This document shows positions 1 through 64,000 of a DNA stretch of 64,000 bases, in pieces. How positions within the stretch are numbered: the first letter of the stretch is position 1; every line of letters begins with the position of its first letter. This stretch comes from an uncultured bacterium. Lineage in GTDB: Bacteria; Desulfobacterota_D; UBA1144; Nemesobacterales; UBA2774. The stretch covers positions 672,001 through 736,000 of the forward strand of contig CAWGRW010000009.1 of assembly GCA_963825135.1 (NCBI GenBank), in the 5' to 3' direction. A program made the position numbers and the translations under genes. The notes under the pieces were generated by a model. It made no database searches. It was not told where the DNA came from and worked only from the letters and a program-made list of their open reading frames with translations.

Positions 1-67
1 CTGCCGCCGGGTTCCCGCCGAAAGGCTTCTCCGTAAACGCGTCAGCCTGATATATCTCTATTGCCAT
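1..67 (-). CDS. PhzF-family isomerase, N-terminus only (runs off the window)
   Basis: Manual translation from ATG at 67 gives MAIEIYQADAFTEKPFGGNPAA, the PhzF/YddE N-terminal signature (DAFT..PF.GNPAA); AAGGAG SD upstream. Not in the ORF track because it is truncated. Confidence 0.85.
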   Translation of the reverse strand, partial: MAIEIYQADAFTEKPFGGNPAA

Positions 68-216
68 TATCGCTTCGCTCCTTCTTCAATCTCCGGCACC
101 GGGACAGCATCCTTCGGCCGTTCCGGAGAATCTAAATATATATTGCGGGATTTCCCGTGACAATTTAAACTTATTACAGGATGCGTTCACATAAGGCACG
201 GGGTGAAACGGGCAAT

Positions 217-244
217 TTGACATTTTTCCACGTTTCTTTATTGT
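217..244 (+). promoter_or_regulatory. sigma70-type promoter for panBCD
   Basis: TTGACA (217-222), 16-nt spacer, TATTGT (239-244). Confidence 0.55.
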
Positions 245-289
245 TATACCGCGCTTTATTGAATTTATCCGTTGATTGAACAGTTTTAC

Positions 290-428
290 CGCCTGGATCC
301 CCCCGGGGACCGGGACGGAGGAAGCGTTGAAAAGACAAGAGTGGGACGGAACTCAGGCCGTACCCGGCATAAATTGTGAATGAAACAAGCCAGTAGAGGA
401 TTATTCCGTCCTCGATCTGGCTTTTTTT
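290..428 (+). promoter_or_regulatory. structured panB leader/attenuator (pan RNA motif candidate)
   Basis: Hairpin AAGCCAG-TA-GAGGA...TCCTC-GAT-CTGGCTT (387-423) with T run to 428, just before panB. Two upstream GGGACGGA copies (about 312 and 343) are complementary to TTCCGTCC in the hairpin. Confidence 0.6.
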
Positions 429-446
429 GTTGGAAAGGCGGACCGA

Positions 447-1247
447 ATGAAAAAAATGACAGCCCCCGTAATACGCTCGATGAAGGCTGAGGGCCTGAAG
501 ATAGTCATGGTGACGGCGTACGACGCGGCCACCGCCCGTATGGTAGACGAGGCGGGAGTGGACATAGTGCTCGTCGGGGACTCGCTCGGAAACGTGGTCC
601 AGGGGCTCCCGAACACGCTCCCCGTGACTATCGAGGACATGATCTATCACACGAGGATAGTGTCGAGGGGGATAAGCCGCGCTCACCTCGCGGCCGATAT
701 GCCGTTCATGTCGTACCAGGCGTCTAGAGAGGAGGCGCTCAGGAACGCCGGCAGGCTCGTCAAAGAGGCGGGCGCCGAATCGGTCAAGCTCGAAATAAAC
801 GAAGACTACGTGGAAACCCTGTACTCGATAAATAAATCCGGCATCCCCGTTATGGGGCATATAGGGCTCTGCCCCCAGTCCGTCCTGGAGATGGGGGGAT
901 ATAAGGTACAGGGGAGAGGGAGGCAAGAGGCGAGGAGGCTCATCGACCTCGCGAAAATGATAGAAGCCGCGGGGGCGTTTTCAATCGTCCTCGAGAGCAT
1001 ACCGAGGACGCTTGCCCGGGAAATTACGGACTCCATCAAAATTCCGACTATCGGCATCGGGGCCGGACCCGGCTGCGACGGCCAGGTGCTGGTCATCAAC
1101 GACCTCCTGGGACTCTCGCCCGAGCCTACGCCCAGGTTCGTGAAAAAATACGCGGAGCTCAGGGAGCTCGTGGGACAATCCACGAGGGAATTCATCGAAG
1201 AGGTCAGGTCCGGGCAATTCCCCGGACGGGAACATTCGTATGACTGA
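447..1247 (+). CDS. panB: 3-methyl-2-oxobutanoate hydroxymethyltransferase
   Basis: TAYD, LVGDSLG, DMPFMSY, GIGAG..CDGQVLV motifs. Confidence 0.98.
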   Translation: MKKMTAPVIRSMKAEGLKIVMVTAYDAATARMVDEAGVDIVLVGDSLGNVVQGLPNTLPVTIEDMIYHTRIVSRGISRAHLAADMPFMSYQASREEALRNAGRLVKEAGAESVKLEINEDYVETLYSINKSGIPVMGHIGLCPQSVLEMGGYKVQGRGRQEARRLIDLAKMIEAAGAFSIVLESIPRTLAREITDSIKIPTIGIGAGPGCDGQVLVINDLLGLSPEPTPRFVKKYAELRELVGQSTREFIEEVRSGQFPGREHSYD

Positions 1248-2097
1248 AGAGACGAAGATCAGGGTCATAGACTCGATTAAAGAGATGCAGGATTTATCGA
1301 ACCTGCTTATAAAAGAGGGGAAGACCATCGCTTTCGTCCCGACCATGGGGGCGCTCCACGAGGGGCATTTAAGCCTCATGAAAGAGGGGAAAAAACACGG
1401 GGACGTGCTCGTCGCGAGCGTCTTTGTAAACCCGGCCCAGTTCGGACGGAACGAGGATTACGGCAGCTACGCGAGGGACAGGGAGGGGGACCTCGAAAAG
1501 ATGACCGCGGCGGGGGTCGATATAGCCTTCTTCCCCCGCACGGACGAGATCTATCCGCAAGGATACGAGACGTACGTCCAGGTGACGGAGCTCGAGAAGC
1601 CGCTCTGCGGGAGGTTCCGCCCCGGTCATTTCAGGGGAGTCGCGACAGTCGTGCTGAAGCTGTTCAATATAGTGAAGCCGCACGCCGCACTTTTCGGGGA
1701 AAAGGACTATCAGCAACTCCGGGTAATAAGAAAAATGGCCGGAGACCTGAACTTGGAAGTGAGCATCATAGGGATGCCCATCGTCAGGGAGGAAAGCGGC
1801 CTCGCCATGAGCTCGAGAAACGCGTACCTCTCCCCGGAAGAGAGAGAAAAAGCCGCATACCTTTCGCTTGCGCTCGGGGAAATAAAGAAGAGCTTCGACG
1901 GCGGGGAAAGAGACGCGTCGAGCCTCGTGAGAGAGGGGTACGGCGTGCTCGGGAGAGGGTCGGTCGGCGATGTGGATTACCTCGAAATCATGGACGGAGA
2001 AACGCTCCGGCATAAGGAGCTCGCGGCGGCGGGAGACGTGGCCGCGCTGGCGGTACGTATCGGGAAAACAAGGCTGATCGATAACACCGTGCTTTAA
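1240..2097 (+). CDS. panC: pantoate--beta-alanine ligase
   Basis: FVPTMGALHEGH, RPGHFRGV, FGEKDYQQ, LAMSSRN, RLIDN. Confidence 0.98.
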   Translation: MTEETKIRVIDSIKEMQDLSNLLIKEGKTIAFVPTMGALHEGHLSLMKEGKKHGDVLVASVFVNPAQFGRNEDYGSYARDREGDLEKMTAAGVDIAFFPRTDEIYPQGYETYVQVTELEKPLCGRFRPGHFRGVATVVLKLFNIVKPHAALFGEKDYQQLRVIRKMAGDLNLEVSIIGMPIVREESGLAMSSRNAYLSPEEREKAAYLSLALGEIKKSFDGGERDASSLVREGYGVLGRGSVGDVDYLEIMDGETLRHKELAAAGDVAALAVRIGKTRLIDNTVL

Positions 2098-2125
2098 AGC
2101 ATATAAAACCAGAGGGGGAATTAAG

Positions 2126-2515
2126 ATGCACAGGACACTTCTTAAATCCAAAATACACCGCGTAACGGTGAGCGACGCAAACATCGAATACGAAGGGAGC
2201 ATCACGGTCGACAGGAACCTGATGGACGCCGCCGATTTTCATCACTACGAGCAGGTGCATATATTCAACGTGACCAACGGAAACAGATTCGTTACCTATG
2301 TAATCGAGGGCGAGCGCGGCTCGAACGAAATATGCGTTAACGGGGCGGCCGCACACCTGGCCAAAAAGGGGGACTGTCTCATAGTCGCGAGCTTTGCATC
2401 ATACAATGAGAGCGAATGCGAAGCCCACGTACCCAAGCTGGTATACGTGGACGGGAAGAACCAAATTACCAGAATCGGACCCGCGCAGAGCAAGTTGAAG
2501 GTCGCCGAGAGCTGA
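2126..2515 (+). CDS. panD: aspartate 1-decarboxylase proenzyme
   Basis: KSKIHR, YEG/SITVD self-cleavage site, NGAAA. Confidence 0.98.
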   Translation: MHRTLLKSKIHRVTVSDANIEYEGSITVDRNLMDAADFHHYEQVHIFNVTNGNRFVTYVIEGERGSNEICVNGAAAHLAKKGDCLIVASFASYNESECEAHVPKLVYVDGKNQITRIGPAQSKLKVAES

Positions 2516-2675
2516 ACGTCCTGAAACGCCCGACAACAGGGCATCGGCGCGCCGGGTTATCTCCTTATACGTATATAAATTTATTTTATTCGTAATTTTT
2601 ATTGCCGCATAAAGCGCTATTTGTACGAATTTTGTTAAATTCGGGAGCTTAACGGTACAAAATGCATCATAAATA

Positions 2676-2704
2676 TTGACAGAAGTGATTCTGGAGGTTA
2701 TAAA
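2676..2704 (+). promoter_or_regulatory. sigma70-type promoter for the 2821-5742 operon
   Basis: TTGACA (2676-2681), 17-nt spacer, TATAAA (2699-2704). Confidence 0.6.
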
Positions 2705-2820
2705 TGTTAAGCAGTATTAAAGGAGGAGAAAGGATACAGAATTCGTAATTCTGCGGATTCTTCTGTATTACTCCAACAAATATAACGTCATGCATATCCT
2801 TTTGAAGCGGAGAAAATATT

Positions 2821-3594
2821 ATGAAAGCTGTAATACTCGCAGCTGGTAGAGGTAAAAGGCTTTACCCTTATACTAAATATATACCGAAATGCCTACTCGA
2901 TATCGGCGGCGAGACTATTCTTGAGCACCAGATTAACCACCTGCGCGACTGCGGAATAGACGAAGTGGTAATCGTAGTCGGGTTCGGTTTCGAAAAAGTT
3001 GAAAATTTCCTGAGAAACTATGACGGGCTCGGGATGAGGATCAAAACACTCTATAACCCCTTTTACCAGACAACCAACAGCCTTATATCGCTCTGGATCG
3101 CCAGGGGAGAGATGGACGACGATATCGTCGTAATGAACGGGGACGACGTGTTCGAGATAGAAGTGCTCGAGCAGGCCCTCAGGATGAGGGACGAGAAAAT
3201 CTGTCTCCCCATAAAAAGGAAGTCGAGCTACGAAGACGAAGACATGAAAGTCGTGATCAAGGAAACCAAAATCGTCGACATAAGTAAAACACTGACGAAC
3301 AGGGCTTCGGCCGAATCCGTCGGCGTAAGGGTTTTCAGGGACACCGGCGTAGAGCTCATGAAACGGGCGATAGAAGAAGAAATGAGGACCGTCGGGGCTG
3401 AAAACAAATGGTACATATCGGCCATCCACAGGCTGATAAAGAAGGGATACAAAGTAAAATCGCTCGATATAAACGATCTCTTCTGGATGGACGTGGACTA
3501 TCCCAGCGATCTTTTTAAGGCAAGATTCAATTCGAATAAATTCATAAAGAAATCTTATCAGGAAAGGGTCCTAAGAGTTGTAGAAACAAGCTGA
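2821..3594 (+). CDS. phosphocholine/sugar-phosphate cytidylyltransferase family (LicC/IPCT-like NTP transferase)
   Basis: MKAVILAAGRGKRL...PKCLL, NGD, WMDVDYPSDL. Confidence 0.88.
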   Translation: MKAVILAAGRGKRLYPYTKYIPKCLLDIGGETILEHQINHLRDCGIDEVVIVVGFGFEKVENFLRNYDGLGMRIKTLYNPFYQTTNSLISLWIARGEMDDDIVVMNGDDVFEIEVLEQALRMRDEKICLPIKRKSSYEDEDMKVVIKETKIVDISKTLTNRASAESVGVRVFRDTGVELMKRAIEEEMRTVGAENKWYISAIHRLIKKGYKVKSLDINDLFWMDVDYPSDLFKARFNSNKFIKKSYQERVLRVVETS

Positions 3595-3598
3595 GAAA

Positions 3599-4921
3599 AT
3601 GGACCATGCAATAGTTGTTGCCGCCGGCACGGGTGTAGAAGAAGAAAGCCTGAGCGCTCACGGAAAGACCGTATTCGGTTCCCTTCCACAAATCAAACGT
3701 CTCGTCATCACCGCCCAAAGAGCCGGCATTAAAAAATTCACGATAGTCACGGAAAAGGGAGACTCTTCTTTAAAGGATCTCCTGTCCGGCGATAAACGCA
3801 TAGAGAGCGATATAAGCTGGCATCCCCTGGGGTCGGAGGTAAGCCTCGGCTCCGATCTCTCCCTGATCATTCAATCCAACCTGATAACGACCCCGCGCGG
3901 GCTCTCTAATTTCATGGAGCACGAATGCGCCCCGGACGAGATAGCGGTGCTTGTGGACTCCGAGGACGACGCCTGGATCAAATCGGGCGGCGATGAAGTC
4001 TCGGACGTCTTTTCAGGCGGAGGAAAGGCCGTAGGCGCCTTCATGGCGTCAGGCAGGCTGCTCGAGAAATCGATCATGGATTCGATGTCGATGAGATCGT
4101 TCGTCCAGGAGCACATAGGGAGAGACAAAGTCAAGCTCAGGAAGTTCTCGGACTCATACTGGATGCGTCTCGATTCGGACAGAAACAACGCCGAGAGGGC
4201 CGAGGACCTGATATTCGCGCACGTCGGCAAGACCGCGACAGGCTGGCTGTCGAGAAACATCAACAGCAAGATATCCCTGCCGACGAGCAGGCTCCTGGTC
4301 AGGACGCCCCTCACCCCGAATATGATCAGCGTGCTCATCAACGTAATCGGAATGCTGTGCGGGGTGTTCTACGCAATAGGTCATCCGGTGTGGGGCGCGC
4401 TCTTCATGCAGGCGGCTACGATTCTCGACCGCTGCGACGGGGAGGTCGCCCGCGTAAAGCTGATGGAGACGCACAAAGGACAATGGGTCGATACGATTTC
4501 CGACCAGGTAACGGTCCTGTCTTTTATATTGGGCGTCCCGATCGGGTATTACGTCGTTTCAAAGAGCCCGCTCGCAATAATATTGGGCGCAATAAACCTG
4601 TCCATTTTCATATTTTTCGTAGTCTGGTCGTTCTACTTCCTCAAGAAATATACGAATTCGGGAAGCCTTGTAACTTACTTCGATGTCGATAAACTAGTTG
4701 AGGGGCAGAAACTGTCGCTCGCGCGAAGGTTCATCACGCTGATCCGGCCCATGGGCAGAAGGAATTTCTATTCCCTCGCATTCCTGGTGCTTGCGATCGT
4801 CGGGGGATACCCTTGGGTACTCGGCATCCTGACTGCAGCATTGGTTGCGTTTCTGATTCATCAGATTGAAGATATGATAAAATTACGGAGAGTCGATCCG
4901 AAAAGCAGTATCTTAAAATAA
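3599..4921 (+). CDS. CDP-alcohol phosphatidyltransferase with degenerate N-terminal NTP-transferase-like domain
   Basis: CDP-AP signature DRCDGEVAR-x8-GQWVDTISD, TPN motif and several TM helices; the N-terminus AIVVAAGTG lacks the following R/PK residues. Confidence 0.88.
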   Translation: MDHAIVVAAGTGVEEESLSAHGKTVFGSLPQIKRLVITAQRAGIKKFTIVTEKGDSSLKDLLSGDKRIESDISWHPLGSEVSLGSDLSLIIQSNLITTPRGLSNFMEHECAPDEIAVLVDSEDDAWIKSGGDEVSDVFSGGGKAVGAFMASGRLLEKSIMDSMSMRSFVQEHIGRDKVKLRKFSDSYWMRLDSDRNNAERAEDLIFAHVGKTATGWLSRNINSKISLPTSRLLVRTPLTPNMISVLINVIGMLCGVFYAIGHPVWGALFMQAATILDRCDGEVARVKLMETHKGQWVDTISDQVTVLSFILGVPIGYYVVSKSPLAIILGAINLSIFIFFVVWSFYFLKKYTNSGSLVTYFDVDKLVEGQKLSLARRFITLIRPMGRRNFYSLAFLVLAIVGGYPWVLGILTAALVAFLIHQIEDMIKLRRVDPKSSILK

Positions 4922-4944
4922 TATCGTGCAGGAAGGGAATTAAC

Positions 4945-5742
4945 ATGGCAGATCCAGCTCAAAAAGATACGAAAGAAACCGGACAGAGCGGAAACGGCAG
5001 TAAGTTTCAGGCGGATTACGAAGTGAAGGAGTACATGCCGGGGCTTATGACGCTGGTCATCAAGTTCGTGGAAAAAACGAACGTCCTGTTCGCAAAACAC
5101 GGGAACCCCTCGATTTACGACAAGAAGACCTTCCCCTGGGTCGCCGAGGTCGAAAAGGAATGGAAGAAAATAAGAGCCGAGCTCGACAAGGTGATGGAAA
5201 GAAAGGAGGACCTCCCCAGTTTTCACGAAATTATGCCGGAGGTAAAAACGATAACTACGGATAACCTCTGGAAAACGTTCTTCCTCGCCGGATACGGGCT
5301 CGAGAGCGACGAGAATGCGAACAGGTGTCCCGAAACGACCCGCATCATAAAAAAGATACCGGGGATGAAAACCGCGTTTTATTCCATCCTCGCCCCGAAG
5401 AAACACATCCCGGCTCACAAGGGGCCCTATAACGGAGTCCTGCGTTATCACCTGGGCCTGATAGTGCCCGAGCCCAAAGAGAAGTGCCGCATCCGGATCG
5501 TGGATAAAGTGACCCACTGGGACGAGGGCGACAGCATCATATTCGACGATACGTTCGAGCACGAGGTCTGGAACGACACTAGCGGCTTCAGGGCCGTGCT
5601 GTTCGTCGACTTCGTCCGTCCCGTGAGATTTCCCTTTAACATGTTAAACGAATTCCTTATTAACGCCGCGTCGTTCGCCCCGCTGATAAAGGAAGCGGAA
5701 GTCCGGCATAAAGACTGGGAAAAGAAATTTTATAAGCAGTAA
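4945..5742 (+). CDS. aspartyl/asparaginyl beta-hydroxylase-domain 2OG-Fe(II) dioxygenase
   Basis: HIPAHKGPYNGVLRYHLGL and FDDTFEHEVWN...RAVLFVD. Confidence 0.9.
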   Translation: MADPAQKDTKETGQSGNGSKFQADYEVKEYMPGLMTLVIKFVEKTNVLFAKHGNPSIYDKKTFPWVAEVEKEWKKIRAELDKVMERKEDLPSFHEIMPEVKTITTDNLWKTFFLAGYGLESDENANRCPETTRIIKKIPGMKTAFYSILAPKKHIPAHKGPYNGVLRYHLGLIVPEPKEKCRIRIVDKVTHWDEGDSIIFDDTFEHEVWNDTSGFRAVLFVDFVRPVRFPFNMLNEFLINAASFAPLIKEAEVRHKDWEKKFYKQ

Positions 5743-5943
5743 CGCCCGCAAGAAACCCCCGGTGGAGTTGGTAATCAATATCGCTCGCGAAAACACCCGA
5801 CCGCTCAACGCGTATGAGGAATTCGCCTCGCATCGATTGGCGCCGCATCCGCCGAAATGCCGGGCAATCCGAATCCATACTCTATTCCCGGATTCGGGAA
5901 TCGGCTCAGACGGCGCGCTCTGAAACCGCAGAGAATTCACTCT

Positions 5944-5971
5944 TGACAAACCGGTTAATGTACTTATCTTA
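5944..5971 (+). promoter_or_regulatory. sigma70-type promoter upstream of DksA paralogue 1
   Basis: TTGACA, 16-nt spacer, TATCTT; coordinates approximate to within 1-2 nt. Confidence 0.5.
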
Positions 5972-6138
5972 ATAGACCTTCGATTTGATATCGAGGATTG
6001 GACCGAAAGCATTTTTGACATGAACCCGGCGGCAGGGCTTTTTCAAGCGGAGACCGAAAGCCGTTCTGATTATTGATGAGATTACAGGCGGTTAAGTAAT
6101 CCACTAGTGAATAATGAATAAGGAGACCCCTTATCACC

Positions 6139-6537
6139 ATGGCCAAGACCACAAAAAAAGCACCCCCGAAGAAGAAGGTAACGAAAAAACCGAAGAAGGA
6201 CTGGCGGGACGGCATAAAAAAGATGCTCCTGCAAATGAGGAAGGAGCTTCTTCTGGAAGTCACTCAGACTATGAGAGCGGAATCCGACCACCTGAAATTC
6301 GACATAGGGGATTTCTACGACCACGCCTCGACGGACAGGGACAGGGAGCTTGCTCTTATGCTCGCCGACAGGGAGCGGGAGAAGCTCACTCATGTCGATG
6401 ACGCGCTAAAGAGGATAGAGACGGGAACCTACGGCATATGCGAGTCGTGCGAAGAGGAAATCGACAAGGAAAGGCTCGCTGCCATGCCGTTTACGAAACT
6501 ATGCCTTTCCTGCCAGGAAGACCTGGAAAGGCAGTAG
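6139..6537 (+). CDS. DksA/TraR C4-type zinc finger protein (paralogue 1, Lys-rich N-terminus)
   Basis: DFYDHA coiled-coil tip, YGICESC...CLSC zinc finger; AAGGAG SD. Confidence 0.92.
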   Translation: MAKTTKKAPPKKKVTKKPKKDWRDGIKKMLLQMRKELLLEVTQTMRAESDHLKFDIGDFYDHASTDRDRELALMLADREREKLTHVDDALKRIETGTYGICESCEEEIDKERLAAMPFTKLCLSCQEDLERQ

Positions 6538-6623
6538 AGCCGTCTAAAACCATATTACATCTTGCGAGGAATTTCCAGGCGCCGGTTTTTGTAATGATAT
6601 GCAGAGCCATAATACGTCGCGGG

Positions 6624-7661
6624 CTAATGCTTATCGACAACCTCGCTAAGGACCGCAAAAGGTTTTTCAACGACGCCCTTCTCGGTAATGATCGCGCTTA
6701 TGTTCTCGTTCGGAGTGATGTCGAACGCGGGATTGAAGACGTTCACCCGGGCCGCTATCCTCGTCCCGTTTATGTGCGTGACCTCCCGGGAATCCCTCTC
6801 CTCTATCGGGATCGAATCCCCGTCCGGACAATCGAAATCAATCGTCGACAACGGGGCCGCGACGTAAAACGGGATATTATGCGTCTTGGCCAGAACGGAT
6901 ATGGTGTAAGTCCCTATCTTATTGGCGACGTCCCCGTTCGCGGCGATCCTGTCGGCCCCAACGACAACCGCGTTCACCATATCCTTACTCATTACGTACC
7001 CGGCCATGTTATCGGTGATTATAGTTACGGGGATGCCGTCCCTGTCGAGCTCCCACGCCGTGAGCCGGGCGCCCTGAAGAAAGGGCCTCGTCTCGGTCGC
7101 GATGACCTTTATATTTTTCCCGCCTTCCACGGCCGCCCTTATCACCCCGAGCGCGGTCCCGTAACCACCGGTGGCCAGCGCGCCGGCGTTGCAGTGCGTC
7201 ATGATCACGGAGTTATCTTTTATAAGCCCGGCCCCGGCTTTCCCGATATTCCTGCAGGTCTCGACGTCCTCTTCGAGAATATCCCGGGCTTCCCTGACGA
7301 GAGTCAGCTTTAATTTCTCGACGCCCCCCTCCCCTTCTTCGAGCACCCTGAGCATCCTCTTCACGGCCCACGACAGATTGACCGCGGTGGGTCTCGTTCC
7401 GAGAATTACCCCGGAGATCCTCTTTACTTCGGATATGAATTCGGCCCTGTCGCTAGTCGGGACATTGACCGCTCCGAGAGCTATGCCCATGCCGGCCGCG
7501 ACCCCGATCGCGGGAGCTCCCCGGATGACCATGCGTTTTATCGCGTCGGCCACGTCCCCGTATGTCTTGCATTCGACGTACGTCTCCTCTCCGGGCAGCC
7601 TGGTCTGGTCTATCATCACGACTCTGTCATCTTTCCACTCTATCGTATTAAAAGAAGCCAT
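6624..7661 (-). CDS. mtnA: S-methyl-5-thioribose-1-phosphate isomerase
   Basis: [41 protein letters not shown]. Confidence 0.97.
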
Positions 7662-7725
7662 ATAACCCGCCTGTCAACATCTGTGATGGTATCGCCAAAC
7701 AAATCTACGGGAGAGCGCGCGTGCG

Positions 7726-8598
7726 TCAATCGAGCCTGAACCTGAACGCGACCCACTCGCCCTCCGCCACTTCCTTGTCGAGCTTAAACCCGGCGTCCAC
7801 AAGGCACCTCAGCGCCTCGTCCCTTATTCTGCCGGGGATTCCGGAAACGATCAGCCTTCCCCCTTCGGCAAGTCTCGACTTAAATTCCTCTCTCATGTGG
7901 TATATGGGCTCAAGATACACATTGGCGACGATAAGGTCGTATACGCCGCGCACGCTTTGAATAAAGCCGCAAAAAAACCTTATCTTGCCGGGCACCGAGT
8001 TCCTCTCAGCGTTCTTTCTCGATTCCGAGAGAGCGATAGGGTCCGTGTCGAAGGCCGTCACGTTTCCGATGCCGAGCTTATAGGCGGAGATCGCGAGAAT
8101 CGCGCTCCCGCAGCCGACGTCGAGCATGCTTCCGACTTTCCCCGTCCCGGCGGCTTCCTCGATGAAAGCGATGCAAAGCCTCGTCGTCTCGTGGTGTCCG
8201 GTCCCGAACGCGAGTGAAGGGTTTATTTCGATTACCACCTCTCCGGCTTCGGGCGCGTGTTTCTCCCAGGGCGGCACGATTACGACCTTTTCGCCGGCCC
8301 TTACCTTCGTCAGAACCGTCTTCCAAACCTCCCAGCTCGTACGGTCTATATGCTCGACGCCTAGAGTGACCAGCGTAGCGCCCGTCACGCTGTCCCGGAC
8401 AAACTCCGCAAAGTCCCCGAGGCTGCTCATTACGGACGACAGATCGGTCTCCATCGGAAAGTATGAGGAGATCTCATAGACCCCGTCCTCCTTCACGTCT
8501 TCCGAGACCCCCAGTGAGCCCAGCCCCAGAAGGAAGTCGGAGAAGAGCGGGGCCGAGCTCTCGGACGTCCTGAATCTGATCTTGGATAGCTTGTACAA
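7726..8598 (-). CDS. prmA: ribosomal protein L11 methyltransferase
   Basis: IVPPWE, INPSLAFGTGHHETT, LDVGCGS, YDLIVAN; TTG start with AGGGGG SD. Confidence 0.93.
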   Translation of the reverse strand: MYKLSKIRFRTSESSAPLFSDFLLGLGSLGVSEDVKEDGVYEISSYFPMETDLSSVMSSLGDFAEFVRDSVTGATLVTLGVEHIDRTSWEVWKTVLTKVRAGEKVVIVPPWEKHAPEAGEVVIEINPSLAFGTGHHETTRLCIAFIEEAAGTGKVGSMLDVGCGSAILAISAYKLGIGNVTAFDTDPIALSESRKNAERNSVPGKIRFFCGFIQSVRGVYDLIVANVYLEPIYHMREEFKSRLAEGGRLIVSGIPGRIRDEALRCLVDAGFKLDKEVAEGEWVAFRFRLD

Positions 8599-8741
8599 TA
8601 ATCCCCCCTGAGGTCAATCCGTATCGTCCATTATAATAACAGAGAAATGCCGACTATATAATTGGCGCACACGGCGTCCCCGACGGGGATACGACGTGCC
8701 GATGCGTCCGATCCGTCCCCTGACCCGATCCCCGGCCTCGT

Positions 8742-8770
8742 TTTACAGTATTTGCCATAAGTGCTATAAT
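8742..8770 (+). promoter_or_regulatory. sigma70 promoter with extended -10, 6 nt before the dksA ATG
   Basis: TTTACA (8742-8747), 17-nt spacer, TG-C-TATAAT (-10 at 8765-8770); ATG at 8777. Confidence 0.7.
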
Positions 8771-8776
8771 TTTTTT

Positions 8777-9139
8777 ATGGAAAAGCAAAAGCTCAAGCAC
8801 TTCAAGGAAATCCTCATAAAGAAGATGGCAGGCCTCATGGGCATAGCCGAGGGTACCGTCACAATGATGAGCGAAGGCGACGGTACGTTCCCCGACCCGC
8901 TCGACAGGGCGCTCTCGGAGTCCAGCACGACGATAGAGCTTCGGAAAAGGGACAGGGAAAGGAAGCTGATACAAAAAATACAAAAAGCTATCCAGAAAAC
9001 GGAAGACGGGAGTTACGGCGTATGCGAGATATGCGGGGAAGAAATAGCGGAGCACCGGCTCGAAGTAAGACCGGAAACGACGCTCTGCATAAGCTGTAAG
9101 GAGGAGCAGGAAGAGGTCGAGAGGCAATTCGGCATGTAG
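8777..9139 (+). CDS. dksA: RNA polymerase-binding protein DksA (paralogue 2)
   Basis: DPLDRA tip, ELRKRDRERKLIQKI, YGVCEICG...RP.TTLCISCK; start moved from 8696 to MEKQKL at 8777. Confidence 0.93.
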   Translation: MEKQKLKHFKEILIKKMAGLMGIAEGTVTMMSEGDGTFPDPLDRALSESSTTIELRKRDRERKLIQKIQKAIQKTEDGSYGVCEICGEEIAEHRLEVRPETTLCISCKEEQEEVERQFGM

Positions 9140-9154
9140 GGAGCGGGCAAAAAT

Positions 9155-9607
9155 CTAATTCCTGCCGAAAACGTACCCGTAGAAAAAATCCTGCTCCGAT
9201 TCACTCACTATAACCCATTTCCCGTTTTCCTTGGCCAGCAGTATCTTTTCTTTAAGATTGAGCCTGTGTTCGCCCTCGTCGTCCAGAGCGTCCACCTGTG
9301 TCTTCTGAAAAACTTCCGCCTTGCCGCCGTCCATGTAGATGGTCCTGTCCGAATTCGTAATATGAACCGAGTCGAATAATTTCGTATTCACCACGAAATT
9401 CTTTTTTATTTCTTCCACCCCGACGACCTTGCCTTTCTTCTCCTGTTTATAGTCGGGCGCGATCAACGTCATGTAGAGACCGACGTCCCCGGTCTCGAAG
9501 GCATGTTTCCTCGCCGACAACACCTCGTCGATAGCCTTATCCTCGCTATTGCCGCAAGAAACGATCAGGCAGGATAATACAAGAAAGAAAAAGAGCGGAA
9601 TTCTCAT
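9155..9607 (-). CDS. NTF2/SnoaL-like fold lipoprotein
   Basis: Signal peptide with LIVSC lipobox; C-terminal KENGKWVIV typical of the NTF2-like fold; overlaps the bamD stop. Confidence 0.7.
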   Translation of the reverse strand: MRIPLFFFLVLSCLIVSCGNSEDKAIDEVLSARKHAFETGDVGLYMTLIAPDYKQEKKGKVVGVEEIKKNFVVNTKLFDSVHITNSDRTIYMDGGKAEVFQKTQVDALDDEGEHRLNLKEKILLAKENGKWVIVSESEQDFFYGYVFGRN

Positions 9608-10536
9608 CCCTGTTTCGGCTGTCCCTGTTCTTCCTTTTTTTCTTCCTGAGGGGCAGGAGAAGGAGAAGGAACGGGGGCGGGAGAAGCGGAGGGAGCGGGA
9701 GAAGCAGAAGGAGCGGGGGAAGCAGAGGGAGGAGGAGAAGGCGGCGGAGGCGTTTTTCCCTGTATATCGTTCAGAAGGGAGGTCGCTTTCCCGGCATACT
9801 TCTGATTGGGAAACTCCTGAACGAGGCGGTTCAGGGTCTGACGGGCGAGATCGTACTGGTCCGACTTTGCGTATGCCTTGCCTAATAGAAAAAGGGCCTC
9901 TTCGTATCTCTTCGTATCGTTATAGTCGTTTACGACAACCTGATAACGGCCGGCGGCGGCTTTGTAATTATCGCGTCTCGAATAGAAATTGCCTATGTAT
10001 ATCTCTCTCCGGGCGAGCCGGTCCCTGCATCTGATCGCCCTCTCGCGCGCATCGGGCACGAGCGGGGAATCGGGGTATTTCTCGACGAAGGTATTGAACC
10101 ACTGAAGCGCGAGCCTCGTATTGAGCGGGTCTCTGTCGGGGCTCCTGATTTCCTTATAATAAGACAGGGCGAGCCTGTAGGTCGCGTACGGAGCCTCCGC
10201 GTGGCCGGGATGACGCTTCAGGAATTCCTCGTACTCGATCGCCGCCTGATTATAGTCTTCCTTTTCAAAATAGGCGTCGCCGGTCCTGAGCTCGGCGAGC
10301 GCAGCATAGGGGCTGTAAGTGAACCTCAGCTGAATTTCCTTCAAGTAGGCGAAGATCATATCGTAATCCCTGCTCTTGAATATCCACGGAAAACCGCCCT
10401 TGTCTTCGGTCAGCTCCTTCATGGCCGCGTCATAGAGCTGCTCGTCGGAGAGATCCTTCGGTACCTTTTTTGAACCGCAATTTATTACAAACAGCAGGGA
10501 GACGGTGAGAATAAAGATGGCGAGAATTTTAGTCAT
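9604..10536 (-). CDS. bamD: outer membrane protein assembly factor BamD with Pro/Ser-rich tail
   Basis: Lipoprotein signal (INC), TPR repeats, FLKRHPGH, YPDSP, EIYIGNFY. Confidence 0.9.
   Translation of the reverse strand: MTKILAIFILTVSLLFVINCGSKKVPKDLSDEQLYDAAMKELTEDKGGFPWIFKSRDYDMIFAYLKEIQLRFTYSPYAALAELRTGDAYFEKEDYNQAAIEYEEFLKRHPGHAEAPYATYRLALSYYKEIRSPDRDPLNTRLALQWFNTFVEKYPDSPLVPDARERAIRCRDRLARREIYIGNFYSRRDNYKAAAGRYQVVVNDYNDTKRYEEALFLLGKAYAKSDQYDLARQTLNRLVQEFPNQKYAGKATSLLNDIQGKTPPPPSPPPSASPAPSASPAPSASPAPVPSPSPAPQEEKKEEQGQPKQG
9677..9730. repeat. 3 x 18-bp coding tandem repeat (PSASPA units) in the bamD tail
   Basis: gcgggagaagcggaggga / gcgggagaagcagaagga / gcgggggaagcagaggga. Confidence 0.85.
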
Positions 10537-10833
10537 GAAGTCTTATATTATTTAGATAAAAATATCCGTGTCAAGTTTGGCCGCAAATTGACGGAATCTC
10601 GGCTTGAAACAGCGGAGTCGTAATAAGCAGATAAACAACCGATAACAATATACCGGGATTTTAACGGTTTAATAAGGCCGGGAAAATATTAATCTATAAT
10701 AATCAACCCGGCCGGGTCTTTAGGCGAAGGAATCGAGTATTCGGATACCCCCGATTAACGAGTTCAAGAAACACGGACCCATGCGCAACGATTAAGAATA
10801 CAGGAGCCGCCGTATAACTGCGTCAGTTCGATA

Positions 10834-12501
10834 TTACCGAAAGAAGGTGCTCGACGTTGATTTCTTTATCGTCTGAGTCACCCGGTTCGTGATCTTGCAC
10901 GTTGTCGACGTCTCGACCCTGGACTGAAGGTATATGGTCCTTCCTCCGAAGCTGCTCGACAGCGTTTTGCTTATCGCGGCCTTGCCGGTGGAATCCGCCG
11001 TGACGGAGCCTAAAAGGACAGGGCTTTTCAAACCGAGCGATTTCCCCTTGCAGACGCCCGTAGTAATCGACGTTGTTCCCGTAGACGTGGAATAATAGAA
11101 TCTTACGGTCGAGGATTTTCCAGCGCCGGTTACAGTCAATGTATTTTTAACGCTTGCCTTTCCCGGATTAAAACCCGTGAGCGTGCCGCTGCCTGCCGGC
11201 GGGGGCGTTGGGGCCGGAGAAGGGACAGGTGTGGGCGCGGGGGTCGGCGTTGGCGGCGCGCCTGCCGCAGCCAGATCGACCGCGAAATCGGCGTTTACCC
11301 TGCCGCGTCCGAAAAATGTTGAAGACCCTATGTTTTCAGTAGTGTCCCCTATTATCTGATCCACTTCCGCGTTCGTAAGAGTCGGGTCCACCGACCAGAC
11401 GAGCCCCGCGACGCCGCTGACTATCGGCGCCGAAAAAGATGTCCCGGACCAGTAACCGTAAAAGCTGCCCGGGGTGCCGGACGTCCCGACCGCATTATAG
11501 ATACTCACGCCCGGCGCGGCTACGTCCACGAAGCTCCCGTAACTCGAGAAGCTCGCAAGCGCGTCGCCGCTGGTGGTCGCCGATACGGCAATCACGTGAT
11601 TCGCAGCGGCCGGGCACTGGAGATTGCTGTTCCCCGAATTCCCCGCGGAGGCCACGACCAGAACGCCCGCGCTCCATGCCGCATCTATGGCGTCCTGCTC
11701 GGCCTGCGTAACGCCGGACGCCTGGCAATCCCTGCCGAGACTCATGTTTATAACAATTCTCTTCGCAGGATTATCCAAAGCGTAATTACGTATGAACATT
11801 ATCCCCTCTATGGTGTCCGAGAGCGATCCCGAACCGCTGTCGCCGAGCACCTTGACGGGAAGTATGGGACAATTCCAGCATATCCCCGCTACACCGATAC
11901 CGTTGTTCGTCCTGGCGGCGGCGGTACCCGCAACACCGGTACCGTGTCCGTAATTATCGTCGACATTCGTACCGCAGCTGCTTTCCGTAAAAGCGCCTAT
12001 AACGCTGCAGCCCGGAAGCAATTTGCCGGAGATATCCTCGTGGGTCCCTTCCACCCCGGTATCCAGAACGGCGATCACGATATTGGAATCGCCGGTCTCT
12101 GAGTTCCAGGCCTGCGGGGCGTCAATGACGCTTAAGTAATTCTGCAGATTGTAGCTAGGATCGTTGGGGGTTGCATCCGCATACAAAAAATAGTTCTTTT
12201 CGACGTATTCCACGTCGGGATTATTTTCGAGCGCTTGCTGCGCATCCTCAATCGTATCGCCCGGAGCCACCTGTACCACCGACAGCCGGAGATCCGAATA
12301 AGACTTCGTTATGACCGCGCCTCTCGTGCCGAGCAGCGATTCCGCCCTCGATTGCGCGGCGTCGCTTTTCATCTTCACAATGAGCTCGTCCGGTACATAA
12401 TCTTCTTCGGCGCGGGAAATATATGTGACGGATGACGCCAGGAAGAAAAGAAAGAAGTATGCGAAAAACAATCTTGCCGTTAGCTTCTCTAATTTTGCCA
12501 T
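10834..12501 (-). CDS. secreted S8 subtilisin-like (thermitase-type) serine protease with Pro/Thr linker and C-terminal beta domain
   Basis: Signal peptide and propeptide; triad VLDTG, HGTGVAG, GTSFSAP; AGN oxyanion residue. Confidence 0.93.
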   Translation of the reverse strand: MAKLEKLTARLFFAYFFLFFLASSVTYISRAEEDYVPDELIVKMKSDAAQSRAESLLGTRGAVITKSYSDLRLSVVQVAPGDTIEDAQQALENNPDVEYVEKNYFLYADATPNDPSYNLQNYLSVIDAPQAWNSETGDSNIVIAVLDTGVEGTHEDISGKLLPGCSVIGAFTESSCGTNVDDNYGHGTGVAGTAAARTNNGIGVAGICWNCPILPVKVLGDSGSGSLSDTIEGIMFIRNYALDNPAKRIVINMSLGRDCQASGVTQAEQDAIDAAWSAGVLVVASAGNSGNSNLQCPAAANHVIAVSATTSGDALASFSSYGSFVDVAAPGVSIYNAVGTSGTPGSFYGYWSGTSFSAPIVSGVAGLVWSVDPTLTNAEVDQIIGDTTENIGSSTFFGRGRVNADFAVDLAAAGAPPTPTPAPTPVPSPAPTPPPAGSGTLTGFNPGKASVKNTLTVTGAGKSSTVRFYYSTSTGTTSITTGVCKGKSLGLKSPVLLGSVTADSTGKAAISKTLSSSFGGRTIYLQSRVETSTTCKITNRVTQTIKKSTSSTFFR

Positions 12502-12566
12502 TAAGCTGTCCCTCCAGATTTACAGATGCAGGCGAACTATAAGCACTAAACCCCACTCTAAAAAGT

Positions 12567-12582
12567 TGCAATATGCATGCCA
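12567..12582 (-). promoter_or_regulatory. sigma54 (-24/-12) promoter for the subtilase
   Basis: Minus strand TGGCATGCATATTGCA, i.e. GG-N10-GC, 65 nt upstream of the start codon. Confidence 0.72.
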
Positions 12583-12768
12583 CCTGCAAGCCATACAAAT
12601 AATGAATATATAATGATGGTTACGACCAATTAACGGGCTGCCTCGAAACGGCGGCAACTAAAAATTGTCACCATGTGCCGTGATTTGTCACTGTTTTCGT
12701 AACTAATATAAATCTCGAGCTTTATTATACTTGAGTGATGCGTACTCATCGCACCTGCGGCCGGATTA

Positions 12769-13824
12769 TCAATCGAGCTTGATCCTGAGCTCCCCGTTAT
12801 CGACATTTATTCCTTTCAAGAGGGCCTGATTCCGCTCGTAATCGCCCTGCGCGAGCTCTATGACGTATGGGAGTATGGAGTTCGAAAGGGAATTGGTGGA
12901 TGTAACCGAAACCAGGGAAGGCATGTTCGTCACGCAGTAATGCGTGACACCCAGGGTTTTATAAACCGGGGAGTCGTGTGTGGTCGGGATGCTCGTCTCG
13001 GAGCACCCCCCCTGGTCTATAGCCACGTCCACGAACACGCTGCCCTGCTCCATGCCGGCGATCATCTCTTTCGTTATCACTCGCGGGGCCCTGGCCCCGG
13101 TCACGAGCACAGCGCCTACTGCTAGATCGGCAGCGCTCAGCTCCTCCGCGATGACCTCCGGGTATGAGGGGAGCGTTCTGACCCTGCCTTCGAAATGCTC
13201 ATAGTAGAACTCGAGCTTCTGATGCTTGTTGTCTATGACCGTCACCTCCGCGCCGAGACCGAGTGCCGAGAGGACGGCGTTAAGCCCTACCGTCCCGCCG
13301 CCTATCACCGTGACCCTGCCGTTCCTCACCCCGGCCGCGCCCGAGAGCAGGACCCCCTTCCCTCCCTTCGACTTCTGGAGGAAATGTACGCCCACCTGGA
13401 CCGAGAGCCTGCCTGCTATCTTGCTCATGGGGACCAGAAGCGGCAGCGAGCCGTCGGGGAGCTCCACGGTCTCGAAGGCTATCGCCCTGCAGCCGCTCTT
13501 CTTCAAGGCCTGGACGAGCTTGTTGTCGGCCGCGAGATGAAGATAGCAAAAGATCGTGTGATGCTTTTTGATTAACGGGTATTCGGCGGGGAGGGGTTCT
13601 TTTACCTTGACTATGAGGGTCGATTTTTTAAATAGCTCTTCTTCAGTGGCAGCGATACGCGCGCCCGCCTTTTTATATTCGCCGTCCGGTATTCCGGTCC
13701 CCGCGCCCGCTTCTTTTTCTACGAAGACCCTGTGCCCGCGCTCGACGAGAACGCGGACTGCCTGCGGGGTGAGAGCGACCCTGTATTCCTGAATCTTTCT
13801 CTCTTTCGGGATGCCGATGACCAT
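12769..13824 (-). CDS. ald: alanine dehydrogenase
   Basis: IGIPKE..EYRVALTP, KVKEP, YLHLAA, GGGTVG, DVAIDQGGC.ETS, HYCVTNMP. Confidence 0.96.
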   Translation of the reverse strand: MVIGIPKERKIQEYRVALTPQAVRVLVERGHRVFVEKEAGAGTGIPDGEYKKAGARIAATEEELFKKSTLIVKVKEPLPAEYPLIKKHHTIFCYLHLAADNKLVQALKKSGCRAIAFETVELPDGSLPLLVPMSKIAGRLSVQVGVHFLQKSKGGKGVLLSGAAGVRNGRVTVIGGGTVGLNAVLSALGLGAEVTVIDNKHQKLEFYYEHFEGRVRTLPSYPEVIAEELSAADLAVGAVLVTGARAPRVITKEMIAGMEQGSVFVDVAIDQGGCSETSIPTTHDSPVYKTLGVTHYCVTNMPSLVSVTSTNSLSNSILPYVIELAQGDYERNQALLKGINVDNGELRIKLD

Positions 13825-13923
13825 GTGAGACTAGAGAATAGCACCGGGATCGGGATAAGGGAAGACAGTCAAACGATTCATAATGGAATCAAAACGCACA
13901 GATAATTATTTTTCAAAAAAAAC

Positions 13924-14193
13924 TTAAGACAAATGATTTTTGAGCCAGGATTTGCAGGGGATGGGAAGGTTGAGGCTTTCCCATTCGCGGGAGGGTTTTA
14001 GTATCAGGAGGGAATCGTCGGAGTCTATCTTGTCCTTGAGTATCTCGTGCACCTCCGTTATGGAGAGCCCCGTGTTGACGAGCCAGATCGACCGGAGGCA
14101 GTGAATACACCCCCCCAGGGACTCGATCGCCTCGTGAATCTTCTGATAGTCCTTGTCGTGATGGAGCTCATAAGTAATAAGATATACGGACAT
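13924..14193 (-). CDS. small Cas2/VapD-like ferredoxin-fold protein (stand-alone)
   Basis: MSVYLITYEL...DY..I..AI..LG...H.L.S.W pattern, D.DD.LL; GAGGGGG SD. Family assignment from memory of the pattern. Confidence 0.6.
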   Translation of the reverse strand: MSVYLITYELHHDKDYQKIHEAIESLGGCIHCLRSIWLVNTGLSITEVHEILKDKIDSDDSLLILKPSREWESLNLPIPCKSWLKNHLS

Positions 14194-14374
14194 AGGGACA
14201 CCCCCTCTCGAAGATAAAATAATCCATGTAAAGAGATTACAGGAATTATTTATGTTAGGGAATATCCGGACGCATTATGAGCCGGACGTCTGAAGATGCA
14301 AACAAAGAAGATCTTCGACAATTACATATTGTGCTGAGTTCTTGCGTGAAATTAGCGGTAACTTTCAAAACCCC

Positions 14375-17394
<3,020 letters not shown>

Positions 17395-17499
17395 AAGGTA
17401 TGAAAATCACCGCATAATTAAGCACGCTCGATTTACTCAGCACAATATGAAATTGTCAAAGATCCATGCAAATAAACATTTGCTTTGTTTGCAATGTTT

Positions 17500-17573
17500 T
17501 GGAGGTGAGCGGGATCGAACCGCCGACCTCCTGCTTGCAAGGCAGGCGCTCTCCCAAGCTGAGCTACACCCCC
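17500..17573 (-). tRNA. tRNA-Ala(TGC), CCA not encoded
   Basis: GGGGGTGTAGCTCAGCTTGGGAGAGCGCCTGCCT-TGC-AAGCAGGAGGTCGGCGGTTCGATCCCGCTCACCTCCA. Confidence 0.97.
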
Positions 17574-17637
17574 GATCTAACTATCAATCCGAGAAACTCA
17601 ATAAAGTAAGAATCAAGTATTAGATCAACTATATCGG

Positions 17638-17714
<77 letters not shown>

Positions 17715-17818
17715 GTCAGTTAATCCAACAGGCGACTCCACTTTACTCCGAGAAAGCACCAAAATTTAATAGCAGATAAAGCGAGCAAAAGAACGAGAAA
17801 GCAATTTTTCTCCGTGAA

Positions 17819-19379
<1,561 letters not shown>

Positions 19380-19483
19380 TGATCTTATGAAATGATTGCT
19401 TAGCTCTTCTTTGCCCGCTTATCTGCTATTTAATTTTCAAAGATCTGAAATATCTTTTCAGATATTTTGCCAAAGGGACATAT

Positions 19484-19511
19484 AATATAAATGAACAAAA
19501 AAGGATGTCAA
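19484..19511 (-). promoter_or_regulatory. rrn sigma70 promoter
   Basis: Minus strand TTGACA-N16-TATATT; boxA-like GATCTTTGAAAAT at about 19433-19445 and GATCTTTGACAAT in the ITS at about 17451-17464. Confidence 0.7.
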
Positions 19512-19783
19512 GACAATTTGACGATCTTTTTGAAAAACCCTGCAAATCCGAAAACCCGGGGAGAGATTCAGCATCCGAAAATGTTGAATCCACAAGAGCA
19601 CTAAAAGTATCTAACTTGTTAAAACCGGACTCAGACCTTAAGATATAGTATACATATTTCCAGGATAATCAAGTCGGATTTTTACTTATCGGCATTTGCC
19701 CCATTCCGGGTTGAAAGTATTCGTTTTCTGTATTAATTTTATTCCTCGCTCGGAAACGAAAGAAAGAGGACGGTAATAAAAAA

Positions 19784-20935
19784 ATGGGTCTCACAAACGA
19801 ACAGATAAGACGTTATTCAAGACACCTGATAATGCCTGAGGTCGGCGTCGAGGGACAGGAAAAGCTCGTCAACGCGAGGGTATTGTGCGTCGGCGCCGGG
19901 GGGCTCGGCTCGCCGCTCGCCCTTTACCTGGCGGCCGCGGGCGTGGGGCACATGGGGATACTGGACTTCGATGTAGTCGATTTCAGCAACCTGCAGAGGC
20001 AGATAATTCACAGCGAAGAGACCCTCGGGGTGCTGAAGGTCGAATCCGCCAGGGACAGGATCCTCGGGCTTAACTCCGACATCGACGTCAAGACATACAA
20101 CACCATGCTCACGTCCGAAAACGCCATGGACATAATCAAGGATTACGATATAGTGGTCGACGGGACCGACAACTTCGCCACGAGGTACCTCGTGAACGAC
20201 GCCTGCGTGCTGCTCGGAAAGCCGAACGTGTACGGAAGCATATTCCGCTTCGAGGGCCAGGTCAGCGTGTTCGACGCGAAGAGGGGCCCGTGCTACAGGT
20301 GCCTTTACCCGGAGCCCCCGCCCCCGGGGCTCGTGCCCAGCTGCGCGGAGGGGGGCGTGCTCGGAGTCCTGCCGGGCGTAATAGGAACGATGCAGGCGGC
20401 CGAGACCGTAAAGCTGATAATCGGAAAGGGGACTCCTTTGATAGGGAAGCTCCTTTTTATCGACGTGATGGAGATGAAGATAAGGGAGCTTATACTCCGC
20501 AAGGACCCCGACTGCCCGATATGCGGCGAGCACCCGGTAATAAAGGAGCTCATAGACTATCAGGAATTCTGCGGCATAGGGCGAGGGGAAGAGGTCCCGG
20601 GATTCGCCGAGGACGACAGCCTCGAAATCTCCGTCGATGATTTCAACGAGCTGAGGACGAAAAACGGCAAAGCCGTAGTACTCGACGTCAGAGAGCCGCA
20701 CGAATACGAGATATGCAGCCTCGACGGCTCTACCCTCATACCCCTCGGGGAGCTTCCCGAGAGGGTGAACGAGCTCGACACGGCGGACGATATCGTCGTG
20801 TTCTGCCACAGCGGGGGGAGGAGCCTCCAGGCCACGCGGTTCCTGAGAAACATGGGTTTTAAAAAGGTCAGAAACCTGAAAGGCGGCATAGACGCCTGGG
20901 CCGAGAAGTACGACCCGGATATGCCGAGGTATTAG
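19784..20935 (+). CDS. moeB: MoeB/MoeZ adenylyltransferase with C-terminal rhodanese
   Basis: RYSRH, GAGGLG, SNLQRQ, DGTDNF, CYRC, SCAEGGVLG, CPIC; rhodanese CHSGGRS. Confidence 0.95.
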   Translation: MGLTNEQIRRYSRHLIMPEVGVEGQEKLVNARVLCVGAGGLGSPLALYLAAAGVGHMGILDFDVVDFSNLQRQIIHSEETLGVLKVESARDRILGLNSDIDVKTYNTMLTSENAMDIIKDYDIVVDGTDNFATRYLVNDACVLLGKPNVYGSIFRFEGQVSVFDAKRGPCYRCLYPEPPPPGLVPSCAEGGVLGVLPGVIGTMQAAETVKLIIGKGTPLIGKLLFIDVMEMKIRELILRKDPDCPICGEHPVIKELIDYQEFCGIGRGEEVPGFAEDDSLEISVDDFNELRTKNGKAVVLDVREPHEYEICSLDGSTLIPLGELPERVNELDTADDIVVFCHSGGRSLQATRFLRNMGFKKVRNLKGGIDAWAEKYDPDMPRY

Positions 20936-21311
20936 TTCCATTTTCGTCCCTAAAAACCGGGCTTCACACAAACCATGCTCACCGACGGCAATTCGCTTTC
21001 GGCCCTTATATACCGCCGGCGGCGAATTGCCGGTAGTCATGCAGTCGCGCATCCCGGGATACCCGGGGTGATGTTCGCGGATTTCACCTCCGTTTAAATT
21101 CCTCTATTCCCCGTTAGTCCACAACGAGTTTCATCGATTTCAAAATCCCTCCCCGAACGGTCGGGCGGCGAATCTAAAACCGGTAGAGGCACTGCGACCG
21201 CTCGTCAGGGTGTAAACTTACAAGCCGGGGATGTGTTCTATAAATCATTTGACAACAATTTATCCCATGTGAGAAAATAGGACTGCTGGTACAAAGAGCG
21301 GGAGGAATGGA

Positions 21312-23144
21312 ATGGGAGATGAAAAGTGTTTAAAAGAGACCGGAACAGGATCGTCCGGTCAAAACAGATCCGGCATGAATACCGGGCCCGGGGAAACGGG
21401 ACGGGATAGAGATGCGGACTCGCCCGCCGCCGGATTCGGCAGAAGGGAATTTATAAAAAATGTGGGCAGGATTACCGCCGCGGGGATCGCTGTGAGCGGC
21501 ATCGGGTTGACGCCGCTCCTTGAGGGATGCAACGATACCGCGGACGGGCAGGAGTTTGATTGCGAGATCGGCCCCCAGACAGGCCCGGCGCGTGCGGACA
21601 GCGCATTTCAGGTCAGGGTCAATGCCGCCCGGTCCGAGAGGAACACAGGTGTTCCCGATCACCCCTGTAACGGGGACGAATCGATATACCCGAATAAAAT
21701 CGGCAATTACTCGAAGGGGCTCCCGCACAGCTCCATAGGCGAGGTCGACCTCGACGCTTACGAAGCCCTTATAGCGGCGATCACGACCGGGAAGTTCGAG
21801 GACTTCGAGCTTCTATCGATAAACGGTCACCTCGGATGTCCCGACCCGGCCCGCCGGCGGAGACTGGTTAACCCGCAGGCCGGATACGCTTTCGATCTCG
21901 AAGGGACCGATTCGCACCAGCTTTCGATGCGCGCGGCGCCGGCATTCGACAGCGCCGAGGAAGCGGCGGAGATGGCTGAGCTTTACTGGATGGCGCTCCT
22001 GCGCGACGTAAATTTCCTGAACTTTAACAGCAACCCGCTGGCCCTGGCGGCGGCTGACGATTTATCCGGTTTCTCCGACTTCCGCGGCCCGAAGGATAGC
22101 GGCGTAGTCACGGCCGGCACGCTTTTCAGGGACACATATCCCGGATGCACGGACGGCCCTTATATCTCGCAATTCCTCCTCAAGGACTGCCCCTTCGGGT
22201 CCCAGTTCGTGGACCAGCGTATCCAGACCACGACGGCCGTGGACTTCCTGACCGATTTCGACGCATGGCTCGACGTGCAGAACGGCTGCCAGCCCCTTTC
22301 GGGACAGACGCCGGGCGGTCTCGTCTTTTGCAGGAACGGGAGGGACCTTTCCCAGTACGTCCATATCGACGCCCTCTATCAGGCGTACTTCGTCGCATGC
22401 CTTATCCTGCTCTCAAACGGCGTACCCCTGAACATCGGCAACCCCTACGGGCAAACCCCGGACCCCGGCTCCGGCCGTCCGCTCCCCCCGGGCGTGCCGG
22501 GCGCGCTCGCCCAGGTCGGATTCGGGACGTTCGGCGTGCCGCACATACTCGCGCTTCTGACCGAGGTCTCGGCGCGCGCCTTAAAAGCGGTCTGGTACCA
22601 GAAGTGGCTTGTGCACCGCCGCCTGAGGCCGGAGGAATTCGGAGGGCACGTCGAGGTAATGCGCCTCGGCCTCGCGGATTATCCGGTAAACGGGGAGCTA
22701 TTCGATTCATCCGTGCTGGGCGCGGTGTCGGACAGAACGGGCAACTATTTACTGCCCGTCGCGTTCCCCGAAGGGTCCCCCATGCATACATCGTACGGCT
22801 CGGGACACTCCACGGTGGCCGGCGCCTGCGTTACCATACTGAAGGCATGGTTCGACGAATCGGCCGTTATTCAAGGCCCTCTTGTCCCGAGCGCGGACGG
22901 GACAACGCTAGTCCCGTATGAAGGGCCGCCCCTCACGGTAGGCGGAGAGCTCAACAAGCTCGCATCGAACATATCACAGGGACGAAATATTGCGGGGGTT
23001 CACTGGCGTACGGACGCAACGGAGGCGAATTTGCTCGGGGAGGCCGTAGCCATAAGCATATTGAGAGACCAGAGAGCGCTCTACAGCGAGCCCTTCGGAG
23101 GCTTTACGTTTACAAAGTTCGACGGCACGACCGTGACCGTGTGA
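21312..23144 (+). CDS. vanadium-dependent haloperoxidase (bromoperoxidase-like), Tat-exported
   Basis: GRREFIK twin-arginine motif; vanadate motifs KAVWYQKW..HRRLRPE, HTSYGSGHS and RNIAGVHWRTD. Confidence 0.9.
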   Translation: MGDEKCLKETGTGSSGQNRSGMNTGPGETGRDRDADSPAAGFGRREFIKNVGRITAAGIAVSGIGLTPLLEGCNDTADGQEFDCEIGPQTGPARADSAFQVRVNAARSERNTGVPDHPCNGDESIYPNKIGNYSKGLPHSSIGEVDLDAYEALIAAITTGKFEDFELLSINGHLGCPDPARRRRLVNPQAGYAFDLEGTDSHQLSMRAAPAFDSAEEAAEMAELYWMALLRDVNFLNFNSNPLALAAADDLSGFSDFRGPKDSGVVTAGTLFRDTYPGCTDGPYISQFLLKDCPFGSQFVDQRIQTTTAVDFLTDFDAWLDVQNGCQPLSGQTPGGLVFCRNGRDLSQYVHIDALYQAYFVACLILLSNGVPLNIGNPYGQTPDPGSGRPLPPGVPGALAQVGFGTFGVPHILALLTEVSARALKAVWYQKWLVHRRLRPEEFGGHVEVMRLGLADYPVNGELFDSSVLGAVSDRTGNYLLPVAFPEGSPMHTSYGSGHSTVAGACVTILKAWFDESAVIQGPLVPSADGTTLVPYEGPPLTVGGELNKLASNISQGRNIAGVHWRTDATEANLLGEAVAISILRDQRALYSEPFGGFTFTKFDGTTVTV

Positions 23145-23204
23145 GACGCGATGAAGACCTGGCCGTTAACCGGAGCGCCCCGCCTATGGCGGCCCGGACG
23201 CGGA

Positions 23205-23516
23205 TTAACTATACTTCTTGACGGCCTTTTCGATGTCTTTCGTCGCTTTTTTCAGGTCATCCGGGATCATCGCCGGGCGAATCTCGACACTGGCGTTGAA
23301 TGCGAGGAACCAGGGCTCAGCCAGCGACGGTATCTGTGAAGCGTCCTTCATGTCGAGGAAAATCAAGCCCGTCCTCTGGCCGTTCATCTCGACAAAATAT
23401 GCCGCTTCAGGCTTTTGTTCGGCGAGAATCGATGCAACCGTTTTACCCAGGCTGCCTTTCTTGGCCGCCTCGTTGCCGGCCTCGACAGGAATAGAAACCT
23501 TCATAAAAAACCGCAT
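23205..23516 (-). CDS. small conserved alpha/beta protein (DUF3303/GYD-like)
   Basis: KPEAAYF...G.RTG...D..D.SQIP..AEP.F pattern; GAGGTG SD. Confidence 0.65.
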   Translation of the reverse strand: MRFFMKVSIPVEAGNEAAKKGSLGKTVASILAEQKPEAAYFVEMNGQRTGLIFLDMKDASQIPSLAEPWFLAFNASVEIRPAMIPDDLKKATKDIEKAVKKYS

Positions 23517-23636
23517 GGAGCACCTCTTTAAGTTTTATTTGTAGTGATAGTATTCCACTATAGGCAGTCAAGTACAACGAAAATTTTGGTACGGCGCGAA
23601 AGCGCTAACACGCTTGCTTACGCTATTTCGTTTTTA

Positions 23637-23858
23637 TCATTCGTCCGGCTTGGATACCGCGTTCTTAAGGGCGTCTGGTGTTGGGTGCGAATAACGCATG
23701 TTCATCTGGATTGAGGAGTGTCCAAGAAGTTTGGACACGGCCGCCAAATCGACTCCGGAGAGGGCCGGTAGAGGGGCGAATGTGTGTCTAAAGTCATGAG
23801 ATCGAGGATTTTTAATGCCTGCCCGATTACCGGGGTTTTTAAATGCGGTCCGAATAAC
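23637..23858 (-). pseudogene. tyrosine integrase C-terminal remnant
   Basis: RAGIKNPRSHDFRHTFA...GVDLAAVSKLLGHSSIQMNMRYSH; no N-terminal domains, because the upstream frame runs into tRNA-Leu. Confidence 0.82.
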
Positions 23859-23908
23859 ATTTGGGAATTTAAACCAAAGAGTAAAAACCTTCGTATTATC
23901 CCAAAGAA

Positions 23909-23992
23909 TGGGCAGGGAGGGAGTCGAACCCTCACGAGCGTGAGCCCAACGACTTTTGAGGCCGTCGCGTCTGCCGGTTCCGCCACCTGCCC
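23909..23992 (-). tRNA. tRNA-Leu(CAA), CCA not encoded
   Basis: GGGCAGGTGGCGGAACCGGCAGACGCGACGGCCT-CAA-AAGTCGT, long variable arm, GGTTCGACTCCCTCCCTGCCCA. Confidence 0.95.
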
Positions 23993-24075
23993 TTTTTAGT
24001 GGGAACATTATTATTCTCTGCAATATAAAAAGAATCAATAGGACGAGAACGGGAACGGGCGCTCGCGGACGAGGG

Positions 24076-24103
24076 TTGACATCAGATACTCTTCATGTAA
24101 CAT
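24076..24103 (+). promoter_or_regulatory. sigma70 promoter for aroF
   Basis: TTGACA-N16-TAACAT. Confidence 0.55.
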
Positions 24104-24157
24104 AACGTTTTTATTTACTTTTATTTTGCTTTTTAATAAGCGAAGGAGAATTCCACG

Positions 24158-25177
24158 ATGATAGTCGTAATGAAAAGCGGCGCTTCCAAGGAGCAGATTC
24201 AAAAGGCGGTATCCACGCTTGACGAGCTCGGATACAAGGCGCACCTGATAGAAGGGATATTAAGGACCGTCATAGGAGCGGTAGGGGACGAGAGGGGCAA
24301 GCCCCAGGACGTAGAAACGCTCAGCGTTCTCGAAGGGGTCGAAAAAGTCGTCCCCATACTCCAGCCCTATAAGATCGCTAGCCGCGATTTCAAGGCGGAA
24401 GACACGCATTTCACAATCGGCAATACCGTAGTCGGAGATACTAAAATCCCCGTGATCGCGGGGCCGTGCTCGGTGGAGAACGAAGAGCAGATAATGGAAA
24501 TTGCAAAAGCCGTAAAAGCGTCGGGGGCGAGCATGCTGAGGGGCGGCGCTTACAAGCCGAGGACATCGCCGTATGCCTTTCAGGGAATGGGTGTCGAGGG
24601 GCTTAAGCTGCTCGCGAAGGCGAGAGAGCTCACGGGGCTTCCGATAGTCACCGAGATCCTCGACTCGCATGACCTGGACGCTGTAGTAGAATATGCCGAC
24701 GTCCTTCAGATAGGAGCGAGGAACTCCCAGAACTACGCCCTTTTAAAACAGGTGGGGAAATCAAAAAAACCGGTGCTGCTTAAACGGGGAATGGCGACGA
24801 CGATCATGGAATTCCTGATGTGCGCGGAATATATACTCTCGGAGGGCAATGAAAAGGTCATACTATGCGAGAGGGGAATCAGGACGTTCGAGACAGCGAC
24901 CAGGAATACTTTTGACCTGAACGCCATACCGGTGCTGAAAGAAAAGACTCACCTTCCGGTATTCGCAGACCCGAGCCACGGGACCGGCTACTGGCAGTAT
25001 GTGACGCCCATGGCGCTCGCGGCGATAGCCGCCGGGGCGGACGGGCTCATAATCGAGGTGCATAACAACCCGGCTGTCGCCATCAGCGACGGCGGACAGT
25101 CGCTCAAGCCTAAAAAGTTTTCTATTCTGATGGAAAAGGCCGCCCCTGTGGCGCGCGCGGTCGGAAGGGAAATATAA
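24158..25177 (+). CDS. aroF: DAHP synthase, type I-beta, with N-terminal regulatory domain
   Basis: [42 protein letters not shown]. Confidence 0.96.
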
Positions 25178-25181
25178 GGGA

Positions 25182-25784
25182 TTAATTTACCGCGAGCACC
25201 CTCCTGCCCTCAATCCTGAATTTACCTGAAGCGATAAGTTTTAAAGCCTCCGGATAGATTCTGTGCTCCTCTTTGTGTATCCGCTCAAGCAGGCTCTCTT
25301 CATCGTCGTCGTCCCGTACGGGCACGACGGCCTGAAGTATAGTCGGGCCGGTATCGACCCCTTCGTCCACGAAATGAACCGTGCATCCCGAGAACTTCAC
25401 GCCGCTCTCGAGCGCCTGCCTCGCAGCGTGCATCCCCGGAAACAAAGGGAGAAGGGCGGGATGGATGTTCAGGATCCTGTTTTTATATGCCTTCACAAAA
25501 TATGGTGAGAGTATCCTCATAAACCCCGCGAGCGCTATCAGATCGACGCCGTACGGTTCGAGCAGCTCGAGGACGCGCTTATCATATTCCTCCCTGCCCG
25601 AATAATCCCTGTGATCCGCGATCTCGAAGGGGATGCCGTGCTTCTTCGCCCGCTCGAGCGCATAGGCGTCGGGATTATTGCTCAGCACGAGCGCAATTTC
25701 GACGTTCGGAATCCCTGCGTCTATGATCGCCTGGAGATTAGTGCCGCTGCCCGAAACGAACACGGCGAGCCTTGTTTTCCTCAC
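25182..25784 (-). CDS. purN: phosphoribosylglycinamide formyltransferase
   Basis: SGSGTNLQAI, LAGFMRIL, LNIHPALLP.FPG, GCTVHFV...DTGP. Confidence 0.97.
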   Translation of the reverse strand: MRKTRLAVFVSGSGTNLQAIIDAGIPNVEIALVLSNNPDAYALERAKKHGIPFEIADHRDYSGREEYDKRVLELLEPYGVDLIALAGFMRILSPYFVKAYKNRILNIHPALLPLFPGMHAARQALESGVKFSGCTVHFVDEGVDTGPTILQAVVPVRDDDDEESLLERIHKEEHRIYPEALKLIASGKFRIEGRRVLAVN

Positions 25785-25943
25785 GGAATTACCTCACCCG
25801 GACTAGAGAATGAAGACCTGGAAAAATAGTACATAAGAGGCTCGAACAAAACAAACAGAGCCCGGCCCGGCGGCCCGACGATAAAATACCGGCCGCGCAA
25901 TTTTGCTATGTTCGGGGGGATCAAAAAGGGCAAAAAAAAAGAA

Positions 25944-26061
25944 CCAAGGCAGCTTCCTACTTTCCCACTCCCGTACAGGAGCAGTATCATCGGCCTCGAA
26001 GAGCTTAACTTCCGGGTTCGGAATGGGACCGGGTGTGACCTCTTCAGTATTACCACCTAGA
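25944..26061 (-). rRNA. rrf: 5S rRNA (stand-alone)
   Basis: CTAGGTGGTAATACTGAAGAGGTCACACCCGGTCCCATTCCGAACCCGGAAGTTAAGCTCTTC...GTGGGAAAGTAGGAAGCTGCCTTGG. Confidence 0.95.
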
Positions 26062-26072
26062 TTCCGGGATAT

Positions 26073-26100
26073 AATTTACACAAGATTTTATACGTGTCAA
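26073..26100 (-). promoter_or_regulatory. dedicated sigma70 promoter of the 5S gene
   Basis: Minus strand TTGACA-N16-TAAATT, ending 11 nt before the 5S 5' end. Confidence 0.65.
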
Positions 26101-26152
26101 GAACCGGAGTTGAATCACGGCTCTAAAGATGATTTAATTCTAACAGACGGCC

Positions 26153-27010
26153 ATGGATGAGTTATTAAAGGGGTTTATAGCCTCGCTTAACAGAAGGGAG
26201 ACCACCAGGGACACCTACCGAAAGGCCCTCGGCGAGTATTCTAAATGGCTCGGGGGAGCCTCTCCCCTGGCAATCGAATCAAACGACATACAACGGTATA
26301 AGGATTACATCGTCTCAAAAAATTTGTCCCCCGCCTCCATGTCGGCATACCTCACAGCAGTGAGGAGGTTCTACGTATACCTCCTTTCCGCGGGCCGGAT
26401 AAAGGAAAACCCGGCAAGCAGGATAAAGGGCGCCCCCCGGCCCAGAAGGCACCTGACGGACCCGATTTCACGAAGAGAGGTCGAGAGGCTCATTTACGCG
26501 GCCGACGCATCAAGCCCCCTCGGACGGAGGGACGGGGCGATTCTCAACCTGATGGTCAGATCGGGGTTGAGCGAGATAGAGATAGTAAGGTCGAATCTCG
26601 GGGATTTGAAATACAGAGGCGGGAAAAGGGTAATTTATGTCCAGGGAAAGAGCAGGGACAGGAAGGACGAATACGTCGTACTGAGCGGGCCAGTCGAGGA
26701 ATCGCTCAGGGTTTATCTTGAAGAAAGAGGGGCATCGGGCCCGGACGAGCCGCTATTCTGGGGGGTAGGCAACAGGGCGGTGAGAGAGAGGATATCCACG
26801 AGGGGGTTGAGAGCGCGGATAAGCCGCTATTTCGAGATCGCCGGAATCAAGAAGAAAGGGATAACACCCGCGAGTCTCAGGCACACGGCGGCGATGCTCG
26901 CGATAGAAGACGGGGCCACCGTTTCCGAGATACAGCGAATGCTCAGGCTCGGAACCACCGAATCCGCCATACAGTATTTCGAGGAAGCAAGGGAATTGAC
27001 GAGGAAGTAA
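26153..27010 (+). CDS. XerC/D-like tyrosine recombinase-family protein with substituted catalytic residues
   Basis: SAM-like N domain (T..TY..AL, LSPAS..YL.AVRRFY..L, NPA); catalytic boxes read SGLSEIE, QGKS, TPASLRH and MLRLGT..AIQY. Confidence 0.85.
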   Translation: MDELLKGFIASLNRRETTRDTYRKALGEYSKWLGGASPLAIESNDIQRYKDYIVSKNLSPASMSAYLTAVRRFYVYLLSAGRIKENPASRIKGAPRPRRHLTDPISRREVERLIYAADASSPLGRRDGAILNLMVRSGLSEIEIVRSNLGDLKYRGGKRVIYVQGKSRDRKDEYVVLSGPVEESLRVYLEERGASGPDEPLFWGVGNRAVRERISTRGLRARISRYFEIAGIKKKGITPASLRHTAAMLAIEDGATVSEIQRMLRLGTTESAIQYFEEARELTRK

Positions 27011-27057
27011 TATGATTTGATCCGACGCCGCGCAGCCCGGGGAAACGCGCTCACGGA

Positions 27058-28648
27058 TTAAGCCTTTTCGAGATAGCTCTTAATAGGATAGACCCTTCCG
27101 GCCCTTTTTAATTTCTTTATCGCTTTCACTTCGATCTGCCTTATCCTCTCGCGCGTCACCTTGAATTCGTGCCCGACCTCTTCGAGCGTATGCTCCTTTT
27201 CATCGTCTATGCCGAAACGGAGCCTCACGATACTTTCCTCCCTCGTATTCAGCACGGAAGAGAGGGCGTTGTTGATTATCTCCTTGAGCTCGCTCATCTC
27301 GAGGACCTTTACAGGCGAAGTCGTATTCGAGTCCTCGATGAGGTCGACGAGCTTGCTGTCCTCCTCGTCCCCTATCGGGGTCTCGAGAGAGATCGGGTCT
27401 TTCGAAATCTTGAGCACGCGCGCGACCTTGTCGGACTGCATGCCCACCTTCTCCGCTATCTCTTCGGGAAGCGGTTCGCGCCCCAGGTCCTGAACCAGGA
27501 GCCTCGAGGTCCTGACTATCCGGTTTATGGTTTCCGTCATATGGACCGGTATCCTGATAATCCTCGACTGGTCGGCAAGGGATCTGGTTATCGCCTGCCG
27601 TATCCACCAGGTCGCATAAGTGGAAAACTTGTATCCCCTGTTGTATTCGAATTTTTCGACTGCCCTCATCAGGCCCATATTGCCTTCCTGGATGAGGTCG
27701 AGGAACGGGAGACCCCGGTTTATGTAACGCCTGGCAATGCTTACTACGAGACGCAGGTTGGACTCTATCAGCTTCCTCCTCGCCCTGTGCGTCATCTGCT
27801 CCCCGAACTCCAATCTCCTGAGCGATTTCTTTAGCAGTCCGGTGTCCGTATCCGAATCGTCAAAGAACTCCTCCATGGTTCCCTTGAGGGCTTTCTTGGC
27901 TTTCGACAACGCGGACTTCTTCTTATGGCTCAGAACCTCCAATTCGCGCCTGAGCTTCTCGATCCTGTCGATATAACCCTTGGCGACGGAGAGTATCCTT
28001 TCCATCTGAGTCCCGTTCAGGTTTATATCTTCAAGGTAGCCCAGCATTTTATCGTTATTCTTCTTTATCCTCTCAAGAGTGACCTTCTTCTTTTCTGATG
28101 GAAGCGGAGACGAGCTCTTTTTTTGCGAGCTCGTTGTCCTCGTTTAATTTATTTATCGCTATCAAAGAATTCCTTATCCCCAGCTGAACCTCTTCCTCGA
28201 CGGCATTGTCCGCGTCATCCAGGGAATTCGTTATGTCCCTTACGTTCAGGCTCCCTTTCTGAAGCTCGTCTCCCAGCCTTATTATCTCTTTTAACATCAA
28301 TGAAGAACCCAGGATAGCTTTGGCGACGATCCTTTTACCCGTCTCGATTTCTTTCGCTATTCTTATTTCCTGCTCCCTCGAAAGCAGGGAATGGTCCGCT
28401 ATTTCGTGGAGGTAAAACCTGATCAGGTCGTATTCGTTCGTATTATCTTTTGCATCATTCAGACCGAATCCGTATTTGACCGTGGTTTCCTGAACTTCCT
28501 CGTCCGTGAACTCCACGTCGTCCTGCTCCTCGGCGAAAATGACGTCGTCCTCGATCTTGTCTTCTTTCGCGGACTCTATAACCGGACCGGGGTCGATGTC
28601 GTCATTGGCGATCCTGATTTGAAAGCCGCTCTTCTTTTTGTTTCTCAT
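27058..28648 (-). pseudogene. rpoD: RNA polymerase primary sigma factor RpoD, split by a +1 frameshift (probably sequencing error)
   Basis: Region 1.2 (DLIRFYLHEI..LLSREQE) is in ORF 28073-28648 and regions 2-4 ([36 protein letters not shown]) are in ORF 27058-28047. Removing one base from the T4 run at 28091-28094 joins them. Confidence 0.9.
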
Positions 28649-28667
28649 AGGGTCTCCCCTCTTCCGG

Positions 28668-30407
28668 TTATTTTTGTTTCATTAAATCCGTATATTCGGT
28701 CAGCAGACGTTTTTCGAGCTCAAAATTTTTACTTTTGACGGCATCATTCAGCCTGAGCCTCAGCGTCTTTAATTGCTCGTCCACCCTGGCGAGCTTCAAT
28801 TTCCCTAAACAGCTCTCGATCATTTTGACCGCGGTTTCCCTGTCGGAGATTCCCGGAGAAGACATGAGCGCTTCGGAAATGAGGCTCTGCGCCGCACTGC
28901 CCTGAAACAAGAGGAAAAGAGACGACATGTCGTGAACGCCGTTTATTACGATCTCTTCGAGAATCGACCTGACCTCAGGGTTCGTAACATACCCCTCCAG
29001 GTCCTCAGCCGCGATATTCGAGGAGAGATCCGGGAATTTGAGGAAAATATTGAGCAGCAGCTTTTCATGGTTGTTATGGACCTTTACAGCCTTAGTCCCG
29101 CCGGTCTTTCCCCGCCCCCTTCCGAGTCTGACGAGCGACAGCACTTCATTTTCCCCGAGCCCGAGCTTCTCGGCGGTCTTTCTTATAAAGCTGCTCCTGA
29201 GTATCGGGTCATTAACCTTAATCAGCACGTCGGCTATCTCTTTCACGCCGCTGTTTAAAGTGATTTCCCCGCGCCGATAATCTCCTATGGTGTTATCGAT
29301 GTAGAAATCGAGCAGCGAGGGAGATTCGTCCAGCAGTCTCTCGAATTCCCCTCTTCCCCTGACCGCGAGGAACGAGTCGGGGTCATTGCCCTCCGGAAGC
29401 AGCACCACGCTCGGGAGCAGCCCCTCTTCGAGAAAAACATCGAGCGACCTTACGGCGGCTTTTACGCCCGAATCATCGCCGTCGAAAACGACCACTATCC
29501 TGTCGGTATATCTCCTGAGCGTGACCACGTGGTCTCTCGTCAGCGACGTCCCCAGGGTCGCGACAACGTTTTTAACGCCGGCTGAGTAGAGGGACAGGAA
29601 ATCCGTATACCCCTCGACGATTATCGCCCTTTTATTTTTTCTGATGTGGTCCTTCGACCTGTCGAGCCCGTAGAAGTTCTTTCTCTTTTGATAGATCTCC
29701 GATTCGGGGGAATTGATATATTTAGGCTCGTCGCTTTCATTGATCCTTCTTCCGCCGAAGCCTATTATTTTTCCCTCCACGTTGGCGATCGGGAAAATAA
29801 TCCTGTTCCGGAATCTGTCATAGTATCCGTCGCCGCTGTTTTTCTTGACGACGAGGCCGATCTTCTCGGCCAGCGAAAGGGGGATATTATGCTTCGATAA
29901 ATATGTTACTAGATTGTCCCAGCCGTCCGGGGCGTAGCCCAGCTTGAACTCCTCTACAACCTGAGAGGGAATATTCCTTCCTTCCAGATAGAGCCTGGCC
30001 GAGTTGCCCTTACGGCTCTCGAGCAACGACCTGTGATAAAATCCGGACACGGCCGAATTTATTTTTAAAAAATTTCCGGTCTGTGACTTGCCTTTAACGG
30101 CGGGTGTGCTTTTTTCGATAGTGATGTTCGCGCGCTTGGCGAGGTCTGAAACCGCTTCGGGAAATGTAAGACCGTTATACCTCATGTAAAACCCCAGCAT
30201 GTCGCCCCCCGCGCCGCAGCTGAAACAATGGAACAGGCCTTTTTCCTCGTCTACGTGCATCGATGGGTTATGGTCGTCGTGAAAAGGGCAAAGGGCTACA
30301 AAACCCTTCCCCGTCTTTTTAATAGATGTGTAACCTTCAATGAGGTTAATAATGCTCAACCTCCTCTTTATTTCTTTAACGAGGAAATCATTGTTAAAAT
30401 TTACCAT
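28668..30407 (-). CDS. dnaG: DNA primase
   Basis: CPFH...CFSC zinc finger, DRFRNRIIFPI, KYINSPE, VEGYTD, FDGD..G, DPD. Confidence 0.97.
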   Translation of the reverse strand: MVNFNNDFLVKEIKRRLSIINLIEGYTSIKKTGKGFVALCPFHDDHNPSMHVDEEKGLFHCFSCGAGGDMLGFYMRYNGLTFPEAVSDLAKRANITIEKSTPAVKGKSQTGNFLKINSAVSGFYHRSLLESRKGNSARLYLEGRNIPSQVVEEFKLGYAPDGWDNLVTYLSKHNIPLSLAEKIGLVVKKNSGDGYYDRFRNRIIFPIANVEGKIIGFGGRRINESDEPKYINSPESEIYQKRKNFYGLDRSKDHIRKNKRAIIVEGYTDFLSLYSAGVKNVVATLGTSLTRDHVVTLRRYTDRIVVVFDGDDSGVKAAVRSLDVFLEEGLLPSVVLLPEGNDPDSFLAVRGRGEFERLLDESPSLLDFYIDNTIGDYRRGEITLNSGVKEIADVLIKVNDPILRSSFIRKTAEKLGLGENEVLSLVRLGRGRGKTGGTKAVKVHNNHEKLLLNIFLKFPDLSSNIAAEDLEGYVTNPEVRSILEEIVINGVHDMSSLFLLFQGSAAQSLISEALMSSPGISDRETAVKMIESCLGKLKLARVDEQLKTLRLRLNDAVKSKNFELEKRLLTEYTDLMKQK

Positions 30408-30447
30408 CTATCGACAATTCAAATTTTAAAGTGAACCTAGGATTCTC

Positions 30448-30469
30448 AAAGGAAAGGGCCCCAGCCCCG
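30448..30469 (-). terminator. possible weak terminator between rpsU and dnaG
   Basis: Minus strand GGGGC-TGGG-GCCCT followed by TTCCTTT; short stem only. Confidence 0.3.
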
Positions 30470-30541
30470 AATTCACGGAATATAGAATACAAAGTAGTGT
30501 CCCCCTACCGGTATTTATATATGTATTACTAAATAATAATG

Positions 30542-30733
30542 CTAGTTTTTTCTGATACGTTTTATTACGCGCTTCTTGGCGGCGAAAAGTTTTTTCTTCT
30601 TCCGCTCGCTCGGTTTTTCGTAATGTTCTCTCCTCCTTACTTCGGACAACACCCCTCCCTTCTCGACCTGCTTTTTAAACCTTTTAAGCGCGCTGTCTAT
30701 GCTTTCGTTGTTTCCGACCACAATTCCTGGCAT
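30542..30733 (-). CDS. rpsU: 30S ribosomal protein S21
   Basis: [17 protein letters not shown]...[25 protein letters not shown]17-TAATTT promoter at 30777-30805. Confidence 0.97.
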
Positions 30734-30825
30734 TAATAAACTCCTCCCGATTTTTTATACGAGCCCTGAATAGAACAAATTAAAGGATTAGCAATAAATT
30801 GTCAAGTACACTGGGTACTTCCAAT

Positions 30826-31011
30826 TCACCGGTCCTTGTTTTTATCCGCTTTATTAAAAAACACCCCAAAATTCCTCATGTTTTCCTTTATCCTCTTTTC
30901 TTCCTCGGCCGGGTCCAGCCCCTCTCGCGCGTTTTCATCCTCCTGCCGATGCTCTTCAAACCTCTTCATCCATGAATCACGCTTTTTACGCACATCATCA
31001 ACGAGTCCCAT
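30826..31011 (-). CDS. small charged hypothetical protein (61 aa)
   Basis: Strong AAGGAGAGG SD; fills the gap between co-oriented genes. Confidence 0.6.
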   Translation of the reverse strand: MGLVDDVRKKRDSWMKRFEEHRQEDENAREGLDPAEEEKRIKENMRNFGVFFNKADKNKDR

Positions 31012-31054
31012 ACTATATCCTCTCCTTGAAATAGAATAACACAGGTATTAAGAC

Positions 31055-32398
31055 TTATCTCTCGCTTAGCTCCCTTCCTCCGCTCAATACGCTCGAAACG
31101 GAAACTATATCCACGCGATCGCTGATTTTCGGCATCATTTCGGCCAGGGCTTGAACCGTACCGGGGTACGGGTGGCATATGCCTATCGCGTAACCGTTTT
31201 TCTCCGACATCTCAATGAGCTTCTCTATCTGAGACTTCACATACGAAGCCTCTTTGGACGAATTATCCAAAAATACATCCCTTTTGCCCGTTTTCATACC
31301 CATGTTTAAGGCCGTTTTGTATCCTACACTCCCGGACGACGTCAGGCTGTCTACAAAGAAGAGCCCCCGCCCCTTGATCTTTTCGAGGACCATCCGCATC
31401 AGTTCCTCGTTTTCCATGAATTTGGAACCCATATGGTTGTTCACGCCCTTGATGTAAGGTACCGCCGAAAGGTCTTTATCGAGCTGCGCCATGATAGCTT
31501 CCTTGGAAAGCCCCACAAGGAGGGCGCCCTCCCCCGCGTCAGTCCCCGTATATCCCGAGGATTCCATGGGCTCCATCGGGAGGTGGAGCATGATGTCCCA
31601 GCCCTTTTTCCGGGCGGCCTCGGCCGCGTACGCAGAATAGGGGAGATCGGGCAGGATAGAGAACGTGACCGGGTCCGGGAGCCCGACGAGCTTATCGACG
31701 GGCCATTTACTCATCCCGATATCGTCCACTATTATCGCGATCCGGGGCCTGGAAGAGCCGCCTTCCCTGATCTGGGAGCGCTCGACCGCTACGACCGGCT
31801 CCTTGGCCGGTCCGGGTTCCTTTTTAACACCCGGTTTTTCTTCAGCCCCGCCTTCCTTTTCTTTCGCTATTTCGGCCGGGGGCGATTTCCCGGATTCCGG
31901 CTCGAACTTTATCCTGTGAGTTTTAAAGCCGTACGATTTCAATTCCGCCGTTAGCGAATCACCCGAGCCTTCGAACCCCAGCTCATATGATTTTTTAGCG
32001 GCGAAAGACTTTTTAAAGACATTCGTTATCTTTTTGCCGCCGACCCCTTCCGGCGTGCTTACCCTTACGTCGCTATACTCCCATTTGATGCCGCCCTCCG
32101 CCCTTTTATATGCCTTTTTCGACTCGATGTCCTTGATCGAAATACCGAGGTCAAAGAAAGCGCCCGCGATAATACGGTCCGCCTCTTTTACGGCGGTGCT
32201 CATTTTTTGTGTTGTAACCGCGGGAGTGGACTCGCCGGAGGGTATATACTTTTTTAACTTATACAGACCGTAAAGACCCAATATCAGGACTACGACGAAC
32301 GAGAAGGCAAAGATGAAAATCCTGCCCGCATTCGTCTTCCTTCCGCCCTTTTTTCTTTCAGATCTTCTGGACTTGCTGTTCCGTGTCGATTTCGACAA
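31055..32398 (-). CDS. divergent polysaccharide deacetylase (YibQ/DUF610) with N-terminal membrane anchor
   Basis: IAIIVDDIG, LHLPMEP, NNHMGS, FFVDS.T, RDVFLD, AIGICHP. Confidence 0.92.
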   Translation of the reverse strand: MSKSTRNSKSRRSERKKGGRKTNAGRIFIFAFSFVVVLILGLYGLYKLKKYIPSGESTPAVTTQKMSTAVKEADRIIAGAFFDLGISIKDIESKKAYKRAEGGIKWEYSDVRVSTPEGVGGKKITNVFKKSFAAKKSYELGFEGSGDSLTAELKSYGFKTHRIKFEPESGKSPPAEIAKEKEGGAEEKPGVKKEPGPAKEPVVAVERSQIREGGSSRPRIAIIVDDIGMSKWPVDKLVGLPDPVTFSILPDLPYSAYAAEAARKKGWDIMLHLPMEPMESSGYTGTDAGEGALLVGLSKEAIMAQLDKDLSAVPYIKGVNNHMGSKFMENEELMRMVLEKIKGRGLFFVDSLTSSGSVGYKTALNMGMKTGKRDVFLDNSSKEASYVKSQIEKLIEMSEKNGYAIGICHPYPGTVQALAEMMPKISDRVDIVSVSSVLSGGRELSER

Positions 32399-32412
32399 AA
32401 GAAGGGCGCTCC

Positions 32413-33570
32413 CTAGCCCTTTGGAATTGTTTTACCGGATTCAGATGATTTTAAGATATTAACCGCGCTTTGAAGCTGCTTATCCTGGTCCTTGGGATTC
32501 TCGACAATAATATCCGGCGTCACTCCCACCTTGTTTATCGACCTGCCGCTCGGAGCATAGAATTTGGCTGTCGTGAGCTTGAGCCCCGAACCGTCTTCGA
32601 GCTTTATGATGGTTTGCACGGACCCTTTACCGAACGTCTTTGTGCCGAGTATCACGGCCCGCTTGCTGTCCTGGAGCGCCTCCGCGACCACCTCCGATGC
32701 GCTCGCGCTGCCTTCGTTTACAAGCACGACGACCGGGAAAGTCTGAAAGCTCCCGTTCTTTGTAGCGTAGTATTCCCTTGTCTGGTCCTGGGTCCGTCCT
32801 TTGACGCTCACAATCAGGCCTGTGTCGATAAACTCATCGACTATGTCTATCGCCTCTGTCAGAAGACCCCCGGGGTTGTTCCTGAGATCGAGTATCAACC
32901 CCCTGAGCTCCTTCCCGTTCTTCGCTTCGAGCCCGGCAATGGCCTGCCTTAGCTCATCGGAAGAATGGTCCTGAAACTGTGCCAGCCTTATATACCCGAT
33001 CCCGTTATCAAGGAGCTCGGATTTGACGCTTTTTACGACTATCTTGTCCCTTATGAGGGTTACGACTCTGGGTTCCGGCTCCCCTTCCCTCCTGATCGTA
33101 ATTTTTACAGCGGTCCCGCTGGGGCCCCTCAGGAGCTGGACCGCCTCCTGAACCACCATGCCCTGTGTGGATTTCCCCTCGATCTCGATTATCTGGTCCC
33201 TCGGCTTGATACCCGCTTTTTCGGCAGGGCTGCCCTCTATGGGCGTAATGACGGTGAGGAACCCGTTTTCTTCCGAGACCTCCATTCCGACGCCGCCGAA
33301 TTCCCCGGACGTGCCTATCTCGAGCTCTCTGTACCGCTCCGGGCTCAGATAGGTCGAGTATGGATCGAGGGTCTTGAGCATACCGTCGATCGCGCTTGTC
33401 GTAAGCTTCTCGGAATCGACCTCTTCGACATAATTCCTCTCGACGATATCGAGGACCCTCGTGAAGTTGGAGAGCCCCTCGTATGTGGCATCGTCCGCAC
33501 CCGCTCGATAGGAACCCGGGACACTCAGAATTAAAAACAGATATAAGATAATAACCCTTTTCATTTTCAC
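32413..33570 (-). CDS. ctpA: carboxyl-terminal processing protease (S41A)
   Basis: LDPYS, PDZ domain, LDLRNNPGGLL, SASASE, FGKGSVQ. Confidence 0.95.
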   Translation of the reverse strand: MKMKRVIILYLFLILSVPGSYRAGADDATYEGLSNFTRVLDIVERNYVEEVDSEKLTTSAIDGMLKTLDPYSTYLSPERYRELEIGTSGEFGGVGMEVSEENGFLTVITPIEGSPAEKAGIKPRDQIIEIEGKSTQGMVVQEAVQLLRGPSGTAVKITIRREGEPEPRVVTLIRDKIVVKSVKSELLDNGIGYIRLAQFQDHSSDELRQAIAGLEAKNGKELRGLILDLRNNPGGLLTEAIDIVDEFIDTGLIVSVKGRTQDQTREYYATKNGSFQTFPVVVLVNEGSASASEVVAEALQDSKRAVILGTKTFGKGSVQTIIKLEDGSGLKLTTAKFYAPSGRSINKVGVTPDIIVENPKDQDKQLQSAVNILKSSESGKTIPKG

Positions 33571-34034
33571 TGTTAAGCTACCTCTCTAATAGAGATTAAC
33601 CAAACATGCCCGAATCGGCAACCCGAAATACTGTGTTATTACAGCCGCGCGGCATGAATCGGCGGAACGGAAGGGGGGGACGTATAAGATATTAATAGGA
33701 TTTCCGGACGCTTATTCGGTTGTCGATAGACACTCGCCTGCGGATTGACACGCTCCCGCAGTGATAAGCATACCCGGACAACCGGCTCGAAACCGGGCCG
33801 GCTCTACATTTAATGTTCAGTATTACGACGAAGAGGAGCGTTCTAACTTGCCGTATACATTCACAACACGCAGCATGAAACGACCGCCGCAGGGGGCACG
33901 CGGCCTCTATTGTCATATGCAGGACGGCTTCGATAAAGGCACGTCTTTTAATCCGCTCGGGCCTGGTCGGCTGATACAGGGAATTTGAAGAGTCCCCAAG
34001 ATTGATATAAATTAATCCGGGGGAGGCAGACTTA

Positions 34035-34265
34035 ATGCTAGAGATGGTATCCACGGTTCTAAGCAGATTCATACAAAGCTATACCTCTGTAGTCCTTCAG
34101 CTTTCAAAGGATTGGTTCTTTCCGTTCAAGATACTTTTCGTCCCCCTCTCTTTCTTTATCTATTGTCTGACATTCCTCGTGATCGCGGCAGTGCTGCTGA
34201 TAGTAGTGATGATCGTATTCCCGCTGTCCTTCTTCTCCAAACTGGTGTTCAGGCTGCAGGTCTAG
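34035..34265 (+). CDS. small hydrophobic membrane protein (76 aa)
   Basis: GGGGAGG SD; long hydrophobic stretch; co-oriented upstream of uppS. Confidence 0.6.
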   Translation: MLEMVSTVLSRFIQSYTSVVLQLSKDWFFPFKILFVPLSFFIYCLTFLVIAAVLLIVVMIVFPLSFFSKLVFRLQV

Positions 34266-34335
34266 CCCGGTTTACTATTCCGCGAACCGGTGATAACTTT
34301 TTTAAAGATAGTGAGGTGATATACTTAATAAGTTT

Positions 34336-35088
34336 ATGAAGGGGAAACTGGAATCATTCATAGACAAAGACAAGCTTCCCGCGCACATCGCTATAATAAT
34401 GGATGGGAACGGAAGGTGGGCGAAGAATAAGAACCTCGACCGGATCAGCGGGCACAGAGAGGGCATGAAATCCGTCCGGGCCGTCGTCACCGCGGCCAAA
34501 GAGCTCGGCATCGGGCATGTGACGCTTTACGCATTCTCGGCGCAGAACTGGAAAAGACCGAAAAACGAAGTCGATGCCCTGATGGAGCTGCTGAAGCACT
34601 ATCTTCTCAACGAGCGCGGCAAATTGATAGAGAACGGTATCAAACTCAACGCCATAGGCAGGCTCCGGGATCTCCCGCAATCCGTATCCGATGTGCTCGG
34701 GGAAACGACGGAGATGACGAAAGGCGGCCGGGAGATGACCCTCACTCTCGCTCTCAGCTACGGCGGGAGGGAAGAGATTGTCGACGCCGTTAAAAAAATC
34801 CTCGCCGGGGACAGGATATCTCCCGAATCGATAGACCAATCGAATTTCTCTCAATTTCTCTACACGAGCGACATGCCCGAGCCCGACCTGTTGATACGCA
34901 CAAGCGGCGAAATGAGGCTCTCCAATTTCATGCTCTGGCAGATCGCCTACGCGGAGATCTACGTCACGAGGACGCTCTGGCCCAATTTCAGAAAGAGACA
35001 CCTCGTGAAAGCCATACTCAATTACCAGAACCGGGAACGGAGATTCGGGCTTACCGGGGAGCAGATAAAAAAAAGGGAAGCCATTTGA
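34336..35088 (+). CDS. uppS: undecaprenyl diphosphate synthase
   Basis: HIAIIMDGNGRWA, YAFS..NW.RP, YGGR.EI, IRTSGE.RLSNF.LWQ, RRFG. Confidence 0.97.
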   Translation: MKGKLESFIDKDKLPAHIAIIMDGNGRWAKNKNLDRISGHREGMKSVRAVVTAAKELGIGHVTLYAFSAQNWKRPKNEVDALMELLKHYLLNERGKLIENGIKLNAIGRLRDLPQSVSDVLGETTEMTKGGREMTLTLALSYGGREEIVDAVKKILAGDRISPESIDQSNFSQFLYTSDMPEPDLLIRTSGEMRLSNFMLWQIAYAEIYVTRTLWPNFRKRHLVKAILNYQNRERRFGLTGEQIKKREAI

Positions 35089-36245
35089 AAAACATTTCCA
35101 TCCTCGGCTCCACGGGCTCCATCGGGAAGCAGACCCTGGATGTAATATCGCAGTACCCGGAGAGATTCAGGGTCCTGGGTCTTTCGGCGGGCGAGAACGT
35201 CGTGCTCCTCGCGGAGCAGGTACGTAAATTCAGACCGGAAGCGGTATCGGTCAGGGACGCCGGGCTCGCGGACGCGCTTCGGGCGATAATAAGAGATACG
35301 GGTACAGAAATCCTGTACGGCACGGACGGGGCCGGCGAAATCGCGTCGCTTGACGGTAACGACCTGGTGGTATCGGCCATGGTGGGGGCGTCAGGCCTCC
35401 TGCCCACATTATCGGCGGTCATGGCGGGGAAGGACGTGGCGCTCGCGAATAAGGAATCGCTGGTAATAGCGGGAGAGATACTGACCGGCGAGGCGGAAAA
35501 AAACGGGGTCAGGATAATTCCGGTCGACAGCGAGCACAGCGCTATATTCCAGGCGCTCGAAACGTGCGGGAAGGAATACGCCAGACGGCTCATCATTACC
35601 GCCTCAGGGGGGCCGTTCTTAAACACGCCCGAAGAAGAGCTCCGGGACGTTACGGTGGAGGGTGCGCTAAACCATCCGACGTGGAAGATGGGGGACAAGA
35701 TAACCATCGATTCGGCTACACTAATGAACAAAGGATTCGAGGTAATCGAGGCCAAATGGCTTTTCGGGTTCGAACCGGAGCGTATTTCCGTCTGGATTCA
35801 CCCGCAGAGCATAGTGCACTCTATGGTAGAATATATAGACGGGTCTCTCATATCGCAGATGAGCGTTCCCGACATGAGGATACCTATCGCTTACGCGCTT
35901 TCCTATCCGGAGAGAATCCCGGTGAACGGGCACAGGGTGATGCCGGAGAGCTTCAGGGAGCTGACCTTCAGGGACGTCGATACGGAGAAATTTCCGTCGA
36001 TCTCGCTCGCGTTCGGCGCTCTTAAGGAAGGAGGCACCCTGCCCGCGGTAATGAACGGCGCAAACGAGGTCGCGGTAAGGGCTTTCCTGGCGAGGGAGAT
36101 CGGCTTCACCGATATTGTAAGAATCGTGGAAAAGGTAATGAGCCTTCACGAGACCGTGTCCGCTCGTTCGCTCGAATCAGTCCTCGAAAGCGACGCCTGG
36201 GCAAGGGATAAAGCCCGCACACTAATAAGAAATCGGGAGAATTGA
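35085..36245 (+). CDS. dxr: 1-deoxy-D-xylulose-5-phosphate reductoisomerase
   Basis: LGSTGSIG, LANKES, PVDSEHSAIFQ, TASGGPF, HPTW.MG.KITIDSA. Confidence 0.97.
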   Translation: MKNISILGSTGSIGKQTLDVISQYPERFRVLGLSAGENVVLLAEQVRKFRPEAVSVRDAGLADALRAIIRDTGTEILYGTDGAGEIASLDGNDLVVSAMVGASGLLPTLSAVMAGKDVALANKESLVIAGEILTGEAEKNGVRIIPVDSEHSAIFQALETCGKEYARRLIITASGGPFLNTPEEELRDVTVEGALNHPTWKMGDKITIDSATLMNKGFEVIEAKWLFGFEPERISVWIHPQSIVHSMVEYIDGSLISQMSVPDMRIPIAYALSYPERIPVNGHRVMPESFRELTFRDVDTEKFPSISLAFGALKEGGTLPAVMNGANEVAVRAFLAREIGFTDIVRIVEKVMSLHETVSARSLESVLESDAWARDKARTLIRNREN

Positions 36246-36248
36246 GAA

Positions 36249-37847
36249 ATGACGGCAATCATAGCTTTTATTTTCGTAATAGGGATATTGGTATTCATAC
36301 ACGAGCTGGGGCATTTTCTCCTGGCCAAGTGGAGCGGAGTGAGGGTGGAAAAGTTTTCCCTCGGCTTCGGAAAAAAAATATTCGGCGTCAGGAAGGGCGA
36401 GACCGAATATCTGCTCTGCGCGCTTCCCCTGGGCGGCTACGTAAAGATGTACGGCGAAGGCTCGGAGGGGAATTTCATCGTGGACAAGGTTGACCCGGGC
36501 TCGGACGCCGACAGGGCCGGATTCAGAGCGGGGGACAGGATCGTAAGCATCGAAGGGATCGAGCTGACCTCATTTCCGCGCTGGAAACAGCTTGAGGCTT
36601 CTTTGGAGAAAGAGCCCGCAAAGGATTATCAGTTTGTCCTTGAAAGGGACGATAAAAAGATAGATGTTGCGGCAAAGGCGGGGAGCCTCGAAGGCGCGGA
36701 CACGTATTCGGAAAAGGAATATCCGAGGGGCTTTTCGAACCAGCCCCTCTTAAACAGGCTCCTGATAGTAGTGGCGGGCCCTTTCATGAACTTCCTCCTC
36801 CCGTTCTTTTTCCTGCCCATCGTTTACATGATAGGCATCTCCGTGCCGGCGTATCTCGAACAGGCGCCCGTCATCGGATACATTAAGCCCGGCTCCCTGG
36901 CCGAGGAAGCCGGTTTCATGAAGGGCGACAAGATACTGGAGATCGAAGGAACGGAGGTATCCGACTGGAAGGACGTGAATATCGAGCTCCAGACAAACCC
37001 CGACGCCCTCCTCAATATCGAAGTAGACAGGGGCGGGGTGAGGAAGGACATTCCGGTAAAGGCGCAGGCTTCGTCCGAAGGGATGGTCGCGATCGGGTTC
37101 GGCGAGCCCATCAAGGCGCGGGTCGGGACCGTAGTAGCCGGCACCCCGGCGGAGAAAGCGGACCTGCAAAAGGGCGATGAAATACTGGAAGTGAACGGAG
37201 CCAGGATACAGGATTGGGACCACATGGCTTCGATCGTGAAAGAGAATTCGGGCAAGGAAGTAACGCTCCTGATAAAACGGCAGGGCAAAGAGATGACAAA
37301 GCTCATAACCCCGGAGACCTCGGTCGAGACTGGGAAAGGGGCGATCGGAATCTCCCCGTATCAGGATGAGATCGTAAAAAAATACGGATTCTTCCAGGCC
37401 ATTGTTAACGGGGTGAAAGAGGCCGCGAACATGATAGCTGAGGTCGTGGTGCTCCTGTTCGGCTTCCTTTATAAGCTGGTCACGGGCAAGATCGCGTTAG
37501 GCACCGCGGGAAAGAGTCTCGCGGGCCCGATACTCATAGCGAAGGTCTCCGGGGCGGCCGCGGAAAACGGCATAGCGCAGCTCCTTCAGTTCACGTGCTT
37601 TATAAGCATTAACCTCGCGGTTATAAACCTTTTCCCGATCCCTATGCTGGACGGAGGCCACGTCCTGTATTTGATAATAGAGAGCATCAAGAAGAAGCCG
37701 CTCAGCCAGAGGACGCTCGAGATAAGCCAGAAGATCGGATTGACGATACTTATATTCATTATGTTCGTTGCGATCTATAACGACCTCTCGAGAGTGAAAG
37801 GGGATATACTCAACTCGCTTAGCCGTCTCGTCGATGTCGTAAAATAA
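36249..37847 (+). CDS. rseP: site-2 intramembrane zinc metalloprotease RseP with three PDZ-like domains
   Basis: HELGH, GFG, PLGGYVKM, AGPFMN, NLFPIPMLDGGH. Confidence 0.95.
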   Translation: MTAIIAFIFVIGILVFIHELGHFLLAKWSGVRVEKFSLGFGKKIFGVRKGETEYLLCALPLGGYVKMYGEGSEGNFIVDKVDPGSDADRAGFRAGDRIVSIEGIELTSFPRWKQLEASLEKEPAKDYQFVLERDDKKIDVAAKAGSLEGADTYSEKEYPRGFSNQPLLNRLLIVVAGPFMNFLLPFFFLPIVYMIGISVPAYLEQAPVIGYIKPGSLAEEAGFMKGDKILEIEGTEVSDWKDVNIELQTNPDALLNIEVDRGGVRKDIPVKAQASSEGMVAIGFGEPIKARVGTVVAGTPAEKADLQKGDEILEVNGARIQDWDHMASIVKENSGKEVTLLIKRQGKEMTKLITPETSVETGKGAIGISPYQDEIVKKYGFFQAIVNGVKEAANMIAEVVVLLFGFLYKLVTGKIALGTAGKSLAGPILIAKVSGAAAENGIAQLLQFTCFISINLAVINLFPIPMLDGGHVLYLIIESIKKKPLSQRTLEISQKIGLTILIFIMFVAIYNDLSRVKGDILNSLSRLVDVVK

Positions 37848-37935
37848 TCGCCCGGGGAGCCGGATAGGGAATATAATTCCACCGGAGGGGTGCACGGCGG
37901 CATAACGAACCGGCTCCGAGCATGCGCTTTCTCAA

Positions 37936-38856
37936 ATGAGCTTCCTTAAACTGGGCAAGGACAACTGGGCGAGGACGAGCCCTACGAAGGAAGGGCTGAC
38001 CTTCATCGCCCTTAGCCTCTTCGTCGGTTTCGCCGCCATTAACACCGGGAACAACCTCCTCTATCTGACTTTCGGAATCATGATGAGCTTCGTCGCGGCC
38101 TCGGGGATACTCTCGATGATCAACCTCGCGAGGATCGAGGTCAGAATCGACCCCCCCGGAGACGTTTTCGCGCTCACCCCGGCGACGCTTAAGTTCTCGC
38201 TCACTAACGGCAAATCCCTCATCCCCTCATACTCGCTTAACGTCGAATTCGACGAAAAGAAAGCCTACGTCCCTTACCTATCTTCAAAACACCCGGTTAC
38301 CGCCTCGCTGACATACAATTTCAAGGTGAGGGGATGGAACAGGATTCCGGAAGCCAGGCTCTCGACCAGGTTCCCTTTCGGTTTCTTCAGGAAATGGATT
38401 AGGTTAGACCTGGGGGAGGACGAAATTCTGGTATTCCCGAAAATAGATGCAATAGACGCCGGGCATGAATCCTTTAAGGAAGGGCCGGGGGACGGAGGCT
38501 CCGAGAAAACCGGGTTCGGACATGACCTGAGGTCGCTCAGGGAATTCCAGGAGGGCGACAACCCGAGACTTATACACTGGAAAACGACCGCCAAAACGGG
38601 GAGGCTCATGGTAAGGGAAATGGAGGGAGAGGAGATACGGGGAGCGGTTGTCGAATTCCGCCCCGAAAGGGACAGAACGAGGCTCGAACACCAGATAAGC
38701 CGTCTGGCGTCGCTTCTCGTGGAGTTGTTTAAGCTCGGTTTCGAGGTCGAGTTCAAAGCCCCTGATCGTACTTTCCATAGCTCCAGGACAGGAAGGTCTC
38801 CGCGGCCGCTGCTGAGGTACCTGGCATTATTCGGACTTCCGGAAAAAGCCGCATAG
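37936..38856 (+). CDS. DUF58 domain membrane protein
   Basis: AAINTGNNLLY, T.FPFGFF.K, LREFQEGDNPRLIHWKTTAK. Confidence 0.88.
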   Translation: MSFLKLGKDNWARTSPTKEGLTFIALSLFVGFAAINTGNNLLYLTFGIMMSFVAASGILSMINLARIEVRIDPPGDVFALTPATLKFSLTNGKSLIPSYSLNVEFDEKKAYVPYLSSKHPVTASLTYNFKVRGWNRIPEARLSTRFPFGFFRKWIRLDLGEDEILVFPKIDAIDAGHESFKEGPGDGGSEKTGFGHDLRSLREFQEGDNPRLIHWKTTAKTGRLMVREMEGEEIRGAVVEFRPERDRTRLEHQISRLASLLVELFKLGFEVEFKAPDRTFHSSRTGRSPRPLLRYLALFGLPEKAA

Positions 38857-38953
38857 GAAGATGATAACCGTCCCGCCCGGCTATGATTCTCATTCCGCTT
38901 TTACGGCGGCGACATCAGAGGGACATTCCCTCTATTTTCAGGTATAAATTCAT

Positions 38954-39391
38954 ATGCCGTCTGATTCCGACAAAGACCTCATACTCGAAGTGAACGAAAG
39001 GTTCTACAGGGCCCTCGGCGCAAGAGACCTTGAGCTCATGGACACTGTGTTCGTCCACGACGAGAGGGCCGGCTGCACTCATCCGGGCTGGGTAATGCTC
39101 AGGGGATGGGAAGCCATAAGACAGAGCTGGGAGAACGTCTTTGACCCCGAAGACAGGCTCGGCATAAAGCTCCACAATATCACCGTCGACATCAAAGGGG
39201 ACGCCGCGTACGTTACCTGCATTCAGGAGCTGACCTACATCAGGCGTGACCCCGTAATGATGAACGTCTCCATATCGACGAATATTTTTGAAAAAACCGC
39301 AGCGGGCTGGCTGATGGTAATCCACCACGCTTCGCCCGTGCCTTTTGTCACGGAAGAAAAAGCGGAAAAAGAAGAAGATAATTTGCAGTAG
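38954..39391 (+). CDS. SnoaL/NTF2-like domain protein
   Basis: N.RFY.A....D...M, C.HPGW..L.GW..IR.SW, TNIF.....W.M..HHASP. Confidence 0.88.
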   Translation: MPSDSDKDLILEVNERFYRALGARDLELMDTVFVHDERAGCTHPGWVMLRGWEAIRQSWENVFDPEDRLGIKLHNITVDIKGDAAYVTCIQELTYIRRDPVMMNVSISTNIFEKTAAGWLMVIHHASPVPFVTEEKAEKEEDNLQ

Positions 39392-39418
39392 GGGTCCTGA
39401 AAAAATCCGTTTCCGGAT

Positions 39419-40165
39419 TCACGAATCCCCGTTGTGGTTGAAGTGGAGTCCGCACTCCTTGTCGGAATCGTTTTCCCACCACCAGCGCCCCGCCCTCTCG
39501 TCTTCCCCGGGTTTCACGGCGCGCGTGCAGGGGGCGCAGCCTATGCTCGGGTAGCCCATGTCGTGGAGCTTGTTGTAGGGGACGCTGCGCTCCTTTATGT
39601 AATCCCACACCTGCTTGCTCGTCCAGTCAACTAACGGATTTATCTTTAATATGCCGCCGTTGAGCTCGTCTATCTCGAACATTTTGGCCTCGGCCCTCGT
39701 CTCCAGCTGGTCCCGCCTTATGGATGTGATCCAGCCGTCCATACCGGAGAGGTAGCGTTTGAGCGGTCTGACTTTTCTGATTTCGCAGCAGAGTCTCCTG
39801 TTTTCCTTCCCTTTATAAAACAAGTTAACCCCGTGCTCGAGCACCATTTCCTCGACCTCGGACTTCTCCGGGAACACGACCTCTATCCGTGCCCCGTATC
39901 TTTTTCTGACCTCGTCCATGACGTCGTAGGTCTCCTGGTTGAGCCTGCCCGTATCGAGCGTAAATATCCTCGCGTCCCGGTTTAACGTCAGGAGCATATC
40001 TATGAGCACCATCCCCTGGGCCTGAAAGCTCGAAGCGAGCGCCACCCTAGGGTGTAGATTATCGAACGACCATTTAAGAATTTCTTCAGCCCCCCTGTCC
40101 TCGAACCTGACGTTCAGGTCCCTGACCTCGTCCGGGGTGAACATTCGTTTATGGCCGTCTTTCAC
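39419..40165 (-). CDS. cysH: adenylylsulfate (APS)/phosphoadenylylsulfate reductase, [4Fe-4S] type
   Basis: LDTGRL, CCEIRKV, SIGCAPCT, RAGRWWWE, KECGLH; the CC...CxxC motif marks the APS-reductase type. Confidence 0.95.
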   Translation of the reverse strand: MKDGHKRMFTPDEVRDLNVRFEDRGAEEILKWSFDNLHPRVALASSFQAQGMVLIDMLLTLNRDARIFTLDTGRLNQETYDVMDEVRKRYGARIEVVFPEKSEVEEMVLEHGVNLFYKGKENRRLCCEIRKVRPLKRYLSGMDGWITSIRRDQLETRAEAKMFEIDELNGGILKINPLVDWTSKQVWDYIKERSVPYNKLHDMGYPSIGCAPCTRAVKPGEDERAGRWWWENDSDKECGLHFNHNGDS

Positions 40166-40248
40166 TCGCGATTTTTTACCGGCAGATCCTGATAAGCTGA
40201 TTTTTAATCACCTCTCCTATTTTGATGTCCCCATTCCTATTATATATG

Positions 40249-41262
40249 TTAATGACCGAAATTCCTGCTTATCATGGCCGCGACATCGTATCTGAAATAA
40301 AGGGAAGACAGGAAATACCCCATAGCCACGGCAATAAACGGTATGACAAACCAGAAGAACGCTATCCTCACTACGTGGCGGTTCTGGGCGGTGGCCGAGA
40401 ACCCCTGCTGAGCCAGGGAAAACCCTATTATACCGGACGTGACTATCTCCGCTAAGGACACAGGTACGCCGAAGAGCGAGGCAACGAGGATTATCGCGGC
40501 CCCAGTAAATTCAACCGAGATCGCCCTCAGTATGCAGATCTCCGTAATTTCCTTCCCGACGCTCTCAAGCACCCTCCCCCCGAAAAGCATTGCCCCGACA
40601 CCCATCGCCACGCCGGCCATGACGGCCCCCACGTTGGCGTTCATGAGCCCGAGGCCTACAAGAGGGCCGACCGAGTTGGCCGAATTGTTGGCCCCCGCGG
40701 AAAAAGCAACAAATACGCCTGAGATAGTTATCAGAATTGAGAGTATTCTATTTATACCCCCTTCCGAATACCGGGCGGTCAGAAACTGCAACGTTTTTAA
40801 ATATAGATACCTTGCAATGAGGTAATTCACCGCTAACGCCACGAGAGGCGTTATCACCCACCAGACTACTATCTCGAAAAATTTTTCGCTGTTGAGCGAT
40901 TTCGAATAAAGTCCGACCCCCACTATCGCGCAGACTATCGCGTGTGTCGTGGCCACGGGAACACGGGATATATTCGCCCAGGAAATGAAAATAATCGCGA
41001 TAATGAAGATGATTATGACGAGCCCTATGTGGGTCGAGAATATAGTGCCGGGCACGAGGCCGTTCCCGAGGGTCTTGATTACGGGCGTGCCCGCCAGAAG
41101 CGCTCCCAGGACCGCGAATATTGCGATCATCGCGGTCGCTTCCCTTTTAGTTCTCACCCCCGCGCCGTAAGCCGTGGCCATCGAAGCCGCCGAATTGTTA
41201 GCGCCTATGTTGAGCGCAAGAAATGCGGACAGAGCAATAGCTATAGGAAGGACGAAATCCAA
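40249..41262 (-). CDS. PiT (PHO4) family anion permease, probable CysP-like sulfate transporter
   Basis: Duplicated GANN motifs (GANNSAASM, GANNSANSVG), PV.TTH, PVSL; context next to cysH. Confidence 0.85.
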   Translation of the reverse strand: MDFVLPIAIALSAFLALNIGANNSAASMATAYGAGVRTKREATAMIAIFAVLGALLAGTPVIKTLGNGLVPGTIFSTHIGLVIIIFIIAIIFISWANISRVPVATTHAIVCAIVGVGLYSKSLNSEKFFEIVVWWVITPLVALAVNYLIARYLYLKTLQFLTARYSEGGINRILSILITISGVFVAFSAGANNSANSVGPLVGLGLMNANVGAVMAGVAMGVGAMLFGGRVLESVGKEITEICILRAISVEFTGAAIILVASLFGVPVSLAEIVTSGIIGFSLAQQGFSATAQNRHVVRIAFFWFVIPFIAVAMGYFLSSLYFRYDVAAMISRNFGH

Positions 41263-41322
41263 AGAGCAGTCTCCGTATGAATTAGCAGCTTATGATTTTG
41301 ATTACCGAATCTGATAAATTGA

Positions 41323-41338
41323 TGCAAATTGGGTGCCA
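41323..41338 (-). promoter_or_regulatory. sigma54 promoter for the PiT-cysH operon
   Basis: Minus strand TGGCACCCAATTTGCA, a perfect TGGCAC-N5-TTGCA. Confidence 0.85.
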
Positions 41339-41453
41339 TGATAAATAATTGTGTGATTAAGGGCAATATCTCCAGCCTGTCCACCCGTCATCTTGATTAT
41401 TGAGTAATCACTCCGTATATTTTTGTTACAATCACAAAGGGGATGTTTTAACC

Positions 41454-42851
41454 ATGACAGGTAAAGTCTCAATTCTAACAGAGGATCGGAGCCTCGTAAA
41501 CGAAGTAGAAAATATCATGGGGGGCGGGGCTGTCGAGGTCTTTTCACGCACAGAGGACATAAGCGACGCAGACGTCGTACTGCTGGACGCAGACACCTCG
41601 GGCATAAACAATCTGAGCCAATTAAAAGATAAATATTTCGTGATAGTCGTTACGGCCGAAAAGGGCACCAGATACCTCATCGAATCGATGACCTTCGGGG
41701 CGTTTGACTGCGTATTCAGGCCCTTAAAAAACTCTTCGCTCTCCGAATCCCTCGATAAGGCTCTGGGGATTAAATCGGAGATCAAGGGCCGCCTCGTCGA
41801 GTTCCACGGCAATACGCAGGGTACGAGCGTTACCTGCGCGATAGTCGGGGACTCGCCCATGCTCCAGGAGGTGTGCAAGCTCATCGGTCAGGTCGGGAGG
41901 GTGGACGTCCCGGTCCTTATCACCGGGGAGAGCGGGACGGGTAAGGAATTAGTTGCAGAGTCCGTCTGGAAGGTGAGCACGAGGTGGGAAAAACCGTTCG
42001 TCGTGCTTAACTGCGCCGCCATTCCGGAGAGCCTTTTAGAGGCCGAGCTCTTCGGATACGAGAAAGGGGCTTTTACGGGCGCGACGGCGACCCGCACCGG
42101 AAAATTCGAGGAGGCGGACGGGGGCATAATATTCCTCGACGAAATCGGCGACATGCCGTTTCCGCTCCAGGCCAAGGTGCTGAGGGTGCTCCAGAGCGGG
42201 ACGTTCCACAGGCTCGGCTCCAGCAAAGAGATATCCGTCGACGTCAGGATAATAACCGCGACCAATAAAGACCTCGAAAGGATGGTCAGGGAAGGAAAAT
42301 TCAGGGAGGACCTCTATTTCCGCATAAACGTGGTGAGGATACACCTGCCCTCGCTCAAGGAAAGAAAAGAGGACATACCCCTCCTCTCCGAATGCTTTAC
42401 AAGGAGATACAGCGTACAGATAGGAAAGGAAATAAAAGGGACCACGGGCAAGTTCCAGAAAATGCTCCTCGAATACGACTGGCCCGGCAACGTGAGGGAG
42501 CTCGAAAACGTAATAAGAAAAGCGATCGCGTTCACGAAGACGCCCTACCTCACTTCGTACGACCTCGACCTGAAAGGCAGGCATCAGGCAGCCAAGCCGA
42601 TTGACAACATATCGTTTAAGGACGCCCTCAGGAGCTCGGTCAAGAGCCTTCTCGGCTCGGGGCACGGGGAGAACATATACGACTTGGTGGTGAAGGAAGC
42701 CGAGATAGTCCTGCTTCAGGAAGCGCTCGGCGCAAGCGGGTGGAACCGCTCGAAAGCGGCCAGGACTCTCGGAATCAACAGGCTTACGCTAAGGCGGAAG
42801 CTCGAGGAATACGGGCTCGGGGATAAGACGGGTACGGCGGATACGGAATAA
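41454..42851 (+). CDS. sigma54-dependent NtrC-family enhancer-binding protein with atypical receiver domain
   Basis: GESGTGKE, NCAAIPE, ELFG.EKGAFTGA, FLDEIGDM, FREDLYFR, WPGNVREL, Fis-type HTH; start set at 41454 behind an AAAGGGG SD. Confidence 0.95.
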   Translation: MTGKVSILTEDRSLVNEVENIMGGGAVEVFSRTEDISDADVVLLDADTSGINNLSQLKDKYFVIVVTAEKGTRYLIESMTFGAFDCVFRPLKNSSLSESLDKALGIKSEIKGRLVEFHGNTQGTSVTCAIVGDSPMLQEVCKLIGQVGRVDVPVLITGESGTGKELVAESVWKVSTRWEKPFVVLNCAAIPESLLEAELFGYEKGAFTGATATRTGKFEEADGGIIFLDEIGDMPFPLQAKVLRVLQSGTFHRLGSSKEISVDVRIITATNKDLERMVREGKFREDLYFRINVVRIHLPSLKERKEDIPLLSECFTRRYSVQIGKEIKGTTGKFQKMLLEYDWPGNVRELENVIRKAIAFTKTPYLTSYDLDLKGRHQAAKPIDNISFKDALRSSVKSLLGSGHGENIYDLVVKEAEIVLLQEALGASGWNRSKAARTLGINRLTLRRKLEEYGLGDKTGTADTE

Positions 42852-42861
42852 TTACGCGGGA

Positions 42862-43413
42862 TCAGCTCCCGAGCAGCTCCGAAATTTTAAATATCGAGTA
42901 AAACTCGATCCCCATGTCCTTGATCCTCTCCGCAGCCCCCTCTTCGCGGTCGACCACCACGAGGACTTTCCTCACGAGCGCTCCCGAGTTCCGGACCGCG
43001 TCTATCGCCGTGATAACGGATCCGCCCGACGTGACGACGTCCTCTACTACCGCCGTATTATCTCCGGGCCTCAGGTTTCCTTCTATCAGCTTTCCGGTCC
43101 CGTGTCCCTTCTCCTGCTTCCGGACCAGGAAGCCCTTGATGGGGTAATTTTCCCTCTGACTCGTAGCGAGAAGTGATCCCACTATCGGGTCCGCCCCCAT
43201 AGTCGGCCCGCCGACGGTGTCGATGAGCGGATCACGCCTGATTTCGCCCAGAAATATCTCGGCGACGAGGGAAACCCCTTCGGGGTGGAGCGTGGTAAGC
43301 CTCGCGTCTATGTAGTAATCGCTTTCCTTTCCCGACGCGAGCGTGAATTTTCCCCTGAGTATCGAGCTCTCGAGGAGTATCCGCTTTAGTCTATCTTTCT
43401 TTTCGGACGCCAC
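42862..43413 (-). CDS. pyrE: orotate phosphoribosyltransferase
   Basis: F.LASG..S.YYID, VRK..K.HGT, VVEDVVTSGGS. Confidence 0.95.
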   Translation of the reverse strand: MASEKKDRLKRILLESSILRGKFTLASGKESDYYIDARLTTLHPEGVSLVAEIFLGEIRRDPLIDTVGGPTMGADPIVGSLLATSQRENYPIKGFLVRKQEKGHGTGKLIEGNLRPGDNTAVVEDVVTSGGSVITAIDAVRNSGALVRKVLVVVDREEGAAERIKDMGIEFYSIFKISELLGS

Positions 43414-43503
43414 TGCGCTATGAATCTAACCTCAGTTGTAATTTATTGTCAATTTGCCGGCGGGAGGTAATACAGGCGGGCAGAGTGCGGGCGGCGCAGC
43501 GGG

Positions 43504-45969
43504 CTAATCCTTTAGAGACCTCACCTTCCAGATTTCCTCCGCGTATTCCGATATAGTCCTGTCGCTCGAGAATTTCCCGATACGGGCGACGTTCAGAATC
43601 GCCTTCCTCGCCCAATCCCCCGTTTTGAGAAACCCCTGCCCCACGGTTTGCTGCGTCTCGGCATAGGACTCGAAATCCGCGATGTGGAAAAATACGTCGC
43701 CGTTCATGAGAAGATTTTCGTAAATCCATTTAAACAGCCCGCGCTCTTCACTGCAGAATATATCCGACTCGAATGAATCCATTACCCTTTTCAGATAAGG
43801 GTTCCGTTCGTAGATGTCTCTCGGATGATAACTGTGCGACTGTTTCATATTCATTATCTCATCGGCCCTCAGACCGAATATGAATATATTCTCCTCCCCC
43901 ACCTCCTCCCTGATCTCGATGTTGGCCCCGTCCATCGTGCCTATAGTGAGCGCTCCGTTAAGCGCGAGCTTCATGTTCCCGGTGCCCGAGGCCTCTTTTC
44001 CCGCGGTCGATATCTGTTCGCTCAGGTCGGCGGCGGGGATTATCCTCTCCGCCAGGGTAACCTTGTAATCGGGAACGAATACCACCTTTAGCTGATCCCT
44101 CACCCTGGGGTCCGAATTCACGACACCGGCCAAGTTATTGATAAGCTTGATGATCTGCTTGGCCGCCCAGTATCCGGGAGCCGCCTTTCCCGCGAATATG
44201 TACGTCCTCGGCACATCGAGCTCCGCTCCGTCCTCAACGATCCTGAAATACTGATGAATAATGTGCATAATGTTCAGGAGCTGACGCTTGTACTCGTGGA
44301 TGCGCTTTATCTGGACATCGTACAGGCTCTCCGGATTCACGGTGATCCGCGTGATCCTCTGTATCAATTTAGCCAGGCTCTCCTTGTTTGATTTCTTGAT
44401 CCGGATGAATTCCCTCTGAAAACTCTCGTTGTCGGCATAGCCTTCAAGGGGCCTCAGCTTGTAGAGGTCCGTTATCCACCCTGCGCCGACCGTTTTGGTT
44501 ATTAGGCCGGCGAGACCCGGATTGCAATTGAGGAGCCATCTCCTCTGAGTGATACCGTTTGTCTTGTTATTGAACTTCTCGGGCGAGAGCTCGTAAAAAT
44601 CAGGGACGAGAGAGGTCTTGATCAGCTCCGAATGAAGCGCCGCCACACCGTTTACGGAGTGGCTGCCGATAATGGAGAGATGGGCCATGCGGACCCTCTT
44701 GCCGTTACCCTCTTCTATGAGCGACATCCTGCTTATTCGGGCGGGGTCCTGGGGCCATTTCGCTTTAATCTTTTTGAGGAACCTGTCGTTTATATCGTAG
44801 ATTATCTCCAGGTGGCGAGGTATTACGCGTTCGAAAAGCGATATGGGCCACTTCTCCATCGCTTCGGGAAGAAGCGTGTGGTTCGTGAACCCGAACGCGG
44901 ATTCCGTTATCGCCCACGCCCTGTCCCAGGGCATGTCGTTTTCGTCGATGAGTATCCTCATGAGCTCGGTTATGGCCAGCGCCGGGTGAGTATCGTTCAG
45001 CTGTATGGCGACTTTCGAAGAAAAATTCCCGAAGCCGTCGTGCCTTTTCAGAAACTGCCTCACGATATCGCGGACGGCGCACGAGACCAGGAAATATTCC
45101 TGAATGACCCTGAGCTCCTTTCCCTGCTCGACCGTATCCGAAGGGTACAGGACTTTCGATATGGTTTCCGACGACATTTTCAGCTCGACGGCCTTCATGT
45201 AATCGCCGCTGTTGAAAATCTTCATGTCGAACTCATTCGACGACCTGGCGGAATAGAGCCTCAGATAATTGACCGTCCTGTTCCCGTATCCCACTATAGG
45301 CATATCGTACGGAATACCGTAAAGGAATTTCCAGTCCTTCCAGGTCGGTCTATAGTTTCCGTTGACGTCTTTTTCTATTTTCACCTGACCGTATATAGGC
45401 ACGACACATATTTCACCCGGCCTTTCTATGAGCCAGGGCGATTCCTCGCCCAGCCAGTGGTCGGGATGCTCCACCTGATAACCGTTTATGATGTCCTGCT
45501 TGAAGATGCCGTAGTCATAATTAATGCCGTAGCCGAAACCCGGAATGCCGAGTGTCGCAAGCGAATCCAGAAAGCAGGCGGCGAGCCTCCCGAGACCGCC
45601 GTTCCCCAGAGCGGGGTCGGACTCCGTTTCGGATATATCGCACAGATCGACGCCGAGGCTTTTAAGCGCCTCCCTGCAAAGGTCGAATATTCCGAGGTTT
45701 ATGAGGTTATTCGTCAGCGAGCGGCCTATAAGGTATTCGAGGGACAGACAGTAGACCCTCTTCGGGTCCATCCTGTAGTATAAGTCCTGAGTATCGAACA
45801 TCCCGTCTATTATCAATTCCCTTACGGCAAGCGAAATGGAATGAAAGAGATCGTTATTGGAGGCGTCGATAATTTTCTTGCCTATCGAGTATTTCAGGTG
45901 ATAGAGTATCCTGTTCCGGAGGAACCCCGGGTCATAGGACAATTTCAGCGCGGAATCGAACTCAACCAT
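43504..45969 (-). CDS. glgP: glycogen/starch phosphorylase
   Basis: LGNGGLGRLAACFLDS, QLNDTHP, TNHTLLPEA, KRIHEYKRQ, EASGTGNMK. Confidence 0.98.
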   Translation of the reverse strand: MVEFDSALKLSYDPGFLRNRILYHLKYSIGKKIIDASNNDLFHSISLAVRELIIDGMFDTQDLYYRMDPKRVYCLSLEYLIGRSLTNNLINLGIFDLCREALKSLGVDLCDISETESDPALGNGGLGRLAACFLDSLATLGIPGFGYGINYDYGIFKQDIINGYQVEHPDHWLGEESPWLIERPGEICVVPIYGQVKIEKDVNGNYRPTWKDWKFLYGIPYDMPIVGYGNRTVNYLRLYSARSSNEFDMKIFNSGDYMKAVELKMSSETISKVLYPSDTVEQGKELRVIQEYFLVSCAVRDIVRQFLKRHDGFGNFSSKVAIQLNDTHPALAITELMRILIDENDMPWDRAWAITESAFGFTNHTLLPEAMEKWPISLFERVIPRHLEIIYDINDRFLKKIKAKWPQDPARISRMSLIEEGNGKRVRMAHLSIIGSHSVNGVAALHSELIKTSLVPDFYELSPEKFNNKTNGITQRRWLLNCNPGLAGLITKTVGAGWITDLYKLRPLEGYADNESFQREFIRIKKSNKESLAKLIQRITRITVNPESLYDVQIKRIHEYKRQLLNIMHIIHQYFRIVEDGAELDVPRTYIFAGKAAPGYWAAKQIIKLINNLAGVVNSDPRVRDQLKVVFVPDYKVTLAERIIPAADLSEQISTAGKEASGTGNMKLALNGALTIGTMDGANIEIREEVGEENIFIFGLRADEIMNMKQSHSYHPRDIYERNPYLKRVMDSFESDIFCSEERGLFKWIYENLLMNGDVFFHIADFESYAETQQTVGQGFLKTGDWARKAILNVARIGKFSSDRTISEYAEEIWKVRSLKD

Positions 45970-46160
45970 CTTCGTTACCTGTATATTAACACTTTTGAGC
46001 CAATTTATTGAAGCAGGGAATATACTTATATATTAGATCACGACATGAGATAATTATACTCTCGCCGGAGAATAAAGTTAAAATTTCTACTTATCCTCAT
46101 CTCCTAACAGTGTATAATAAAAATCCGAAATGCCAATCAGACAGAGCGCCTAACGACATA

Positions 46161-48077
46161 ATGGATCGCACAGAAACAGCCAATAACAAGCCGGGATCGA
46201 TAACGGATTACGACGTGTTCCTCTTCAAGCAGGGCGCTCATACGAAAATGTATGAAAAACTCGGCTCCCACGTTGCCGAAAAAGACGGTATGCCCGGGGT
46301 CCATTTTGCGGTCTGGGCCCCTAACGCCGACCGCGTCTCCGTTATCGGGGACTTCAACGGGTGGAATAAGGGCTCCCACAGTATGTCGCCCAGATGGGAC
46401 GAATCCGGGATATGGGAAACATTTATTCCGGGCCTCGGGAAGGGAGAGGTCTATAAATACTACATCAGGTCGAAATCCCGTAATTATCGTGTCGAGAAGG
46501 CGGACCCGTATGCCAGGCGTACCGAAACACCGCCCAAAACGGCCTCTATAGTATGGGAGCCCGATTATGAATGGCTCGACGCCGGGTGGCTCGATAGCCG
46601 ATACAAACACAACGCGCTTGACGCGCCTATCTCCATTTATGAAGTGCACATAGGCTCGTGGAGGAGGGTCCCGGAGGAGGGAAACAGGTCCCTCACGTAC
46701 AGGGAAATAGCCGGCCGGCTCGCCGAATATGTTAAATCGACCGGGTTCACGCACGTCGAATTCCTCCCGGTCATGGAGCACCCCTTCTACGGCTCGTGGG
46801 GCTACCAGATCACCGGGTACTTCGCTCCGACGAGCAGATACGGAAGCCCGGAGGATTTCATGTACCTGGTCGACGTGCTCCATCAAAACGATATAGGCGT
46901 CATCCTGGACTGGGTCCCCTCTCATTTTCCGGGAGACGAGCACGGGCTTGTCTATTTCGACGGCACTCACCTCTACGAGCACGCGGACCCCAAGAAGGGG
47001 TTCCATCCCGACTGGAGCTCATATATTTTCAACTACGGCAGGAACGAGGTCAGGGCGTTCCTTAAAAGCAGCGCCATGTACTGGTTCGACCTTTTCCATA
47101 TCGACGCCATGAGGGTTGACGCCGTAGCGTCCATGCTCTATCTCGACTACAGCAGGAAAGAGGGCGAGTGGATACCGAACGAATACGGCGGCAACCAGAA
47201 CCTGCACGCGATAGACTTCATAAAGGAATTGAACCAGTCCGTGTACAGCCGTCACCCGGACGTTCAAATGATTGCGGAGGAATCGACCGCGTGGCCGATG
47301 GTCTCCCGCCCGACATACGTCGGCGGTCTCGGATTCGGCATGAAATGGAACATGGGGTGGATGAACGACACGCTCGATTATTTCTCCGCCGACCCCGTTC
47401 ACAGGAAGTACCATCATAATGACCTCACGTTCAGCATCATGTACGCGTTTACTGAAAATTTCGTGCTCCCGTTTTCTCACGACGAAGTAGTCCACGAGAA
47501 GGGTTCTCTGCTCGGAAGGATGCCGGGAGACCTGTGGCGGAAGTTCGCGAACATGAGGGCCCTTTTCGGATACCTTTACGGGCATCCGGGGAAAAAGCTC
47601 CTGTTCATGGGCGGGGAGATAGGTCAATGGAGAGAATGGAGCCACGAGAGCAGCATCGACTGGCACCTCCTCGATTACCCCCTCCACAGCGGCCTGAGAC
47701 GCTGGGTCGAAGACCTCAACCGGTGCTATAGAACGGAGCCCGCGATGTATGAAATCGATTTTTCGTTCGAGGGGTTCGACTGGTCGGACTTCAAAGACTA
47801 TGAGCAGAGCGTGATCAGCTTTCTGAGAAAAAGCCGGGAGGAAACGGAGCTGATGCTGGTCGTCTGCAATTTCACGCCCGTCCCAAGGAGGCGCTACAGG
47901 GTCAGGGTCCCCAGGGCCGGACGCTGGAGCGAACGCCTGAACAGCGATTCCCGCTTCTACGGGGGGAGCGGAATCGGCAATTACGGAGGGGTATCGACGG
48001 TGACGACCGGATATCATTCGCACATAGAGATAGACCTTCCTCCGCTCGGAGTACTATTCTTCAAATACGAAGGATGA
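46161..48077 (+). CDS. glgB: 1,4-alpha-glucan branching enzyme
   Basis: FAVWAPNA, SWGYQ, DWVP.HF, RVDAVASMLY, AEEST, SHDEVVH; start probably 46161 rather than 46008. Confidence 0.96.
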   Translation: MDRTETANNKPGSITDYDVFLFKQGAHTKMYEKLGSHVAEKDGMPGVHFAVWAPNADRVSVIGDFNGWNKGSHSMSPRWDESGIWETFIPGLGKGEVYKYYIRSKSRNYRVEKADPYARRTETPPKTASIVWEPDYEWLDAGWLDSRYKHNALDAPISIYEVHIGSWRRVPEEGNRSLTYREIAGRLAEYVKSTGFTHVEFLPVMEHPFYGSWGYQITGYFAPTSRYGSPEDFMYLVDVLHQNDIGVILDWVPSHFPGDEHGLVYFDGTHLYEHADPKKGFHPDWSSYIFNYGRNEVRAFLKSSAMYWFDLFHIDAMRVDAVASMLYLDYSRKEGEWIPNEYGGNQNLHAIDFIKELNQSVYSRHPDVQMIAEESTAWPMVSRPTYVGGLGFGMKWNMGWMNDTLDYFSADPVHRKYHHNDLTFSIMYAFTENFVLPFSHDEVVHEKGSLLGRMPGDLWRKFANMRALFGYLYGHPGKKLLFMGGEIGQWREWSHESSIDWHLLDYPLHSGLRRWVEDLNRCYRTEPAMYEIDFSFEGFDWSDFKDYEQSVISFLRKSREETELMLVVCNFTPVPRRRYRVRVPRAGRWSERLNSDSRFYGGSGIGNYGGVSTVTTGYHSHIEIDLPPLGVLFFKYEG

Positions 48078-48129
48078 CGCTGCAATGCCCATAAATCTCT
48101 CTCGGGAATCCAAATAACGACATATAACC

Positions 48130-50319
48130 TTGAACAGATACTCGCTCGAAACCGGTAATACAGCAGGCATTCAGACAGGCAGGCCGGAACCGCTGGGGGC
48201 TACTTGGGACGGCTTCGGCGTCAATTTCGCTGTCTTCTCGGAATCCGCGGAGGGCATCGAATTATGCCTCTTTGCGAAGGGTGTGCCCGATACCGAGACC
48301 GGGAGGATTCCCCTTGCATCCGGGGCTGGCAATATATGGCGCGCTTACGTGCCAGGCCTGAAACCGGGTCAGCTATACGGATACAGGGCCCGCGGTATCT
48401 ACAATCCGTCCCGGGGACTCAGGTTCAATCCGAACAAGCTGCTCCTCGACCCTTACGCGAAGGCAGTTGACGGCGAGATCGCGCTGAGTGAGATACATTA
48501 CGACTGGAGGCAGCCCTCAAAGGGCAGCGAGCTCGAAGCGGATACGAGGGACAGCGCGGCTTATATGCCGAAATCGGTAGTCATCGAAGAGTCGTTCGGA
48601 TGGGGGACAGACGCTCCGCCGGGGGTGCCGTGGAGAAAGACAATAATTTACGAACTGCACGTCAAGGGATTTACGGCCCTCCACCCGCATGTGCCTGAAG
48701 AGCATAGGGGGACTTACACGGGGCTCACCGCGCCGCATGTACTGGATTATCTCCGTTCCCTGGGCGTAACCACGCTGGAATTGATGCCCGTGCACCATAG
48801 CGTGTCTGAAAAGAGGCTCCTCGAAAGCGGCCTCTGCAATTACTGGGGGTATAACTCGATCGGCTATTTCGCCCCGGACGCAAGGTTCTCGAGCACGGGC
48901 ACGAGGGGACAGCAGGTGACGGAGTTTAAAAATATGATTAAGACCCTTCACCGGGAGGGGTTCGAAGTGATACTCGACGTCGTTTACAACCACACCGCCG
49001 AAGGGGGCGCAACAGGGCCGACCCTGTCGTTAAGGGGCCTGGACAACGCTTCCTATTACCGGCTCGACCGAAAAAACAAGGCCCTGTATCAGAACTATAC
49101 GGGCTGCGGGAATACCATAAACTCTGCGAAACCGGCAGTATGGAGATTAATAGCGGACAGCCTCAGATACTGGGTCACCGAAATGCACGTCGACGGGTTC
49201 AGGTTCGACCTGGCGACCGCGCTATTCCGTGACGACCCCGATTACGACAGATCGCACGCCCTGTTCGCCATAATAAACCGGGACCCGGTTTTATCCGGGG
49301 TCAAGCTCATAGCCGAGCCCTGGGACCTGGGACCGGGAGGGTATCAGGCCGGGAGCTACCCCGAACCGTGGTCCGAATGGAACGACCGGTACAGGAACAC
49401 GGTGAGGCGGTTCTGGAGGGTGGAGCGCGGACAGTTAGGCGACCTCGCATACCGTATTAGCGGGTCGAGCGACTTGTACGGGACGAGGTCAAGGGGACCA
49501 TATGCGAGCGTCAACTATATCACATCACACGACGGGTTCACGCTCAACGACCTGGTGACATATGAGAAGAAGCATAACCAGGCGAACCTCGAGAACGGCA
49601 CGGACGGTACGGACTCCAATTACAGTTACAACTTCGGCGTAGAGGGACCCACCGACGACCCCGCTATCAAGAATAACAGAGAGAGACAGAAGCGTAACTT
49701 CATCGCGACGCTCCTGTTGTCACAAGGGGTCCCGATGATCACCGCGGGAGACGAATACGGGAGGACCCAGAGGGGCAACAACAACGCATACTGCCAGGAC
49801 AACGAAATTTCCTGGGTGGATTGGACCCGCGACGGCGCGCAGATTGAGCTCCTCGATTTTGCACGGCTAATGATTGACTTCCGGAAGAATCACCCGATAC
49901 TGAATCAGGGGAAATTCTTTCACGGGAACATAGTCAAGCACAACGGCTTTAAAGACCTTATATGGTTCAGGTCAGACGGAAGCGAAATGACTAACGGAGA
50001 CTGGCAGAACGCGAACCTGCTCTCTCTGGGCCTGATAAAGTCAGGCGACGACCTCAGGAATATCAGGAGGAGACAGAAACCCAGATTCGAAAACACACTC
50101 ATGATACTTCTTAACGCCGACCCCGGGGAAGTCGAGTTCGTTATCCCTTCCTACGGGATTGCGGGGAAATGGGAGATAATCATCGATACCGCTTCTTCCG
50201 GGGGTTCGAATGGATCGGGAAAGATTCGCGCGGGTGAAAAATACAGGACGCTCGGCAAGTCGCTAGCGGTCCTGGAACCTGTATATTCAACAAACACAAG
50301 AGTGAACGGTATCTTCTGA
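48130..50319 (+). CDS. glgX: glycogen debranching enzyme
   Basis: NYWGYN, DVVYNHT.EG, DGFRFDLA, AEPWD, HDGFTL.D, GNNNAYCQDN. Confidence 0.96.
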   Translation: MNRYSLETGNTAGIQTGRPEPLGATWDGFGVNFAVFSESAEGIELCLFAKGVPDTETGRIPLASGAGNIWRAYVPGLKPGQLYGYRARGIYNPSRGLRFNPNKLLLDPYAKAVDGEIALSEIHYDWRQPSKGSELEADTRDSAAYMPKSVVIEESFGWGTDAPPGVPWRKTIIYELHVKGFTALHPHVPEEHRGTYTGLTAPHVLDYLRSLGVTTLELMPVHHSVSEKRLLESGLCNYWGYNSIGYFAPDARFSSTGTRGQQVTEFKNMIKTLHREGFEVILDVVYNHTAEGGATGPTLSLRGLDNASYYRLDRKNKALYQNYTGCGNTINSAKPAVWRLIADSLRYWVTEMHVDGFRFDLATALFRDDPDYDRSHALFAIINRDPVLSGVKLIAEPWDLGPGGYQAGSYPEPWSEWNDRYRNTVRRFWRVERGQLGDLAYRISGSSDLYGTRSRGPYASVNYITSHDGFTLNDLVTYEKKHNQANLENGTDGTDSNYSYNFGVEGPTDDPAIKNNRERQKRNFIATLLLSQGVPMITAGDEYGRTQRGNNNAYCQDNEISWVDWTRDGAQIELLDFARLMIDFRKNHPILNQGKFFHGNIVKHNGFKDLIWFRSDGSEMTNGDWQNANLLSLGLIKSGDDLRNIRRRQKPRFENTLMILLNADPGEVEFVIPSYGIAGKWEIIIDTASSGGSNGSGKIRAGEKYRTLGKSLAVLEPVYSTNTRVNGIF

Positions 50320-50342
50320 CACGAAGCTTGAAAGACGTGAAA

Positions 50343-51840
50343 ATGAGAAAAAGCGGCGTACTGCTCCACATCACATCCCTCCCTTCGCCCTTCGGTATAG
50401 GAGACATGGGTCCCGAAGCCTACGTGTTCGCCGACTTTCTTTCGGAATCACGGCAGTCGCTCTGGCAGGTCCTGCCGTTGAACCCGACCGACGAGACATA
50501 CGGCAATTCACCCTACAGCGGCCCGTCCTCCTATGCAGGGAACCCGCTCCTGATTAGCCCGGAGCTTATGAAGGACGCGGGATACATTTCCGATGACGAT
50601 ATGAATTCGAGGACATTCGCGAAAACGGGGAATGTAGATTACGTCCTCGTTTCGGAATATAAAACCGGGATCTTCCGCCGCGCATTCGGCAACGCCGGAC
50701 CGAGTCTGCTTCGCGACGGGGAATTTGCGGCTTTTTCCGAAGCCAATAAGCACTGGCTCGACGATTATGCGCTATACGCCTCGTTGAAAGAATATTTGAA
50801 GTGCGCCACATGGAGAGACTTCCCCGCGGATTTGAGGGACAGGAACGGAAAGTCCCTGGAAGAGTGGAGGGATAAAGCGGGGAACGAAATCCTTTACCAC
50901 AAGTTTCTTCAGTATCTCTTCTTCAGTCAGTGGAGCTCGTTAAAGAAATACGCCAAAGACAGGGGCATAGGCTTCATAGGAGATATTCCTTACTACATTA
51001 ATTACGACAGCTCCGAGGTATGGACAGAGCCCGGGCTCTTTAAGCTCGACGCGGACAAAAAGCCCGGGTTCGTATCCGGGGTGCCGCCCGATTATTTCAG
51101 CAAAACCGGACAGCTGTGGGGAAATCCGGTTTACGACTGGGAAGCCCTGAAAGAGACCGGGTTCGAATGGTGGTTAAGACGCATAGGCCACAACTTGAAG
51201 TTATTCGACGCCCTGAGGCTCGACCACTTCAGGGGGTTCGTTTCGTACTGGGAGGTAAAAGCCGGAGAGAAGACCGCTTTAAACGGCAGATGGGTGGACC
51301 TCGACGCCGTAAGTTTTTTCGATGCTCTATTTTCAAATTTCGATAAATCGAGGTTCATAGCCGAGGACCTGGGCTATATAACCTCTGACGTCAAGAAAAT
51401 CATTAAAGACTACGACCTCCCGGGAATGAAGATACTGCTCTTCGCCTTCGGCAGCGATTTCCCCTACGGCGATTATCTGCCCGGGAATTTCAAAAATAAA
51501 AATTATATCGTATACACCGGCACTCACGATAACAATACGGTCCTGGGGTGGTGGAAAAAAGACGCGGGAAGCGCCGAAAAAGAAAGACTTTTAAAGTATA
51601 TGGGCCGGCGAGATAGATGACGGAGACATTAATTGGGAGTTAATAAGACTCGCGATGTCCTCGATCGCCGACACGGCGGTATTCCCCATGCAGGACATCC
51701 TGGGCCTGGACTCAGGCGCCAGAATGAACAGACCGTCGACCAGGTCCGGGAACTGGAAATGGAGGTTAAAACCCGGCTATTATAAAACTGCGATCATAAA
51801 AAGATTGCGGGAGCTCACGGAAAGCAGCAAAAGGGGATAA
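50343..51840 (+). pseudogene. malQ: 4-alpha-glucanotransferase, frameshifted near the C-terminus (possibly sequencing error)
   Basis: GVLLHITSLP, GVPPDYFS.TGQLWGNP, RLDHFRG, AEDLG, YTGTHDN. One extra base near 51606-51609 separates the tail (...ARMNRPS...NW.WR). Confidence 0.88.
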
Positions 51841-51946
51841 TATTTCGGTTAGTTCATTTCGGGTAAATACAATCTTAATATTTATATTTATACTTAATTC
51901 GAACTTTGGTCCGGTCTGAAGCGCCGTATTATAGAGGAGAAGTTAA

Positions 51947-53422
51947 TTGATAAAGGTTTTATTTATCGCGTCCGAGATGGAGCCCCTGGCCAAGACAGGC
52001 GGGCTTGCGGACGTCATCGGCGTGCTCCCGAAGAAATTGAACGACATCGGATGCGACGTCAGGGTCATCCTCCCGTATTACAGGGAGGTAAAACGAAACC
52101 TGAGACACCTGAAACTCAAATTTAAAAATTTGCCCCAGGAAGTGCTTGTGAGCATCGACTGGCTCGCATATAAGGGCACGATAAAAGAGACCACGGTTGA
52201 AGGAGTAACTGTTTACCTGCTGTGTAACGACGAGTTCTATGACCGCGAGGCCCTCTACACCACGCCTAACGGCGACTATCAGGACAACGACCGGCGGTTC
52301 GGATTCTTCTCCCTGGGCGCGCTTGAAATCGCGAAGGCTCTCAATTTCAAGCCGGACATCATCCACTGTAACGACTGGCAGTCCGCGATGGCCCCGATCG
52401 CGCTGAGGTGGAAAAAACACTATAACAACGACCCCTTCTTCTATGACTCGAAAATTGTTTTCACTATTCACAATATCGCATACCAGGGTGTTTACAGCCG
52501 GGACATCCTCGACAAGTTCGGGCTCAGCCACTCGCTATTCAATACGGAGCATCTCGAATTCTACGGAAGGGTCAACCTCCTGAAGGGTGGGATCATTACA
52601 TCCGATCTGGTTACCACGGTGAGTCCGACTTACGCGAAGGAGATAAGAACGAGGGAATACGGGTATGGCCTCGACGGGGTGCTGCGTGCAATTTCGAACG
52701 AAGGAAGGCTGGCCGGAATCCTGAACGGAATAGATGATGACGATTGGGACCCCGAAAAAGACAAGCAGCTCTTTTATAATTACGGCCCTGATGATCTGGA
52801 CGGGAAATTTCAGAACAAGTCGAAGCTCAAGAGCCTCCTGGGTTTCGAGGCCAACGGACATAAACCGCTTATAGGAGTGATCTCGCGCCTGGCCCTTCAA
52901 AAGGGGGTCGACCTCGTGGTAAGGTCCCTCAACAGCATACTCGACCTGGACGTTGACCTCGTAGTTCTCGGCAGGGGCGACAAGAGATATGAAAAATTAC
53001 TCAAAGACGTTTCCGCTGATTATCGGGGCAATTTCAAGGCTATCGTAGGATACGACGAATCCAAGGCCAGACGCATCTATTCAGGGTGCGATATGTTTTT
53101 AATGCCGTCGAGGTTCGAGCCCTGCGGGCTCGGCCAGATGATTTCACTCAGATACGGGACGATACCTATCGTGAGGGGGACAGGCGGGCTACTCGACACG
53201 ATTACCGATTACACGGAGAACACGGAGTCGGGAAACGGCTTCATTTTCAAGCGTTTTAACGAAGACGATATGATAGATTCGATAGAACGGGCATTACGCG
53301 TATACAGAAACCGCGATGAGTGGCGGCAATTGATAAAAACGGGCATGACGATGGATTTTTCATGGAACAAATCGAGCAGGGTCTACCTCAGACACTACAA
53401 GTCGCTTCTCGGAAAGTCATAA
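51947..53422 (+). CDS. glgA: glycogen synthase
   Basis: KTGGLADV, HCNDWQ, TIHN..YQG, NGID, PSRFEPCGL.Q. Confidence 0.97.
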   Translation: MIKVLFIASEMEPLAKTGGLADVIGVLPKKLNDIGCDVRVILPYYREVKRNLRHLKLKFKNLPQEVLVSIDWLAYKGTIKETTVEGVTVYLLCNDEFYDREALYTTPNGDYQDNDRRFGFFSLGALEIAKALNFKPDIIHCNDWQSAMAPIALRWKKHYNNDPFFYDSKIVFTIHNIAYQGVYSRDILDKFGLSHSLFNTEHLEFYGRVNLLKGGIITSDLVTTVSPTYAKEIRTREYGYGLDGVLRAISNEGRLAGILNGIDDDDWDPEKDKQLFYNYGPDDLDGKFQNKSKLKSLLGFEANGHKPLIGVISRLALQKGVDLVVRSLNSILDLDVDLVVLGRGDKRYEKLLKDVSADYRGNFKAIVGYDESKARRIYSGCDMFLMPSRFEPCGLGQMISLRYGTIPIVRGTGGLLDTITDYTENTESGNGFIFKRFNEDDMIDSIERALRVYRNRDEWRQLIKTGMTMDFSWNKSSRVYLRHYKSLLGKS

Positions 53423-53608
53423 CAGTCACGGAAAAAAAGGTATTAATCTTTCAGGAGCCGGATACCTTCCCGGCTCTTATCAGCTTCGAACTATCCGTAT
53501 ATCATTATCCCCGAGTAAAGTGATTAGAAGCACCTCCCGCTCATTCGAGCATCAATCTCATCAACATAAATCACTTACTCGAAATGATGCTATATTGGAT
53601 TAACGACC

Positions 53609-55876
53609 GTGAACCCGATTAATCATACGTCAGACGGCAAGAGTCCCGGTCCGGAACGGGAAGAAGAGCGGAGTATAGGATTCTTCGGCACCGTCGGTAT
53701 CGGCGTAGGCGCGATCGTAGGGGGAGGCATACTTGCACTCGCGGGCACCGCGTTCGCGGTCACGGGTCCGAGCGCGATTCTCGCTTTCGCTCTTAACGGA
53801 GTAATCGCTATAATAACCGCGCTCAGTTTCGCCGAGCTGTCAGCGGCGTTTCCCGAATCGGGGGGAACATACGTTTTCTCGAAGAAAGTATTGTCTATCA
53901 GGGCCGCCTTCGCGGTAGGATGGATTGTCTGGTTCGCTTCCATTATCGCCGCCGTCCTTTATGCCGTCGGGGCCGGCTATTTTATAGGAATCCTCATCGA
54001 GAGACTGGTCCCCTGGATTCCGGGTCTCGGGTCAGGCCGGATAAGGGCCGACCGGATTGCGGACGGGCTTGCGGCCATCGCCATAGTCTATTACACGCTT
54101 AGCCTCGTATTTAAAAAGGGCGGCGGCAGCGGCTTGGCGAATATAGGAAAGATCGCGGCGTTCTCGATACTTATCGCTGCCGGTCTCACCGCCCTGACAA
54201 GGGAGTCGGCCGCCGGCATCAAAAGAGACTTCACCCCTTTTTTCGCGTTCGGCGCCTTTGGCTTATTCCAGGCCATGGGGTACACGTTTATCACGCTCCA
54301 GGGGTTCGACCTCATAGCGGCGGTCGCGGGGGAGGTTAAAAACCCCGGGAAAACGATTCCGAGGGCTATGATAATCTCTCTGATTATCGCCCTCGTGATT
54401 TATATACCCCTGATCTTTATCATTACGGTCGCCGGTACCAGGACGGGGGAGTCGATAACCGCTCTGAGCATCGCCGATCCTGAAGCCGTCATCGCCACAT
54501 CCGCGGAAACGTATCTCGGGAAGTCCGGTTACTGGATAGTTATAGCCGCGGCGATACTGTCGATGCTCTCCGCCCTGTACGCCAATTTACTCGCCGCATC
54601 GCGCGTCGCTCAGAGCATGGCGAGGGACAGGACCCTTCCGCGTGTCCTCGAAAGGGTCAATGAAAAACTCGGAACCCCGGTCAACTCACTGCTTCTTACG
54701 GCGGCTATAATACTGATCATCGTATTTGCCGTCCCCGACATAGGCTCCGCCGGGGCCGCCGCGAGCCTGATATTCCTCATCACGTTCGCGCTCGCCCAAT
54801 GGATATCCATACTGGCAAGAAAGAGGAGGGGCGCCCGACCGGGGTCGTTCCGAATCCCTCTATATCCCTATATTCCCGTTTTGGGAATTGCAGCATGTTT
54901 GGCGCTCGCCGTTTTTCAGGGAGTCAGGGTGCCGGCAGCAGGGCTCATCGCGGTCGCGTGGCTCGCCGCCGGAGGGTGTTTGTATGTGGTACTCTTCGGC
55001 AGGAGCGCCCGGATTTTCGACGCTTCATCGGAAGGCTTCGATCCCGAGCTGATGAGGCTCAGGGGGAGAAACCCCCTCGTGCTGGTCCCGGTAGCGAACC
55101 CGGAGAACGCCGCCTCGATGGTAACCGTCGCGGGCGCTCTTGCCCCGCCAGAGACCGGAAGGGTGCTCCTGCTTTCGGTAGTGCTCACGAAGAGCGGGCC
55201 CGAGACAGGACGGGACCAGGATCTGGTACTGAATTCGCAGCAGGTACTGAGGGGGGCGATATCAGCCTCGCTAAATATCGGATTATATCCCGAGGCGTTA
55301 ATTACCATGGCCGAGAAGCCCTGGCCCGAAATCATACGCGTATCCGAGACCCACAAGTGCGAAAGCCTGCTCCTCGGCTTAACACAATTTACCGAAGGGG
55401 ACACAGAGAGGAACCTCGAAATGCTCCTCAATAGCGTCGACAGCGACGTGGTCATACTCCGCGCTCCGGGCGATTGGCAAATGCATGACCTGAGACGAAT
55501 CCTCGTCCCCGTCGGAGGAAGGGGCGGCCACGGGGAACTCCTGGCCAGGCTTCTGGGAAGCATATGCAGAACCGGCAGCCCGGAAATCGCCTTTCTCAGG
55601 GTATTACCGGAAGACGCTGACTGGAGATCATGCGATAGAGCGCGAAAGGAGCTGTTCCTCTACGCGGCCGACCAGGCGGTAAAGGGAGAGATCAAGGTGC
55701 AGGTCGAGAAATCAGACGATATCGGGGCTCACATTGTCAGCCGGGCGAGAGAGAGCGATCTCGTAATACTCGGTATCCAGAGACTCGGAAGGCGGCAAAA
55801 ATCATTGGGGGGACTGACGCTCAGGATAGCCCGCGAGACTGAACAACCGCTCCTGATGATCAGCAGAAGGAATTGA
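53609..55876 (+). CDS. APC-family amino acid permease fused to tandem universal stress protein domains
   Basis: GAIVGGGI, AELSAAFPESGG.Y, GEVKNP.KTIPRA, about 12 TM helices; USP-like VLVPVANP and RILVPVGG. Confidence 0.9.
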   Translation: MNPINHTSDGKSPGPEREEERSIGFFGTVGIGVGAIVGGGILALAGTAFAVTGPSAILAFALNGVIAIITALSFAELSAAFPESGGTYVFSKKVLSIRAAFAVGWIVWFASIIAAVLYAVGAGYFIGILIERLVPWIPGLGSGRIRADRIADGLAAIAIVYYTLSLVFKKGGGSGLANIGKIAAFSILIAAGLTALTRESAAGIKRDFTPFFAFGAFGLFQAMGYTFITLQGFDLIAAVAGEVKNPGKTIPRAMIISLIIALVIYIPLIFIITVAGTRTGESITALSIADPEAVIATSAETYLGKSGYWIVIAAAILSMLSALYANLLAASRVAQSMARDRTLPRVLERVNEKLGTPVNSLLLTAAIILIIVFAVPDIGSAGAAASLIFLITFALAQWISILARKRRGARPGSFRIPLYPYIPVLGIAACLALAVFQGVRVPAAGLIAVAWLAAGGCLYVVLFGRSARIFDASSEGFDPELMRLRGRNPLVLVPVANPENAASMVTVAGALAPPETGRVLLLSVVLTKSGPETGRDQDLVLNSQQVLRGAISASLNIGLYPEALITMAEKPWPEIIRVSETHKCESLLLGLTQFTEGDTERNLEMLLNSVDSDVVILRAPGDWQMHDLRRILVPVGGRGGHGELLARLLGSICRTGSPEIAFLRVLPEDADWRSCDRARKELFLYAADQAVKGEIKVQVEKSDDIGAHIVSRARESDLVILGIQRLGRRQKSLGGLTLRIARETEQPLLMISRRN

Positions 55877-56208
55877 GCCTTGCAAGCCGGCGCGAACGGT
55901 TCTTCAAGGCTGCATGCGAAAATCCGGCCCGTGAACCCGTAACGTGCCTTAATCATTAACATAACAGCCAAAAACGACGGTATGGAGCGGGAATTGATTT
56001 CTTCGGCCTAAGGACCCCGGCCGCCCTGAAAATTCGAGCGGGGATATCGATTCATTCCTGGACCCGTGAACGCTCTGAAAACCTAGTCCCGAGCCTATTG
56101 TGTAAATGCGCACAGTCCGGGAGTGTAATTTCACACAAGTGTGTATAAAATTTGCCTGTCGAGCGGCGTAACCAACTGTAATTATGGACTTATGTTATTG
56201 CCTTGAAA

Positions 56209-56224
56209 TGGCATAAAATTTGCA
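56209..56224 (+). promoter_or_regulatory. sigma54 promoter for the GT2 gene, with tandem upstream activator sites
   Basis: TGGCATAAAATTTGCA (GG-N10-GC); TGT-N8-ACA boxes at 56101-56114 and 56124-56137. Confidence 0.75.
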
Positions 56225-56487
56225 TTATTTTAGAAGCAAATGCAAATAAAGGTGCAGAAATTCGAGGTTGCATCGTTCAAGTTCAAGGCTTCGGCCGTTA
56301 AGAGGCATTGGTTATCGTCCCTTCCCTGAAAAGCGGTCAAATAAACGACCGTGTTACCGCATTAAGCCAATTTCTGTTTTATAACAGCAACAAAAGCGGG
56401 TTGATTGAGATTCGGCGGTCAAAGCGATGGGAAGTTTACACGCAAATCAAAATAATTTTCAGGTTCTGAAAGGAGGATCGTAATCAG

Positions 56488-58395
56488 ATGTTTAATTTTG
56501 GTGAGTTAATTACTGCGGGGTATATATATTCGGCCGTCAGTTTTGCGCTTTCGGTATTACTGATAACCGTAAAAAACCTTATAGGCAAAGACAAACATTA
56601 CTACAGTCTAATAGAGTATTTAAACGTCAATATCGTCGCTGCCCTGATAATATGGCTTCTGGGATATTCCTTGCCCGAGGTTATTATCCTCTCGGCGCTG
56701 GTCGTTGCGACGATGATTATAGCCCACAAGGCCCTTAAGAATTTCACTATAGCGGGACGGCTGCTCCTCGTAACGTACGCCCTCTTTACGCTCTTCGGTA
56801 TGATCTGGGGATTCTGGTTCATAACATCGATAGACGTAACCACCGTTACGCGTGTGCTGATGTACATCGGGTACCCGATCCTGTTCATGACCCTGTTCGG
56901 CGGGATAATCACGGCGTTCGAGCAGTGGGAAGTGCTGGGAAAGGTAAAGTGGGAAAGGCCCAACGCCCCGCTTCCCGCAGGACTGCTGAAAAATTTCCCG
57001 AGGGTGTGTCTCCAGGTGCCGGCTTATTCCGAGCCGCCCGATGTTGTCATAGGCACGCTCGACAGCATAGCGAAGCTCGACTATCCGAATTTCGAAGTAA
57101 TGGTCATCGATAATAACACCAAGGACCCCAACCTCTGGAAACCGGTCGAGGCGCACTGCGCCAAACTGGGGGAGCGGTTCAGGTTCTTCCACGTAGACCC
57201 GATAAAAGGCGCAAAAGCGGGCGCGCTGAACTTCGCGCTCAGGCACACACATTCCGACGTGGAGATCATCGGCGTTGTCGACAGCGACTACCAGGTCGAG
57301 CCCGATTTCCTCGACCGGCTCGTCGGCTACTTTGAAGACCCCAAGATAGGGTTCGTCCAGTCCCCTCACGATTACAGGGAGTGGGGGCAGAACCTTTTTC
57401 TGAAGATGTGCTACTGGGAATATAAATACTTCTTCGAGACGATCATGCCGAGTCTCAACGAGCGGGATGCGACCCTCACGGTCGGAACGATGTGCCTCAT
57501 CAGGAAAAAAGCGCTCGAAGACGCGGGCGGCTGGTCGGAATGGTGCCAGACGGAAGACTCGGAGCTGTCGATACGCATCCACGCGGCGGGCTATTCCTCG
57601 GTGTACACGAACGAAACGTTCGGCCGGGGACTCATACCCGAAACTTTCCTCGGTTACAAAAAGCAGCGCTTCAGATGGACATTCGGACCTGTGCAGGAAT
57701 TAAAGCACCATTTCAAGCTCTATCTTCCGAAGTTCTTGGCGAAGCCGTCGGCCATGACAAGGCTCCAGAAGGTACATCATCTGAACCACGGGTTCGGATA
57801 CCTGAACCTCGGTATCGGCTCCCTTTTTATACCCTTCGGACTGGCCGCCATGGTATCGATAGTGCTTAACCATGAAGTCATAGCTGTCCCGAAGGCCATG
57901 TGGATAACCTCGCTCGTCGTACTCGTTTGCGGATTCACGCTCAGGTGGCTCACGTACCATGTGTACCTCAAGTGCTCGCTCAAGGACACGATAGGCGCGT
58001 TTATCGCTAACAGCGCGCTCACCCATACGTATATCGTCGCGAGCATTATGTGCATGTTTAAAAATGAGATAGCCTGGCAGAGGACGAACAAATTCAAATC
58101 CCTTCCCCTGGGATTGGGGGCCATAAGCTCTGTGCAGACCGAAACGATCATCGGTCTGTTGATTCTCGCGCTGGGGAGCGTTTCATTCCTCCTGCTGCCT
58201 GGCCTAGGCCTGCACTTCATGCTCGCCTCCGTGATGATGCTCAAGGGGTTCGAGTACCTAGCAGCGCCGGCCATGGCGCTACTCGCCGAACACGAATTGC
58301 AGAAATCCCGGGAATCGGAGCGCTTCGTCACAAAACCCGTTCCGAGCGGAAGCCCGAGTCAGTATCAGCCGATTAAGAGGAACATAACGAAATAG
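56488..58395 (+). CDS. processive GT2 glycosyltransferase, NdvB-like beta-glucan synthase
   Basis: VPAYSEPP, IDNNTKDP..W.PV..HC, KAGALN, DSDY, TED, QRFRW; TM helices on both sides; AAGGAGG SD. Confidence 0.88.
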   Translation: MFNFGELITAGYIYSAVSFALSVLLITVKNLIGKDKHYYSLIEYLNVNIVAALIIWLLGYSLPEVIILSALVVATMIIAHKALKNFTIAGRLLLVTYALFTLFGMIWGFWFITSIDVTTVTRVLMYIGYPILFMTLFGGIITAFEQWEVLGKVKWERPNAPLPAGLLKNFPRVCLQVPAYSEPPDVVIGTLDSIAKLDYPNFEVMVIDNNTKDPNLWKPVEAHCAKLGERFRFFHVDPIKGAKAGALNFALRHTHSDVEIIGVVDSDYQVEPDFLDRLVGYFEDPKIGFVQSPHDYREWGQNLFLKMCYWEYKYFFETIMPSLNERDATLTVGTMCLIRKKALEDAGGWSEWCQTEDSELSIRIHAAGYSSVYTNETFGRGLIPETFLGYKKQRFRWTFGPVQELKHHFKLYLPKFLAKPSAMTRLQKVHHLNHGFGYLNLGIGSLFIPFGLAAMVSIVLNHEVIAVPKAMWITSLVVLVCGFTLRWLTYHVYLKCSLKDTIGAFIANSALTHTYIVASIMCMFKNEIAWQRTNKFKSLPLGLGAISSVQTETIIGLLILALGSVSFLLLPGLGLHFMLASVMMLKGFEYLAAPAMALLAEHELQKSRESERFVTKPVPSGSPSQYQPIKRNITK

Positions 58396-58435
58396 GGCGC
58401 TATATTTAAATTTTTGACGACAATTATATTCAGAT

Positions 58436-58476
58436 GCGGATGGCGTGTTGTCCCCGACCCGCCATCCGCTTTTTTT
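58436..58476 (+). terminator. intrinsic terminator after the GT2 gene
   Basis: 10-bp stem GCGGATGGCG / CGCCATCCGC followed by T7. Confidence 0.8.
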
Positions 58477-58608
58477 CGCAATCAACAAACTTTCCCGGCA
58501 ATGAACCCGGCGGTTATTGAACTGCGGGAACTGAAAGGTTTTAGAATACGCCGTCAGGGGGAGGCCGCCGGCAGTTTCACTCATTTCCGGCGCCGATCAA
58601 TAGCCCTG

Positions 58609-59202
58609 TTAACAGGCTACTAAGAATATCCCCGTCTGCGCGAACAAGTTGGGAAGGAGCCTGATACGCTTGTCGTCGCTGATATACATTGCCCTCTCGA
58701 TGCCGACGTTCTTTAGCCGGCAATAATCGATAAAATCGGTAACGCTAAGGAAATGGAGGTTCGGCGTTTCGTACCACTGATATGGAAGCGCGCCCGTTAC
58801 GGGGGTCCTTCCCCCGAAGAATATCTGCAAGCGGGACTTGTAATACGCGAAATTTGAAAAGCTTATAATGACCTTCCTGCCCACTCTCAAAGCGTCCATC
58901 AGCACCGAATCCGGGCGCTTGATCTGCTGAAGGCTCTGGTTCAGAATCACGTAATCGAAGGATTTATCCTCGTATTCGGCCAAACCGCTGTCTATATCCC
59001 CGTGTATGACGTTAAGGCCCTTCGCCACGCATGCATAAATAGCCTGATCGTCTATTTCCAAACCCTGACCGTGCACGCTTCTTTCCTTAATCAGGAGGGA
59101 AAGAAGGTCTCCCTCGCCGCACCCGAGCTCGAGCACGGTGGACCGGGGCTTAACCAGCTTTAATATGGCTTTGTGGTCGAAGCGGACATTAACGTATGTC
59201 AT
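58609..59202 (-). CDS. metW: methionine biosynthesis protein MetW
   Basis: R.DH..I, VLELGCG.G.LL, FDYVIL.QSLQ, LPY.WY.TPN.H. Confidence 0.95.
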   Translation of the reverse strand: MTYVNVRFDHKAILKLVKPRSTVLELGCGEGDLLSLLIKERSVHGQGLEIDDQAIYACVAKGLNVIHGDIDSGLAEYEDKSFDYVILNQSLQQIKRPDSVLMDALRVGRKVIISFSNFAYYKSRLQIFFGGRTPVTGALPYQWYETPNLHFLSVTDFIDYCRLKNVGIERAMYISDDKRIRLLPNLFAQTGIFLVAC

Positions 59203-59206
59203 AATC

Positions 59207-60352
59207 TCAGGCTGTCTCGTATTCGTGGAATACTTTTTTTAAAAAGTGCGAGATCAGATGTGTTTCCTCTTCGATCTCCAGTAAGAACGCGTCGTGACCG
59301 TAAGTGGAATCCACTTCGCAGTAGGTCGTCTCGATCCCCGAGCGCTTGCACGCCTTAACTATTTCCTTGGACTGGTAAGCCGGGTAGAGCCAGTCCGATT
59401 TAAACGCTATGACCAGCACCTTTGTCTTCTGGCCCTGTAGGGAGTCCTGAAGAGGCCTCAACTCGGTTACGTCGAAATTATCCATGGCTTTGGTGATGTA
59501 AAGGTAAGAGTTGGCGTCGAAACGTTTTACGAAGCTGTCTCCGCGGTAGCGGAGATAGCCCTCGACTTCGTAGTCCGCCGTGAACTTGAAGGGCTCGGTC
59601 CCGCCCTTCCTCTGTCTTCCGAATTTCTCTTCCATGGACATATCGCTCATGTACGTTATATGTCCTATCATCCTCGCTACCGCCAGCCCCTTCGCAGGGA
59701 GCGGCCCGCCGTAATAATTCCCTGAATTCCAGTGCGGGTCGGCCATTATCGCCTGCCTCCCCACTTCATTGAACGCTATCTGCTGAGGGCCGTGCTTTAT
59801 GGCCGTCGCTATGGGGATTGCGCTCCTGATCCTGTCCGGATACCTTACGAGCCAGGAGAGCGCCAGCATGCCGCCCATAGATCCTCCCACCGCCGTAAGC
59901 AGCTTATCGATACCCATATGGTCTATGAGGCGCTTCTGGGCATCCACCATATCGTTGATCGTGACAATCGGGAAATCGAGGGCATAGTGCCTGCCGGTCG
60001 CGGGATCTATGCTGGAGGGTCCGGTCGAACCCTTGCAGCCCCCGATGACATTCGTACTAATAACGAAGTATTTGTCCGTATCGAATGCCCTGCCCGGGCC
60101 GATCATGGAATCCCACCACCCGGGATTCTTCCGCTCTATATCGAGTCCGGCGGCGTGCGCATCACCGGAAAGGGCGTGGAGTATCATAACTGCGTTAGTT
60201 CTATTTTCTTTAAGAGTGCCGTAGGTCTCGTAGGCGAGCGTTACGTGCTCAAGCTTCTCCCCGCTCTCGAGTGTAAGGCTGTCAATAGTGTAGTACTGCG
60301 GCTCGACGACACCGACGCCCTCCTCGTGTTTATCGATTCTCTTTGTCTTCAC
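59207..60352 (-). CDS. metX: homoserine O-acetyltransferase
   Basis: HALSGD.HAAG, GWWD..IGPG, GGSMGGM, RFDANSY, GHDAFLLE. Confidence 0.96.
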   Translation of the reverse strand: MKTKRIDKHEEGVGVVEPQYYTIDSLTLESGEKLEHVTLAYETYGTLKENRTNAVMILHALSGDAHAAGLDIERKNPGWWDSMIGPGRAFDTDKYFVISTNVIGGCKGSTGPSSIDPATGRHYALDFPIVTINDMVDAQKRLIDHMGIDKLLTAVGGSMGGMLALSWLVRYPDRIRSAIPIATAIKHGPQQIAFNEVGRQAIMADPHWNSGNYYGGPLPAKGLAVARMIGHITYMSDMSMEEKFGRQRKGGTEPFKFTADYEVEGYLRYRGDSFVKRFDANSYLYITKAMDNFDVTELRPLQDSLQGQKTKVLVIAFKSDWLYPAYQSKEIVKACKRSGIETTYCEVDSTYGHDAFLLEIEEETHLISHFLKKVFHEYETA

Positions 60353-60406
60353 CCATTGACCTCTTTAACAGCCGGACAGCATAAATGACGCAGCGCCCCG
60401 CGTTGC

Positions 60407-61702
60407 TTATCCCGCCTTTGCGAGCGCCTGATCTATATCGGCGATAATGTCGTCGATGTGCTCGATGCCCACGGAGAGACGGACGAAGTCGGGGGTCACG
60501 CCGGTCGATAACTGCTCGTCCGGAGAGAGCTGCTGATGCGTGGTGGTCGCGGGATGTATCGCGAGCGTTTTCGTATCGCCCACGTTCGCCAGGTGCGAGA
60601 TCAGCTGAAGCGAGTCTATGAATTTCCGCCCCGCATCGAGCCCGCCTTTGATACCGAAGCCCAGTATCGCGCCCGCTCCCTTCGGAAGGTACTTTGCCAC
60701 CCTCTCCTTCTCGGGGCTGTCGTCGAGCCCCGGATAATTGACCCAGCTCACTTTCGGATGCTTCTTCAGATGCTTTGCCACCGCCAGCGCATTCTCCGAA
60801 TGGCGCGGCATACGGAGATGGAGCGTTTCGAGGCCCTGTAAAAACAGGAATGCGTTAAACGGCGACACGGCCATGCCGAGGTCCCTCAGCAGCGTTACGC
60901 GCGCTTTGATGATATAGGCGATATTCCCGAGGGGCTTCAAGGCCTCCACGAAATTGATCCCGTGATAGCTCGGGTCGGGTTCGGAAATGAGCGGGAATTT
61001 GCCGCTGTCCCATTCGAATTTGCCTGAATCGACTATCACGCCGCCTATGCTGGTCCCGTGGCCTCCTATGAATTTCGTCGCCGAATAAACCGTGATATCG
61101 ACGCCGAAATCAAACGGCCTCAATAAATAGGGGGATACCGTATTATCGAGAATGAACGGTATGCCGTTCTTATGGGCCACGCCCGATATCCCTTCGAGGT
61201 CAGCGATATCGAGCTTCGGATTTCCTATGGACTCCGCATAGATCGCTTTCGTTTTCGGCGTTATCGCCTTCTGAAAAGCCTTTAAGTCGTTAGACTTGAC
61301 GAACTTTACGGTTATTCCGAGACGCGGAAAGGTGTAATGGAAGAGATTATATGTTCCGCCGTACAGGTTATCCGCGGATACTATCTCATCGCCCGCCTGG
61401 GCGATGTTGAGGAGCGATATTGTCGTTGCCGATTGCCCGCTCGAAAGAGCGAGGGCCCCGACGCCGCCGTCCATGGCGGCTATACGTTTCTCGAAAGCAT
61501 CCTGCGTCGGGTTCATAATCCTGGTGTAGATGTTTCCGAACTCGCGGAGTCCGAAGAGATTTGCGGCGTGCTCGGTGCTCTTGAACTGAAACGAAGTAGT
61601 CTGATAAATAGGGAGCGCCCTCGCGCCTGTCGCGGGGTCGGGCTCCCACCCGCCGTGCAATGCGAGTGATTCCACTTTCAGCTGACTATCGATTTTACTC
61701 AT
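60407..61702 (-). CDS. metY: O-acetylhomoserine aminocarboxypropyltransferase (sulfhydrylase)
   Basis: [51 protein letters not shown]. Confidence 0.96.
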
Positions 61703-61789
61703 CTCCGTAACTCCTATGGTCCGTTTTCTTTTTTTATCTTAATCGGGTTTGATAAAAATGTCGAGATGGTTTTACCGAGGTAATCATAA

Positions 61790-61805
61790 GGCAATCTCCG
61801 TGCCA
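61790..61805 (-). promoter_or_regulatory. sigma54 promoter for metY-metX-metW
   Basis: Minus strand TGGCACGGAGATTGCC (TGGCAC-N5-TTGC), 87 nt upstream of the ATG. Confidence 0.8.
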
Positions 61806-62031
61806 TCTGCTGCCAACTCATATAATTACAGGGGGTTATGATGAGGCAAAGCTTACTATCCCGCCTATATCCCGGATTTCCGGGATATTTAATCACCATC
61901 TGTATATTTATTATGCATTACCGTCGAGGGGAGCGCGGAAGCTCAAAACCGAGAATTATCCCGTCTCCGTGAAATCCGAATCCCGGAAGGTCGGGAGGTA
62001 TAAATACGGCGCACAAATTCCTGATTTTGCC

Positions 62032-62074
62032 GGCGGAGCCGAAGGGGTTTGAACCCTCGACTCCTTGAGTGCTA
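62032..62074 (-). mobile_element. degenerate tRNA 3' half (tRNA-Ala(GGC)-like), putative attR of a genomic island
   Basis: Minus strand TAGCACTCAAGGAGTCGAGGGTTCAAACCCCTTCGGCTCCGCC: anticodon arm 3' side, T arm and acceptor 3' strand, with no D arm or 5' half. Confidence 0.62.
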
Positions 62075-63037
62075 TACAGATGTCGATAGTTCGTGCGATC
62101 CGTTCTGTTCCAGCCATTCGAGCATTCTGCTGACACTGCCGGTGGCCAGTGCGATGCTCGTATCCGCCGCGCCGTAATACATGCGGATGATGTCGCCGTC
62201 CGGCTCGATGGTGTAGCCGCAGGGAAAGACTACGTTGTCTACATCCCCGGGCTGCTCGTAGAGTTCTTCCGGGCCAAAGAACCATTCGTCGCTGCGTTTC
62301 AGGCAGAGCTCCGGCGTATGTAAATCAAACAGGGCCAGTCCCAGCCGGTAAATGCTGCCGCTCGCCGTCTGACGTACGCCGTGGTAAATCACCAGCCAGC
62401 CCTCCGGGGTTTCGATGGGCGGCGGCGAGAGGCCTATTTTATTGGCATCCCACCACGCGCCCCGGCGGGCTTCGAGCATCAGCTTGTGGTCGCCCCAATG
62501 TCGCAGGTCCGGCGAGTAGGATATCCACATGTGCGCGCGGGGGGCACTGACAGGGCGATGGATCAAGGCCCAATGGCCGCCAATACGATGAGGCAGCAAG
62601 GCCGCATCTTTATCCTCCGGCGACATGATCACTCCGTAGCGCTCGAAACTGACGAAATCTTCTGTGAACGCCAGGGCCACGCCAGGGCCGTCGCGTGTGT
62701 AGGCGGTATAGACAATGGCATACTTTCCTAATTCAGGAACGTAGGTGATGCGCGGGTCTTCGATACCCCAGAGTTCCTCCGGGTAGTGCTCGGGATCGGC
62801 CAATAGTGAAGGCCGGGGATCGATCTGCCAGTTGTCGACGCCATTTGCGGAACGGGCCACGCAAAAGTGGGAATGGCCGCGCCGGTCCTCCACGCGGCAC
62901 AAGAGCAGGGTTGTCCCGTCGGGCAGCAAGGTGGCGCCGGGATTAAAAACGCTATGGACCGGATAGGGCCAATCGGCCGCGGTCAAGATCGGATTGCGTT
63001 CGTGACGGTGAAAGAGTTTAAGGTATTTATTGTTCAT
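62072..63037 (-). CDS. GH130-family glycoside hydrolase/phosphorylase
   Basis: NPIL, VFNPGA, GIEDPRIT, DKDAALLP, HRP, GWLVIYHGV, VVFPCG, YYGAAD. Confidence 0.9.
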   Translation of the reverse strand: MNNKYLKLFHRHERNPILTAADWPYPVHSVFNPGATLLPDGTTLLLCRVEDRRGHSHFCVARSANGVDNWQIDPRPSLLADPEHYPEELWGIEDPRITYVPELGKYAIVYTAYTRDGPGVALAFTEDFVSFERYGVIMSPEDKDAALLPHRIGGHWALIHRPVSAPRAHMWISYSPDLRHWGDHKLMLEARRGAWWDANKIGLSPPPIETPEGWLVIYHGVRQTASGSIYRLGLALFDLHTPELCLKRSDEWFFGPEELYEQPGDVDNVVFPCGYTIEPDGDIIRMYYGAADTSIALATGSVSRMLEWLEQNGSHELSTSV

Positions 63038-64000
63038 TTAGATCGTGCCTCCAGTGTTAGTATAGTACCTTCGGCCAGGCGCAGCTCCAGCAGGGCCTGA
63101 AGAAAGGCCAGCGTAGACTCCGCGCCCTGATTCTCGTTCGGCCGGTCGGGATGCAAGCCGTCCCGGCAGCCGCCCGTCGTCGGATCGTAAACGGAAAGGT
63201 TCAAATCGTTGCGTCCGAGGAACCACTCGAAAGCACGGCGGGCTTCTTTGCGCCAGCGCTTGTCTCCGGTGATCCGGTAGGCTTCGAGGCATGCCGAGAC
63301 CATGGCTTGCGCCTCCACCGGCTGCTGATCGAAGCGGGCGCGCTCACCGCCCCGCTTATAGAAGCCGTTGGAGCCGATGGGGACGAAATGACCCCCCTGC
63401 GCGGCAGCGCGCTGCAAGTCGGCAAGCCAGCCGAGCGACTCCAGTCCTGCTTCGGTCATTTCGTTATTCGGTATCCATTGACCGCACATGAGCATGGCCT
63501 GGGGCAGCACTGCGTTGCAATAGGTCAGCTCATCTTCATACCAGCGCCATTCGTCCGAGCGGCAGTTTCGATACAAGGCCAGCAACCGCCCGGCCAGTTC
63601 TTCGCGCACCTGGCTGGCCCTGCGGTCACCGGCAAAGCGCCGCAGATACTCGTGGATGCCGATGAGCGCGAAGGCCCAGGCCCGTGGGCTGGTCGTGTCG
63701 AGAATGGCTGGAAGCGCCTGCTCGAACACCATGCCCGCCATGCTCCGGAAGGCCGGCATGTTGGAGCGGCCCAATACGGTGCACAACGCCCACAACGCGC
63801 GGCCGTGACTGTCTTCGGAACCGTTCTCCTCCAGCCAATTGCGCTGATAATCCAGAAAGTTGCGAAATCGTCCGGTCTCCGCGTTGAACGCATACCAGAC
63901 AAAGGCGAGATACCGGGAAGCCAGCTCCAGGGCCTCTTCGTTGCCCAGTTCTTCCAGGAGCGTGCTTACCATCAGAGCGCGGGCATTGTCGTCGGTGGTG
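63034..64000 (-). CDS. C-terminal (alpha/alpha) domain of a large glycosyltransferase-associated protein (partial, continues beyond the window)
   Basis: Frame open to the window edge (TTDDNARALMV...); RFRNF, SEDSHGRALW, FDQQP.EA, WFLG.N, GGC.DGL, NQGAESTL. This domain is usually fused behind a GT4 domain. Confidence 0.8.
   Translation of the reverse strand, partial: TTDDNARALMVSTLLEELGNEEALELASRYLAFVWYAFNAETGRFRNFLDYQRNWLEENGSEDSHGRALWALCTVLGRSNMPAFRSMAGMVFEQALPAILDTTSPRAWAFALIGIHEYLRRFAGDRRASQVREELAGRLLALYRNCRSDEWRWYEDELTYCNAVLPQAMLMCGQWIPNNEMTEAGLESLGWLADLQRAAAQGGHFVPIGSNGFYKRGGERARFDQQPVEAQAMVSACLEAYRITGDKRWRKEARRAFEWFLGRNDLNLSVYDPTTGGCRDGLHPDRPNENQGAESTLAFLQALLELRLAEGTILTLEARSK

Follow-up and report, generated by a model that had tools for sequence, protein, structure and literature searches.

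What becomes of a tyrosine recombinase once its most critical arginine has gone is the question raised by an open reading frame at positions 26153 to 27010 (forward strand) of the window, by which is meant the whole 64,000-nucleotide stretch of an uncultured bacterium's genome that was analysed. Classification places tyrosine recombinases almost wholly among the mobile-element or Xer enzymes; the word 'inactive' is absent from the main text of the 2021 family-wide classification (PMC8138268), and full-text searches turned up no paper that pairs 'tyrosine recombinase' with 'pseudoenzyme' or that connects this enzyme class to ribosomes and 5S rRNA. The reading frame belongs to a large family of two phyla in which Ser is fixed at that arginine position and selection is as strong as that on dnaG. 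Were the protein a non-cleaving binder it would be a clear bacterial example of a recombinase turned into a host DNA-binding protein, and were its chemistry to persist it would represent a new active-site solution.

An Xer-like protein with an altered catalytic set

The initial annotation took the frame for an intact Xer-like protein of 285 amino acids with three catalytic residues replaced, and alignment to XerD bears this out. Starting from an ATG, the product matches both the catalytic-domain and the core-binding-domain models of the tyrosine recombinase superfamily, namely Phage_integrase PF00589 over residues 107-275 (5.2e-14, 52.8 bits, cut-off 27.1) and the N-terminal SAM-like domain PF02899 (35.2 bits, cut-off 22.3), and Pfam finds no domain beyond these two. 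A core-binding SAM-like domain (about residues 1-90) is followed by a linker (91-105) and a catalytic-type domain (106-285). The AlphaFold2 model (pLDDT 87.3, pTM 0.77) is two-domain with a C-terminal helix past the Tyr, and its top Foldseek matches are XerA (5hxy, 4a8e), XerD (1a0p) and Cre; the two-domain C-clamp fold is recovered with a Foldseek probability of 1.00 against XerA, XerD, Cre, IntI4 and XerH. The XerD/XerC/XerA proteins (1a0p, 5hxy, 4a8e) are the best PDB matches by sequence as well as fold, with the same simple two-domain build and length, and share with the window protein the Lys, the second Arg (ArgII), the Tyr and the Box-I Glu, but differ from it at the first Arg (ArgI), HisII and HisIII. 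It is neither an XerD nor an XerC equivalog, scoring 116.1 against a cut-off of 329.6 with NCBIfam TIGR02225 and 101.9 against 335.15 with TIGR02224, and PADLOC matched no defence family to it or to P0125. The frame encodes a full-length 'simple' Xer-like tyrosine-recombinase paralogue, from an old and undescribed clade.

Catalytic positions were assigned by HMMER alignment to E. coli XerD (1a0p), and all the codons given here are on the forward strand. GLSEIE pairs with XerD ATGLRVSEL and so places Ser140 (codon 26570 to 26572) at ArgI, the Ser140-Glu141 pair at 26570 to 26575 being the signature of the clade. Lys166, the beta-hairpin lysine (26648 to 26650), is kept within a QGK motif. PASLRH pairs with XerD PHVLRH, so that in A-S-L-R (residues 240-243; 26870 to 26881) HisII has become Ala240, a Tyr in most orthologues, and ArgII is retained as Arg243. 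MLRLGT pairs with LLGHSD, giving Leu266 (26948 to 26950) at HisIII, and IQYFEE with QIYTHV, giving a retained nucleophile-position Tyr275 (26975 to 26977). In place of the full R-K-H-R-H plus Tyr set the protein therefore carries S140-K166-A240-R243-L266-Y275.

A conserved Arg-less family

The substitutions are conserved in orthologues. Among 120 close homologues the ArgI position is Ser in 115, Gly in four and Asn in one, with Arg in none, and no orthologue retaining R-H-R-H-Y was found; Lys, ArgII and Tyr are present in all 120. A second, Bacteroidota-type group (121 sequences) has Ser in 119 with one Ala and one Gly, and keeps Lys in 121, ArgII in 120 and Tyr in 121. Pooling both Arg-less groups, Glu143, Lys and Tyr stand in 241/241 and ArgII in 240/241, the Tyr is never Phe, and Ser at ArgI is fixed without drift in 234/241. 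The changes typical of the clade are ArgI to Ser, the next residue to Glu, HisII to Tyr, Phe, Ala or Val, and HisIII to Leu, Ile or Val. Across 52 aligned family sequences 85 columns are invariant, and R71, R126, K171, R192, R208, R213, R217 and R220 are invariant Arg or Lys residues common to both groups, consistent with nucleic-acid binding as judged from the alignment.

Relatives with the catalytic residues in place (123 live sequences) have the canonical residue at ArgI in 100%, HisII in 98% and HisIII in 100%, and show Ser at ArgI in 0% and Glu at the next residue in 11%. The R to S and T to E changes are the only truly clade-specific inventions, and would be expected to leave the pocket less positively charged. 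In a FastTree phylogeny of 71 rows (21 full-length Arg-less representatives and the first 50 of the 123 live sequences, six fragments shorter than 250 aa having been dropped), a single branch with an SH-like support of 92 groups 20 of the 21 Arg-less sequences together. The family comprises more than 1000 clusters at 90% identity (E<=1e-30) and spans two phyla, the wider clade being known mostly from Bacteroidota-type MAGs.

The nearest live relatives are small, uncharacterised simple recombinases of plasmids and mobile elements (for example on Streptococcus thermophilus, Limosilactobacillus and Flavobacterium plasmids), which score 190-330 bits against the family profile, are 32-35% identical by tblastn and have QGK, SLRHTA and TTxIY motifs that recur in the window family. 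These recombinases keep R-K-H-R-H-Y and lie on plasmids or short contigs, whereas the window family is chromosomal, syntenic and Arg-less. Two loci from Ardenticatenaceae records (L043 and L044, 31% identity) were dropped as unrelated, being ordinary live integrases with no 5S gene.

Genomic neighbourhood

As initially described, the gene is head-to-head with a solo 5S rRNA gene and tail-to-tail with rpoD, dnaG and rpsU. The 5S gene (25944 to 26060, reverse strand; 87.2 bits) lies 92 nt from the frame as a divergent neighbour with no partner role implied, and lies apart from the 16S-tRNAIle-tRNAAla-23S operon (14375 to 19381), to which it is not linked. On the other side the convergent rpoD (27058 to 28648, in two frames in this assembly), dnaG (28668 to 30407) and rpsU (30542 to 30733) are all on the reverse strand. 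The synteny is conserved, with the 5S gene upstream and divergent in 32/34 orthologous loci and rpoD adjacent in 32/34, so 5S is no more tightly associated with the gene than rpoD is; the whole block DAHP synthase-purN-5S-gene-rpoD-dnaG is syntenic among these loci and bears no sign of inversions or excisions around the gene.

The intergenic region holds two promoters back-to-back. That of the 5S gene (26073 to 26100, reverse strand; TTGACA at 26100-26095 and TAAATT at 26078-26073) was found by consensus scan and intergenic alignment. A putative promoter for the Xer-like gene (26110 to 26138, forward strand) consists of TTGAAT (26110-26115), 17 nt, and TTTAAT (26133-26138) preceded by TG; it is conserved in an alignment of 33 intergenic regions, although not called by a strict consensus scan. 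The distance from this promoter down to the ATG is 14 nt in the window and about 6-7 nt at most of the orthologous loci, and the mRNA is probably leaderless or near-leaderless. The window's lineage yielded no target site for the protein, and every conserved element of the intergenic region can be read as a promoter hexamer; one element was considered as a XerD arm of dif, but the resemblance was unconvincing beside the genome's own dif-like site.

It had been proposed that the gene acts on the shared 5S promoter region or is left over from the event that moved the 5S gene. In five related genomes from which the Xer-like gene is missing, rpoD, 5S and purN are still adjacent and the same autonomous 5S promoter is present unchanged, so the solo 5S is independent of the Xer-like gene and the relic idea falls. 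Action on the 5S promoter finds no specific support, given that the whole block is syntenic and that the wider clade sits beside leuS and not 5S; the position beside 5S is inherited synteny. The absence of mobile cargo, also claimed, holds insofar as nothing mobile is adjacent to the frame, less so for the wider surroundings, where a 133-aa integrase C-terminal remnant (23637 to 24038) overlaps a tRNA-Leu 2.1 kb away.

Selection, distribution and host status

Codon style is host-like, as first noted, with a GC3 of 0.684 against 0.64-0.76 for neighbouring genes. The dN/dS ratio, for which a value below 1 had been anticipated, is 0.06-0.13 in 10/11 pairs, matching those of the neighbours dnaG (0.08-0.12 in 9/10 pairs) and purN; the closest pair (dS 0.06-0.07) has higher ratios for both genes, 0.29 for the Xer-like gene and 0.22 for dnaG. 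The gene is present as a single copy per genome in 40/120 genomes of a phylum sample, and in the window's lineage is found in two families (39/47 genomes; 28/32 in f1 and 11/15 in f2) and in 0/72 genomes of seven other families. The syntenic site lacks the gene in genus g10 and in G089, a member of the same family whose one-contig genome is 99% complete; the gene is therefore dispensable. Searches of 50,697 phage and 72,556 plasmid records found no relative at 60% identity or more.

The genome has a separate XerD (386.7 bits against 329.6) and XerC (336 against 335.15), as the initial annotation had thought worth seeking, together with a dif-like site, ATAAGATATATTATGTAAACT, at G000 C9:2448794-2448814, all three unlinked to the Xer-like gene; the protein is therefore not the chromosome-dimer resolvase. 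Their coexistence allows for a non-cleaving third partner of XerC/XerD that would sit on a dif-like or accessory site, or enter mixed synapses, and so modulate dimer resolution or block mobile elements that exploit Xer. XerC R148K mutants are cited as able to stimulate the partner's catalysis (PMC2943603), and the helix after the Tyr is kept in the predicted model. Such a partnership is nonetheless improbable, since the protein is nearer to the plasmid and mobile simple recombinases (190-330 bits with the family profile) than to XerC/D (86.7 bits for E. coli XerD), the gene is unlinked to xerC, xerD or dif, and it is missing from most families of the phylum sample.

Fixed substitutions, low dN/dS, conserved synteny and the separate XerC, XerD and dif together speak for a functional paralogue that has been kept, and against recent decay, and strong conservation in two phyla likewise points to a working host protein: the host carries the gene in single copy under purifying selection, and it is not a pseudogene. 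Apparent frameshifts in rpoD and one leuS copy show that indel errors do occur in this assembly, and so a sequencing error, like a decaying pseudogene, had to be considered; with the frame intact, ArgI lost in 120/120 homologues, dN/dS at about 0.1, 85 invariant columns in 52 sequences and the solo 5S existing without the gene, decay, error or a relic of the 5S move is refuted and retains practically no probability.

Probable DNA binding or possible remodelled chemistry

The explanation we favour, at about an even chance and argued from sequence, is a host protein that binds or bends DNA at specific sites without cleaving it, in a regulatory or architectural role. Like Xer proteins it would still clamp DNA at a specific site of the core type, but would no longer carry out normal cleavage and strand exchange, and might repress its own near-leaderless promoter. 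In Cre, substitutions of R173 are devastating, the exceptions being His, with activity both in vitro and in vivo, and Lys, with activity in vivo only, and among the catalytic residues only ArgI, Lys, ArgII and Tyr are reported as critical (PMC2943603). A parallel for the loss of chemistry is TnsF of Tn6022-like Tn7 transposons, described as an inactivated tyrosine-recombinase domain that serves as a DNA target selector, kept for DNA recognition and bending without catalysis (PMC10293859). TnsF is however part of a transposon and has N-terminal zinc fingers, duplicated CB domains and no catalytic chamber, whereas the window protein has the standard architecture with Lys, ArgII and Tyr kept and no N-terminal zinc-finger region, and is a solitary host gene among purN, 5S, rpoD and dnaG.

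What speaks against the binder is that Tyr and Lys are invariant and ArgII nearly so, an unusual state after lost chemistry and one that a remodelled active site would explain no less well than a phosphate-gripping binder. In a remodelled enzyme Tyr-mediated phosphoryl transfer (recombination, nicking-closing or related) would persist, the candidates for the role of ArgI being the R96/H100 linker, R220, or a metal at Ser140-Glu141-x-Glu143; we consider this unlikely, though it is the main rival. For Cre, HisII, Trp/HisIII and Glu are reported to tolerate many substitutions (PMC2943603), and the two histidines are dispensable in that enzyme, where ArgI is the one critical residue among the three replaced here. 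CTnDOT integrase and IntDes are likewise described as having lost ArgI at the canonical position, IntDes having a shifted ArgI with HisII changed to Tyr as well, and the CTnDOT integrase works through an arginine lying 'further downstream' (PMC8138268); they differ in being complex recombinases that belong to mobile elements and have arm-binding domains, while the window family is also without both His. The initial word 'dead' was accordingly an overstatement, given the tolerance of Cre, the activity of the CTnDOT integrase and the invariant Lys, ArgII and Tyr. The fixation of Ser at ArgI, the invariant Glu143, and the invariance of R96, P97, H100 and R220 in both Arg-less groups would also suit retained chemistry; R96-P97-x-x-H100 (26438 to 26452, forward strand) is in the interdomain linker, modelled with pLDDT <50.

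Several observations weigh on the other side. The IntDOT substitute arginine, which we take to stand two residues before the beta-hairpin lysine, has no counterpart here, as that position is Gln164, invariant in 52 sequences and at least 96% conserved in both groups. Among the live relatives, which keep ArgI, R96 is found in 24%, H100 in 42% and R220 in 44%, and these residues are therefore not new compensations. The new Glu beside the lost Arg would make the pocket less cationic, more divergent clade members have lost Lys, ArgII or Tyr (kept in 0.85, 0.80 and 0.90, respectively, of 20 representatives), and the synteny is stable.

The leuS-linked relatives

In the Bacteroidota-type group leuS is directly downstream on the same strand in 42/58 loci, with a gap of at most 35 nt in 31/46, and a conserved box, TAAATTCTGTTATTGC, lies at the promoter of the leuS-linked operon in 65/77. 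A TTG within this box was considered as a leaderless start and rejected, because in several loci it is not in frame or a stop comes after it. It is conceivable, though fairly unlikely, that the Ser-Glu-x-Glu/Lys/Arg/Tyr site is the reactive centre (with an Arg from the linker R-P-x-x-H, R220 or a metal) of a translation-tied housekeeping phosphoryl-transfer enzyme or covalent nucleic-acid clamp, co-transcribed with leuS in these lineages and beside 5S and rpoD here, which may act on RNA or on the promoter-embedded dif-like box TAA-N6-TTATTGC.

The leuS linkage, the box and the divergent 5S gene could also reflect a protein that binds a small structured RNA (5S rRNA, tRNA-Leu) or controls translation genes, 5S here and leuS elsewhere. 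We regard this as quite unlikely: the five genomes that lack the gene have an unaltered 5S gene and 5S promoter, the 5S adjacency is matched by that of rpoD, the 5S-side and leuS-side contexts have no partner gene in common, and no RNA-binding precedent was found for this fold. A profile built from 32 5S sequences and run with nhmmer detected no 5S gene near the wider clade in 80 metagenome loci (500 kb), and Rfam at the gathering threshold found one tRNA only in the 16 of these with full flanks (142 kb). Fused forms were absent among 7999 candidates of 651-2000 aa, which is weak evidence. One apparent link to the ribosome, chain 14 of PDB 9i5v (P. gingivalis 'RaiA', 401 aa), was rejected as a family relative; R, HxxR, H and Y are all retained in its Xer-like part, which scores below XerD, and just 34 residues of its hibernation-factor part are modelled. 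With the leuS operon and its promoter box present in cultivable-type Bacteroidota relatives, the question of whether the family binds or cleaves is open to experiment.

A conserved loss of the first catalytic arginine

The 285-residue product of the Xer-like gene (26153..27010, plus strand) matches the Pfam Phage_integrase and N-terminal SAM-like domains, and scores only 116 bits with the NCBIfam XerD model against a cut-off of 329.6. Catalytic positions assigned by aligning the protein with E. coli XerD (1a0p) in HMMER bear out the replacements reported in the initial annotation: ArgI is Ser140 (codon 26570-26572, plus strand), the HisII position is Ala240 and the HisIII position is Leu266, with the hairpin lysine (Lys166), ArgII (Arg243) and the nucleophile position (Tyr275) being retained. 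An AlphaFold2 model made with 52 homologues as input (pLDDT 87.3, pTM 0.77) is poorly defined only in the linker at residues 95-100, and its top Foldseek matches are XerA, the archaeal Xer 4a8e, XerD, Cre, IntI4 and XerH. The same genome encodes, apart from this gene, an intact true XerD (386.7 bits) and XerC (336.0 bits), and also a phage-type integrase. Its dif-like site, ATAAGATATATTATGTAAACT, is present twice, at C9:2448794-2448814 on the main contig and at C4:152-172, the 1.7 kb contig C4 probably being a second, unplaced assembly copy of the terminus region.

Among the 120 best homologues (59-100% identity) the ArgI position is Ser in 115, Gly in 4 and Asn in 1 and is never Arg (0/120), and Lys, ArgII, Tyr and the Box-I Glu (Glu143) are each found in all 120. 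The HisII position varies (Tyr 69, Val 16, Ala 15, Ser 10, Leu 5, His 4, Gln 1), as does HisIII (Leu 64, Val 37, His 15, Ile 4), and 85 columns are invariant in an alignment of 52 Xer-like sequences. By the Nei-Gojobori method, 10 of 11 orthologue pairs give a dN/dS of 0.06-0.13 and the closest pair, whose dS is only 0.056, gives 0.29; the comparable dnaG values are 0.08-0.12, with 0.22 in that same closest pair, and purN is similar. The GC3 of 0.684 lies inside the range of the neighbouring genes. By these comparisons the gene is neither decaying nor a sequence error, the two alternatives named when its substitutions were first noticed.

The wider Arg-less clade

Searching 1.84 billion representatives with the Xer-like profile gave 1055 clusters at E<=1e-30, the best scoring 190-330 bits, far above the 86.7 bits of E. 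coli XerD with the same profile. ArgI is kept in 124 of 150 rows (the window protein and 149 representatives) and absent from 26. In a FastTree analysis of all 21 full-length Arg-less rows and 50 of 123 live rows (those keeping ArgI), 20 of the 21 fell on one side of a branch, at an SH-like support of 92 that is under the 95 mark. The 123 live relatives have ArgI, HisIII and Tyr in 100% and HisII in 98%. A second search used the non-window part of the clade as query, and 120 of 1080 proteins at E<=1e-30 were listed; few of these matches are named, as 'Bacteroidota bacterium' MAGs and one 'Chlorobi bacterium', and the sister group so defined further includes a Rhodothermales MAG and a contig labelled Kryptonium. 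A set of 121 of its sequences has Ser at the ArgI position in 119, Lys in 121, ArgII in 120 and Tyr in 121, with Phe or Tyr at HisII and Leu or Ile at HisIII.

Invariant in both Arg-less groups are Ser140 (0% of live relatives), Glu141 (11%), the linker residues Arg96-Pro97-x-x-His100 (24%, 28% and 42%), Arg220 (44%), and Ser62 and Pro87, which are rare in live relatives. Given the figures for Ser140 and Glu141, the Ser-Glu pair at the ArgI position is the only true invention, and the pocket of the Arg-less clade is without some of its former positive charge. Phage and plasmid records hold no close relative, the best being live integrases on small plasmids (32-35% identical), and none of the defence-system models matches the protein.

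Does the family still cleave DNA?

In Cre, where all 19 substitutions were tried at every active-site residue, Arg173, Lys201, Arg292 and Tyr324 are reported as critical, R173H as active in vivo and in vitro, R173K as active only in vivo, and Glu176, His289 and Trp315 as tolerating many changes (PMC2943603). Because of the tolerance at His289 and Trp315, of the three replaced residues only ArgI is decisive in the Xer-like protein. The 'dead' recombinase first proposed is an overstatement, as many changes at the HisII and HisIII positions are tolerated in Cre and recombinases lacking ArgI can be active: CTnDOT integrase is described as working without the canonical ArgI via another arginine, and the IntDes subgroup as having ArgI shifted and HisII changed to Tyr (PMC8138268). 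A remodelled and still active enzyme would fit the invariance of Lys, ArgII and Tyr, the last never being Phe in 241 sequences. However no Arg sits beside Lys166, Gln164 being invariant, the residues that might substitute for ArgI already occur in live relatives, the position next to the lost Arg has become Glu in the Arg-less clade, and Lys, ArgII or Tyr has gone from more divergent clade members. Continued activity seems unlikely on these points, which favour a non-cleaving DNA clamp as the predicted function, a reading we hold at about an even chance. TnsF offers a described case of an inactivated recombinase domain, serving as a transposon target selector (PMC10293859). Overall the original observation is confirmed and its interpretation supported only in part, the protein being best predicted as an exapted or remodelled tyrosine recombinase.

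Full-text literature yielded nothing on a tyrosine recombinase with the ribosome, cryo-EM and 5S rRNA or with a pseudoenzyme, and nothing relevant on Dadabacteria with 5S rRNA; the word 'inactive' is absent from the main text of the 2021 tyrosine recombinase classification, whose supplementary files may list such subgroups. Separately, chain 14 of PDB 9i5v, a 401-aa Porphyromonas gingivalis sequence deposited as RaiA, has an apparently intact Xer-like region that retains R, HxxR, H and Y at about residues 66-287; only 34 residues are modelled, described as structurally similar to hpf, and the sequence may be a recombinase-hibernation-factor fusion or a gene-model merger.

The 5S gene and the rpoD block

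As the initial annotation described, the gene is divergent from a 5S rRNA gene (25944..26060, minus strand) that is unlinked from the 16S-tRNAIle-tRNAAla-23S operon, and rpoD, dnaG and rpsU lie downstream on the minus strand. In 34 orthologous loci from genome contigs (58-78% identity; titled Candidatus Dadabacteria, Thermodesulfobacteriota and the like) the divergent upstream 5S is kept in 32, with a gap of 83-144 nt, the exceptions being L041, with no upstream DNA, and L023, with dnaE where 5S would be. Directly convergent rpoD is also kept in 32/34 and purN in 30/34, and so the 5S adjacency is no stronger than the rest of the syntenic block (DAHP synthase, purN, 5S, Xer-like gene, rpoD, dnaG).

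Two promoter-like elements stand back-to-back in the intergenic alignment. That of 5S, TTGACA-16/18-TAAATT, is called by a consensus scan, and the putative one of the Xer-like gene, TTGAAT-17-(TG)nTTTAAT, is rejected by that scan, which requires A at position 2. In most loci the ATG follows the TTTAAT hexamer after about 6-7 nt (14 nt in the window), and the alignment has no Shine-Dalgarno sequence before it; since the element fails the scan rule, a leaderless mRNA is what we infer.

The gene occurs in 40 of 120 genomes of the phylum sample, namely (excluding the window's own genome) in 28/32 of family f1, 11/15 of f2 and 0/72 of the other seven families. Five gene-less genomes were examined (G089 of f1, G007 of f2, G016 of f3, G019 of f4 and G026 of f6), and tblastn found no match to the protein in them at E<=1e-5. 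All five keep dnaG-rpoD-5S-purN adjacent, with about 45 to 830 nt from the rpoD end to 5S, and a 5S promoter of TTGACA-17-TAAAnT type at equal distance from the mature end. The solo 5S is therefore independent of the Xer-like gene, and the proposal that the latter is a relic of 5S relocation falls. A recognisable remnant of the gene's promoter in G089, ATTAAATCATATTTTT, indicates secondary loss there, and its 830-nt space (L132, C1:54828-64943, 4172-5000) contains, besides this relic, small ORFs that are unrelated, one being 137 aa long; DNA exchange seems to take place in the rpoD/5S spacer. The distribution could reflect a single gain in f1 and f2 or loss elsewhere.

The rRNA operon at 14375-19381 (16S-tRNAIle-tRNAAla-23S) has no 5S, and the window's only 5S (25944-26060), which has a strong promoter of its own, is located 6.5 kb upstream of 16S; an unlinked 5S, directly downstream of rpoD in relatives, is common to all 37 5S-carrying loci (32 orthologous and five gene-less genomes). 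The window's rpoD is split into ORFs 28073..28648 and 27058..28047 (minus strand), which are out of frame with each other and part at an A/G-rich run (28040-28080); orthologous loci such as L009 (offset 600 nt) have the two parts in a single frame. A single-base mistake in the assembly is the probable cause, rather than a true frameshift of this essential gene. At 23637-24038 (minus strand) a C-terminal tyrosine integrase remnant abuts or overlaps tRNA-Leu(CAA) (23909-23992, minus strand); about 70 residues match Xer/integrase models, HxxR, LLGH and Y are present, and its GC3 is 0.48 where host genes have about 0.7. The remnant has the look of a scar left by an ancient integration event at this tRNA gene.

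The sister group and leuS

Scanning metagenomes with 15 non-window sequences of the Arg-less type gave 230 confirmed loci, and in the best 80 of these (L045-L124) no 5S gene lies near the Arg-less gene, which a crude ORF caller recovered in 68. Leucyl-tRNA synthetase follows on the same strand in 42 of the 58 of these loci with at least 600 nt downstream, at a gap of 35 nt or less in 31/46 (start codons being crude and some loci near-duplicates), and the upstream genes vary, SpoIIE-type phosphatase, STAS and anti-sigma kinase among them. A strongly conserved box TAAATTCTGTTATTGC, also given as TAA(A/C/T)TTCTGTTATTGC and replaced in some sublineages by CCGTTATTGAC, is found in 65/77 metagenome loci no more than 200 nt upstream of the Arg-less gene. 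It stands about 20-110 nt from that gene, at the Xer-like-leuS operon promoter and just past a TTGCAT-17-TAAATT promoter-like pair. The 7-mer GTTATTG occurs 84 times on the box strand against 14 on the opposite strand in 500 kb. The TAA-N6-TTAT skeleton recalls Xer core sites, and the -10 part of the element, TTAAATTCT, recurs in the window lineage; autoregulation of the Arg-less gene through this box may be taken as a lead only. The window's genome has two leuS loci, one intact (C7:938-3409, an 831-aa frame on a small contig) and one split over three frames on the main contig (C9:1215507-1217925); a further assembly indel artefact or a contaminant contig may account for this.
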